From Eledone cirrhosa (taxonomy: Eukaryota), in assembly GCA_964016885.1 (NCBI GenBank), contig OZ024745.1, positions 1,860,001 to 1,924,000 on the forward strand: a DNA stretch of 64,000 nucleotides, in the 5' to 3' direction. Numbering within the stretch: position 1 is the stretch's first letter; every line of letters starts with the position of its first letter. The position numbers and the translations under genes are program-made. The notes under the pieces were generated by a model. The model ran no database searches, was not told where the DNA came from, and was given only the letters and a program-made list of their open reading frames with translations. This document shows positions 1 to 64,000 of this stretch, one piece after another.

Positions 1-1300
1 TGGTGGTGGTGGTGGTGTGTTCACAGCTAGTCTGTTATAAAGCGGTGGTGGTGGTGGTGGTGGTGTGTACACAGTTAGGCTGTTATAAAATAGTGGTGGT
101 GGTGGTGGTGTGTACATAGTTAGGCTGTTATAAAGTGGTGGTGGTGGTGGTGGTGTGTTCACAGTTAGGCTGTTATAAAATAGTGGTGGTGGTGGTGGTG
201 TGTTCACAGTTAGGATGTTATAAAGTGGCGGTGGTGGTGGTGTGTACACAGCTAGGCTGTTATAAAGTGGTGGTGGTGGTGTGTACACAGTTAGGCTGTT
301 ATAAAGTAGTGGTGGTGGTGGTGTGTACACAGCTAGGCTGTTATAAAGTGGTGGTGGTGGTGGTGGTGGTGTGTACACGGCTAGGATGTTATAAAGTGGT
401 GGTGGTGGTGGTGTGTACACAGTTAGGCTGTTATAAAATAGTGGTGGTGGTGGTGTGTACACAGTTAGGCTGTTATAAAGTGGTGGTGGTGGTGGTGGTG
501 GTGGTGTGTACACAGTTAGGCTGTTATAAAATAGTAGTGGTGGTGGTGGTGTGTACACAGCTAGGCTGTTATAAAGTGGTGGTGGTGGTGGTGTGTACAC
601 AGTTAGGCTGTTATAATGTGGTGGTGGTGGTGGTGTGTACACAGTTAGGCTGTTATAAAGTAGTGGTGGTGGTGGTGTGTACACAGCTAGGCTGTCATAA
701 AGTGGTGGTGGTGGTGGTGGTGGTGGTGGTGTGTTCACAGCTAGGCTGTTATAAAGTGGTGGTGGTGGTGGTGTGTACACAGTTAGGCTGTTATAAAGTA
801 GTGGTGGTGGTGGTGTGTACACAGCTAGGCTGTTATAAAGTGGTGGTGGTGGTGGTGGTGGTGTGTTCACAGCTAGGATGTTATAAAGTGGGGGCGGTGG
901 TGGTGTGTACACAGTTAGGCTGTTATAAAGTGGTGGTGGTGGTGGTGCGTTCACAGCTAGGATGTTATAAAGTGGTGGTGGTGGAGGTGGTGTGTACACA
1001 GTTAGGCTATTATAAAGTAGTGGTGGTGGTGGTGTGTACACCGCTAGGCTGTTATAAAGTAGTGGTGGTGGTGGTGTGTACACAGCTAGGCTGTTATAAA
1101 GTGGTGGTGGTGGTGGTGGTGGTGGTGGTGTGTTCACAGCTAGGCTGTTATAAAGTGGTGGTGGTGGTGGTGTGTACACAGCTAGGCTGTTATAAAGTAG
1201 TGGTGGTGGTGGTGTGTACACAGCTAGGCTGTTATAAAGTGGTGGTGGTGGTGGTGGTGGTGTGTACACAGCTAGGATGTTTTAAAGTGGTGGTGTGTAC
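1..1300. repeat. Minisatellite: variable (GTG)n plus TGTACACAG(T/C)TAGGCTGTTATAAA
   Basis: About 30 tandem units; unit length varies only in the GTG tract. Confidence 0.95.
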
Positions 1301-1407
1301 ATGAAGATGAAAGACGGGACATATTAGATGTAGCAGAAGTTATGTGATATTTGTAGTAGAAGCATGACGATAGTGTGAGAAGTTGGAGAGTCTTAATGAA
1401 TGTTATT

Positions 1408-4400
1408 GATGGACCTGTGACTCGTGAGGGAGTCGGAGGGAGGTCATACTGACATTGGATGGACCTGTGACTCGTGAGGGAGTCGGAGGGAGGTCATACT
1501 GACATTTGATGGACCTGTGACTCGTGAGGGAGTCGGAGGGAGGTCATACTGACATTGGATGGACCTGTGACTTGTGAGGGAGTCGGAGGGAGGTCATACT
1601 GACATTTGATGGACCTGTGACTCGTGAGGGAGTCGGAGTGAGGTCATACTGACATTGGATGGACCTGTGACTCGTGAGGGTGTCGGAGGGAGGTCATACT
1701 GACATTTGATGGACCTGTGACTCGTGAGGGTGTCGGAGGGAGGTCATACTGACATTGGATGGACCTGTGACTCGTGAGGGTGTCGGAGGGAGGTCATATC
1801 GAGATTTGATGGACCTGTGACTCGTGAGGGTGTCGGAGGGAGGTCATACTGACATTGGATGGACCTGTGACTCGTGAGGGTGTCGGAGGGAGGTCATACT
1901 GACATTTGATGGACCTGTGACTTGTGAGGGAGTCGGAGGGAGGTCATACTGACATTGGATGGACCTGTGACTCGTGAGGGAGTCGGAGGGAGGTCATATT
2001 GACATTGGATGGACCTGTGACTCGTGAGGGTGTCGGAGGGAGGTCATGTTGACATTTGATGGACCTGTGACCTGTGAGCGTGTCGGAGGGAGGTCATATC
2101 GACATTGGATGGACCTGTGACTCGTGAGGGAGTCGGAGGGAGGTCATATTGACATTGGATGGACCTGTGACTCGTGAGGGTGTCGGAGGGAGGTCATATT
2201 GACATTGGATGGACCTGTGACTCGTGAGGGTGTCGGAGGGAGGTCATACTGACATTTGATGGACCTGTGACTTGTGAGGGAGTCGGAGGGAGGTCATACT
2301 GACATTGGATGGACCTGTGACTCGTGAGGGAGTCGGAGGGAGGTCATATTGACATTGGATGGAGCTGTGACTCGTGAGGGTGTCGGAGGGAGGTCATGTT
2401 GACATTTGATGGACCTGTGACCCGGGAGGGTGTCGGAGGGAGGTCATACTGACATTGGATGGACCTGTGACTCGTGAGGGAGTCGGAGGGAGGTCATATT
2501 GACATTGGATGGACCTGTGACTCGTGAGGGTGTCGGAGGGAGGTCATATTGACATTGGATCGACCTGTGACTCGTGAGGGTGTCGGAGGGAGGTCATACT
2601 GACATTGGATGGACCTGTGACTCGTGAGGGTGTCGGAGGGAGGTCATGTTGACATTTGATGGACCTGTGACTCGTGAGGGTGTCGGAGGGAGGTCATACT
2701 GACATTTGATGGACCTGTGACTCGTGAGGGTGTCGGAGGGAGGTCATGTTGACATTTGATGGACCTGTGACTCGTGAGGGTGTCGGAGGGAGGTCATGTT
2801 GACATTTGATGGACCTGTGACTCGTGAGGGTGTCGGAGGGAGGTCATGTTGACATTGGATGGACCTGTGACTCGTGAGGGTGTCGGAGGGAGGTCATACT
2901 GACATTGGATGGACCTGTGACTCGTGAGGGTGTCGGAGGGAGGTCATACTGACATTGGATGGACCTGTGACTCGTGAGGGTGTCGGAGGGAGGTCATGTT
3001 GACATTTGATGGACCTGTGACTCGTGAGGGTGTCGGAGGGAGGTCATACTGACATTTGATGGACCTGTGACTCGTGAGGGTGTCGGAGGGAGGTCATGTT
3101 GACATTTGATGGACCTGTGACTCGTGAGGGTGTCGGAGGGAGGTCATGTTGACATTTGATGGACCTGTGACTCGTGAGGGAGTCGGAGGGAGGTCATACT
3201 GACATTGGATGGACCTGTGACTCGTGAGGGTGTCGGAGGGAGGTCATATTGACATTGGATGGACCTGTGACTCGTGAGGGAGTCGGAGGGAGGGCATATT
3301 GACATTTGATGGACCTTTGACTTGTGAGGGTGTCGGAGGGAGGTCATACTGACATTGGATGGACCTGTGACTCGTGAGGGTGTCGGAGGGAGGTCATACT
3401 GACATTGAATGGACCTGTGACTCGTGAGGGTGTCGGAGGGAGGTCATACTGACATTGGATGGACCTGTGACTCGTGAGGGTGTCGGAGGGAGGTCATACT
3501 GACATTGGATGGACCTGTCACTTTTGAGGGTGTCGGAGGGAGGTCATATCGACATTGGATGGACCTGTCACTTTTGAGGGTGTCGGAGGGAGGTCATACT
3601 GACATTGGATGGACCTGTGACTCGTGAGGGTGTCGGAGGGAGGTCATACTGACATTGGATGGACCTGTCACTTTTGAGGGAGTCGGAGGGAGGTCATATT
3701 GACATTGGATGGACCTGTCACTTTTGAGGGTGTCGGAGGGAGGTCATATCGACATTGGATGGACCTGTGACTCGTGAGGGTGTCGGAGGGAGGTCATACT
3801 GACATTGGATGGACCTGTGACTCGTGAGGGTGTCGGAGGGAGGTCATATCGACATTGGATGGACCTGTGACTGGTGAGGGTGTCGGAGGGAGGTCATATC
3901 GACATTGGATGGACCTGTGACTGGTGAGGGTGTCGGAGGGAGGTCATATCGACATTTGATGGACCTGTGACTCGTGAGGGTGTCGCAGGGAGGTCATACT
4001 GACATTAGATGGACATGTGACTCGTGAGGGTGTCGGAGGGAGGTCATACTGACATTGGATGGACCTGTGACTCGTGAGGGTGTCGGAGGGAGGTCATACT
4101 GATATTGGATGGACCTATGACTCGTGAGGGTGTCGGAGGGAGGTCATACTGACATTGGATGGACCTGTGACTCGTGAGGGTGTCGGAGGGAGGTCATACT
4201 GACATTGGATGGACATGTGACTCGTGAGGGTGTCGGAGGGAGGTCATACTGACATTGGATGGACCTGTGACTCGTGAGGGTGTCGGAGGGAGGTCATACT
4301 GACATTGGATGGACCTGTGACTCGTGAGGGTGTCGGAGGGAGGTCATACTGACATTGGATGGACCTGTGACTCGTGAGGGTGTCGGAGGGAGGTCATACT

Positions 4401-5085
4401 GACATTGGATGGACCTGTGACTCGTGAGGGTGTCGGAGGGAGGTCATACTGACATTGGATGGACCTGTGACTCGTGAGGGTGTCGGAGGGAGGTCATACT
4501 GACATTGGATGGACATGTGACTCGTGAGGGTGTCGGAGGGAGGTCATACTGACATTGGATGGACCTGTGACTCGTGAGGGTGTCGGAGGGAGGTCATATT
4601 GACATTTGATGGACCTGTCACTTTTGAGGGTGTCGGAGGGAGGTCATATCGACATTGGATGGACCTGTGACTCGTGAGGGTGTCGGAGGGAGGTCATACT
4701 GACATTGGATGGACCTGTGACTCGTGAGGGTGTCGGAGGGAGGTCATACTGACATTGGATGGACCTGTGACTCGTGAGGGTGTCGGAGGGAGGTCATATT
4801 GACATTTGATGGACCTGTGACTCGTGAGGGTGTCGGAGGGAGGTCATACTGACATTGGATGAACCTGTGACTCGTGAGGGTGTCGGAGGGAGGTCATACT
4901 GACATTGGATGGACCTGTGACTCGTGAGGGTGTCGGAGGGAGGTCATATCGACATTTGATGGACCTGTGACTCGTGATGGTGTCGGAGGGAGGTCATATC
5001 GACATTTGATGGACCTGTGACTCGTGAGGGTGTCGGAGGGAGGTCATACTGACATTGGATGGACCTGTGACTCGTGAGGGAGTCG
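1408..5085. repeat. 50-bp tandem minisatellite, about 73 copies
   Basis: Unit GGACCTGTGACTCGTGAGGG(T/A)GTCGGAGGGAGGTCATACTGACATT(G/T)GAT repeated in strict phase. Confidence 0.97.
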
Positions 5086-5127
5086 GGAGAGTGAGAGAAA
5101 GGAAGAGAGAAAGAGGTATAAAAGAAA

Positions 5128-5255
5128 AATCGACCCCAGTACTAGACTGGTACTTTTTTATCGACCTCGGTGGGATTTGAACTCAGAGAGCAGAAAGTCG
5201 GAACAAATACTGCAAAGCATTCTATCCGATATTCTCGCGACTCCGCCAATTCGCT
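5128..5255 (-). mobile_element. tRNA-derived SINE fragment, internally deleted
   Basis: CTGGTACTT..TATCGACCTCGGTGGGATTTGAACTCAGA is the reverse complement of the B-box and body of the SINE at 51877. Confidence 0.7.
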
Positions 5256-5492
5256 ATAAAGAAAAAAAGCAAAACAAAACACTGTTTCTTCTGAATGCAA
5301 ATTATAATGTTCATAGATATAAGATTCAAATGTAAGAGAATTTGAATTAAGAATTAGTTGTGCTCGATGGTGGAATGTTGGTCTAGAAGATTTGTGCTTT
5401 GGAAAGTCTTAACTGGCTGAACACAAATACAGTTTTCCACCGAAAAAACGAAATCCAATTCACGTGACGCTATTTTAAGTAAGTGTATGATG

Positions 5493-5660
5493 TATGAGAG
5501 GCGTCTGAAAAGTTCATAGGCTCATTATGAAGGAGTGGTGCTAGAGCTGCGAAATCTTGCATGCATTAATTTCAACTCTTTTTGTTAATAACTGCATTGT
5601 TTCTTTCCAAGGACTATGTTGAAAATTAAACCTCATTTGGTCATTCCATGAAAGTATTTT
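5493..5660. mobile_element. Degenerate mariner-like end fragment
   Basis: TATGAGAGGCGTCTGAAAAGTTCATAGGCT resembles the TIR at 48320 (TACGAGGTGTGTCAGAAAAGTTCCAGGACT). No partner TIR seen. Confidence 0.4.
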
Positions 5661-5680
5661 GTACCCAAATCAGAAAGCAT

Positions 5681-5889
5681 TGTGGATTGGCAGTATCGGT
5701 AGAGGGTCGGACACCATGATTTCTAGCATAGAGTTACGGCCCTTGCCATTCTGAGTTCAAATCCCGCCGACGTTAACTTTGCCTTTCATCCTACGGATCG
5801 ATGAAATAAAGTACCAGTAATGCATTGGGGTCAATTTAGTCGAGTTTCCCCACCCCTAAAATTGCTGGCCTTGTGCCTATAGTAAAACC
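5681..5889 (+). mobile_element. tRNA-derived SINE
   Basis: A-box-like TGGCAGTATCGG and B-box GAGTTCAAATCCC; colinear with copies at 11858 and 51877. Confidence 0.85.
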
Positions 5890-6447
5890 ATTATTATTGC
5901 TGTTAGTATTATATCATATTACATTCCATAACTGCTGCTGTCTTCAGTCGCTGCAGCTATTTTTGGCACATTTCTTGCTGCTGTAATTTTTTCTGCAGTT
6001 GTTGCAGTTGTTGCAGTTGGTGCAGTTGTAGAAATTGTGTTTTGATGTTGTTGTTGTTGAAATTGTATTGTGATGTTGTTGCAGTTGTGGTTGAAGTTGT
6101 CACTGCTTTGTTATTGTAGTAGTAGTAGTTGTAGTAGTAGTAGTAGTAGTTGTAGTAGTAGTAGTAGTAGTATTTGTTGTAGTTGTTACGGTCCTGGTTT
6201 TAATGTAGCTGCTTCCTTTTGTTCATTACGGGTGAATGATTTTATGATGTGGGCTGAAGGTACTTCAGAAACTGACTAATGTGATGGGGTAGGGTAAGGT
6301 TGTGTAAGGGAGACAGAGGCTGAGATGAGAGACAAAGAGATATATAGCAACAGAGAGAGAGGGGTGGGAGAGAGATGGAGAGAGACAGAGTAGCGAGAGA
6401 GGGGGAGAATGAGAGGAGGAGAGAGAGAGTATGAGGAGGAGAAACAA

Positions 6448-6484
<37 letters not shown>

Positions 6485-6606
6485 CTGAAAATAAAGAAGG
6501 GAGATGAGGAAGTGAGGGGAAGGGGACGAAAATATCACAAGTGGAATAGAGAAGAAGAAAAAGTCGAAGAAATTCCTACAAATGTAGAGAAATGGAAAAG
6601 GAACTA

Positions 6607-6642
<36 letters not shown>

Positions 6643-6922
6643 GCTAGTGAGGGAGAGGGAGAGAGACAGAGAGAGAGAGAAGAAAGTAAAATAAAATAAA
6701 GAAAACAATCAAAGAAGAATAAAATAAGTCTAGAAAACAACATTGAAAAGGGCAAAGAAAAAGAAAAAGGATAAAAAAAAGAGGAAACCAAAAGATTTCG
6801 CAAAAAATATAAAAAAATTAAATTTCAAAATGAATGACGAATGAAAAAGCGACGAAGCGAGGTTGAATAGAAGGGGGGGGGGGGCTGAGTAATAGATAGT
6901 GGAAAGAGAGGTTTAGAGAGAC

Positions 6923-6962
<40 letters not shown>

Positions 6963-7120
6963 TGTGTGTATGTGAGAGAGGGAGATAGATAGAGAGTGAT
7001 ATATATATATATAAAGAGAGAGAGAGAGTGTGTATGTGTGTGAGAGAGAAAGAGGGGTAGAGAAAGAGACGTAGAGAAAGAGACGTAGAGAAAGAGACGT
7101 AGAGAAAGAGAGAGAGAGGT

Positions 7121-7187
<67 letters not shown>

Positions 7188-8028
7188 AATGGGTGTTTAA
7201 AAAATTAAGAAACGAAAGACGTTGAAAATGGGAGAAGGAAGAAAAAAGAACTGAGTGAAGAAATGAACCATTGAAATATTTTAAGAAGGAAATCACAAAC
7301 ATTTAAAGTGAAAAATAAATAAAATATTCTAACAAATAAAAAGATAAAAATGTTTTTCTGAAAAAAAAAATCAAATTTTACAGAAGAAAATAAAATTTTG
7401 CAGGAAAAAATGAAATTTTACAGAAAAAAATGAAATTTTATAGAAAAAAATAAAATTTTACAGAAAAAATGAAACTTTAAAACCGCAAATTATTAAAAAA
7501 AGTGTAAATAAAATAACAAATGAAATAAACGAATGTTTTGTTTTTGTTGTTGTTTGTCTTTTAATGGAAGACAAAGCAAAATTTTGATAGGAAAAGTTCC
7601 TTTCGCACCTAATAATAATAATAATAATATATATATTCATATAATAATAATATAAGATTAGAATGAAATGTAGAGATAGAAGAGGGGGGGGGGAGATATA
7701 CGAAAGAGAGGAGAAAAGAAAGAGGGAGAAGGAGAGAGAGAGATCAGGGGGAGGGGGTTAATAGGATAAACAAAGAAAGTGGATGTTGGAAAAGATGTTA
7801 TGAAGGAGCAGAGAAATTAAGAATTCGTGAAGGAAGATAAACTAAAATAAAGATTTGCTCTTCCATCACCAAGAAAGATACTAGTGTGTATTACCAAATA
7901 TAGTCACAAGGAAGTGATGATGGCTCCAACTGCCAATTGAAACCAACACATAGTTCCCATTTGCAGTTTAACCGTTTTATTTGAGAGAATGCCAAATATA
8001 TTGATTTCTAACGTAGACCCAATAATAA

Positions 8029-8240
8029 TTTCTAATTTAGGTACAAAGCCAGTGATTTTTTGGGTGGTGGGTAAAGTCGATTAAATTAACACGAGTACTT
8101 GACTGGTACTTTATTTTATTGACCCCTGGAGGAGGAAGAAAGTTGAGTTTGGAGAGATTTAAATTCAAAATGTAAAGACCCAGACAGATTACTGCAATGA
8201 TATTTTCTCGGAGGGCGCTCTACCAATTCTACCAATTCAC
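8029..8240 (-). mobile_element. Degenerate tRNA-derived SINE
   Basis: TAGGTACAAAGCCAG...GACTGGTACTTTATTTTATTGACCCC...CTCTACCAATTCTACCAATTCAC matches the reverse complement of the same family. Confidence 0.7.
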
Positions 8241-9062
8241 TAATCTTGATACTTGATAGAAGTTCAGCTGTTTGTGACCAATTGTGGCCGCTTCTGGCTC
8301 CTAAGTCAGGTAATTATGATGTCTTATCACCGTGGCTATCTCGTACTCTCTCTAAATTCTCTGCTCAAATCATTAGCCTATTTCTCTCTTTCATACAAAA
8401 CACCAACACATGCACCATGTAGCTCACAACACTTCATCAATTTATCCTGGTTCCCTTATTGTTAAGGAATTTTCCGATGATTTGACCGAGGTTTCTAATA
8501 CAAAATCCGATGATATAAATAACTGTATTCTAGACAAACAAATACATACTTTTTCTCTACTCACTTTTGTAAGACTTTTCTTTAAAACATAAATAACGGG
8601 CATCAGACCACGTGGATCATACATACACAAATACAACTCTTTGCATTACATTTCCTGTATAACTCCTGGTCATATCTCTCTCCCTTTTCTATCTGCCCCC
8701 CCCCCCCCTCTCTGGTCCAAATATCGAAATGAAGGAGCAATTATTGTGTCTAGAAATAGAAATATGGACGATGTGGAATATGAATAATAAACAGTAGGAA
8801 TGATAACTAAGTATTTAGTAGGAAATGGGAACAAGAGAATGAAAACCATACTATCAGTCTGAGAGTGAGAGAGAGGAGACAGAGAGAGAGAAAGGGGGGG
8901 GGGGGCAAGAAAATAAAAATAAAATAAAGAAAACAATCAAAGAAGAATAAAATAAGTCTAAAAATCAACTTTGAGAAGAGCAAAGAAAAAAGAAAAAAGA
9001 AAAAAAGAGAGAGAAAATCGACCCCAGTACTACATTAGGAGAATGGATGAAAGCAAACGACG

Positions 9063-11452
9063 CTACCATTATATCTGACGTTCTAACCACTCTACCATTC
9101 TATCTGACGTTCTAACCACTCTACCATTCTATCTGACGTTCTAACAACTCTACCATTCTATTTGACGTTCTAACCACTCTACCATTCTATCAGACGTTCT
9201 AACCACTCTACCATTCTATTTGACGTTCTAACCACTCTACCATTCTATCAGACGTTCTAACCACTCTACCATTCTATCTGACGTTCTAACCACTCTACCA
9301 TTCTATCTGACGTTCTAACAACTCTACCATTCTATTTGACGTTCTAACCACTCTACCATTCTATCAGACGTTCTAACCACTCTACTAGTCTATCCTACGT
9401 TCTAACCACTCTACCATTCTATCTGACGTTCTAACCACTCTACCATTCTATCTGATGTTCTAACCACTCTACCATTCTATCTGACGTTCTAACAACTCTA
9501 CCATTCTATCTGACGTTCTAACAACTCTACCATTCTATCTGACGTTCTAACAACTCTACCATTCTATTTGACGTTCTAACCACTCTACCATTCTATCAGA
9601 CGTTCTAACCACTCTACCATTCTATCTGACGTTCTAACCACTCTACCATTCTATTTGACGTTCTAACAACTCTACCATTCTATCTGACGTTCTAACAACT
9701 CTACCATTCTATTTGACGTTCTAACCACTCTACCATTCTATCAGACGTTCTAACCACTCTACTAGTCTATCCTACGTTCTAACCACTCTACCATTCTATC
9801 TGACGTTCTAACCACTCTACCATTCTATCCGACGTTCTAACCACTCTACCATTCTATCTGACGTTCTAACAACTCTACCATTCTATCTGACGTTCTAACA
9901 ACTCTACCATTCTATCTGACGTTCTAACCACTCTACCATTCTATTTGACGTTCTAACCACTCTACCATTCTATCAGACGTTCTAACCACTCTACCATTCT
10001 ATCTGACGTTCTAACCACTCTACCATTCTATTTGACGTTCTAACAACTCTACCATTCTATCTGACGTTCTAACCACTCTACCATTATATCTGACGTTCTA
10101 ACCACTCTACCATTCTATCTGACGTTCTAACAACTCTACCATTCTATTTGACGTTCTAACCACTCTACCATTCTATCAGACGTTCTAACCACTCTACCAT
10201 TCTATCAGACGTTCTAACCACTCTACCATTCTATTCGACTTTCTAACAACTCTACCATTCTATCTGACGTTCTAACCACTCTACCATTCTATCTGACGTT
10301 CTAACCACTCTACCATTCTATCTGACGTTCTAACAACTCTACCATTCTATTTGACGTTCTAACCACTCTACCATTCTATCAGACGTTCTAACCACTCTAC
10401 CATTCTATTTGACGTTCTAACCACTCTACCATTCTATCAGACGTTCTAACCACTCTACCATTCTATCTGACGTTGTAACCACTCTACCATTCTATCTGAC
10501 GTTCTAACCACTCTACCATTCTATCTGACGTTCTAACAACTCTACCATTCTATTTGACGTTCTAACCACTCTACCATTCTATCAGACGTTCTAACCACTC
10601 TACTAGTCTATCCTACGTTCTAACCACTCTACTATTCTATCTGACGTTCTAACCACTCTACCATTCTATCTGACGTTCTAACCACTCTACCATTCTATCA
10701 GACGTTCTAACCACTCTACCATTCTATCTGACGTTCTAACCACTCTACCATTCTATTTGACGTTCTAACAACTCTACCATTCTATTTGACGTTCTAACCA
10801 CTCTACCATTCTATCTGACGTTCTAACAACTCTACCATTCTATCTGATGTTCTAACCACTCTGCCATTCTATCTGACGTTCTAACCACTCTACCATTCTA
10901 TCTGACGTTCTAACCACTCTACCATTCTATCTGACGTTCTAACCACTCTACCATTCTCTCAGACGTTCTAACCACTCTACAATTCTATATGACGTTCTAA
11001 CCACTCTACCATTCTATCAGACGTTCTAACCACTCTGCCATTCTCTCAGACGTTCTAACAACTCTACCATTCTATCTGACGTTCTAACCACTCTACCATT
11101 CTATCTGACGTTCCTAACAACTCTACCATTCTATCTGACGTTCTAACGACTCTACCATTCTATCTGACGTTCTAACAACTCTACCATTCTATCAGACGTC
11201 CTAACCACTCTACTATTCTATCTGACGTTCTAACAACTCTACCATTCTATCTGACGTTCTAACAACTCTACAATTCTATCAGACGTTCTAACCACTCTAC
11301 CATTCTATCTGACGTTCTAACCACTCTACCATTCTATCTGACGTTCTAACCACTCTACCATTCTATCTGACGTTCTAACAACTCTACAATTCTATCAGAC
11401 GTTCTAACCACTCTACCATTCTATCTGACGTTCTAACCACTCTACCATTCTA
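9063..11452. repeat. 29-bp minisatellite, about 82 copies, apparently derived from a SINE head
   Basis: Unit CTACCATTCTATCTGACGTTCTAACCACT; preceded by a SINE remnant ATCGACCCCAGTACTA at about 9017. Confidence 0.95.
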
Positions 11453-11729
11453 CCCTACTGTGCCACTAAATAATAAAACACGACCAACAAGGCAGTCGGT
11501 ATAATCACAAGCAGACACATAACCACACTCAACACTAACCAACTACAGTCAATACTAAACCTAATAACACAACTAACATTACACATACTCTATTAAACAC
11601 ACACGATAAACACAAAAGTAACAGAGATGTTACACTCCCAAGAAGACAATGGTGCAGACACACCTGAAGGAAATGGAGGGCACCATGTGGTTCTATAGAA
11701 ACTCTTGTGAAACTGTGGAAAACATGATA

Positions 11730-11752
11730 GCAGCAGCAACAGCAGCAGCAGC

Positions 11753-11841
<89 letters not shown>

Positions 11842-11855
11842 AAATAACAATAACA
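11730..11855. repeat. (CAG)/(CAA)n microsatellite
   Basis: Direct reading; abuts the 3' end of the minus-strand SINE. Confidence 0.95.
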
Positions 11856-11857
11856 AT

Positions 11858-12040
11858 TGTTTCTACATTTGGCACAAGGCCAGCAATTATTCCAGTGTAT
11901 TACTGGTATTTTATTTTATCGACCCCATAAGGATGAAAGGCAAAGTTAACCTCGGCGGGATTTGAACTCAGAATGGCAAGGGCCGTAACTCTATGCGTCA
12001 AAGTATGTCGTCCTACCCTCTACCAATACTGCCAATCCAC
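11858..12040 (-). mobile_element. tRNA-derived SINE, near full length
   Basis: Reverse complement is colinear with 51877-52063, including B-box GGGATTTGAACTC. Confidence 0.88.
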
Positions 12041-12267
12041 ATGCTTATTATTTACCACAATGGCGACTGATGAGGAGGATGAGAAATTACATTAAGGGGG
12101 GGGGGTAGAAAGAAAGAATAAAAAGGAAGAAATAATATTCTAGGTATCATCACCAACATTCTCAGGTACATGGCATAAAATTATCGATTCTTTCTAGAAT
12201 TTTATTACTATGGTAACCACCATATAGGTTTCAACTGGTGTTCCTCCATAGATATGTCGTCAGCTGC

Positions 12268-12506
12268 ATATGTATGTATATATATATGTATGTATATATA
12301 TATATATATGTATGTATATATATATGTATGTATATATATATATGTATGTATATATATATGTATGTATATATATATATATATGTATGTATATATATATGTA
12401 TGTATATATATATATGTATGTATATATATATGTATGTATATATATATGTATGTATATATATATGTATGTATATATATATATATATGTATGTATATATATA
12501 TGTATG

Positions 12507-12539
<33 letters not shown>

Positions 12540-12665
12540 GTATGTATATATATATGTATGTATATATATATATGTATATATATATATATGTATATATATA
12601 TGTATGTATGTATATATATATATGTATGTATGTATATATATATATATATTTGTGAATATTTGTGA

Positions 12666-12697
<32 letters not shown>

Positions 12698-12735
12698 TTA
12701 TTTATGCATGTATGTGTCTGCGTGTCTGTGTATGC

Positions 12736-12810
<75 letters not shown>

Positions 12811-12887
12811 AAATACATATATATATATATATACACTCAAACATACATACACACGCACATACACACATAAACACACACATACACAAT

Positions 12888-12935
<48 letters not shown>

Positions 12936-12937
12936 CA
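12268..12937. repeat. Compound (TA)/(TATG)/(CA) microsatellite
   Basis: Direct reading. Confidence 0.9.
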
Positions 12938-13368
12938 TTTGAAAACCATTTATGTTCGTATCCACACATCCCAATCTTTGTTGCTGTATCTCCTCAATTC
13001 TGTATCTTCCCACCAACCTCTCCGTTTCTTCATAATTCCGATAGCGAGGCTATATTGTTTCTTTATTGTCCCACTTAGTTTAAAGACACTCCTGTCTTTT
13101 ATATTCCTTTCTTGTCACCTTCATTTGCTAGTAGCTAGACTTTTATAGAGCAAGATAATGAACGACACTTTGTTGCACTGCCCAAGGTGCCCAAGGCATC
13201 GGGTGTTAGTGTGATTTCGCGCGAAACCATGCGGCTAGTGGGAAGCTGAACAGGTCCCCGCGCTATATGTACTTTGATGTTTTTTTAAAAACTTTTCTCC
13301 ACTGTTATCCTATTCTTACCCCTCACTACCAAAATATATGTCCTATAACTTACTTTCTCTGTTACTTA

Positions 13369-13408
<40 letters not shown>

Positions 13409-13564
13409 CCATCTCATTATATGATGAGAGATAGAGAGAGATAAAGAGAGATAGACGAACAGGAGACAGATAGACGGACAGACGGACTGACAGACACACA
13501 GGCAGATATATGGACAGACGCAGAGACAGACAGACAGACAAACGGACACACGGAGAGAGAGAGA

Positions 13565-13596
<32 letters not shown>

Positions 13597-14103
13597 AAGA
13601 GAGAGAGGGAGAGAGAGAGAGAGAGACAACGAGAAAGTTATATTGAGCGTGACGAGATTCTCATGAAAATTGAAATCGCGATATCCTTGGTAACCTCGTT
13701 GTTGATCACATGCTCTTATGAAATTTGTTTGTTTAACCGAAAACGATTTTCACAAGACAAATATAATTTGTATAAAACAAGATGGGAGAAAATACATGGT
13801 GTTCACCTTTCAAAATAATATTCACCCCACTATGAAAAGCTCTCCACGTCATCATACAATGTCTTGCTATCTACTTACACATGTCTTTACTTCCTATGTA
13901 AAGATCTCTCTTTCCATTTGAAAACCGGGCCGTCTTCCGCTTACAAAGCTGTCTCAGTCATTAGCATTAAAATGGCTTCCGTTCCCAATATTGAGAACAA
14001 TCCAAGATGGCACTATTCATAACCTTTTGCTTTTTTTAATACTAAACACTGTCTAAAGTAATCTATATGCGTATCTCTAGTAATCTATCTACCTAACCTA
14101 TCA

Positions 14104-14104
14104 G

Positions 14105-14148
<44 letters not shown>

Positions 14149-14693
14149 TACACACACCACACGCACATATATACACACATACACACACATATATATATAT
14201 ACACACACACACACATGTATTTGTATATATATATATATACACAAATACATATCTGTGTGTGAGTATATATATATGTGTGTGAGGTGTGTGTGTGTGTGTG
14301 TGTGTGTGTGCATGGGTGTTTTGATACACGCATGTATATATGGATATCTATATGTGTGTATGCGCGCGCACATTACAAATATGACCTTTAATCAGCAATA
14401 ATATATTGTATTCATTTTCTTATTCATTTTTAATTATATATATATACACGTGAGTGTGTGTATGTGTGTGTGTATGTGTATGTGTGTGTGTATGTGTATG
14501 TGTGTGTGTGTATGTGTGTGTATGTGTGTATGTGCGTATGTGTGTGTATGTGTGTGTATGTGTGTATGTGTGTGTATGTATGTGTATGTATGTGTATACT
14601 TATATAGTTGTACATACACACATACAGATATACATATATGTGAGTGTGTTTGTGTGTGTATATATACGAATATATTTGTACGCTGACACGCAT

Positions 14694-14755
<62 letters not shown>

Positions 14756-14872
14756 GTGTGTATGTGTGTATGTGTGTGTCTATGTATATATATATATATA
14801 TATACATACACACACACACACATATACACATGCTCACGCACACATATATATATATATGTGTGTGTCTATGTG

Positions 14873-14904
<32 letters not shown>

Positions 14905-14962
14905 TATATATACACACACGCATACACATATATACACACACACACACACACACAGCTATATA
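14104..14962. repeat. Compound (CA)/(TG)/(TA) microsatellites
   Basis: Direct reading. Confidence 0.9.
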
Positions 14963-15729
14963 CACTAGTGGAGTACACACGTAATACTTAAAGATCTTTG
15001 AATAGATGAGAAAAGTAAGAAAGAAAAAGTATAAATTTCAATATTGTTTATTATCGTTAATTAAATAGAATAGGTGGGGTGGGGGTGTATATGTGGGGTG
15101 GAGAGAGGGGGTGATGCTGGGGTGGAGTGAGGGGTGATGGTGGGGTGGAGAGGGGGTGATGGTGGGGGGTGGAGTGAGGGGGTGAGGATGGGGGATAGTA
15201 GGGTGGGGTGGTGGTGTATATGTGGGGGTGGAGAGAGGAGATGAGGGGATGGGGGTGGAGTGAGGGAGAGAGGATGGGGAGAGAGGTGGAGAGAGGGAGA
15301 GAGAGGAGCAGGAGAGAGAGGGGAGAGGAGGGAGTGAGAGAGGGGAGAGAGAGAAGAGAGGGTGGAGATAGAGGAGGGAGAAAGAAAGAGAGAGAGAGGG
15401 AGAGAGAGAAGGAGAGAGAGAGGGAGAGAGAGAGAGGGAATAAGGGAGAGTGAGTGAGAGAGAGAGAGAGAGGGAGAGAGGGAGAGAGAAAGAGAGAGAG
15501 AGATGGGGGGTGGGTGGGTAAAAAGAGGAATAAGAGGGGTAGAGAGAGAGTGAGAGAGGGGGAGAAAGAAGGAAGATAGTAACTGAGAAAGAAAGAAAGA
15601 AAGAAAGAAAGAAAAGAGAAGCTAGAGGTGTAACATGAAGAGAAGAGAGAGGAAATGTAAAATAAGAGAGAAGGTGAGACATTTGTACTGGTGAAATATG
15701 TCCTCCATCTTAACTGAAACAATCTCCTC

Positions 15730-16630
15730 CTCCACCTCATCATCACCATCATCACCATCACCATCACCACCACCATCACCACCACCATCACCATCACCAT
15801 CACCATCATCACCACCATCACCACCATCACCACTATCACCACCATCACCACCATCATCACCATCACCATCACCATCACCACCATCACCATCACCACCACC
15901 ATCACCATCACCATCACCATCACCATCACCATCATCACCATCACCACCACCATCACCATCACCATCACCACCATCACCACCACCATCACCATCATCACCA
16001 TCACCACCACCATCACCATCACCATCACCACCATCACCATCACCATCACCATCACCACCACCACCATCATCACCACCACCATCACCATCACCATCATCAT
16101 CACCATCACCACCACCATCACCATCACCACCACCACCACCATCACCATCACCACCATCCCCATCACCATTACCATCACCATCATCATCATCATCACCACC
16201 ACCACCACCACCACCATCACCATCACCATCACCATCACCATCACCACCACCACCATCATCATCACCACCACCATCACCATCACCATCACCACCACCATTA
16301 CCACCACCATCACCACCACCACCACCATCACCATCACCACCACCATCACCATCACCATCATCATCACCATCACCATCATCATCATCACCACCACCATCAC
16401 CATCACCATCACCACCACCATTACCACCACCATCACCACCACCACCACCATCACCATCACCACCACCATCACCATCACCATCATCATCACCATCACCATC
16501 ATCATCATCACCATCACCATCACCATCACCACCACCATCATCATCACCACCATCACCATCATCACCATCACCATCATCATCACCATCATCATGATCATCA
16601 TCATCAGCAGCAGCATCATCATCATCTTCA
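15730..16630. repeat. (CAC/CAT)n trinucleotide tract
   Basis: Direct reading; source of the poly-V/M and poly-SP ORFs. Confidence 0.95.
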
Positions 16631-17070
16631 TTATCATTATCATGTTGATGACGATGGGTGTTCTGAGGAGTTTTAGCTCAATATTCATTTCGATTAAGAT
16701 GGCGTCTTCCCCCCCCCCCCCTCTCCAGGTTGTATCTTCTATAATGTTGTTGTTGTTGTTGTTGTCGTTTGCTGTGTTATAAATTCCGTACATATAATTC
16801 GATAAACATGCTATTATATAATTGGTAGCGAGAGAGAGGGGGGAGGGGTGACGGCGAGAGGGGGGAGACGGGGTGGAGGAGGGGACAGTGAGGGGGTGAC
16901 GGGGAGAGGGAGGGGACAGAGAGGGGGTGACAGGGAGAGGGGTGAGGAGTGACGGGGCTGGGGTGGGGTGAGGAGATGGTGAGAAAGGAGGAGAGGTGGG
17001 GGAGAAGAGGTCATTCGAGAAATAAAACAAAACAAAAATATCATTAAATTATACATATATACATATACAC

Positions 17071-17615
17071 ATGATGGTTGCCCTCTCGTTATCGAGTATG
17101 GCCATTGCACGAGAAAAAAAAATATATATATATATATATTAATTATAACAACAATAATTATAACGACAAACAACAACAATAATAATATACATATATATAT
17201 ATATATATACACACACACGCACACACATAAACATATCTATACACACACACGATAGCAATTAACAGCGCTGCGATCGAATGTGGCTTTTTAGCCCAGCCAA
17301 TGATCTAAAATGTCTTGCACAGAGTCGGCAACCAAAACATTCACTGGGAATAGCCGGCTGTGGCTGGAGTTGATGTACTGTTGCATGTCGTTTGAGCCTT
17401 CCTGCTGATTTGCATTCTCTACCACATGTTTGGCAAGCATGATGAGTAGCATCTCCAACAGCAGCCTGGTAGTCAACCACTGGTCTTACTTTATGACTGC
17501 GAACATGACTTTCGAGTCCAGCTTTGCTTAGGTAGAGTCTCGCACATACGCTGCATGTCAGCACCATAGGAGGACCCTCGCCGTCAGGAAGTGCAACAGC
17601 AATGCCCTTCCTCAC
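17071..17615 (-). mobile_element. 3' end of RTE-like LINE with three C2H2-type zinc fingers
   Basis: ORF 17259-17615 has CSVC..GLESHVRSH, CQTC..LKRHATVH and CRLC..AGLKSHIRSQ (last His lost). The 3' terminal stem-loop TGGCCATACTCGATAACGAG..GGCAACCA at 17071-17108 matches the end of the insert at 45392-45424. Confidence 0.7.
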
Positions 17616-17619
17616 ATCC

Positions 17620-18212
17620 CGCCTGTAGGACGGATCCAGCTATCAGCTGAGTTCATCGTGAGGATTGCCCCGCCCTCTTCCTTTAGCCTGGAAGGGCAGG
17701 CAATTTTTATCTGTCTGGTGGCCATGGCGAAAGAGATAGTATGGTGGACACGTTTGAAAGGGCTGAAGACGAGCACTTACCTCTTCGGTGATGCCCTGAT
17801 TAATTTTTGAAATTTCATTTGAAAAGGAAAATCAGGGTAGAGAGGGAAGTGCTCTCTTCCCAGCATTTTGTTGAAAGAAGGGTGAGAGAGGCAAGAAAGG
17901 CCCGAGTGAATGGGCTTAGTCTGAGTATGTGTCTGTAAATTAAAGGTGGAAAACTGGGAGAGGACACTTGCCCTGGTGGTCAGGGTCACTGTGGCTTTTT
18001 AATGGGCTTTCTCCACGAATGTCCCTCGGAAGTCTCCCCCCTATTGGGGAATTTTTCATTGTTATTTTTTGTTACATCCTCTGTTTTTTGTTTTTTACAC
18101 GCAGAAATGCCCATTTGTACCGTCCTGTATTGTTCTGTACTGTCCTTAATGTCTACTTTATGTAAACCCTTGTGGTTAATAACGAAAGCATTAATAAATA
18201 ATTATTAATAGT

Positions 18213-18250
<38 letters not shown>

Positions 18251-18252
18251 AT
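17620..18252 (+). mobile_element. 3' fragment of L1/Tx1-like LINE (ORF2 C-terminus, 3' UTR, (TTA)n tail)
   Basis: Manual translation IFICLVAMAKEIVWWTRLKG...FHLKRKIRVEREVLSSQHFVER with one frameshift, then a T-rich UTR, AATAAA and (TTA)n. Confidence 0.6.
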
Positions 18253-18325
18253 TATGATTTACCATGACTGAATCTTAACTATCTACTATGTCAGGTTATG
18301 TCATGCCATGCAGGGTATGTCATGT

Positions 18326-18392
18326 TATTTTATCTGATGAGGACGTATTGTTGAAGTTAACTCAGTACCTCTGAAATATGTATAATAAAATA
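18326..18392 (+). ncRNA. Type I hammerhead ribozyme motif in PLE pLTR remnant
   Basis: TATTTTAT-CTGATGA-imperfect stem II-GAAA-TATGTA-TA-ATAAAATA. Confidence 0.7.
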
Positions 18393-18431
18393 TACTTGAT
18401 CACAAGAATATATATTTTGTTAATATTTTGA

Positions 18432-18753
<322 letters not shown>

Positions 18754-18832
18754 TTTCATCTCGGGAACAATTTTGAATAGCGCCAGTTCGTAATTTGAAC
18801 TCGGGAATTTTATATTCTCCGAGTGAAAAGAC

Positions 18833-18917
18833 CCTTCTGACGAGAGTTTATCTTTTCAATGGAAGGCCGCAAGGACTGTCCATTTATTTTTGAGACTCGA
18901 AACCGATTCGGTAAAGG
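18833..18917 (+). ncRNA. Type I hammerhead ribozyme with extended stem II
   Basis: CCTT-CTGACGA-GAGTTT...AGACTC-GAAA-CCG-ATT-CGG-TA-AAGG; GUA cleavage triplet. Confidence 0.8.
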
Positions 18918-18985
18918 TAACCATAGTGAGTAGAGTTAATTTTAAAAAATTTATTTTGAAACTTTTTCTTATTTGCTAAACCTTG

Positions 18986-19032
<47 letters not shown>

Positions 19033-19044
19033 TTAATATAGATG

Positions 19045-19095
19045 AGATTCTACAGGACTAGAACTGTTTCATTCATTAGAAATCATCAGGAATCT
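19045..19095 (-). ncRNA. Type I hammerhead ribozyme (inverted copy)
   Basis: Reverse complement of 19349-19399. Confidence 0.8.
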
Positions 19096-19348
19096 GGGTA
19101 TCAAAAAATAAATATGGTATTTATAGGTCTCTACAAGTGGTAGGAGAGGTTCCGGAACCTGTTTATAGAATTCTGTCTGCCCTTGTTACTCTAAAAACAT
19201 AAATAAATAAAAATAAACTATAGCTTTGTAGAATTAGCTTTTAATGAATTCCCTTTTCTATCAACCAATGACCTGCACCCATCCCACTCCGCACCCTCTC
19301 CTACCACTTGTAGAGACCTATAAATACCATATTTATTTTTTGATACCC

Positions 19349-19399
19349 AGATTCCTGATGATTTCTAATGAATGAAACAGTTCTAGTCCTGTAGAATCT
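19349..19399 (+). ncRNA. Type I hammerhead ribozyme
   Basis: AGATTC-CTGATGA-T-TTC-TAAT-GAA-T-GAAA-CAG-TTCTAGTC-CTG-TA-GAATCT. Confidence 0.8.
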
Positions 19400-19502
19400 C
19401 ATCTATATTAAAACTTTTATACTCTGCTATGTATTGAGTACCTTACTTACTGTGGTTACCTCCGATTCAACCCGGAATAACGTATATATATATATATATA
19501 TA

Positions 19503-20046
19503 TTCGTCCGTCTTCGCAAGACGATGGGGTAGCTCCGCGCGGGTATCAGCGGTTGCACTTGCATGATTGGCTGAACAACGCCACCCGTGAGTGGCTGTAG
19601 AGCTACGTCGCCTGGACAGGTACATTCAAGAGGGCAAACTGTTGTCCAGGCAGCAGACCTCTCCCTCTCCACGCGGCTGATGGCCACCAACGGAACAACG
19701 GATGTCGATACAGCTTGGCACAAGCGGCGTCGCAGGAGTTGCCGGAATGACGTTAGGGTGTCGGGCCGCCTTCGGGACCCCGGCTCCTGATTTTATGTCG
19801 GGGTTTACTCCCTTAGGCTTTTCCAAGACTGGGTGTTCCACAAGGCAGCGGTAGTTTTAAATTTAGGGTTCTCCTTCCCCTAGATGAGCCACCAACCAAG
19901 GTTGACGAGTCCCATCTGCCCGAAGGAACTGGTTATTGTAAGACGCCAGTAACCCACCTCTCGTCCCTTCTCCTGTCGGTTTGAAACAGGACCGCTGGGT
20001 GTAGAGACTCAGCCACACGAGAAGGCCAGGAGCTGGACTAGGTTGG
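19503..20046 (-). mobile_element. Non-autonomous RTE-derived element (5' UTR plus 3' stem-loop)
   Basis: Minus strand has RTE 5'-UTR-like motifs (CATCTAGGGGAAGGAGAACCCT, GGGCAGATGGGACTCGTCA) and ends in CATCGTCTTGCGAAGACGGA. GC-rich, no coding ORF. Confidence 0.65.
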
Positions 20047-23000
20047 TATATATGTTATATGGAAGTGTAGGTATATATATATATATATGTTATATGGAAG
20101 TGTAGATATATATATATATTATATGGAAGTGTTGGTATATATATATGTTATATGGAATTGTAGGTATATATATATGTTATATGGAAGTGTATATATATAT
20201 ATATGTTATATGGAAGTGTAGGTATATATATATATATATGTTATATGGAAGTGTAGATATATATATATGTTATATGGAAGTGTAGGTATATATATATGTT
20301 ATATGGAAGTGTAGATATATATATATGTTATATGGAAGTGTAGGTATATATATATGTTATATGGAAGTGTAGATATATATATATGTTATATGGAAGTGTA
20401 GGTATATATATATGTTATATGGAAGTGTAGATATATATATATGTTATATGGAAGTGTAGGTATATATATATGTTATATGGAAGTGTAGATATATATATAT
20501 GTTATATGGAAGTGTAGATATATATATATGTTATATGGAAGTGTAGATATATATATATGTTATATGGAAGTGTAGGTATATATATATGTTATATGGAAGT
20601 GTAGGTATATATATATGTTATATGGAAGTGTAGGTATATATATGTTATATGGAAGTGTAGGTATATATATATGTTATATGGAAGTGTAGCTATATATATA
20701 TGTTATATGGAAGTGTAGGTATATATATATTTTATATGGAAGTGTAGGTATATATATATGTTATATGGAAGTGTAGGTATATATATATGTTATATGGAAG
20801 TGTAGGTATATATATATTTTATATGGAAGTGTAGGTATATATATATGTTATATGGAAGTGTAGGTATATATATATGTTATATGGAAGTGTAGGTATATAT
20901 ATATTTTATATGGAAGTGTAGGTATATATATATGTTATATGGAAGTGTAGGTATATATATATGTTATATGGAAGTGTAGGTATATATATATGTTATATGG
21001 AAGTGTTGGTATATATATATGTTATATGGAAGTGTAGGTATATATATATGTTATATGGAAGTGTAGGTATATATATATGTTATATGGAATTGTAGGTATA
21101 TATATATATATATGTTATATGGAAGTGTTGGTATATATATATTTTATATGGAAGTGTAGGTATATATATATGTTATATGGAAGTGTATATATATATATGT
21201 TATATGGAAGTGTAGGTATATATATATTATATGGAAGGGTAGATATATATATATATGTTATATGGAAGTGTAGATATATATATGTTATATGGAATTGTAG
21301 GTATATATATATGTTATATGGAAGTGTTGGTATATATATATGTTATATGGAAGTGTTGGTATATATATATGTTATATGGAAGTGTAGATATATATATATG
21401 TTATATGGAATTGTAGGTATATATATATGTTATATGGAAGTGTTGGTATATATATATGTTATATGGAAGTGTAGATATATATATGTTATATGGAATTGTA
21501 GGTATATATATATGTTATATGGAAGTGTTGGTATATATATATGTTATATGGAAGTGTTGGTATATATATATGTTATATGGAAGTGTAGATATATATATAT
21601 GTTATATGGAATTGTAGGTATATATATATGTTATATGGAAGTGTAGATATATATATATGTTATATGGAAGTGTAGATATATATATATGTTATATGGAATT
21701 GTAGGTATATATATATGTTATATGGAAGTGTTGGTATATATATATGTTATATGGAAGTGTTGGTATATATATATGTTATATGGAAGTGTAGGTATATATA
21801 TATGTTATATGGAAGTGTAGGTATATATATATGTTATATGGAAGTGTTGGTATATATATATGTTATATGGAAGTGTAGATATATATATATGTTATATGGA
21901 ATTGTAGGTATATATATATGTTATATGGAAGTGTATATATATATATATGTTATATGGAATTGTAGGTATATATATATATGTTATATGGAAGTGTTGGTAT
22001 ATATATATATGTTGTATGGAAGTGTTGGTATATATATATATGTTATATGGAAGTGTAGGTATATATATATGTTATATGGAAGTGTAGGTATATATATGTT
22101 ATATGGAAGTGTTGGTATATATATATATGTTATATGGAAGTGTAGGTATATATATATATGTTATATGGAAGTGTAGGTATATATATATGTTATATGGAAG
22201 TGTAGATATATATATATGTTATATGGAAGTGTAGATATATATATATATATGTTATATGGAAGTGTAGATATATATATATATATGTTATATGGAAGTGTAG
22301 GTATAAATATATATGTTATATGGAAGTGTAGGTATATATATATGTTATATGGAAGTGTTGGTATATATATATATGTTGTATGGAAGTGTTGGTATATATA
22401 TATATGTTATATGGAAGTGTAGGTATATATATATGTTATATGGAAGTGTAGGTATATATATGTTATATGGAAGTGTAGGTATATATATATATGTTATATG
22501 GAAGTGTAGGTATATATATATGTTATATGGAAGTGTAGATATATATATATGTTATATGGAAGTGTAGATATATATATATATATATGTTATATGGAAGTGT
22601 AGATATATATATATATATGTTATATGGAAGTGTAGGTATAAATATATATGTTATATGGAAGTGTAGATATATATATATGTTATATGTTATATGGAAGTGT
22701 AGATATATATATGTTATATGGAAGTGTAGATATATATATATGTTATATGGAAGTGTAGATATATATATATGTTATATGGAAGTGTTGGTATATATATATA
22801 TGTTATATGGAAATGTATATATATATATGTTATATGGAAGTGTTGGTATATATATATGTTATATCGAAGTGTAGGTATATATATATATGTTATATGGAAG
22901 TGTAGGTATATTTATATGTTATATGGAAGTGTTGGTATATATATATGTTACATAGAAGTGTAGATATATATATATGTTATATGGAAGTGTAGGTATATTT

Positions 23001-26000
23001 ATATGTTATATGGAAGTGTTGGTATATATATATGTTATATGGAAGTGGTAGGTATATATATATGCTATATGGAAGAATAGGTATATATATATATATTATA
23101 TGGAAGTGTTGGTATATATATATGTTATGTGGAAGTGTAGGTATATATGTGTAGATATATATATATATGTTGTATGGAAGTGTTGGTATATATATATGTT
23201 ATATGGAACTGTTGGTATATATATATTATATGGAATTGTAGGCATATATATATATGTTATATGGAAGTGTAGGTATATATATATATGTTATATGGAAGTG
23301 TAGGTATATTTACATGTTATATGGAAGTGTTGGTATATATATATGTTATATGGAAGTGTAGGTATATATATATATGTTATATAGAAGTGTAGGTATATAT
23401 ATATGTTGTATGGAAGTGTTGGTATATATATATATTGTATAGATGTGTTGGTATATATATAATCTATATGGAAGAGTAGTAGCTATATATATATATATAT
23501 GTTATATGGAAGTGTAGGTATATATATATGTTATATGGAAGTGTAGGTATCTATATATATGTTGTATGGAAGTGTTGGTATATATATATTTTATATGAAA
23601 GTGTTGGTATATATATATATATGTTATATGGAAGTGTAGGTATAAATATATATGTTATATGGAAGTGTAGGTATATATATATGTTATATGGAAGTGTAGG
23701 TATATATATATGTTATATGGAAGTGTAGGTATATATATATGTTATATGGAAGTGTAGGTATATATATATGTTATATTGAACTGTAGGTATATATATATGT
23801 TATATGGAAGTGTAGGTATATATATGTTGTATGGAAGTGTAGGTATATATATATATGTTATATGGAAGTGTAGGTATATATATATATTATATGGAAGTGT
23901 AGATATATATATGTTATATGGAATTGTAGGTATATATATATATATGTTATATGGAAGTGTTGGTATATATATATTTTATATGGAAGTGTAGATATATATA
24001 TATGTTATATGGAATTGTAGGTATATATATATGTTATATGGAAGTGTATATATATATATATGTTATATGGAATTGTAGGTATATATATATATATGTTATA
24101 TGGAAGTGTTGCTATATATATATATGTTATATGGAAGTGTTGGTATATATATATATGTTATATGGAAGTGTAGGTATATATATATGTTATGTTATATGGA
24201 AGTGTAGATATATATATGTTATATGGAAGTGTAGATATATATATATGTTATATGGAATTGTAGGTATATATATATATGTTATATGGAAGTGTTGGTATAT
24301 ATATATATGTTATATGGAAGTGTTGGTATATATATATATGTTATATGGAAGTGTAGGTATATATATATGTTATATGGAAGTGTAGGTATATATATGTTAT
24401 ATGGAAGTGTTGGTATATATATATATGTTATATGGAAGTGTAGGTATATATATATATATGTTACATGGAAGTGTAGGTATATATATATGTTATATGGAAG
24501 TGTAGATATATATATATGTTATATGGAAGTGTAGATATATATATATATATGTTATATGGAAGTGTAGATATATATATATATATGTTATATGGAAGTGTAG
24601 GTATAAATATATATGTTATATGGAAGTGTAGGTATATATATATGTTATATGGAAGTGTAGGTATATATATATGTTATATGGAAGGGTAGATATATATATA
24701 TGTTATATGTTATATGGAAGTGTAGATATATATATGTTATATGGAAGTGTAGATATATATATATGTTATATGGAAGTGTAGATATATATATATGTTATAT
24801 GGAAGTGTTGGTATATATATATATGTTATATGGAAATGTATATATATATATGTTATATGGAAGTGTTGGTATATATATATGTTATATCGAAGTGTAGGTA
24901 TATATATATGTTATATGGAAGTGTAGGTATATTTATATGTTATATGGAAGTGTTGGTATATATATATGTTACATAGAAGTGTAGATATATATATGTTATA
25001 TGGAAGTGTAGGTATATTTATATGTTATATGGAAGTGTAGGTATATATATATGCTATATGGAAGAATAGGTATATATATATATATTATATGGAAGTGTTG
25101 GTATATATATATGTTATGTGGAAGTGTAGGTATATATGTGTAGATATATATATATGTTGTATGGAAGTGTAGGTATATATATATGTTATATGGAACTGTT
25201 GGTATATATATATTATATGGAATTGTAGGCATATATATATATGTTATATGGAAGTGTAGGTATATATATATATGTTATATGGAAGTGTAGGTATATTTAC
25301 ATGTTATATGGAAGTGTTGGTATATATATATATTGTATAGATGTGTTGGTATATATATAATCTATATGGAAGAGTAGCTATATATATATATATATGTTAT
25401 ATGGAAGTGTAGGTATATATATATGTTATATGGAAGTGTAGGTATATATATATGTTATATGGAAGTGTAGGTATATATATATGTTGTATGGAAGTGTAGG
25501 TATATATATATGTTATATGGAAGTGTAGGTATATATATATATTATATGGAAGTGTAGATATATATATATGTTATATGGAAGTGGAGGTATATATATATGT
25601 TATATGGAAGTGTAGATATATATATATGTTATATGGAAGTGTATATATATATATATTATATGGATGTGTAGGTATATATATGTTGTATGGAAGTGTAGGT
25701 ATATATATATGTTATATGGAAGTGTATATATATATATATATTATATGGAAGTGTAGGTATATATATAACTTGTATGGAAGTGTAGGTATATATATATGTT
25801 ATATGGAAGTGTATATATATATATATATATTATATGGAAGTGTAGGTATATATATGTTGTATGGAAGTGTAGATATATATATGTTATATGGAAGTGTAGG
25901 TATATATATATGTTATATGGAAGTGTAGGTATATATATATATTATATGGAAGTGTAGATATATATATATGTTATATGGAAGTGTATATATATATATATTA

Positions 26001-29000
26001 TATGGAAGTGTAGGTATATATATGTTGTATGGAAGTGTAGGTGTATATATATGTTATATGGAAGTGTAGGTATATATATATGTTATATGGAAGTGTTGGT
26101 ATATATATATGTTATATGGAAGTGTAGGTATATATATATTATATGGAAGTGTAGGTATATATATATGTTATATGGAAGTGTTGGTATATATATATATATA
26201 TTATATGGAAGTGTTGGTATATATATCTGTTATATGGAAGTGTAGGTATATATATATGTTATATGGAAGTGTTGGTATATATATATTATATGGAAGTGTA
26301 GGTATATATATCTGTTATATGGAAGTATAGGTATATATATATATTATATGGAAGTGTTGGTATATATATATATTATATGGAAGTGTAGGTATATATATAT
26401 GTTATATGGAAGTGTTGGTATATATATCTGTTATATGGAGGTGTAGGTATATATATGGAAGTGTAGGTATATATATATGTTATATGGAAGTGTAGGTATA
26501 TATATATGTTATATGGAAGTGTATGTATATATATATATAATATGGAAGTGTAGGTATATATATATGTTATATGGAAGTGTAGGTATATATATATGTTATA
26601 TGGAAGTGTAGCTATATATATATGCTATATGGAAGTGTTGGTATATATATATGTTATACAAGGAAGTGTTGGTATATATATATATTATATGGAAGTGTAT
26701 ATATATATATATATATTATATGGAAGTGTAGGTATATATATGTTGTATGGAAGTGTAGATATATATATGTTATATGGAAGTGTAGGTATATATATATGTT
26801 ATATGGAAGTGTAGGTATATATATATATTATATGGAAGTGTAGATATATATATATGTTATATGGAAGTGTATATATATATATATTATATGGAAGTGTAGG
26901 TATATATATGTTGTATGGAAGTGTAGGTATATATATATGTTATATGGAAGTGTATATATATATATATTATATGGAAGTGTAGGTATATATATATGTTTAT
27001 ATGGAAGTGTAGGTATATATGTTGTATGTAAGTGTTGGTATATATATATGTTATATTGAAGTGTAGGTATATATATATGTTATATGGAAGTGTTGGTATA
27101 TATATATGTTATATGGAAGTGTTGGTATATATATATGTTATATGGAAGTGTAGGTATATATATATTATATGGAAGTGTAGGTATATATATATGTTATATG
27201 GAAGTGTTGGTATATATATATACTATATGGAAGTGTTGGTATATATATCTGTTATATGGAAGTGTAGGTATATATATATGTTATATGGAAGTGTTGGTAT
27301 ATATATATTATATGGAAGTGTAGGTATATATATCTGTTATATGGAAGTATAGGTATATATATATATTATATGGAAGTGTTGGTATATATATATATTATAT
27401 GGAAGTGTAGGTATATATATATGTTATATGGAAGTGTTGGTATATATATCTGTTATATGGAAGTGTAGGTATATATATGGAAGTGTAGGTATATATATAT
27501 GTTATATGGCAGTGTTGGTATATATATATGTTATATGGAAATGTATATATATATATATATATGTGCGTTATATGGAAGTGGAGGTATATATATATGTTAT
27601 ATGGAAGTGTTGGTATGTATATATATAATATGGAAGTGTAGGTATATATATATGTTATATGGAAGTGTAGGTATATATATATGTTATATGGAAGTGTAGG
27701 TACATATATATGCTATATGGAAGTGTTGGTATATATATATGTTATATGGAAGTGTTGGTATTTATATATATAATATGGAAGTGTAGTATATATATATATG
27801 TTATATGGAAGTGTATATATATATATATATATACATGTTATATGGAAGTGTAGGTATATATATATATGTTGTATGGAAGTGTTAGTATATATATATATAT
27901 GTTATATGGAAGTGTAGGTATATATATATATGTTATATGGAAGAGTAGGTACATATATATGTAACATGGAAGTGTTGGTATATATATATATTGTATCGAA
28001 GTGTTGGTATATATATATATGTTATATGTAAGTGTAGGTATATATATATATATATATATATATGTTATATGGAAGTGTATGTATATATATATATATGTTA
28101 TATGGAAGTGTATGTATATTTATATGTTATATGGAAGTGTTGGTATATATATATGTTATATGGATGTGTAGGTATATATGTTATATGGAAGTGTAGGTAC
28201 ATATATGTTATATGAAAAGGTCGGTATATATATATGTCGTATGGAAGTGTAGGTATATATATATGTTATATGGCAGTGTATGTATATATATATGTTATAT
28301 GGAAGTGTAGGTATATATATATATGTTATATGGAAGTGTAGGTATATATATATGTTATATGGAAGTGTATGTATATATATATATAATATGGAAGTGTAGG
28401 TATATATATATGTTATATGGAAGTGTAGGTATATATATATGTTATATGGAAGTGTAGCTATATATATATGCTATATGGAAGTGTTGGTATATATATATGT
28501 TATACAAGGAAGTGTTGGTATATATATATATTATATGGAAGTGTAGGTATATATATATATGTTATATGGAAGTGTATATATATATACATGTTATATGGAA
28601 GTGTAGGCATATATATATGTTATATGGAAGTGTTGGTATATATATATGTTATATGGAAGTGTTGGTATATATATATGTTATATGGAAGTGTTGGTATATA
28701 TATATGTTATATGGAAGTGTAGGTATATATATATGTTATATGGAAGTGTTGGTATATATATATATATGTTATATGGAAGTGTAGGTATATATATATGTTA
28801 TATGGAAGTGTAGTTATATATATATGTGATATGGAAGTGTAGGTATATATATATGTTATATGGAATTGTAGGTATGTATATATGTTATATGGAAGTGTTG
28901 GTATATATATATGTCATATGGAAGTGTAGGTATATATATATATGTTACATGGAAGTGTTGGTATATATATATATGTTATATGGAAGTGTTGGTATATATA

Positions 29001-32000
29001 TATATGTTATATGGAAGTGTAGGTATGTATATATGTTATATGGAAGTGTAGGTAGATATATATGTTATATGGAAGCGTAGGTATGTATATATGTTATATG
29101 GAAGTGTAGGTATATATATATGTTATATGGAATTGTAGGTATGTATATATGTTACATGGAAGGGTTGATATATATATATGTTATATGGAAGAGTAGGTTT
29201 ATATATATATGTTATATGGAAATGTAGGTATATATATATGTTATATGGAAGTGTAGGTACATATATATGTTATATGGAAGTGTTGGTATATATATATGTT
29301 ATATGGAAGTGTTGGTATATATATATATAAGTTATATGGAAGTGTAGGTACATATATATGTTATATGGAAGTGTAGGTATATATGTTGTATGGAAGTGTT
29401 GGTATATATATATTATATGGAAGTGTAGGTATATATATATATTATATGGAAGTGTAGGTACATATATATGTTATATGGAAGTGTAGGTATATATATATAT
29501 GTTATATGGAAGTCTTGGTATATATATATGTTATATGGAAATCTAGGTACATATATATTTTATATCGAAGTGTTGGTATATATATATATATATATATATA
29601 TTATATGGAAGTGTAGGTATATATATATCTGTTATATGGAAGTATAGGTATATATATATGTTATATGGAAGTGTTGGTATATATATATGTTATATGGAAG
29701 TGTTGGTATATATATATGTTATAAGGAAGTATAGGTATATATATATATGTTATATCGAAGTGTAGGTATATATATATGTTATATGGAAGTGTATGTATAT
29801 TTATATGTTATATGGAAGTGTTGGTATGTATATATGTTATATGGAAGTGCAGGTATATATATATTTTATATGGAAGTGTAGCTATATATATATGTTATAT
29901 GGAAGTGTAGGTACATATATATATGTGTTATATGGAAGTGTTGGTATATATATATGTTGTATGGAAGTGTTGGTATATATATATGTTGTATGGAAGTGTT
30001 GGTATATATATATGTTCTATAGAAGTGTAGATATATATATGTTATATGGAAGTGTAGGTATATTTTTTATGTTATATGGAAGTGTTGGTATATATATATA
30101 TGTTGTATGGAATTGTTGGTATATATGTATATGTTATATGGAAGTGTTGGTATATATATATGTTATATGGAAGTGTAGGTATATATGTGTTATATGGAAG
30201 TGTAGATATATATATATGTTGTATGGAAGTGTTGATATATATATATGTTGTATGGAAGTGTTGGTATATATATATGTTATATGGAAGTGTTGGTATATAT
30301 ATATATGTTATATGGAAGTGTAGGTATATTTATATGTTATATGGAAGTGTTGGTATATATATATGCTATATGGAAGTATAGGTATATATATATATGTTAT
30401 ATGGAAGTGTAGGTATATATATATGTTATATGGAAGTGTTGGTATATATATATGTTATATAGAAGTGTAGATATATATATGTTATATGGAAGTGTATATA
30501 TATATACATGTTATATGGAAGTGTAGGCATATATATATGTTATATGGAAGTGTTGGTATATATATATGTTATATGGAAGTGTTTTTATATATATATGCTA
30601 TATGGAAGTATAGGTATATATATATATGTTATATGGAAGTGTAGGTATATATATATGCTATATGGAAGTATAATTATATATATATATATTATATGGAAGT
30701 GTTGGTATAAATATATGTTATGTGGAAGTGTAGGTATATATGTGTAGATATATATATATGTTGTATGGAAGTGTTGCTATATATATATGTTATATGGAAC
30801 TGTTTTATATATATATTATATGGAATTGTTGGTATATATATATATGTTATATGGAAGTGTAGGTATATATATATATGTTATATGGAAGTGTAGTTATATT
30901 TATATGTTATATGGAAGTGTTGGTATATATATATGTTATATGGAAGTGTAGGTATATATATATATGTTATATAGAAGTGTAGGTATATATATATGTTGTA
31001 TGGAAGCGTTGGTATATATATATATTGTATAGACGTGTTGGTATATATATAATTTATATGGAAGAGTAGCAATATATATATATATATGTTATATGGAAGT
31101 GTAGGTATATATATATGTTATATGGAAGTGTAGGTATCTATATATATGTTGTATGGAAGTGTTGGTATATATATATTTTATATGGAAGTGTTGGTATATA
31201 TATATATGTTATATGGAAGTGTAGGTATAAATATATATGTTATATGGAAGTGTAGGTATATATATATGTTGTATGGAAGTGTTGGTATATATATATGTTA
31301 TATGGAAGTGTAGGTATATATATATGTTATATGGATGTGTTGGTATATATATATGTTATATGGAAGTGTAGGTATATATATATGTTATATGGAAGTGTAG
31401 CTCTATATATATGCTATATGGAAGTGTTGGTATATATATATATTGTATCGAAGTGTTGGTATATATATATATGTTATATGTAAGTGTAGGTATATATATA
31501 TATATATATATATATGTTATATGGAAGTGTATGTATATATATATATATGTTATATGGAAGTGTATGTATATTTATATGTTATATGGAAGTGTTGGTATAT
31601 ATATATGTTATATGGATGTGTAGGTATATATGTTATATGGAAGTGTAGGTACATATATGTTATATGAAAAGGTCGGTATATATATATGTCGTATGGAAGT
31701 GTAGGTATATATATATGTTATATGGCAGTGTATGTATATATATATGTTATATGGAAGTGTAGGTATATATATATATGTTATATGGAAGTGTAGGTATATA
31801 TATATGTTATATGGAAGTGTATGTATATATATATATAATATGGAAGTGTAGGTATATATATATGTTATATGGAAGTGTAGGTATATATATATGTTATATG
31901 GAAGTGTAGCTATATATATATGCTATATGGAAGTGTTGGTATATATATATGTTATACAAGGAAGTGTTGGTATATATATATATTATATGGAAGTGTAGGT

Positions 32001-35000
32001 ATATATATATATGTTATATGGAAGTGTATATATATATACATGTTATATGGAAGTGTAGGCATATATATATGTTATATGGAAGTGTTGGTATATATATATG
32101 TTATATGGAAGTGTTGGTATATATATATGTTATATGGAAGTGTTGGTATATATATATGTTATATGGAAGTGTAGGTATATATATATGTTATATGGAAGTG
32201 TTGGTATATATATATATATGTTATATGGAAGTGTAGGTATATATATATGTTATATGGAAGTGTAGTTATATATATATGTGATATGGAAGTGTAGGTATAT
32301 ATATATGTTATATGGAATTGTAGGTATGTATATATGTTATATGGAAGTGTTGGTATATATATATGTCATATGGAAGTGTAGGTATATATATATATGTTAC
32401 ATGGAAGTGTTGGTATATATATATATGTTATATGGAAGTGTTGGTATATATATATATGTTATATGGAAGTGTAGGTATGTATATATGTTATATGGAAGTG
32501 TAGGTAGATATATATGTTATATGGAAGCGTAGGTATGTATATATGTTATATGGAAGTGTAGGTATATATATATGTTATATGGAATTGTAGGTATGTATAT
32601 ATGTTACATGGAAGGGTTGATATATATATATGTTATATGGAAGAGTAGGTTTATATATATATGTTATATGGAAATGTAGGTATATATATATGTTATATGG
32701 AAGTGTAGGTACATATATATGTTATATGGAAGTGTTGGTATATATATATGTTATATGGAAGTGTTGGTATATATATATATAAGTTATATGGAAGTGTAGG
32801 TACATATATATGTTATATGGAAGTGTAGGTATATATGTTGTATGGAAGTGTTGGTATATATATATTATATGGAAGTGTAGGTATATATATATATTATATG
32901 GAAGTGTAGGTACATATATATGTTATATGGAAGTGTAGGTATATATATATATGTTATATGGAAGTCTTGGTATATATATATGTTATATGGAAATCTAGGT
33001 ACATATATATTTTATATCGAAGTGTTGGTATATATATATATATATATATATATTATATGGAAGTGTAGGTATATATATATCTGTTATATGGAAGTATAGG
33101 TATATATATATGTTATATGGAAGTGTTGGTATATATATATGTTATATGGAAGTGTTGGTATATATATATGTTATAAGGAAGTATAGGTATATATATATAT
33201 GTTATATCGAAGTGTAGGTATATATATATGTTATATGGAAGTGTATGTATATTTATATGTTATATGGAAGTGTTGGTATGTATATATGTTATATGGAAGT
33301 GCAGGTATATATATATTTTATATGGAAGTGTAGCTATATATATATGTTATATGGAAGTGTAGGTACATATATATATGTGTTATATGGAAGTGTTGGTATA
33401 TATATATGTTGTATGGAAGTGTTGGTATATATATATGTTGTATGGAAGTGTTGGTATATATATATGTTCTATAGAAGTGTAGATATATATATGTTATATG
33501 GAAGTGTAGGTATATTTTTTATGTTATATGGAAGTGTTGGTATATATATATATGTTGTATGGAATTGTTGGTATATATGTATATGTTATATGGAAGTGTT
33601 GGTATATATATATGTTATATGGAAGTGTAGGTATATATGTGTTATATGGAAGTGTAGATATATATATATGTTGTATGGAAGTGTTGATATATATATATGT
33701 TGTATGGAAGTGTTGGTATATATATATGTTATATGGAAGTGTTGGTATATATATATATGTTATATGGAAGTGTAGGTATATTTATATGTTATATGGAAGT
33801 GTTGGTATATATATATGCTATATGGAAGTATAGGTATATATATATATGTTATATGGAAGTGTAGGTATATATATATGTTATATGGAAGTGTTGGTATATA
33901 TATATGTTATATAGAAGTGTAGATATATATATGTTATATGGAAGTGTATATATATATACATGTTATATGGAAGTGTAGGCATATATATATGTTATATGGA
34001 AGTGTTGGTATATATATATGTTATATGGAAGTGTTTTTATATATATATGCTATATGGAAGTATAGGTATATATATATATGTTATATGGAAGTGTAGGTAT
34101 ATATATATGCTATATGGAAGTATAATTATATATATATATATTATATGGAAGTGTTGGTATAAATATATGTTATGTGGAAGTGTAGGTATATATGTGTAGA
34201 TATATATATATGTTGTATGGAAGTGTTGCTATATATATATGTTATATGGAACTGTTTTATATATATATTATATGGAATTGTTGGTATATATATATATGTT
34301 ATATGGAAGTGTAGGTATATATATATATGTTATATGGAAGTGTAGTTATATTTATATGTTATATGGAAGTGTTGGTATATATATATGTTATATGGAAGTG
34401 TAGGTATATATATATATGTTATATAGAAGTGTAGGTATATATATATGTTGTATGGAAGCGTTGGTATATATATATATTGTATAGACGTGTTGGTATATAT
34501 ATAATTTATATGGAAGAGTAGCAATATATATATATATATGTTATATGGAAGTGTAGGTATATATATATGTTATATGGAAGTGTAGGTATCTATATATATG
34601 TTGTATGGAAGTGTTGGTATATATATATTTTATATGGAAGTGTTGGTATATATATATATGTTATATGGAAGTGTAGGTATAAATATATATGTTATATGGA
34701 AGTGTAGGTATATATATATGTTGTATGGAAGTGTAGCTCTATATATATGCTATATGGAAGTGTTGGTATATATGTATGTTATACAAGGAAGTGTTGGTAT
34801 ATATATATATTATATGGAAGTGTAGGTATATATATATATGTTATATGGAAGTGTATATATATATACATGTTATATGGAAGTGTAGGCATATATATATGTT
34901 ATATGGAAGTGTTGGTATATATATATGTTATATGGAAGTGTTGGTATATATATATTTTATATGGAAGTGTTGGTATATATATATGTTATATGGAAGTGTA

Positions 35001-38000
35001 GGTATATATATATGTTATATGGAAGTGTTGGTATATATATATATATGTTATATGGAAGTGTAGGTATATATATATGTTATATGGAAGTGTAGTTATATAT
35101 ATATGTGATATGGAAGTGTAGGTATATATATATGTTATATGGAATTGTAGGTATGTATATATGTTATATGGAAGTGTTGGTATATATATATGTCATATGG
35201 AAGTGTAGTTATATATATATATGTTACATGGAAGTGTTGGTATATATATATATGTTATATGGAAGTGTTGGTATATATATATATGTTATATGGAAGTGTA
35301 GGTATGTATATATGTTATATGGAAGTGTAGGTATATATATATGTTATATGGAATTGTAGGTATGTATATATGTTACATGGAAGGGTTGATATATATATAT
35401 GTTATATGGAAGAGTAGGTTTATATATATATGTTATATGGAAATGTAGGTATATATATATGTTATATGGAAGTGTAGGTACATATATATGTTATATGGAA
35501 GTGTTGGTATATATATATGTTATATGGAAGTGTTGGTATATATATATATAAGTTATATGGAAGTGTAGGTACATATATATGTTATATGGAAGTGTAGGTA
35601 TATATGTTGTATGGAAGTGTTGGTATATATATATTATATGGAAGTGTAGGTATATATATATATTATATGGAAGTGTAGGTACATATATATGTTATATGGA
35701 AGTGTAGGTATATATATATATGTTATATGGAAGTCTTGGTATATATATATGTTATATGGAAATCTAGGTACATATATATGTTATATCGAAATGTTGGTAT
35801 ATATATATATATATATATTATATGGAAGTGTAGGTATATATATATCTGTTATATGGAAGTATAGGTATATATATATGTTATATGGAAGTGTTGGTATATA
35901 TATATGTTATATGGAAGTGTTGGTATATATATATGTTATAAGGAAGTATAGGTATATATATATATGTTATATCGAAGTGTAGGTATATATATATGTTATA
36001 TGGAAGTGTATGTATATTTATATGTTATATGGAAGTGTTGGTATGTATATATGTTATATGGAAGTGCAGGTATATATATATTTTATATGGAAGTGTAGCT
36101 ATATATATATGTTATATGGAAGTGTAGGTACATATATATATGTGTTATATGGAAGTGTTGGTATATATATATCTTGTATGGAAGTGTTGGTATATATATA
36201 TGTTGTATGGAAGTGTTGGTATATATATATGTTCTATAGAAGTGTAGATATATATATGTTATAGGGAAGTGTAGGTATATTTTTTATGTTATATGGAAGT
36301 GTTGGTATATATATATATGTTGTATGGAATTGTTGGTATATATGTATATGTTATATGGAAGTGTTGGTATATATATATATGTTATATGGAAGTGTAGGTA
36401 TATATGTGTTATATGGAAGTGTAGATATATATATATGTTGTATGGAAGTGTTGATATATATATATGTTGTATGGGAGTGTTGGTATATATATATGTTATA
36501 TGGAAGTGTTGGTATATATATATATGTTATATGGAAGTGTAGGTATATTTATATGTTATATGGAAGTGTTGGTATATATATATGCTATATGGAAGTATAG
36601 GTATATATATATATGTTATATGGAAGTGTAGGTATATATATATGTTATATGGAAGTGTTGGTATATATATATGTTATATAGAAGTGTAGATATATATATG
36701 TTATATGGAAGTGTATATATATATACATGTTATATGGAAGTGTAGGCATATATATATGTTATATGGAAGTGTTGGTATATATATATGTTATATGGAAGTG
36801 TTTTTATATATATATGCTATATGGAAGTATAGGTATATATATATATGTTATATGGAAGTGTAGGTATATATATATGCTATATGGAAGTATAATTATATAT
36901 ATATATATTATATGGAAGTGTTGGTATAAATATATGTTATGTGGAAGTGTAGGTATATATGTGTAGATATATATATATGTTGTATGGAAGTGTTGCTATA
37001 TATATATGTTATATGGAACTGTTTTATATATATATTATATGGAATTGTTGGTATATATATATATGTTATATGGAAGTGTAGGTATATATATATATGTTAT
37101 ATGGAAGTGTAGTTATATTTATATGTTATATGGAAGTGTTGGTATATATATATGTTATATGGAAGTGTAGGTATATATATATATGTTATATAGAAGTGTA
37201 GGTATATATATATGTTGTATGGAAGCGTTGGTATATATATATATTGTATAGACGTGTTGGTATATATATAATTTATATGGAAGAGTAGCAATATATATAT
37301 ATATATGTTATATGGAAGTGTAGGTATATATATATGTTATATGGAAGTGTAGGTATCTATATATATGTTGTATGGAAGTGTTGGTATATATATATTTTAT
37401 ATGGAAGTGTTGGTATATATATATATGTTATATGGAAGTGTAGGTATAAATATATATGTTATATGGAAGTGTAGGTATATATATATGTTGTATGGAAGTG
37501 TTGGTATATATATATGTTATATGGAAGTGTAGGTATATATATATGTTATATGGATGTGTTGGTATATATATATGTTATATGGAAGTGTAGGTATATATAT
37601 ATATTATATGGAAGTGTAGATATATATATATGTTATATGGAAGTGGAGGTATATATATATGTTATATGGAAGTATAGATATATATATATGTAATATGGAA
37701 GTGTATATATATATATATTATATGGAAGTGTTGGTATATATATATGTTATATGGAAGTGTTGTTATATACATATGTTATATGGTATGTGTTGGTATATAT
37801 ATGTGTTATATGGAAGTGTAGATATATATGTGTTATATGGTAGTGTTGGTATATATATATGTTGTATGGAAGTGTTGGTATATATATATATGTTATATGG
37901 AAGTGTTGGTATATATATATTATATGGAAGTGTATGTATATATATATGTTATATGGAAGTGTAGGTATATTTATATGTTATATGGAAGTGTTGGTATATA

Positions 38001-41000
38001 TATATGTTATATGGAAGTGTAGATATATATATATGTTATATAGAAGTGTAGGTATATATATGTTATATGGAAGTGTAGATATATATATATGTTATATGGA
38101 AGTGTAGATATATATATATGTTATATGGAAGTGTAGATATATATATATGTTATATGGAAGTGTAGGTATATATATATGTTATATGGAAGTGTAGATATAT
38201 ATATATGTTATATGGAAGTGTAGGTATATATATATGTTATATGGAAGTGTAGGTATAAATAGATATGTTATATGGAAGTGGAGGTATATATATATGTTAT
38301 ATGGGAGTGTAGGTATATATATATGTGATATGGAAGTGTAGATATATATATATGTTGTATGGAAGTGGTGGTATATATATATTATATGGAAGTGTAGGTA
38401 TATATATATGTTTATATGGAAGTGTAGGTATATATGTTATATGGAAGTGTAGGTATATATATGTTATATGGAAGTGTAGATATATTTATATGTTATATGG
38501 AAGTGTTGGTATATATATATGTTATATGGAAGTGTAGGTATCTATATATATGTTGTATAGAAGTGTTGGTATATATATATGTTATATGGAAGTCTAGGTA
38601 TATATATATATATGTTGTATGGAAGTGTTGGTATATATATATATGTTATATGGAAGTGTAGGTATATATTTATGTTATATGGAAAGGTATGTATATATAT
38701 ATGTTATATGGAAGTGTAGGTATATATATATGTTATATGGAAGTGTAGGTATATATATATATATGTTGTATGGAAGCGTAGGTATACATATATATGTTAT
38801 ATCGAAGTGTATATATATACATATGTTGTATGGAAGTGTTGGTATATATATATGTTATATGGAAGTGTAGCATATATATATATGTTATATAGAAATGTAT
38901 ATATATATATATATGTTATATGGGAGTGTTGGTATATATATATGTTATAAGGAAATGTATATATATATATATATGTGCGTTATATGGAAGTGGTGGTATA
39001 TATATATGTTATATGGAAGTGTTGGTATTTATATATATAATATGGAAGTGTAGGTATATATATATGTTATATGGAAGTGTAGGTATATATATATGTTATA
39101 TGGAAGTGTAGGTACATATATATGCTATATGGAAGTGTTGGTATATATATATGTTATATGGAAGTGTTGGTATTTATATATATAATATGGAAGTGTAGTA
39201 TATATATATATGTTATATGGAAGTGTATATATATATATATATACATGTTATATGGAAGTGTAGGTATATATATATGTTATATGGAAGAGTAGGTACATAT
39301 ATATGTAACATGGAAGTGTTGGTATATATATATATTGTATCGAAGTGTTGGTATATATATATATGTTATATGTAAGTGTAGGTATATATATATATATATA
39401 TATATATGTTATATGGAAGTGTATGTATATATATATATATGTTATATGGAAGTGTATGTATATTTATATGTTATATGGAAGTGTTGGTATATATATATGT
39501 TATATGGAAGTGTAGGTATATATGTTATATGGAAGTGTAGGTACATATATATATGTTATATGAAAAGGTCGGTATATATATATGTCGTATGGAAGTGTAG
39601 GTATATATATATGTTATATGGAAGTGTAGGTATATATATATGTTATATGGAAGTGTAGGTATATATATATGTTATATGGAAGTGTATGTATATATATATG
39701 TTATATGGAAGTGTAGGTATATATATATATGTTATATGGAAGTGTAGGTATATATATATATGTTATATGGAAGTGTATGTATATATATATATAATATGGA
39801 AGTGTAGGTATATATATATGTTTTATGGAAGTGTAGGTATATATATATGTTATATGGAAGTGTAGCTATATATATATGCTATATGGAAGTGTTGGTATAT
39901 ATATATGTTATACAAGGAAGTGTTGGGATATATATATATTATATGGAAGTGTAGGTATATATATATATGTTATATGGAAGTGTATATATATATACATGTT
40001 ATATGGAAGTGTAGGTATATATATATGTTATATGGAAGTGTTGGTATATATATATGTTATATGGAAGTGTTGGTATATATATATATGTTATATGGAAGTG
40101 TTGGTATATATATATATGTTATATGGAAGTGTTGGTATATATATATATGTTATATGGAAGTGTAGGTATGTATATATGTTATATGGAAGTGTAGGTATAT
40201 ATATATGTTATATGGAAGCGTAGGTATATATATATGTTATATGGAAGTGTAGGTATATATATATGTTATATGGAAGTGTAGGTATATATATATGTTATAT
40301 GGAAGCGTAGGTATGTATATATGTTATATGGAAGTGTAGGTTTATATATATATGTTATATGGAAGTGTAGGTATATATATATGTTATATGGAAGTGTTGG
40401 TATATATATATGTTATATGGAAGTGTAGGTATATATATATGTTATATGGAAGCGTAGGTATATATATATGTTATATGGAAGTGTAGGTATATATATATGT
40501 TATATGGAAGCGTAGGTATATATATATGTTATATGGAAGTGTAGGTATATATATATGTTATATGGAAGCGTAGGTATGTATATATGTTATATGGAAGTGT
40601 AGGTTTATATATATATGTTATATGGAAGTGTAGGTATATATATATGTTATATGGAAGTGTAGGTATATATATATGTTATATGGAAGTGTAGGTATATATA
40701 TATGTTATATGGACGCGTAGGTATATATATATGTTATATGGAAGTGTAGGTATATATATATGTTATATGGAAGCGTAGGTATGTATATATGTTATATGGA
40801 AGTGTAGGTATATATATATGTTATATGGAAGTGTAGGTATGTATATATGTTATATGGAAGTGTAGGTATATATATATGTTATATGGAAGTGTAGGTATGT
40901 ATATATGTTATATGGAAGTGTAGGTATATATATATGTTATATGGAAGCGTAGGTATATATATATGTTATATGGAAGTGTAGGTATATATATATGTTATAT

Positions 41001-41477
41001 GGAAGCGTAGGTATGTATATATGTTATATGGAAGTGTAGGTTTATATATATATGTTATATGGAAGTGTAGGTATATATATATGTTATATGGAAGTGTAGG
41101 TATATATATATGTTATATGGAAGTGTAGGTATATATATATGTTATATGGACGCGTAGGTATATATATATGTTATATGGAAGTGTAGGTATATATATATGT
41201 TATATGGAAGCGTAGGTATGTATATATGTTATATGGAAGTGTAGGTATATATATATGTTATATGGAAGTGTAGGTATGTATATATGTTATATGGAAGTGT
41301 AGGTATATATATATGTTATATGGAAGTGTAGGTATGTATATATGTTATATGGAAGTGTAGGTATATATATATGTTATATGGAAGTGTAGGTATATATATA
41401 TGTTACATGGATGTGTTGATATATATATATGTTATATGGAAGTGTAGGTATATATATATATGTTATATGGAAGTGTT

Positions 41478-41480
<3 letters not shown>
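20047..41480 (+). repeat. About 21.4 kb satellite, ~29-bp unit GTTATATGGAAGTGT(A/T)GG(TA)n, with higher-order duplications
   Basis: Roughly 700 or more units; identical spurious ORFs recur at a fixed 3452-bp offset (27991/31443, 29793/33245, 30508/33960). Confidence 0.97.
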
Positions 41481-41516
<36 letters not shown>

Positions 41517-41523
<7 letters not shown>

Positions 41524-41710
41524 AAAGTCTGCTTTAAGCCAGAAGGCTCATTTGGCCGGTGCTTATCCCGGTGTCATGGCGTGAAGCGACTGAGAGTACA
41601 AGACCCCCCCCCCCCCTGGATAGGACGCCAGTTCATCGCAGAGTTAAACCTCCAGCCATTGCTGGTACTCATTTTCACCTGAGTAAACTGGAGCAACGTT
41701 AAAGAAAGTG

Positions 41711-41712
<2 letters not shown>
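41517..41712 (-). mobile_element. 5'-truncated SINE, probably Nin/Deu-domain type
   Basis: GCCGGTGCTTATCCCGG..ATGGCGTGAAGCGACT..CCCCCTGGATAGGACGCCAGTTCATCGCAG..GGTACTCATTT resembles, from recall, the reverse strand of invertebrate Nin-SINEs. Inserted in (TA)n. Confidence 0.6.
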
Positions 41713-41778
<66 letters not shown>

Positions 41779-41782
<4 letters not shown>

Positions 41783-42046
41783 AACACTTCCATATAACAT
41801 ATATATATATACCTACACTTCCATATAACATATATATATATCAACACATCCATGTAACATATATACATACCTACACTTCCATATAACATATATATATACC
41901 TACACTTCCATATAACATATATACATACCTACACTTCCATATAACATATATATATATACCAACACTTCCATATAACATATATATATATACCAACACTTCC
42001 ATATAACATATATATATATACCAACACTTCCATATAACATATATAT
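41779..42046 (-). repeat. Inverted block of the 29-bp TA-rich satellite
   Basis: CC(A/T)ACACTTCCATATAAC units, including the mirror image of the rare variant GTTACATGGATGTGTTGA at 41402. Confidence 0.92.
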
Positions 42047-42189
42047 ATGGTCCACCTGGTTCCTTACCACATTTCCTTCGTTATATATATATATATAACG
42101 AAGGAAATGTGGTAAGGAACCAGGTGGACCATAACGCACCAAAGTACTCAATAGTTGAGGTAGTAGAGTGGGTAATAGGAACCAGTAAG

Positions 42190-42283
42190 ACCCCGACAGC
42201 TGAGCTCAAGCCGTTTCGACGGCTAATTCTGGACTAAATGAAAATTTATCCTGGTATTTAAATAGCCGATCTTCTCAAGGGGT
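42190..42283 (-). ncRNA. Non-canonical (U3-A8) type I hammerhead ribozyme
   Basis: Reverse complement of 46747-46840. Confidence 0.72.
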
Positions 42284-43398
42284 AATTGCATATATGGTCA
42301 AAGTGATTTTCAAAAATCAGTAGTAATTCTGTGGTTGCAAATTAGTAGGGGAGATGGTGGCTAAACCTGCCAGTAGGAGAAAGAGGGGAGGGGGTGGAGT
42401 AGCCCCAATCAAGCGTTTGTAGTGCCAGCTACAGCTGGGCATGAGGTCAAAGAAGATACAGGGGGAGGGGGAGGAATTCGGAACGGTAGGTAGAATAATG
42501 GGGGGTAGAAATATATAGGAAAGAAAAAATACTGAGAGTGAAGAAAAGCAAATAAGTGTAAAGAAAAACAAATGAGTGTAAAGAAAAAAGTAAAGTAAAT
42601 TAAATTCTACGACCTAGGTCTCAGGCTATTGTTAGGCTAGAATAAATAAATAAAGAAAGAAAGAAAGAAGTAAAGAAAGAAATAAAGAAATAACGAAATA
42701 AGTAAAAGAACTAGGTGGGACGAAATAGGCGAGGACCCTTTTAAGAGGTATAAGTACGTAAATGATACGGTGACGGGTCAACAAAAGGGGCCAAAATACT
42801 AAAGAGACTACCACGAAATAAACAATAAAGGTTTCCATCCCGGGCACAATTCCAGCAACCACCCAGTGCAGCAAAGTGAACTAATACGAGATAATAATTC
42901 TGAGTCCCGAGAAAAATATATACTAATGCTAACTCTAAAAGATCTAAAACAATGAAAGTTCGTACGAAGTAAAGGTAGAATACGGAAGAATAAATTCAGA
43001 ATCCACCCCGCCCAAAAGAAAAGCGAAGAAAGAAATACTGAAACGAAAAAATAAGGCATAAGTGCCACTAAGAAATATAGAGGGCACAGAGAATAGTGGG
43101 AGCGGTCGGAAAAAGGGGACAAGTATCCGGGGTCTAAACCAACTGCTATAAAGGGCGGAGTCCGCCAAATCTATCCTAGACTAGGGGAGGGGGTGGGGGT
43201 ACAAAGGCTACAAGGGGCCAAAGGGCAGCCTCGGGTGGGCGAGAAAAGACGCCGACAAAGGAGAAGAGCTGGGGTAGAAGGACTAAGGAGAGAGGGGGGA
43301 AGGAAGGAAATAAAGGAAGCGATAAAAGAATACAAAGAAGATCTTACATCTCCCTTGGCAAGCAGGGGTTACCCATTGCAAAATCGGCAAGTGGGGTG

Positions 43399-45680
43399 TT
43401 ATAGCCCTAGTCTACCCCCCGGGTCATTATGGGGTTTGAGGGCGAGGTAAGTCCTACGCAATCTATGTTTACATGCAGTAACCAGTTCATCTTTCTTGTT
43501 TAGGAGTTGGTCCGTCGAAAACAGCATTTGTAAAGTTTCCTCCGAGCATAAATTGCACGGACGGCGTCCTCCCGTGTAAGAATTGGCTCTGGACAGTAAT
43601 CTCCAAGTGAGATCATAGGTGATGTTGTTGTCCTTGAGGTCCCATATGTGGCCCGAAAGTGTAGTGGCGTGACGCCGGGCCGGGTTTAGGAAGGTATGTC
43701 TATGTTGGTATAGCCGGGTCTTGAAGTCACATGCGGTAAGTCCTATATAGGCTTTGTTGGAGGTATCCGTCCTCACGTTGCACTGGTAGATCACATTACG
43801 GTCTCTGCATCTATTGTCGAGTGGGCAAATAGATCTATCCGGGCAGTTACACCTCCTGGTCGGTTCTCCACTGCTATTTAGGTTATTTCTGCCATCGGGG
43901 TTGAGTTTTTTGTTGTTAGAGGAGACGATGTTTTGTGCGAAGTTTGGTGTAGTGCTGTAAGAGAGTTTGATGGTATTTTTGTTAATTATGTTGTGGTAGC
44001 GGTGTTGTAATGGGAAGTGTTTTTCAATGAGCCTAAAGAATAGTTTCCCGATGGGAGTTGTCACCTCTGCGTTGTGGGGAGGATTGAACCATGTTACATT
44101 GCGTGAGCGGCGGTGTCTCCTGCTGGTTCCGCTAATGGGAGCTGGACAGTAGGATATTTCCTCCCGGAAACCACTCCGCTTGAGGGCCTGGTTGTAATAA
44201 GGCGCATGTTCATCGAATATCCGCTCATTAGCTGACAAACGGGATATGCGGAGGGAGATGTTTTTGACCAGGTTGTTTGTGATGTTCCTAGGATGGTTTG
44301 ATCGGCGGTGGATGTAGTGCAGATTGTCATTAGGTTTCCTGTATGGGTAGTACAGGTCGTTTTCGAGGTCGAGGGTCACGTCCAGGAAGTTTACTCTGGT
44401 CAGGGACGTTTGTAGGGTTATTTTAAATCCCCAGTCGCGGAAGAATCTGATTAATTGTTTCCGGACCCGATCTGTACTACTGGGGTTGTACCCTTTAAGG
44501 GTAAGGAGCCCATCATCACGGTACAATCCACCACCGAATGCAGGAAACATATCAGTGAGTTTGGCTATTAGGAATAATCCTATAAGATCTGTGACCTCCG
44601 CCGAATCCGTGGCGCCCATGCTGACGTCGAAGGGTGAGTCGGGAGCTCTTTTTATCCATTTAGAGTCGTCAAAGAGTAAGACTGTCTTCCTGGCGTGGAG
44701 GATGATTTTTCTTTCCTGGTCGGTGATGGGCACAAGTGTTTCGGCGAAGTCCAAGGCGGCAGTAAGTAGCGGTAAGGTGATTGAAGCATAGTAGCTCTCT
44801 ATGTCGAACTGTATATGTCAGGTCACCAGTTGGTGCTACTGGTAACATGTATCCCAGTACAACCTGTCCCATGGTCGGGTCGTTGGCGACTAAACTGGCA
44901 ACCCCACCAAGGTTTCTTGGTGAGGAGGGTGACTTTGGACATCCTGCAGGACTAAAAACAAAACCTGTCAAAGGGCAAAGGAGCTCTTAAGAGTCAATGG
45001 CCATCCAAAATCACCGGGAGAGATGACCCCTTAGCCTTTGTCAAGGCAGAATTCTAGGAGAAGGAAAACTCTGATATAACACCTGCAACCCTGATGGTAT
45101 CCAATGATGTTGACTTGTTCTTCTTTTTGGTAAATATCATCTTGGTTAAGAGAGTGGGACTGGCTTTGTGCAGTGCCTTTGCTCACTATAAAAGCTTCAC
45201 GGCACAGGCATTGCTTTATATCTGGAGATCTCTCTGCACTTGTCGTCACATGGTACCATGGGCCCAGCACTATGTGTCAGTAATTGTCACAAGTGTAGTG
45301 TTTGTACCAGAGTTTTCAAGTCGCTGGCTGGACTAAAAAGTCACACTCGTTCAGCGCATCGGTAGGGGTTCTCCTACATGGATATAAAGTAGTGGCCGTA
45401 CTCGAAAACGAGTTGGCAGCCACCATGTCGAACTGTATGAATTTAGTTTCTCGTTTATCCTCCATATTGCTGAACCAGGAGATTACTTCCTGGGTGTTGA
45501 TCCATAGGCTAAGTCGGGTGTGTTGCTTGACTTTTGGTATCACGCGGTCTAGGATTTTTTTGCTGATTCTCCCTATGTCGGACTTCGTTGGGTTAATAAG
45601 CCTGATAGAGGGTTTACGGTCAAAATCGGATTTATGGTCCTTCAGTGTGAAGTATAGTGTCCGTGGGTCTAGAGGTTCCG
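43399..45680 (-). pseudogene. PLE reverse transcriptase / GIY-YIG endonuclease, interrupted at 44815-45424
   Basis: LKDHK..RLINPTKSDIG, FIQFDI|ESYYASI, MGATDSAE, GLYRDDGL, NFLDVTLDL, CNCPDRSICPLDNRC, VIYQC..AYIGLT, CNLCSEE, CKH. Confidence 0.93.
44815..45424 (+). mobile_element. 610-bp non-autonomous bipartite RTE-like element
   Basis: 14-bp TSD ATGTCGAACTGTAT (44801-44814, 45425-45438); RTE 5'-UTR-like TCTAGGAGAAGGAAAACTCTGA; zinc-finger relic CSVCTRVFKSLAGLKSHTRSAH; 3' stem-loop CTCGAAAACGAG. Confidence 0.82.
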
Positions 45681-46746
45681 TGCTTGCCAAGGGAGACGTA
45701 AGATCTTCTTTGTATTCTTTTATCGCTTCCTTTATTTCCTTCCTTCCCCCCTCTCTCCTTAGTCCTTCTACCCCAGCTCTTCTTCTTTGTCAGCGTCTTT
45801 TCTCGCCCACCCGAGGCTGCCCTTTGGCCCCTTGTAGCCTTTGTACCCCCACCCCCTCCCCTAGTCTAGGATAGATTTGGCGGACTCCGCCCTTTATAGC
45901 AGTTGGTTTAGACCCCGGATACTTGTCCCCTTTTTCCGACCGCTCCCACTATCCTCTGTGCCCTCTATATTTCTTAGTGGCACTTATGCCTTATTTTTTC
46001 GTTTCAGTATTTCTTTCTTCGCTTTTCTTTTGGGCGGGGTGGATTCTGAATTTATTCTTCCGTATTCTACCTTTACTTCGTACGAACTTTCATTGTTTTA
46101 GATCTTTTAGAGTTAGCATTAGTATATATTTTTCTCGGGACTCAGAATTATTATCTCGTATTAGTTCACTTTGCTGCACTGGGTGGTTGCTGGAATTGTG
46201 CCCGGGATGGAAACCTTTATTGTTTATTTCGTGGTAGTCTCTTTAGTATTTTGGCCCCTTTTGTTGACCCGTCACCGTATCATTTACGTACTTATACCTC
46301 TTAAAAGGGTCCTCGCCTATTTCGTCCCACCTAGTTCTTTTACTTATTTCGTTATTTCTTTATTTCTTTCTTTACTTCTTTCTTTCTTTATTTATTTATT
46401 TATTCTAGCCTAACAATAGCCTGAGACCTAGGTCGTAGAATTTAATTTACTTTACTTTTTTCTTTACACTTATTTGCTTTTCTTCACTCTCAGTATTTTT
46501 TCTTTCCTATATATTTCTACCCCCCATTGTTCTACCTACCGTTCCGAATTCCTCCCCCTCCCCCTCCCCTGTATCTTCTTTGACCTCATGCCCAGCTGTA
46601 GCTGGCACTACAAACGCTTGATTGGGGCTACTCCACCCCCTCCCCTCTTTCTCCTACTGGCAGGTTTAGCCACCATCTCCCCTACTAATTTGCAACCACA
46701 GAATTACTACTGATTTTTGAAAATCACTTTGACCATATATGCAATT

Positions 46747-46840
46747 ACCCCTTGAGAAGATCGGCTATTTAAATACCAGGATAAATTTTCATTTAGTCCA
46801 GAATTAGCCGTCGAAACGGCTTGAGCTCAGCTGTCGGGGT
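46747..46840 (+). ncRNA. Non-canonical (U3-A8) type I hammerhead ribozyme with TATA box in the stem II loop
   Basis: Stem I ACCCC/GGGGT; core TTGAGAA (46752-58); stem II GA(T)CGGCTA/TAGCCGTC; GAAA (46813-16); stem III CGGCT/AGCTG; GTC with predicted cleavage after 46835. Confidence 0.75.
46766..46798 (+). promoter_or_regulatory. Putative pLTR TATA box and initiator
   Basis: TATTTAAATA at 46766-75 and Inr-like TTAGTC at 46793-98, about 28 nt apart. Confidence 0.5.
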
Positions 46841-46850
46841 CTTACTGGTT

Positions 46851-46908
<58 letters not shown>

Positions 46909-47195
46909 TCGAAATGGTAATTAATTTGTTAGACGTCCGACAAACATAAATGCTTATAACTGATTTAGAGCACTCTCTTCTCTCTACCGTTCTCGTAATT
47001 TTTTCTATCTTTATTTTTTTCTCTCTCTCTTTCTCCAGTGTCGTTTAAATAAACGGTTGTTTGTCAATTATTTACATATTCATTTGCATATTCACACATA
47101 AGTTTGAATAATCCCTAATATATTTCCACTATCCAGTGAATTTCCAGTTAAGATATGATTTTCATGGGTATGTCTCTATCTATAAAAGAACTTTG

Positions 47196-47260
47196 TATTT
47201 TATCTGATGAAAGCGTGCCAATGTTGTCTTGGTTACCCTTGAAATATATATAATAAAATA
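47196..47260 (+). ncRNA. Type I hammerhead motif in a solo pLTR remnant (about 46905-47310)
   Basis: TATTTTAT-CTGATGA-degenerate stem II-GAAA-TATATA-TA-ATAAAATA; CTATAAAAG just upstream. Confidence 0.65.
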
Positions 47261-47304
47261 AATATGGTTTTATAAATACAGTTTCCATTTATTTAATATC
47301 ATTG

Positions 47305-47395
<91 letters not shown>

Positions 47396-47560
47396 ATAAA
47401 TATTTCGTATCTCCAAAGAAATACCATTTTAGGAAGCCGTAGCTATGCAAACGCCGGGGGGCTAACGCCCTCTGGTGATGTCCTAAAACGGTATTTCTTT
47501 GGCGATACGAAATATTTATACAAATTGTATAAAGCTATGCTTGAAGCGAAATCCTATTAT

Positions 47561-48134
<574 letters not shown>

Positions 48135-48321
48135 ATACACAGAACAAAAGCGCTACCTAAGATTCCAAGACCCGATATTGACCATATCTCCAGATTCAAT
48201 GAGACAACAAGATTCTGACCTTAACTTCAGGCGCTTAGATATATATTATATACACGTATATTATACACTCATATATGTGTATTTCTCTATCTCTCTTTCT
48301 ATATATATATACATATATATA

Positions 48322-49215
48322 CGAGGTGTGTCAGAAAAGTTCCAGGACTGATGTCACAAAAATTTATTTCAAACCCAAACTTCACACTAAGAGTTTTCTC
48401 CTTCAAAGTAATCCCCCTGGAGTCTAATGCACTTTTCCATCCTTTTCTGCCACGCTTGCATGCACTCTTGGAAGGATTCTTCCGGGATCCTCCGCAGTTC
48501 CGTCGTCACGGCCTTTTTGATGTCGTCCACGTCTTCAAAACTGGTCCCCTCCGGGTCGTACTCGAAGATCCATGACTCATCACCGGTGATGACTGTCCCT
48601 AGCCAGTCTGGTTCGGTTTCAAGACGCTCGAGGATGTCCTGGCACACTTGCATGCGTCGACCCTTCTGGTCATCGTTCAGCAGTTTTGGCACCATCTTCG
48701 CGCAGGCTTTCCGCATGTCCAAATCTTCAGTGAGAATCTTCCAGACGCTGTCCCGATTCATGCCCAGCTCATTTGCCATCAGTCGAACAGTCAGCTAACG
48801 ATCGCTACGCACCATCTGCCTGACGCGTTCAACGTTGATCTCAGTCCTGGTTGTTGAGGGCCTTCCGCTCCTGGGGTTATCTTCCACGTCCTCGCGTCCT
48901 TCTTCAAACCTCTTGCACCACTCAAAAACACGTGAGCGTGACATTGTCTCATCTCCATACACTTGCTGCAGCAATCCCAGTGCTTCTGACGGAGTTTTCA
49001 AGTTTGTTCGTTGCTCTGTGCTCATTGCTTGACGACCTGAAACAGAGGACATGTATATAAAATTATGAAGAAAAAAGTTTGATCGCTGCAGAGAGCTAAG
49101 ATTACAGTTACATATTCCAGGGGGATTACTTTGAAGGAGAAAACTCTTAGTGTGAAGTTTGGGTTTGAAATAAATCTTTTGTGACATCAGTCCTGGAACT
49201 TTTTTGACACACCTC

Positions 49216-49216
<1 letters not shown>
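48322..49216 (-). mobile_element. Internally deleted mariner transposon
   Basis: TA target, ~100-bp inverted ends (48322-48421, 49116-49216). Transposase relic has VYGDETMSRSRVFEW, PRSGRPST, MVPKLL and ITGDESWIFEYDPE fused to the C-terminal KCIRLQGDYFE, with a stop at 48795. Confidence 0.93.
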
Positions 49217-49284
<68 letters not shown>

Positions 49285-49890
49285 AACAAAAGATGGTTAA
49301 AAGAGTTCCATGTATTTTATTATGCGCATTTCAAAAACAAATATCATCATGCAATAATATTTGTGTTTTCATCAGATAAAACAGGAAGACATGATATGAA
49401 GGTTAAAAAAACACTTGTGGATAGTGCAGTTTTAAATCAACATATGAAAAGTAGTTTTAGATTGATGTGTGATATTGGGAAAAATATTTTATTTTGAGGG
49501 GGGAGGGGGGGGTGAAAAAGAGGAGGAGATGAGAGTAAAAAGTGGAGAGGGAGGAGTATAATGAGGAAGGATGAGATAGGAGGAGAGATGGGTGATAGAG
49601 AGAGAGAGATAGCTTTTATAACTGAGAAAAATATATTGTTTTACATAGAGAGGTTGAAAACCGTTGGAAGATAATGTATAAATTAAAAGAATTTGAAAAT
49701 TAACGAAGAGAAAAATAATGTAAAGTTAAGGTTTGTATATTGAAGGGTTTAATAATATGTGCGATGAAAAGAAAATGTTAATATGTATTAAGAATAATAT
49801 TTAAGGGTTTAATAAAAACTACTTTTCATATGTTGATTTAAAACTGCACTATCCACAAGTGTTTTTTTAACCTTCATATCATGTCTTCCT

Positions 49891-49959
49891 GTTTTATCTG
49901 ATGAAAACACAAATATTATTGCATGATGATATTTGTTTTTGAAATGCGCATAATAAAAT
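49891..49959 (+). ncRNA. Type I hammerhead in the 5' pLTR of PLE2 (antisense copy at about 49313-49383)
   Basis: GTTTTAT-CTGATGA-long stem II-GAAA-TGCGCA-TA-ATAAAAT; palindromic minimal stem III. Confidence 0.8.
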
Positions 49960-50167
49960 ACATGGAACTCTTTTAACCATCTTTTGTTCTTATATATTAT
50001 GTATACTCCAGTCCTACAAACTGTAGAGTGCTTCTTATCCGATATCTGCATTGCTTTATTGTACTACAATAAAACTCACCTCCTACATTAACTTGCTCCT
50101 TAACGGTTGAGCGCTAACTCTCATATTGGATACCTTTTGATGGTCCTTTACTTTTTTCTTCTACAAC

Positions 50168-52760
50168 ATGGATTATTACAACATAACAAATTCAACTAAA
50201 GATATTCCTATACCTGGTAAATCTGAATTCACCAAACTTCTAATTGAAAAAACTGACTCCTTCGTAAGAAGACTTAGATGGATAGCCTATTTCTATGACC
50301 AGCGCCTAAAAGGGAACTTCTATACCAAGGAACATAACTTCCTCGATCATCTATTTAATTCTAGAAGAAATCCTCCTTCCAACAAAAATCTAGTGCAATT
50401 CGAGGAAGAGTTAACTAAAATTATAAAAATCTTAAATTCAAGAGATACCCTTACAAAGGACAAGAGCACCTTGTAAATCTCAAGAACACAATTTCAAACC
50501 TAAATTCCTCAAAAAATGTTTTAGTACACTCTGACAAAACCAATAATTTATATGGTATTTCCAAGGATAATTATAACAACCTTATCCTAAAGGAACTTAG
50601 GAAAAAATATCGTAAAACCAACCATGATAATTTAGAATACATAAACTTTGAAGCCTCTGAGATTATGTCAAAACTTGGCATTGAAAAAAAGACCGAACCA
50701 TTCCTCCCAAGAACTCCGAGGATAAATCTCAAGGATCACAAAAACAATTTTCGCACTGAACTACCTGTTAGATTAATCTCTCCCTCTAAATCAGATCTGG
50801 GGGTTGTTAGTAAAGCCATCTTGGATAGAATTATCCCACGGGTTCGTTCTAATTGCTCTTCCTTGAACTTAAATTTATGGTTTGGTACTTCTGAAGTGAT
50901 TGGCTGGTTCAACAAATTGAATAATAAAAACAAACTAAAATTTGTTCAATTTGATATTGCCAGCTACTATTCTTCTATTTCGCCTTCACTTCTCTATAAT
51001 GCCCTATCTTTCGCACTTAAATATTCTGACATCACCACAGATGAACTTCACATCATTCTCACCGCACGTAAAACCATCCTAGAGTTCAACAATGAATATT
51101 GGACCAGAGCCGATACCTCTAACAACTTCGACATCACAATGGGAGCATCCGATTCATCCCAATTGACAGATTTAATTGGTATCTTTATTTTGAACTCTTT
51201 GAGTCGGAAAATTCCTCAACTTCGCAGTGGTATTTATCGTGACGATGGACTCTTTACTATCTTAAATTGCAACATAGTTAACCTTAATATTATTAAGAAC
51301 AATATACGTAATCTCTTTAACCAACATAACCTAAAAATTGAATTTGATAACAGCATCAAACTAGCTAATTTCTTGGATGTATCTCTTAATCTTGACACTG
51401 GCCTATATTACCCTTACCATAAAAACAATGAGAACCTAAATTATGTTAATTTTAAATCTAACCATCCTACTAATATCAAGAATGCTATAGTTAGTAATAT
51501 TGGAAAAAGAATATATAACCTATCTTCTAATAAAAACATCTTTGGTGCTGACGCCAATTACTATAATAACGCGCTTTCTAAAGCCGGCTATCCTGATAAA
51601 ATTAAATATAGTAAAGAAACAAATTCTAGAAGAACTTAGTAGAATAATTAATCATGATCATTCCAATAATTTTAATAAAAGACCTAGATACAAAAACATA
51701 ATCTGGTATAATGCTCCTTTCTCCATCTCTATTAATAATAATATTCCTAAATTATTCTTTAGTGCCTTAAATAAATGCTTCCCTCCCTCACATATCTATA
51801 GTAAAATATTTAACAAACACACTATAACAATTTCATATTCTACATCCTCCAACATTTCCAACATTATCTCTAAACAAAGGGCGGTGGATTGGCAGTATCG
51901 GTAGAGGGTCGGACGCCATGCTTTACAGCATAGTTACGTCCCTTTACAATCTGAGTTCAAATCCCGCCGAGGTTGACTTTGCCTTTCATCCTTACGGGGT
52001 CGATAAAATAAAGTACCAGTAATGCACTGGGTAATTGCTGGCCTTGTGCCTAAAGTAGAAACAATTATCTCTAAACACAACAATAAAATACTAAATACTA
52101 AATCTCTTCCTTCCAACACTGAATATCATAATAATAGTAATAGTACTTCCGACGTAATTGTAAACCCTAGGCTAATTTCTGCAAACCCAAATACAACGTC
52201 AAACACAACTTCGCTAAATGTTCTTAATCCCATTCTAAATCAAGAAACTATTATTCCTATCGCAAATAACTTCTCCAATCCAATTCCTTCTATAGATAAC
52301 ACTAGATCACTCGTTAATAATCTCTCTAATTGCAATTGCCCTGTTAAAAATACATGTCCTCTCAACAACCATTGTCTCGATAAAAACTTAATTTACGAAT
52401 GTAAAGTTATAACTGACACCAATTTCTTCACCTATTTTGGCTCCACTTCCACCTCCTTTAAAGCTCGTCTTTATAACCATCATTCGTCTTTTAAATACAA
52501 ACTTAAAAGAACCAACACGGCTCTCTCAGAACTCATATGGTCCTTGAAAGCCAAAAATATTAAATATAGCATCTTTTGGAAGAAGGTTTCTTCTGCGTTT
52601 TTCATACTTGAACAGTTCTCTATCCAAGATTTGCAATCTCTGTCTAAATGAAAAATTTACCATTATTTCTAATTTAGATTCTATAATAAATAGACGCACT
52701 GACTTGTTTTCTATCTGCTTGCATAAATTCCACAAAAAATTCCACAAAGTATACAGCTAA
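50168..52760 (+). pseudogene. PLE RT / GIY-YIG ORF with about 3 frameshifts and a SINE insertion
   Basis: STKDIPIP, RRLRWIAYF, SDKTNNLY, LKDHKNNF, FVQFDIASYYSSI, GIYRDDGL, CNCPVKNTCPLNNHC, LIYEC..TYFGST, CNLCLNEK; TAA at 52758-60. Confidence 0.93.
51877..52063 (+). mobile_element. Full-length tRNA-derived SINE inserted in PLE2
   Basis: 14-bp TSD ATTATCTCTAAACA (51863-76, 52064-77); removal restores NISNIISKHNNKIL; B-box GAGTTCAAATCCC. Confidence 0.93.
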
Positions 52761-53158
52761 TATCCAAAACTTTATCAATTTAGAATCTTTTTCTCAAAGG
52801 CACATATATATATATATACTTCTTTAAAAATATACCCATCTTTCTACCTTATTTCAAAGTTATTTATTATACATTATATAATACTTGTTACTCATTCTAT
52901 ATCACTCATATTTATCACTTCCCTTTCTTCTCTTTTTCTTTTAATGTCTAACCCCTAATCTGTACCTTTTCTCACTGTTGCCTAACATAGAAACAATTAT
53001 TACACAATACAATACATTCTTACTTCATATCACCTTGTAAAAATCCTTCGTAAACATAAACATTTTTTTGACGTTAGATTATTCATCCTCAATTCATTAT
53101 TTTTTTCTCCCTTTCATCTAACTTATTCATGCTCATCTCACAACATATCCTTACTTTA

Positions 53159-53330
53159 ATAATACATATCAACATTTTCTTTCCATCGCACATATTATTA
53201 AACCCTTAAATATTATTCTTAATACATATTAACTTTTTCTTTCCATCGCACATATTATTAAACCCTTAAATATTATTCTTAATACATATTAACATTTTCT
53301 TTTCATCGCACATATTATTAAACCCTTCAA
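53159..53330. repeat. 60-bp unit repeated about three times in the PLE2 3' UTR
   Basis: Sequences at 53161, 53221 and 53281 align almost base for base. Confidence 0.9.
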
Positions 53331-53695
53331 TATACAAACCTTAACTTTACATTATTTTTCTCTTCGTTAATTTTCAAATTCTTTTAATTTATACATTATC
53401 TTCCAACGGTTTTCAACCTCTCTATGTAAAACAATATATTTTTCTCAGTTATAAAAGCTATCTCTCTCTCTCTATCACCCATCTCCCCTCCTATCTCATC
53501 CTTCCTCATTATACTCCTCCCTCTCCACTTTTTACTCTCATCTCCTCCTCTTTTTCATCCTTTCCACCACCCCTCCCCCCTCAAAATAAAATATTTTTCC
53601 CAATATCACACATCAATCTAAAACTACTTTTCATATGTTGATTTAAAACTGCACTATCCACAAGTGTTTTTTTAACCTTCATATCATGTCTTCCT

Positions 53696-53764
53696 GTTTT
53701 ATCTGATGAAAACACAAATATTATTGCATGATGATATTTGTTTTTGAAATGCGCATAATAAAAT
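53696..53764 (+). ncRNA. Type I hammerhead in the 3' pLTR of PLE2
   Basis: Identical to 49891-49959. Confidence 0.8.
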
Positions 53765-54178
53765 ACATGGAACTCTTTTAACCATCTTTTGTTCTTGTAT
53801 ATTATGTATACTCCAGTCCTACAAACTGTAGAGTGCTTCTTATCCGATATCTGCATTGCTTTATTGTACTACAATAAAACTCACCTCCTACATTATATAT
53901 ATATATATACACACTGTAAGACAGTTAAAATAAAGGATGTGACCAAACCATATACGTGTATAAGTATATATGCATATATGTGTGAGTGTATGTTTGTAAA
54001 AGGTAAACAGAAATAACGAAGCAAACGACACAGTACATCAAAGAAATATATTAGTTTAAGGAAAAGAGTCTCAACGTTTCCGACACTAATTCTTCATCAG
54101 AACATAGAGTTAGAAATAGAAGATAAAATAGAAAGTTAAAGATTGAGAAGAGATAGGAACAGGAACAAATTAGAAAAA

Positions 54179-54231
<53 letters not shown>

Positions 54232-54403
54232 AAAAAAAGGAAAAGAATGACTTCACTTGTAGTTCTAAATAATTTGATTTAATTTTATAATATAATATTG
54301 AGTTGGTAGATCTAGTAAAATTATTTAGAACTACAAGTGAAGTAATTCTTTTTCTTTTTTTCTAATATACTAACTGTACCAAGGATTTCACACATTTTCC
54401 AAT

Positions 54404-54436
<33 letters not shown>

Positions 54437-54445
54437 AATAATCAC

Positions 54446-54555
<110 letters not shown>

Positions 54556-54569
54556 ATATAAAGAGATAT

Positions 54570-54614
<45 letters not shown>

Positions 54615-55213
54615 AAAACCTGAATGATATTACACCCATGTTCAAAAATATTCATATATCAACATACAGTGACCCTTAACCTAAATCAGCCAAACTTAGA
54701 TATTAATAACATCAGCTAACATTGTCGCCCTTAAATTTAGTCTTTGCTTAAAAGGTAAAGTCATCTGTTTAATGTTTCTAGGAAACTAGCCCTTATATGC
54801 ACAAGGAATGTTGACCCCGAAACGACTGTCTCTTCACTCTCTTATAGACAGTTTCTTGATCCAATCTGGCCAGACAGTTTCGACCTATGTGGTCATCTGG
54901 TCAGGTATACCCATTTAAATCAAAGTTACTACAATTCAATAGTTTTCGATTCTACATTCACACACATACAACATACACATACAACATACACATACAACAC
55001 GCACACACATATATATATATATATATGTATGTATGTATATATATATATATATATGTGTGTGTATGTGTGTGTGTTATAATAAATATGTGTGTATATATAC
55101 ATATGTATATATGTATATATATGTCTGTGTGTGCATGTGTGTGTGTGTATAAACTGAAGCACGAACGTAGACATACACACACGTACACACAATCGCACAA
55201 ACACAAATACGCA

Positions 55214-55249
<36 letters not shown>

Positions 55250-55326
55250 GCTTATTGTATTCTAATAATTTGTTCTATTTATGACAATTTCATATTGTAG
55301 ACATTCAAGATACTTTGAAACAAACA

Positions 55327-55449
<123 letters not shown>

Positions 55450-55537
55450 ATATATGTATGTATGTATATATATGTATATATGTATATATATATAGATATA
55501 TATGTATATATATGTATATATATATATTTATACACAA

Positions 55538-55752
<215 letters not shown>

Positions 55753-56033
55753 CATATTTTCCTATGTGTTCTGCTCCATAGATCTAAGGAAAATATTAAT
55801 GTTTAAGCTTTCCTCAAACGATATGAATGTATTAAATGAAATTTTACACAGTTAATAAAACCGGAGAGAAGAAGAAATAAAAACGATGTTAACAATTGGT
55901 GAATTATTGCAACTTTCTCGTCTCTCTTATCTTCCACTGCCAATCACAACACTTCACAATATTATTATTGAATAACTTGGACATTTCTACAATTAATATT
56001 ACATTCTATTTGTCGAATTAACAAAACATTTGT

Positions 56034-56091
<58 letters not shown>

Positions 56092-56094
<3 letters not shown>

Positions 56095-64000: not shown

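Follow-up and report, generated by a model that had tools for sequence, protein, structure and literature searches.

Twin bulged hairpins beside the insertion ends of Hydra-clade Penelope-like elements in Eledone cirrhosa and related loci

Penelope-like elements (PLEs) of Eledone cirrhosa carry a small bulged hairpin downstream of the hammerhead ribozyme, and related loci show that this hairpin usually occurs twice, as H1 and H2. Short insertion ends stop just 5′ of H1, and long ends stop just 5′ of H2. The general form derived from the aligned loci can be written GCTC–stem-loop–TN bulge–GAGC-RC. We studied a 64-kb window, which is the whole stretch of 64,000 nucleotides analysed, together with 97 further loci encoding relatives. 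An initial annotation of the window had proposed a conserved cis RNA signal in the tails of three PLE families, and the 97 loci support a conserved, covarying cis structure tied to reverse-transcription start sites. It is probable that the hairpin of the sense RNA loads the protein that joins reverse transcriptase (RT) and endonuclease, and fixes the target-primed start, so that the tail would equal the hairpin spacing.

Elements and hairpins of the window

Judged by their motifs, the window elements are Hydra-clade PLEs rather than Naiad. The Hydra clade is defined by a C-terminal GIY-YIG endonuclease, a CxCX5C linker, DKT, and CxxC/CxH motifs (Craig et al. 2021, PMC8557442). The same account describes canonical hammerheads, (TA)n targets, pLTRs, and a tail often at one end only, as found here. 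The translations P0001–P0003 and 124 homologues showed a single ORF with the RT followed by the C-terminal GIY-YIG endonuclease. The linker reads CNC-x5-C in both ORF families, CNLC and CKH occur in P0001, and there is no CCHH. DKG is changed to DKT in P0002, and the pLTR hammerheads and (TA)n insertion are those of the Hydra clade. At the N-terminal RWK motif, PLE2 has by eye RW then I, and the PLE1 N-terminus lies outside the window. Naiad identity (N-terminal endonuclease, CxC/DKA, no canonical hammerhead) was rejected, as the endonuclease is C-terminal, DKT is found, and hammerheads are present. A Pfam search of the window PLE ORFs gave no family at E 0.001, and the viral contigs searched held no relatives of these elements. 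PLE3 has no ORF in the window and was assigned by hammerhead, hairpin, and target only. The features are listed below.

19030..19156 (−), inverted PLE3 copy with short end; ends 5–6 nt before H1
19355..19393 (+), PLE3 type I hammerhead, core to cleavage site
19415..19482 (+), PLE3 tail; runs from the short-end position to the (TA)n junction, where the long end lies
19421..19441 (+), H1 of PLE3; ACTC/GAGT outer helix, 3-bp inner stem with G·U, TT bulge, 3′ AC
42144..42169 (−), H1 of PLE1; one C·C mismatch in the inner stem; long end at 42098
42195..42278 (−), PLE1 hammerhead; U3-A8 core, palindromic loop III
43399..44817 (−), PLE1 ORF; RT core to C-terminal GIY-YIG with Hydra-clade motifs; upstream part interrupted
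45678..46852 (+), inverted 5′-truncated PLE1 copy with short end
47660..48093, PLE2 head-to-head unit; long end 47660, short end about 48093
47712..47738 (−), H1 in this PLE2 head-to-head unit
47791–47845 (−), PLE2 hammerhead in this head-to-head unit
49283..49815 (−), inverted PLE2 copy with short end
49898..49952 (+), PLE2 upstream-pLTR hammerhead
50005..50031 (+), H1 of PLE2, read-through (5′UTR) copy
50095..50114 (+), H2 of PLE2; GCTC/GAGC form, 4–11 nt past the long-end position
50168..52651 (+), PLE2 ORF, broken; DKT motif, RT, CxCX5C linker, GIY-YIG
53703..53893 (+), PLE2 3′ pLTR; hammerhead 53703–53757, H1, long end at (TA)n
53810..53836 (+), H1 in the PLE2 3′ pLTR
56093..56495, PLE1-subfamily head-to-head unit; short end 56093 (−), long end 56495
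56424..56449, H1 in the PLE1-subfamily head-to-head unit
60572..60779, PLE1 head-to-head unit; short end 60572 (−), long end 60779
60708..60733, H1 in the PLE1 head-to-head unit

All seven hairpins of the initial annotation (7/7) were found in the window, without their 3′ RC at 19421–19439 (+), 42146–42169 (−), 47714–47738 (−), 50005–50029, 53810–53834, 56424–56447, and 60708–60731. Every one of them has a type I hammerhead on its 5′ side. Pattern search recovered those of PLE2 (50004–30, ~53809, and ~47713), and the PLE1 hairpins agreed down to the single mismatch at ~42147–42170, an inner-stem C·C. The PLE3 hairpin at 19420 also stands, with the correction that its inner stem (19425–19433) includes a G·U pair. 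The loose pattern ACTC-N8-20-GAGT gave 12 matches in the window against 5.2 expected. A structural pattern, composed after the data were known, gave 8 matches; 100 dinucleotide shuffles averaged 0.06 and never exceeded 1. Its eighth match (50095–50114) is the second PLE2 hairpin, which was absent from the initial annotation; among PLE1–PLE3, H2 is known in the window for PLE2 only. The covariance model gave 8 window sites at E < 0.02, H2 of PLE2 included, and 6 of the 8, this H2 among them, belonged to its training set. A ninth site was weak (46942–46981, 12.5 bits, E 1.2). The individual hairpin sequences had ordinary folding energies (z 0.04 to −1.63), which leaves the comparison to carry the case.

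The three families had been described as dissimilar, with pLTRs that do not align. Their pLTRs indeed gave no mutual BLAST matches, but PLE1 and PLE2 (44% RT identity) belong to a single 8-row clade, whose SH-aLRT support is full and which also includes four database proteins labelled as cephalopod. The swap to ACTC/GAGT therefore probably counts once. The RT tree was built from window, locus, and database proteins, and the Hydra-clade label rests on motifs.

Several other features were observed in the window. The PLE1 hammerheads at 42195–42278 (−), 46752–46835, and 56110–56195 (−) share the U3-A8 core, a long stem II insertion, and a palindromic loop III; this core variant is known (PMC4209133). 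Positions 20047–41498 form a 21-kb satellite built of 29-bp units, extremely G-skewed and with TA-rich spacers, and ~290 bp of it are inverted at 41760–42048. This inverted piece borders a 36-nt PLE1 long-end stub (42046–42081), which lies tail-to-tail with the main long end across (TA)8. A decayed mariner-like DNA transposon with an HTH_48 match and terminal inverted repeats sits between PLE2 copies (48340–49215). The 400-bp unit 46907–47309, between (TA)n runs, starts with the weak hairpin match named above and closes with a hammerhead (47204–47252) and a short end. It is possibly an internally deleted non-autonomous element, related to 18326–18434. Another (TA)n-flanked unit (18750–18987) holds a hammerhead-like motif at ~18837, in which stem II has a long insertion; ahead of this motif is an ACTC...GAGT hairpin of other geometry (18799–18824). 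This hairpin was rejected as a member, since it lies upstream of its hammerhead, lacks the 2-nt bulge and 3′ RC, and has no covariance-model match. At 19335–19413, reads and contigs were joined back by 76–78 nt (19412 to 19335), which shows that PLE3-family tandem units of hammerhead and short end exist elsewhere, like minimal retrozyme arrays.

Covariation and strand of the hairpin in related loci

The comparison set comprised 78 metagenome and 19 genome-bin loci, the metagenome loci being drawn from the best 80 of 392 confirmed stretches. These are animal-type retrotransposon contigs within the metagenome and genome-bin collections. The 19 bacterial genome-bin contigs (L079–L097) carry animal-type Penelope-like elements in (TA)n tracts, most likely as host contamination. 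Anchors were defined by sequence alone, as GCTC, 6–28 bases, and GAGC-RC. We obtained 114 strict anchors in the 97 loci, 111 non-coding and 3 coding, with coding DNA making up 173 of 304 kb. On the ORF strand lay 97 of the non-coding anchors and 14 on the opposite strand, at least some of the latter in inverted copies. Rather than being absent from most other families, the motif had a strict anchor in 59 of the 97 loci, many of the others being short contigs or short-ended copies, and it recurred in 36 families with a median protein identity of 50% and unalignable flanks.

Published Hydra consensi, inspected by eye, showed the motif in 3 of 6 (coral, sea cucumber), with a near match in a fourth and no clear match in two; the Hydra-1_Ajap consensus has it twice. 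A 9-mer search of the published Naiad and Chlamys consensi gave no such hairpin, and line breaks may hide matches there. Four 9-mers of the 3′ strand occurred 7 times in the supplement of PMC8557442, 4 times in Hydra hairpins and 3 times elsewhere without a hairpin.

After dereplication, 89 distinct hairpins remained. In the register of a 2-nt 3′ bulge, inner pair 1 was Watson–Crick in 85/88 (54 C-G, 31 T-A), and its mutual information (MI) of 0.93 exceeded the shuffle maximum of 0.12, so covariation was better than in shuffled controls. Inner pair 2 was formed in 60/81 hairpins (shuffle mean 43%), pair 3 in 48/58 (shuffle mean 39%), and pair 4 in 28/44, which is marginal. For bulge registers 0, 1, 3, and 4 the paired fraction was never above the shuffle maximum, and two off-register cells had raised MI (0.33–0.35). 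The bulge was TT, TC, or TA in 87 of the 89 distinct hairpins. The outer helix was nearly invariant in sequence, with paired swaps to ACTC/GAGT (window), GCAC/GTGC (L085, L096), and GTTC/GAAC (L071). The ACTC/GAGT motif of the initial annotation is real, but is a local compensatory variant of the general GCTC/GAGC form.

RNAalifold on 37 hand-picked matches recovered the same seven pairs, with a covariation of 0.53, where shuffles gave 0.17 and slid controls no more than 0.16, values biased by the hand-picked set. On the trees, inner pair 1 of H1 switched between C-G and T-A 5 to 7 times, always on both sides, in a set selected for that pair. Independent contrasts for pair 1 (FastTree) went 5/5 in one direction (p 0.06), too few for significance. 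Among the PLE3 raw reads, ~13% show G>A at 19431, a change that would disrupt inner pair 3 if the opposite base stayed the same; the variant rows listed within the PLE3 hairpin number at least three, two in the loop and this G>A.

A chance resemblance, or neutral shared ancestry of three related families, would agree with the single clade of PLE1 and PLE2 and with the ordinary single-sequence stability. It has little to say about 36 families that share the motif at a median protein identity of 50% between unalignable flanks, about repeated two-sided changes, or about 8 window matches where 0.06 were expected. We regard this explanation as largely refuted already and give it next to no weight.

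The strand could be judged from the mispairs. Oppositions within the stem were 58 Watson–Crick, 6 G·U, 0 A·C, and 5 other; since G·U is tolerated and A·C is not, these sequences point to the sense strand as the folded one. A G·T wobble is also compatible with sense-strand single-stranded DNA. An antisense template in PLEs has been argued for (PMC3846280), and the antisense strand, as first-strand cDNA or antisense RNA template, could fold and guide second-strand priming or template switching. Such folding predicts A·C on the sense strand, against the 0 A·C and 6 G·U at flanked positions and the 0 A·C and 7 G·U in H1 pairs 2–4 of the 36 families. Moreover, cDNA that starts at a given end does not contain the hairpin marking it. 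Antisense folding is therefore very improbable.

Twin arrangement and insertion ends

Two hairpins were found before 31 of 43 ORF starts, one before 8, and none before 4, counting ORF starts with at least 150 nt upstream and without dereplication. Several of the one-hairpin starts show a variant second copy. H1 starts 40–71 nt past the ribozyme GAAA, H2 starts 55–83 nt past the start of H1, and across 24 distinct twin regions the end of H2 lies 3–40 nt upstream of the first ATG. Many H2 copies are minimal; 12/23 form pair 2. One Hydra-type ORF start (L013:1670-1790) has a degenerate hammerhead ahead and no hairpin; it either truly lacks one or has lost it by deletion.

Downstream of a hammerhead-like core we found 52 (TA)n junctions, and a read-through copy was available for 17. 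Fifteen of these 17 junctions lay 6–14 nt before a hairpin, or 2–9 nt before it once microhomology is allowed for, 7 before H1 (short) and 8 before H2 (long), and the offset was 8 nt in 7 of the 15. The remaining two were rejected as spurious matches. A comparison of all flanks gave 50 rows in all. Of these, 26 placed an end within −1..6 nt of a hairpin and collapse to 21 family-by-hairpin ends; 9 reciprocal rows, 6 between-family divergences, 6 rows from inversion junctions or matching flanks, and 1 ambiguous row were removed by hand. At the family level this is 21/23 ends, the two true exceptions being L019 2498 and L028 2701. The same windows cover 15% of positions and 36% of TAT/ATA sites; against the latter, 21/23 gives a rough p of 6e-8, as the families are related and local alignments pass through chance matches. 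Positions −1 to −8 before the hairpin are 67–88% A+T. From a run labelled with the same species, 417 raw reads switch from the PLE3 reference to (TA)n at 19415, 5 nt short of H1, an exit point taken from 15 of 280 loose-end rows with the long end masked. With genomic 3′ ends as a proxy for cDNA starts, the hairpin holds a fixed position relative to the cDNA start, and it forms a conserved, covarying secondary structure in the template strand, two properties of an RT signal.

The initial annotation had placed the motif only in long ends. Short-ended copies do lack the hairpin, but it is not a property of the tail, as it occurs twice; each insertion end lies just 5′ of one of the two copies, and only long ends therefore hold a hairpin. 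Tails here are about 55–90 nt and bounded by two hairpins. Eleven head-to-head units had both ends resolved, and 10 of them paired one short with one long end (6/6 in the window, 4/5 in the loci; p 0.006 against independent choice). The sole exception is short/short, and long/long units were not found. A one-sided tail was already known (PMC3846280, PMC8557442); new here is that each insertion end is marked by its own hairpin.

The ends might also be read as resolution cuts a few bases 5′ of the motif, and not as RT starts, if the GIY-YIG endonuclease recognises a sense-strand DNA hairpin or cruciform in the pLTR or a transposition intermediate. The Hydra-clade account ascribes the tail, 30–40 bp there, to endonuclease-mediated resolution (PMC8557442), and an earlier report that the tail is needed for endonuclease recognition is cited in PMC11167929. 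The nearly invariant outer helix would suit recognition at the DNA level. So would the (TA)n runs directly 5′ of an internal hairpin at L037:450-480, L038:2480-2491, and L081:2410-2437, as if the site were also a target; these runs suggest that insertion or slippage also takes place at the AU-rich start site. However, the spacer can be anywhere between 8 and 20 nt long, its pairs covary, the bulge is fixed on one side, and G·U/G·T is tolerated on one strand only, all of which fit a duplex or cruciform poorly. In the anole element the ends obtained in vitro are RT start sites on RNA (PMC11167929). We consider a DNA-level signal unlikely.

The proximity of H2 to the first ATG in the twin regions would also suit a 5′UTR regulatory structure, acting in translation of the uncapped ribozyme-cleaved RNA or in autoregulation by the ORF protein. 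Ribozyme-linked initiation of translation has been proposed for other retrotransposons (PMC7761336), and the 36% of TAT/ATA sites within the same windows would allow the ends to arise incidentally by (TA)n microhomology. The observed 21/23 is far above this share, the offset is narrow, and both hairpins, not the ATG-proximal one alone, have an end ahead of them. As the sole explanation, a 5′UTR element is less likely still than a DNA-level signal; the hairpin may have a second, translational role.

Proposed start mechanism and relation to known systems

If the hairpin of the sense RNA loads the RT-endonuclease, as we think probable, the protein would grip it by the invariant outer helix, the bulge, and the 3′ RC. 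The nicked (TA)n primer would anneal to AU-rich bases ~3–8 nt 5′ of the hairpin, and synthesis would proceed away from the hairpin, which would stay uncopied. A start at H1 would then give a short end and a start at H2 a long end enclosing H1, with the H1–H2 interval as the tail. Because the used hairpin would not be copied, short ends would be without H1, and long ends would have H1 but lack H2.

Small RNA structures, often bulged, that the cognate RT recognises and that set its start are known from HBV epsilon, the R2 3′UTR, and the 3′ stem-loops of LINEs and SINEs. The R2 and LINE signals lie upstream of the start and are copied, and epsilon templates protein priming from its own bulge; the hairpin described here lies 3′ of the presumed start, would be uncopied from that start, and is duplicated. 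Telomerase RNA and the DRT2 ncRNA have an internal template start set by flanking RNA structure, with a short stretch for primer alignment. They differ from the present elements, which show no repeat addition, no template boundary, and no Rfam match, and whose RT is fused to an endonuclease. RT-loading stem-loops are known in kind, and new here is a hairpin that is downstream of the start, uncopied, and duplicated. The Rfam 15 covariance models gave 0 matches at gathering score in 20 of the 97 loci, nothing significant over the PLE2 pLTR and 5′UTR, and microsatellite noise among the listed 150 of 240 rows for the window.

The closest functional parallel is Poseidon of Anolis carolinensis (PAc), by analogy with which the genomic ends would be RT starts. 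In vitro it has two internal RT start sites whose distance equals the tail, and it requires RNA well 3′ of the starts, to +172 (Frangieh et al. 2024, PMC11167929). The protein, a predicted dimer, cuts and extends both target strands (PMC11167929). PAc belongs to another clade, its starts lie inside the ORF in an 'AC-rich stem loop', and its template is without GCTC/GAGC; the sections of the report consulted leave the RNA binding element unmapped and give no covariation (PMC11167929). By eye, another kind of hairpin, bulged by 3 nt on its 3′ side, can be seen in the PAc template at ~+121 to +147; it directly follows the main RT start on the 3′ side, within the region needed in vitro (PMC11167929).

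The protein model of a Hydra-clade relative (pLDDT 90) had telomerases as its eight best PDB matches, several of them RNA-bound. This predicted telomerase-like fold fits an RNA-structure-guided RT and locates no binding site. In the sections of the Hydra-clade account consulted (PMC8557442), we found no description of a structure 3′ of the hammerhead. The same holds for the motif and for tail-bounding twin structures in the parts consulted of the PLE literature, including PMC8557442, PMC11167929, PMC4209133, PMC3846280, PMC7761336, PMC5737381, and bioRxiv 10.64898/2026.07.22.740005; older literature or Repbase may hold one.

Loading at the hairpins may also bear on the one-sided tail. As a tentative extension, on the doubtful side of even, H1 and H2 would each load one subunit of a dimer, and each subunit would extend one nicked (TA)n strand. 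Such twin priming would produce, in one event, a head-to-head insertion tailed at one end alone. In the ribozyme-cleaved monomer both hairpins sit at the 5′ end, ~30–55 nt 3′ of the hammerhead cut, and a lone copy is without H2 at its 3′ end. Progeny of full pLTR-ORF-pLTR length would therefore require an RNA circle, or a template jump between the ends that the ribozyme makes. Circular templates for PLEs have been proposed (PMC4209133), and against a circle or jump stands the finding that ribozyme cleavage is dispensable in vitro (PMC11167929). If true, twin priming from such a template would give the hammerhead a role.

For two decades, template choice and the one-sided tail have been open questions in PLEs, the nearest relatives of telomerase. 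The hairpin offers a candidate signal of 20–30 nt supported by covariation, with the prediction that an insertion end moves when the hairpin is moved. It also defines a candidate minimal RNP for structural studies (the leading PDB fold matches listed include no PLE), and it might serve as a compact, portable RNA handle in target-primed insertion. The hairpins provide a way to annotate the true ends of Hydra-clade elements. If twin priming is true, the sister group of telomerase would have a telomerase-like internal template start defined by RNA structure.

Follow-up and report, generated by a model that had tools for sequence, protein, structure and literature searches.

A Probable Transcription Start Site within the Hammerhead Ribozyme of a Hydra-Clade Penelope-like Element from Eledone cirrhosa

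Introduction

How one and the same repeat can start the mRNA of a retroelement and also hold a ribozyme able to cut RNA is the question raised by positions 46,747–46,840 of a 64,000-nucleotide stretch of the Eledone cirrhosa genome (assembly GCA_964016885.1, contig OZ024745.1, positions 1,860,001–1,924,000, forward strand; hereafter the window). A sequence-only reading of the window had placed a hammerhead with an unusual core here, in the pLTR of a Penelope-like element (PLE), and had proposed that its stem II loop holds the promoter. In the accessible parts of PMC8557442, PMC11167929 and PMC3846280, the role of the PLE hammerhead, its cutting in cells and the template strand are treated as open questions.

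The evidence on start, cut and priming presented below consists of DNA junctions, with the 5′ ends of genomic retrocopies used as a map of 5′ ends; numbering takes the A of the initiator (Inr), A46795, as +1. Samples were taken from the first 19 Mb or from the first listed places of one chromosome. The unselected set comprises loci L067–L136, drawn from the first listed matches of a 22-mer, with 83 distinct arms. This 22-mer, an exact word from the 3′ half of the hammerhead, has 54,367 occurrences across the 3.0-Gb genome and its reversed control has 0, so its abundance exceeds chance.

Structure of the Element

The main copy in the window lies on the minus strand in the order ORF, 1.1-kb 3′ UTR, hammerhead and tail. 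Its ORF (43402–45677, minus strand) is 5′-truncated and interrupted, and encodes a reverse transcriptase (RT), a CxCX5C linker and an endonuclease of GIY-YIG type at the C-terminus; the linker and the endonuclease, the latter with CxxC and CxH, are found in ORF 44817–43402. The hammerhead at the 3′ end of this copy (42283–42190, minus strand, the same sense as the ORF) is 100% identical to 46747–46840 and has its Inr A at 42235, and the long tail behind it (42097–42189, minus strand) is the element's own 5′ leader and reaches about +139, the presumed second start of reverse transcription. Joined to the truncated main copy in head-to-head orientation is an inverted arm (45678–46852, plus strand) made of the 3′ UTR and a pLTR copy, whose short 3′ end (46841–46852, plus strand) stops at +58, the presumed first start of reverse transcription, and is followed by (TA)n. 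The window also holds an insertion of a sister subfamily at 56090–56511, with a long minus arm carrying a TTGACAA hammerhead, a palindromic junction and a long-tailed plus arm whose 5′ end lies a few bases past +1, and a twin stub at 60569–60795, in which two head-to-head arms begin at +1 or next to it, one with the short and one with the long end.

It has been reported that PLEs of the Hydra clade combine RWK-like and DKT motifs, a CxCX5C linker and a C-terminal endonuclease (PMC8557442, accessible part). The full-length copy L061 has direct pLTRs 3,096 bp apart, RWR and DKT motifs N-terminal to the RT, a tail that is the element's own 5′ leader, and an ATG at +232. The family inserts into (TA)n and carries a hammerhead in its pLTR, as Hydra-clade elements do, and its protein, compared by eye with that of Hydra-1_Obim, is visibly homologous; a Pfam search matched no family for the ORFs. 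By these features, the element is a Hydra-clade PLE. Two other assignments were rejected: a Naiad PLE requires an endonuclease N-terminal to the RT, and here it is C-terminal, so the hint of the earlier reading towards Naiad hammerheads pointed to the wrong clade; a non-LTR retrozyme consists of non-coding tandem units, and the motif here sits in a protein-coding PLE and in inverted stubs.

Several further features of the sequence were recorded. An insert of about 610 bp (44815–45424) lies in the RT coding region between 14-bp direct repeats (44801–44814 and 45425–45438), and a relative of it flanks locus L102. In the leader of L061 (L061:4050–4117, about +80 to +146), an upstream ATG, a pyrimidine tract and a YAG end (TTTAG or TCTAG, depending on the subfamily) are present; by analogy with D. 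virilis Penelope, this part of the leader is possibly a short retained intron spanning the second priming site. Large tandem arrays with periods of 29 nt and 9/12 nt occupy 8940–11500, 20022 onward and 61866–64000.

Layout and Fold of the Hammerhead

The motif at 46747–46840 (plus strand) is a type I hammerhead with a U3-A8 core, a long two-part stem II and a 5-bp stem III: three helices surround the core boxes, helix I is open, and an NUH site is present. Stem I is formed by ACCCC (46747–46751) and GGGGT (46836–46840) on the plus strand; the 5′ core box TTGAGAA (46752–46758, plus strand) supplies U3 U4 G5 A6 G7 A8 A9, in which U3 (46752) and A8 (46757) form a Watson–Crick pair at positions 3 and 8; stem II pairs 46759–46767 with 46805–46812; the C11.1-GAAA core box lies at 46812–46816 (plus strand; +18 to +22), with GAAA itself at 46813–46816; and stem III pairs 46817–46821 with 46829–46833 and encloses the palindrome TGAGCTCA. 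The triplet GUC occupies 46833–46835, with C17 at 46835, and cleavage is predicted between C17 and the following G (46835–46836, plus strand; +41/+42), where a class of retrocopies has its 5′ end at G46836. On this layout, the motif is a hammerhead in the pLTR of a Hydra-clade PLE, and the earlier description of a complete type I hammerhead with a TTGAGAA core and a GUC site, lacking CTGANGA, agrees with what is present. The diverged TTGACAA subfamily that had been placed near 56105–56201 was likewise found, as a sister copy on the minus strand at 56100–56201.

The hammerhead is the minimum-energy fold of the sequence (−23.2 kcal/mol); its stability shows no excess over shuffled sequences (z = +0.30), and a hammerhead family is absent among the 150 listed of 240 Rfam matches with E ≤ 1. 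The segment 46768–46804 had been taken for a stem II loop of about 37 nt. It is predicted to consist of an internal loop and a distal hairpin (G46779–C46799, pair probability 0.95), and the Inr would therefore lie inside a helix strand and not in an open loop. It was also observed that stem I can be extended in most copies through a bulge in the 3′ strand to a distal GGAA/TTCC helix (46741–46752 with 46836–46852); in the window copy the distal strand reads GCAA, and the +58 priming site lies at the end of this helix.

Core Variation and Subfamilies

A pattern for the 5′ half of the motif matches the genome 7,376 times, compared with 54,367 occurrences of the 3′-half word. Among the first 100 of these 5′-half matches listed, tallied by eye, 76 carry U3-A8, 24 carry C3·A8 and none carries G8, and position 7 can be any base. 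The C3·A8 copies form an amplified subfamily (for instance at L023, L076, L214 and L338), with G at position 7 in 20 of the 24; in these 24 of 100 copies positions 3 and 8 do not form a Watson–Crick pair, and a C3·A8 core is expected to be impaired. The C3U/G8A exchange had been described as conserved while position 7 varies. The drift at position 7 and the retention of A8 bear this out, but the exchange is not strictly kept, since 24 of 100 copies have C at position 3. In an alignment of 14 copies at 89% identity, no pair with two-sided covariation was found; over 27 pairs, 93.9% of the cells are paired and the stems are nearly invariant.

The U3-A8 exchange in pLTR hammerheads is already known: it was published in 2014, with about 1,300 hits in Cercyon PLEs of Schistosoma (PMC4209133), and has been reported in other natural hammerheads (PMC3088659), both according to the accessible text of these papers. 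The closest protein relatives of the present element show 41–56% identity. Among eight more distant relatives from metagenomes (34–48% identity), five have canonical hammerheads with a short stem II, and on this comparison the long stem II looks like a derived trait. At least four more hammerhead families with canonical cores were seen in the flanks of L006, L029, L045, L059, L066, L096, L155, L305 and L317; the hammerheads at L096, L029 and L305 have very long stem II regions.

Probable Transcription Start within Stem II

Short stubs that start midway through the motif make up the majority of genomic copies. In the unselected set, 64 of the 83 arms have their 5′ end between −6 and +13 of A46795, 4 end between −13 and −60, and 15 run for at least 150 nt. 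In a leader-anchored set, 52 of 99 arms start between −4 and +7, 8 further upstream and 39 further downstream, a few of the last being under-extended diverged copies. The cliff of 5′ ends coincides with the A of the initiator-like TTAGTC (46793–46798, plus strand; TCAGTC or TCAGTA in some copies) in all four subfamilies, and an Inr with A at +1 in one of these three forms is present in 90 of 95 full copies. The Inr of Drosophila, TCA+1GTY (PMC5580651), is close to that of the family, and A46795 is accordingly the presumed capped nucleotide.

A further sign is the base that precedes +1. Genome-wide it is G in 5,781 cases and A in 959, where the template has T or C, and in 19 of 30 loci by script (17 of 30 by eye) the extra G is not attributable to the partner arm. 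It has been reported that an extra G at the 5′ junctions of full-length L1 copies is ascribed to the cap (PMC11702581). The raw G:A ratio of 6:1 overstates the cap signal, because G is common at other break points as well, largely from the partner arm: in 85 arms broken elsewhere, the preceding base is G in 33, T in 31, C in 16 and A in 5. Read with this correction, the extra G at +1 is likely the footprint of a copied cap. The start near 46795 at TTAGTC within stem II, as originally suggested, is thus backed by the retrocopy cliff and by the extra G, and a transcription start inside the ribozyme is regarded, on these genomic junctions, as very probable.

Other promoter elements are less regular. 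A TATA-like box at −29 (46766–46773, plus strand) overlaps the 5′ strand of stem II, with its first TA within the stem, and is loosely conserved: TATTTAAATA begins at −29 in only two subfamilies; TATTTAAA stands at −29 in subfamilies A and D, and in B and C the word at −31 is TATTTATT or TAYTCAWN, in each case overlapping the constrained stem. Judged by these words, the box is good in A and D and weak in B and C. The box formerly placed in the stem II loop lies partly in the stem, and is a loosely kept candidate for a TATA box. The CGAAA at +18 to +22 partially matches the MTE word CGANC, and CGG at +27 to +29 is absent; the resemblance may be a coincidence, and it was set aside as evidence. 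In contigs of four runs whose kind is unrecorded, the summed depth of X1 rises about 30-fold over 46790–46810; contigs cannot show starts, X1 may come from the same sample as the window, and this rise is not used as support.

Footprint at the Predicted Cut Site

When three mismatches were demanded before a given base, starts were counted at 1,567 raw matches for +42 (G46836), compared with 68 for +39, 111 for +41 and 140 for +46 (12 by chance). Part of the +42 class is artefactual, with 40 of 100 listed rows (by eye) and 11 of 30 (by script) being indels in intact copies; after their removal about 940 starts remain, 7–14 times the number at neighbouring positions. Fifteen insertions free of this artefact were sorted by junction: in 7 of them +42 is the end of both arms, 2 are joined directly to (TA)n, and the remaining 6 are of other kinds. 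Where two arms both end at +42, 1–5 untemplated bases often stand between them. A possible microhomology into the G run is seen in 3 of 30 +42 junctions, all among these 6. The insertions in which both arms end at +42 suggest cleavage in vivo. The claimed cut after C46835 in RNA containing the whole ribozyme therefore finds backing in the +42 retrocopy class, as far as this can be read from DNA, and hammerhead cleavage in vivo is considered likely, with good confidence.

Subfamily B shares the G run and accounts for 21 of the 83 arms, yet only about 100 of about 900 +42 ends (161 raw) come from it. The C3·A8 subfamily provides about 11 of about 60 true +42 rows (by eye), compared with 12 of the 83 arms overall, roughly in proportion to its size. 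Cleavage in cis by a core whose positions 3 and 8 are paired does not account for this share, which is the chief objection to the ribozyme reading.

Twin Stubs, Presumed Priming and Long Copies

In 59 of 61 twin stubs with head-to-head arms, one arm ends at +58 and the other at about +139; 2 are unclear, and no stub is short–short or long–long; the sample is partly tail-anchored, and 28 events of the unanchored set show the same pattern. In vitro work on a PLE of the anole has described a pair of neighbouring internal starts for the RT, cuts in both strands of the DNA and a template RNA that was uncut (PMC11167929, accessible part). Both arms of an insertion were probably copied from one RNA molecule, since the +42 RNA is rare and yet both arms often end at +42.

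All long copies examined pass the cut site and reach +58 or about +139. Such copies likely derive from uncut RNA, because their sequence continues beyond the cut site, and a cut in the downstream pLTR would take the priming sites away. About 21 long–long head-to-head pairs were found by eye among the first 100 listed long arms. Mixed insertions, in which a long arm accompanies a cap-stopped arm, occur at L334, at L356 and in the window at 56090–56511, and are not explained by one priming place on one RNA. The proposal that the downstream pLTR is a processing site is not borne out by the long copies, and the site looks more like a terminator or brake; judged from these copies, cutting seems to be a sideline or a check on the element and not the step that makes the template for transposition.

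Proposed Mechanism

The reading preferred here, which we hold with reasonable confidence, is that of a Hydra-clade pLTR whose transcription starts at A46795 in stem II, so that the capped RNA lacks the 5′ half of the ribozyme and the ribozyme exists in read-through RNA only. Pol II would start within stem II, and the mRNA would carry the 3′ half of the ribozyme alone; such a capped RNA could not cut off its own cap, since the 5′ half is missing. The whole ribozyme would form solely in RNA that reads through a pLTR. The RT-endonuclease would nick (TA)n on both strands and prime twice on one sense RNA, at the fixed internal sites +58 and about +139. With the enzyme on the capped leader, both cDNAs would run off at the cap and yield the abundant stubs; with the enzyme on the downstream pLTR of uncut read-through RNA, long copies would arise; and where read-through RNA has cleaved itself after C46835, the 3′ fragment alone would be copied and give the +42 stubs. 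On read-through RNA, the ribozyme would end the transcript and part the body from the priming sites, and the internal start would shield the mRNA from cleavage. The chances that this protection is the selected reason for the internal start seem evenly balanced.

Alternative Explanations

The rival that weighs most accepts the start in stem II and takes the ribozyme as inactive or irrelevant in cells: +42 ends would reflect a stall of the RT at stem III or end-joining into GGGG, and the region would be kept mainly as a core promoter and an RT-binding site. The +42 ends of C3·A8 copies, the absence of covariation in the 14 copies and the 3 of 30 junctions that fit microhomology speak for it, as does the anole PLE, whose insertion in vitro was unaffected by hammerhead mutants and for which the accessible text reports no RNA-seq reads ending at the cut site (PMC11167929). 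However, the peak lies at +42 and not at +41 or +39; in 7 of 15 insertions untemplated linkers separate two arms that both stop at +42; few such ends (about 100 of about 900) come from subfamily B, although its stem III is stronger and its G run is no different; and position 7 drifts, whereas A8 and the rest of the core are retained. On balance, an inactive ribozyme is unlikely. A cliff produced where reverse transcription of a full-length RNA stalls or folds back at the distal hairpin of stem II would remove the start itself, and A46795 does lie inside this predicted hairpin, with a few percent of the arms reaching 2–5 nt beyond +1; but the cliff is in mid-strand and not at the base of the helix, it falls on the Inr A in all four subfamilies together with an untemplated G, and a second family in the window behaves likewise at a TCA outside its own ribozyme, which leaves this explanation hardly credible.

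Two further schemes would give the cut another meaning. In a retrovirus-like strand transfer through a terminal repeat R (+1 to +41), cDNA reaching the cap would jump to the 3′ end of cleaved RNA and continue through the 3′ UTR and ORF, making cleavage productive; the geometry fits exactly, mixed long and cap-stopped insertions exist (L334, L356), and the leader sequence beyond the cut site in long copies would be explained. The arms of an insertion are, however, usually alike, the long–long pairs (about 21 among the first 100 listed long arms) are unexpected from independent rare jumps, and in 0 of 30 loci with the extra G does the sequence run in register into an upstream pLTR, so that such a transfer appears improbable. 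In a split ribozyme, the capped leader would be paired, in trans or end to end, with the 5′ half in the downstream pLTR and be cut at +42; this would decap it or prepare a circle, so that 5′ cleavage would be conditional. The hammerhead is indeed rebuilt when 46740–46794 is co-folded with +1 to +60 (predicted gain, −6.9 kcal/mol), and a U3-A8 half acting in trans could explain the +42 ends of the C3·A8 subfamily; against this, the leader alone is predicted to fold otherwise, the downstream 5′ half already adjoins its own 3′ half and nothing here points to circles, and a split ribozyme is rated more doubtful still than strand transfer. The read-through ribozyme with an internal start thus remains the preferred reading.

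Significance

The clade, the pLTR hammerhead and U3-A8 were known already; a search of the open-access literature found no start site inside a hammerhead and no strong-stop copies in PLEs, and in this literature the apparent bisection of the ribozyme by a start site and the putative genomic footprints of cap, cut and double priming are unreported. A broader formulation, to which we lean only slightly, is that a Pol II core promoter is built into a monomer-competent hammerhead, a single stretch of 94 bases serving as promoter in DNA and as ribozyme in read-through RNA alone, and that the tens of thousands of stubs are a fossil 5′ RACE recording the cap, the in vivo cut and the double priming, which would settle template polarity and show cutting in the germ line. 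The family yields predictions exact to the base, namely a cap at 46795, a cut at 46835/46836 and priming at +58 and about +139, with thousands of natural insertions behind them, and suggests a simple route by which an element can keep an active ribozyme in a repeat that also starts its mRNA. Junction counting could map the starts and cuts of other PLE families from genomes alone.

Comparison with Known Systems

A second Hydra-like PLE family occupies 47688–53860 of the window. Its hammerhead cores (48000, 49898 and 53703 on the plus strand; 47845 and 49375 on the minus strand) have the canonical CTGATGA; stem II is long and AU-rich, and stem III is a short palindrome of the kind that depends on dimers. 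Pieces of the family's ORF lie at 50419–51639 and 52007–52651. Inside it, a fragment at 48795–49316 (minus strand) presumably resembles the N-terminus of a mariner-type transposase. Stubs of the second family begin at about 53630–53633, at a TCA that resembles an Inr and precedes the core by 70 nt, outside the ribozyme, in contrast to the start inside stem II of the family studied here.

The element resembles the Hydra-clade EN+ PLEs of PMC8557442 in its RWR/RWK and DKT motifs, CxCX5C linker, C-terminal endonuclease, (TA)n targets, pLTR hammerhead and inverted truncated arm. The Hydra hammerheads in File S2 of that paper, in its accessible part, all combine a CUGAnGA core with a 3–10-nt loop 2, whereas the window family has U3-A8 or C3·A8, a 37-nt extension of stem II and a stable stem III; its 3′-half word is absent from the accessible part of the supplement. 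With the motifs of PMC4209133 and PMC3088659 it shares U3-A8 in place of C3-G8, the position in PLE pLTRs and the fact of being missed by CUGANGA descriptors. The PLE motifs of PMC4209133 are, however, minimal, dimer-dependent and of low activity, and the available text of both papers reports no start site inside the motif and no footprint of in vivo cleavage.

Similarly to Poseidon PAc of Anolis (PMC11167929, accessible part), the family has two internal RT starts 3′ of the hammerhead that explain the tail, cutting and extension on both strands, and an uncut template; for PAc the start site is described there as unmapped and no reads were found at the cut site, whereas in the window family genomic stubs mark both start and cut. 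D. virilis Penelope (PMC2377424) and Adineta Pen2a (PMC3846280), as far as their accessible text goes, also have a Pol II core promoter in the pLTR. For Pen2a, a TATA box plus an Inr has been proposed, and the Adineta study leaves template polarity open (PMC3846280, same part). In D. virilis Penelope, transcription begins 46 bp ahead of an intron of 75 bp that ends directly at helix I; lying upstream of the hammerhead, this start leaves the ribozyme whole in the transcript (PMC2377424, same part). The plant retrozyme NbRZ1 likewise unites a Pol II promoter and a hammerhead in one repeat, but in the opposite arrangement to the window family: its start is upstream, and the active hammerhead cuts off the 5′ end and blocks translation (PMC12029980, accessible part).
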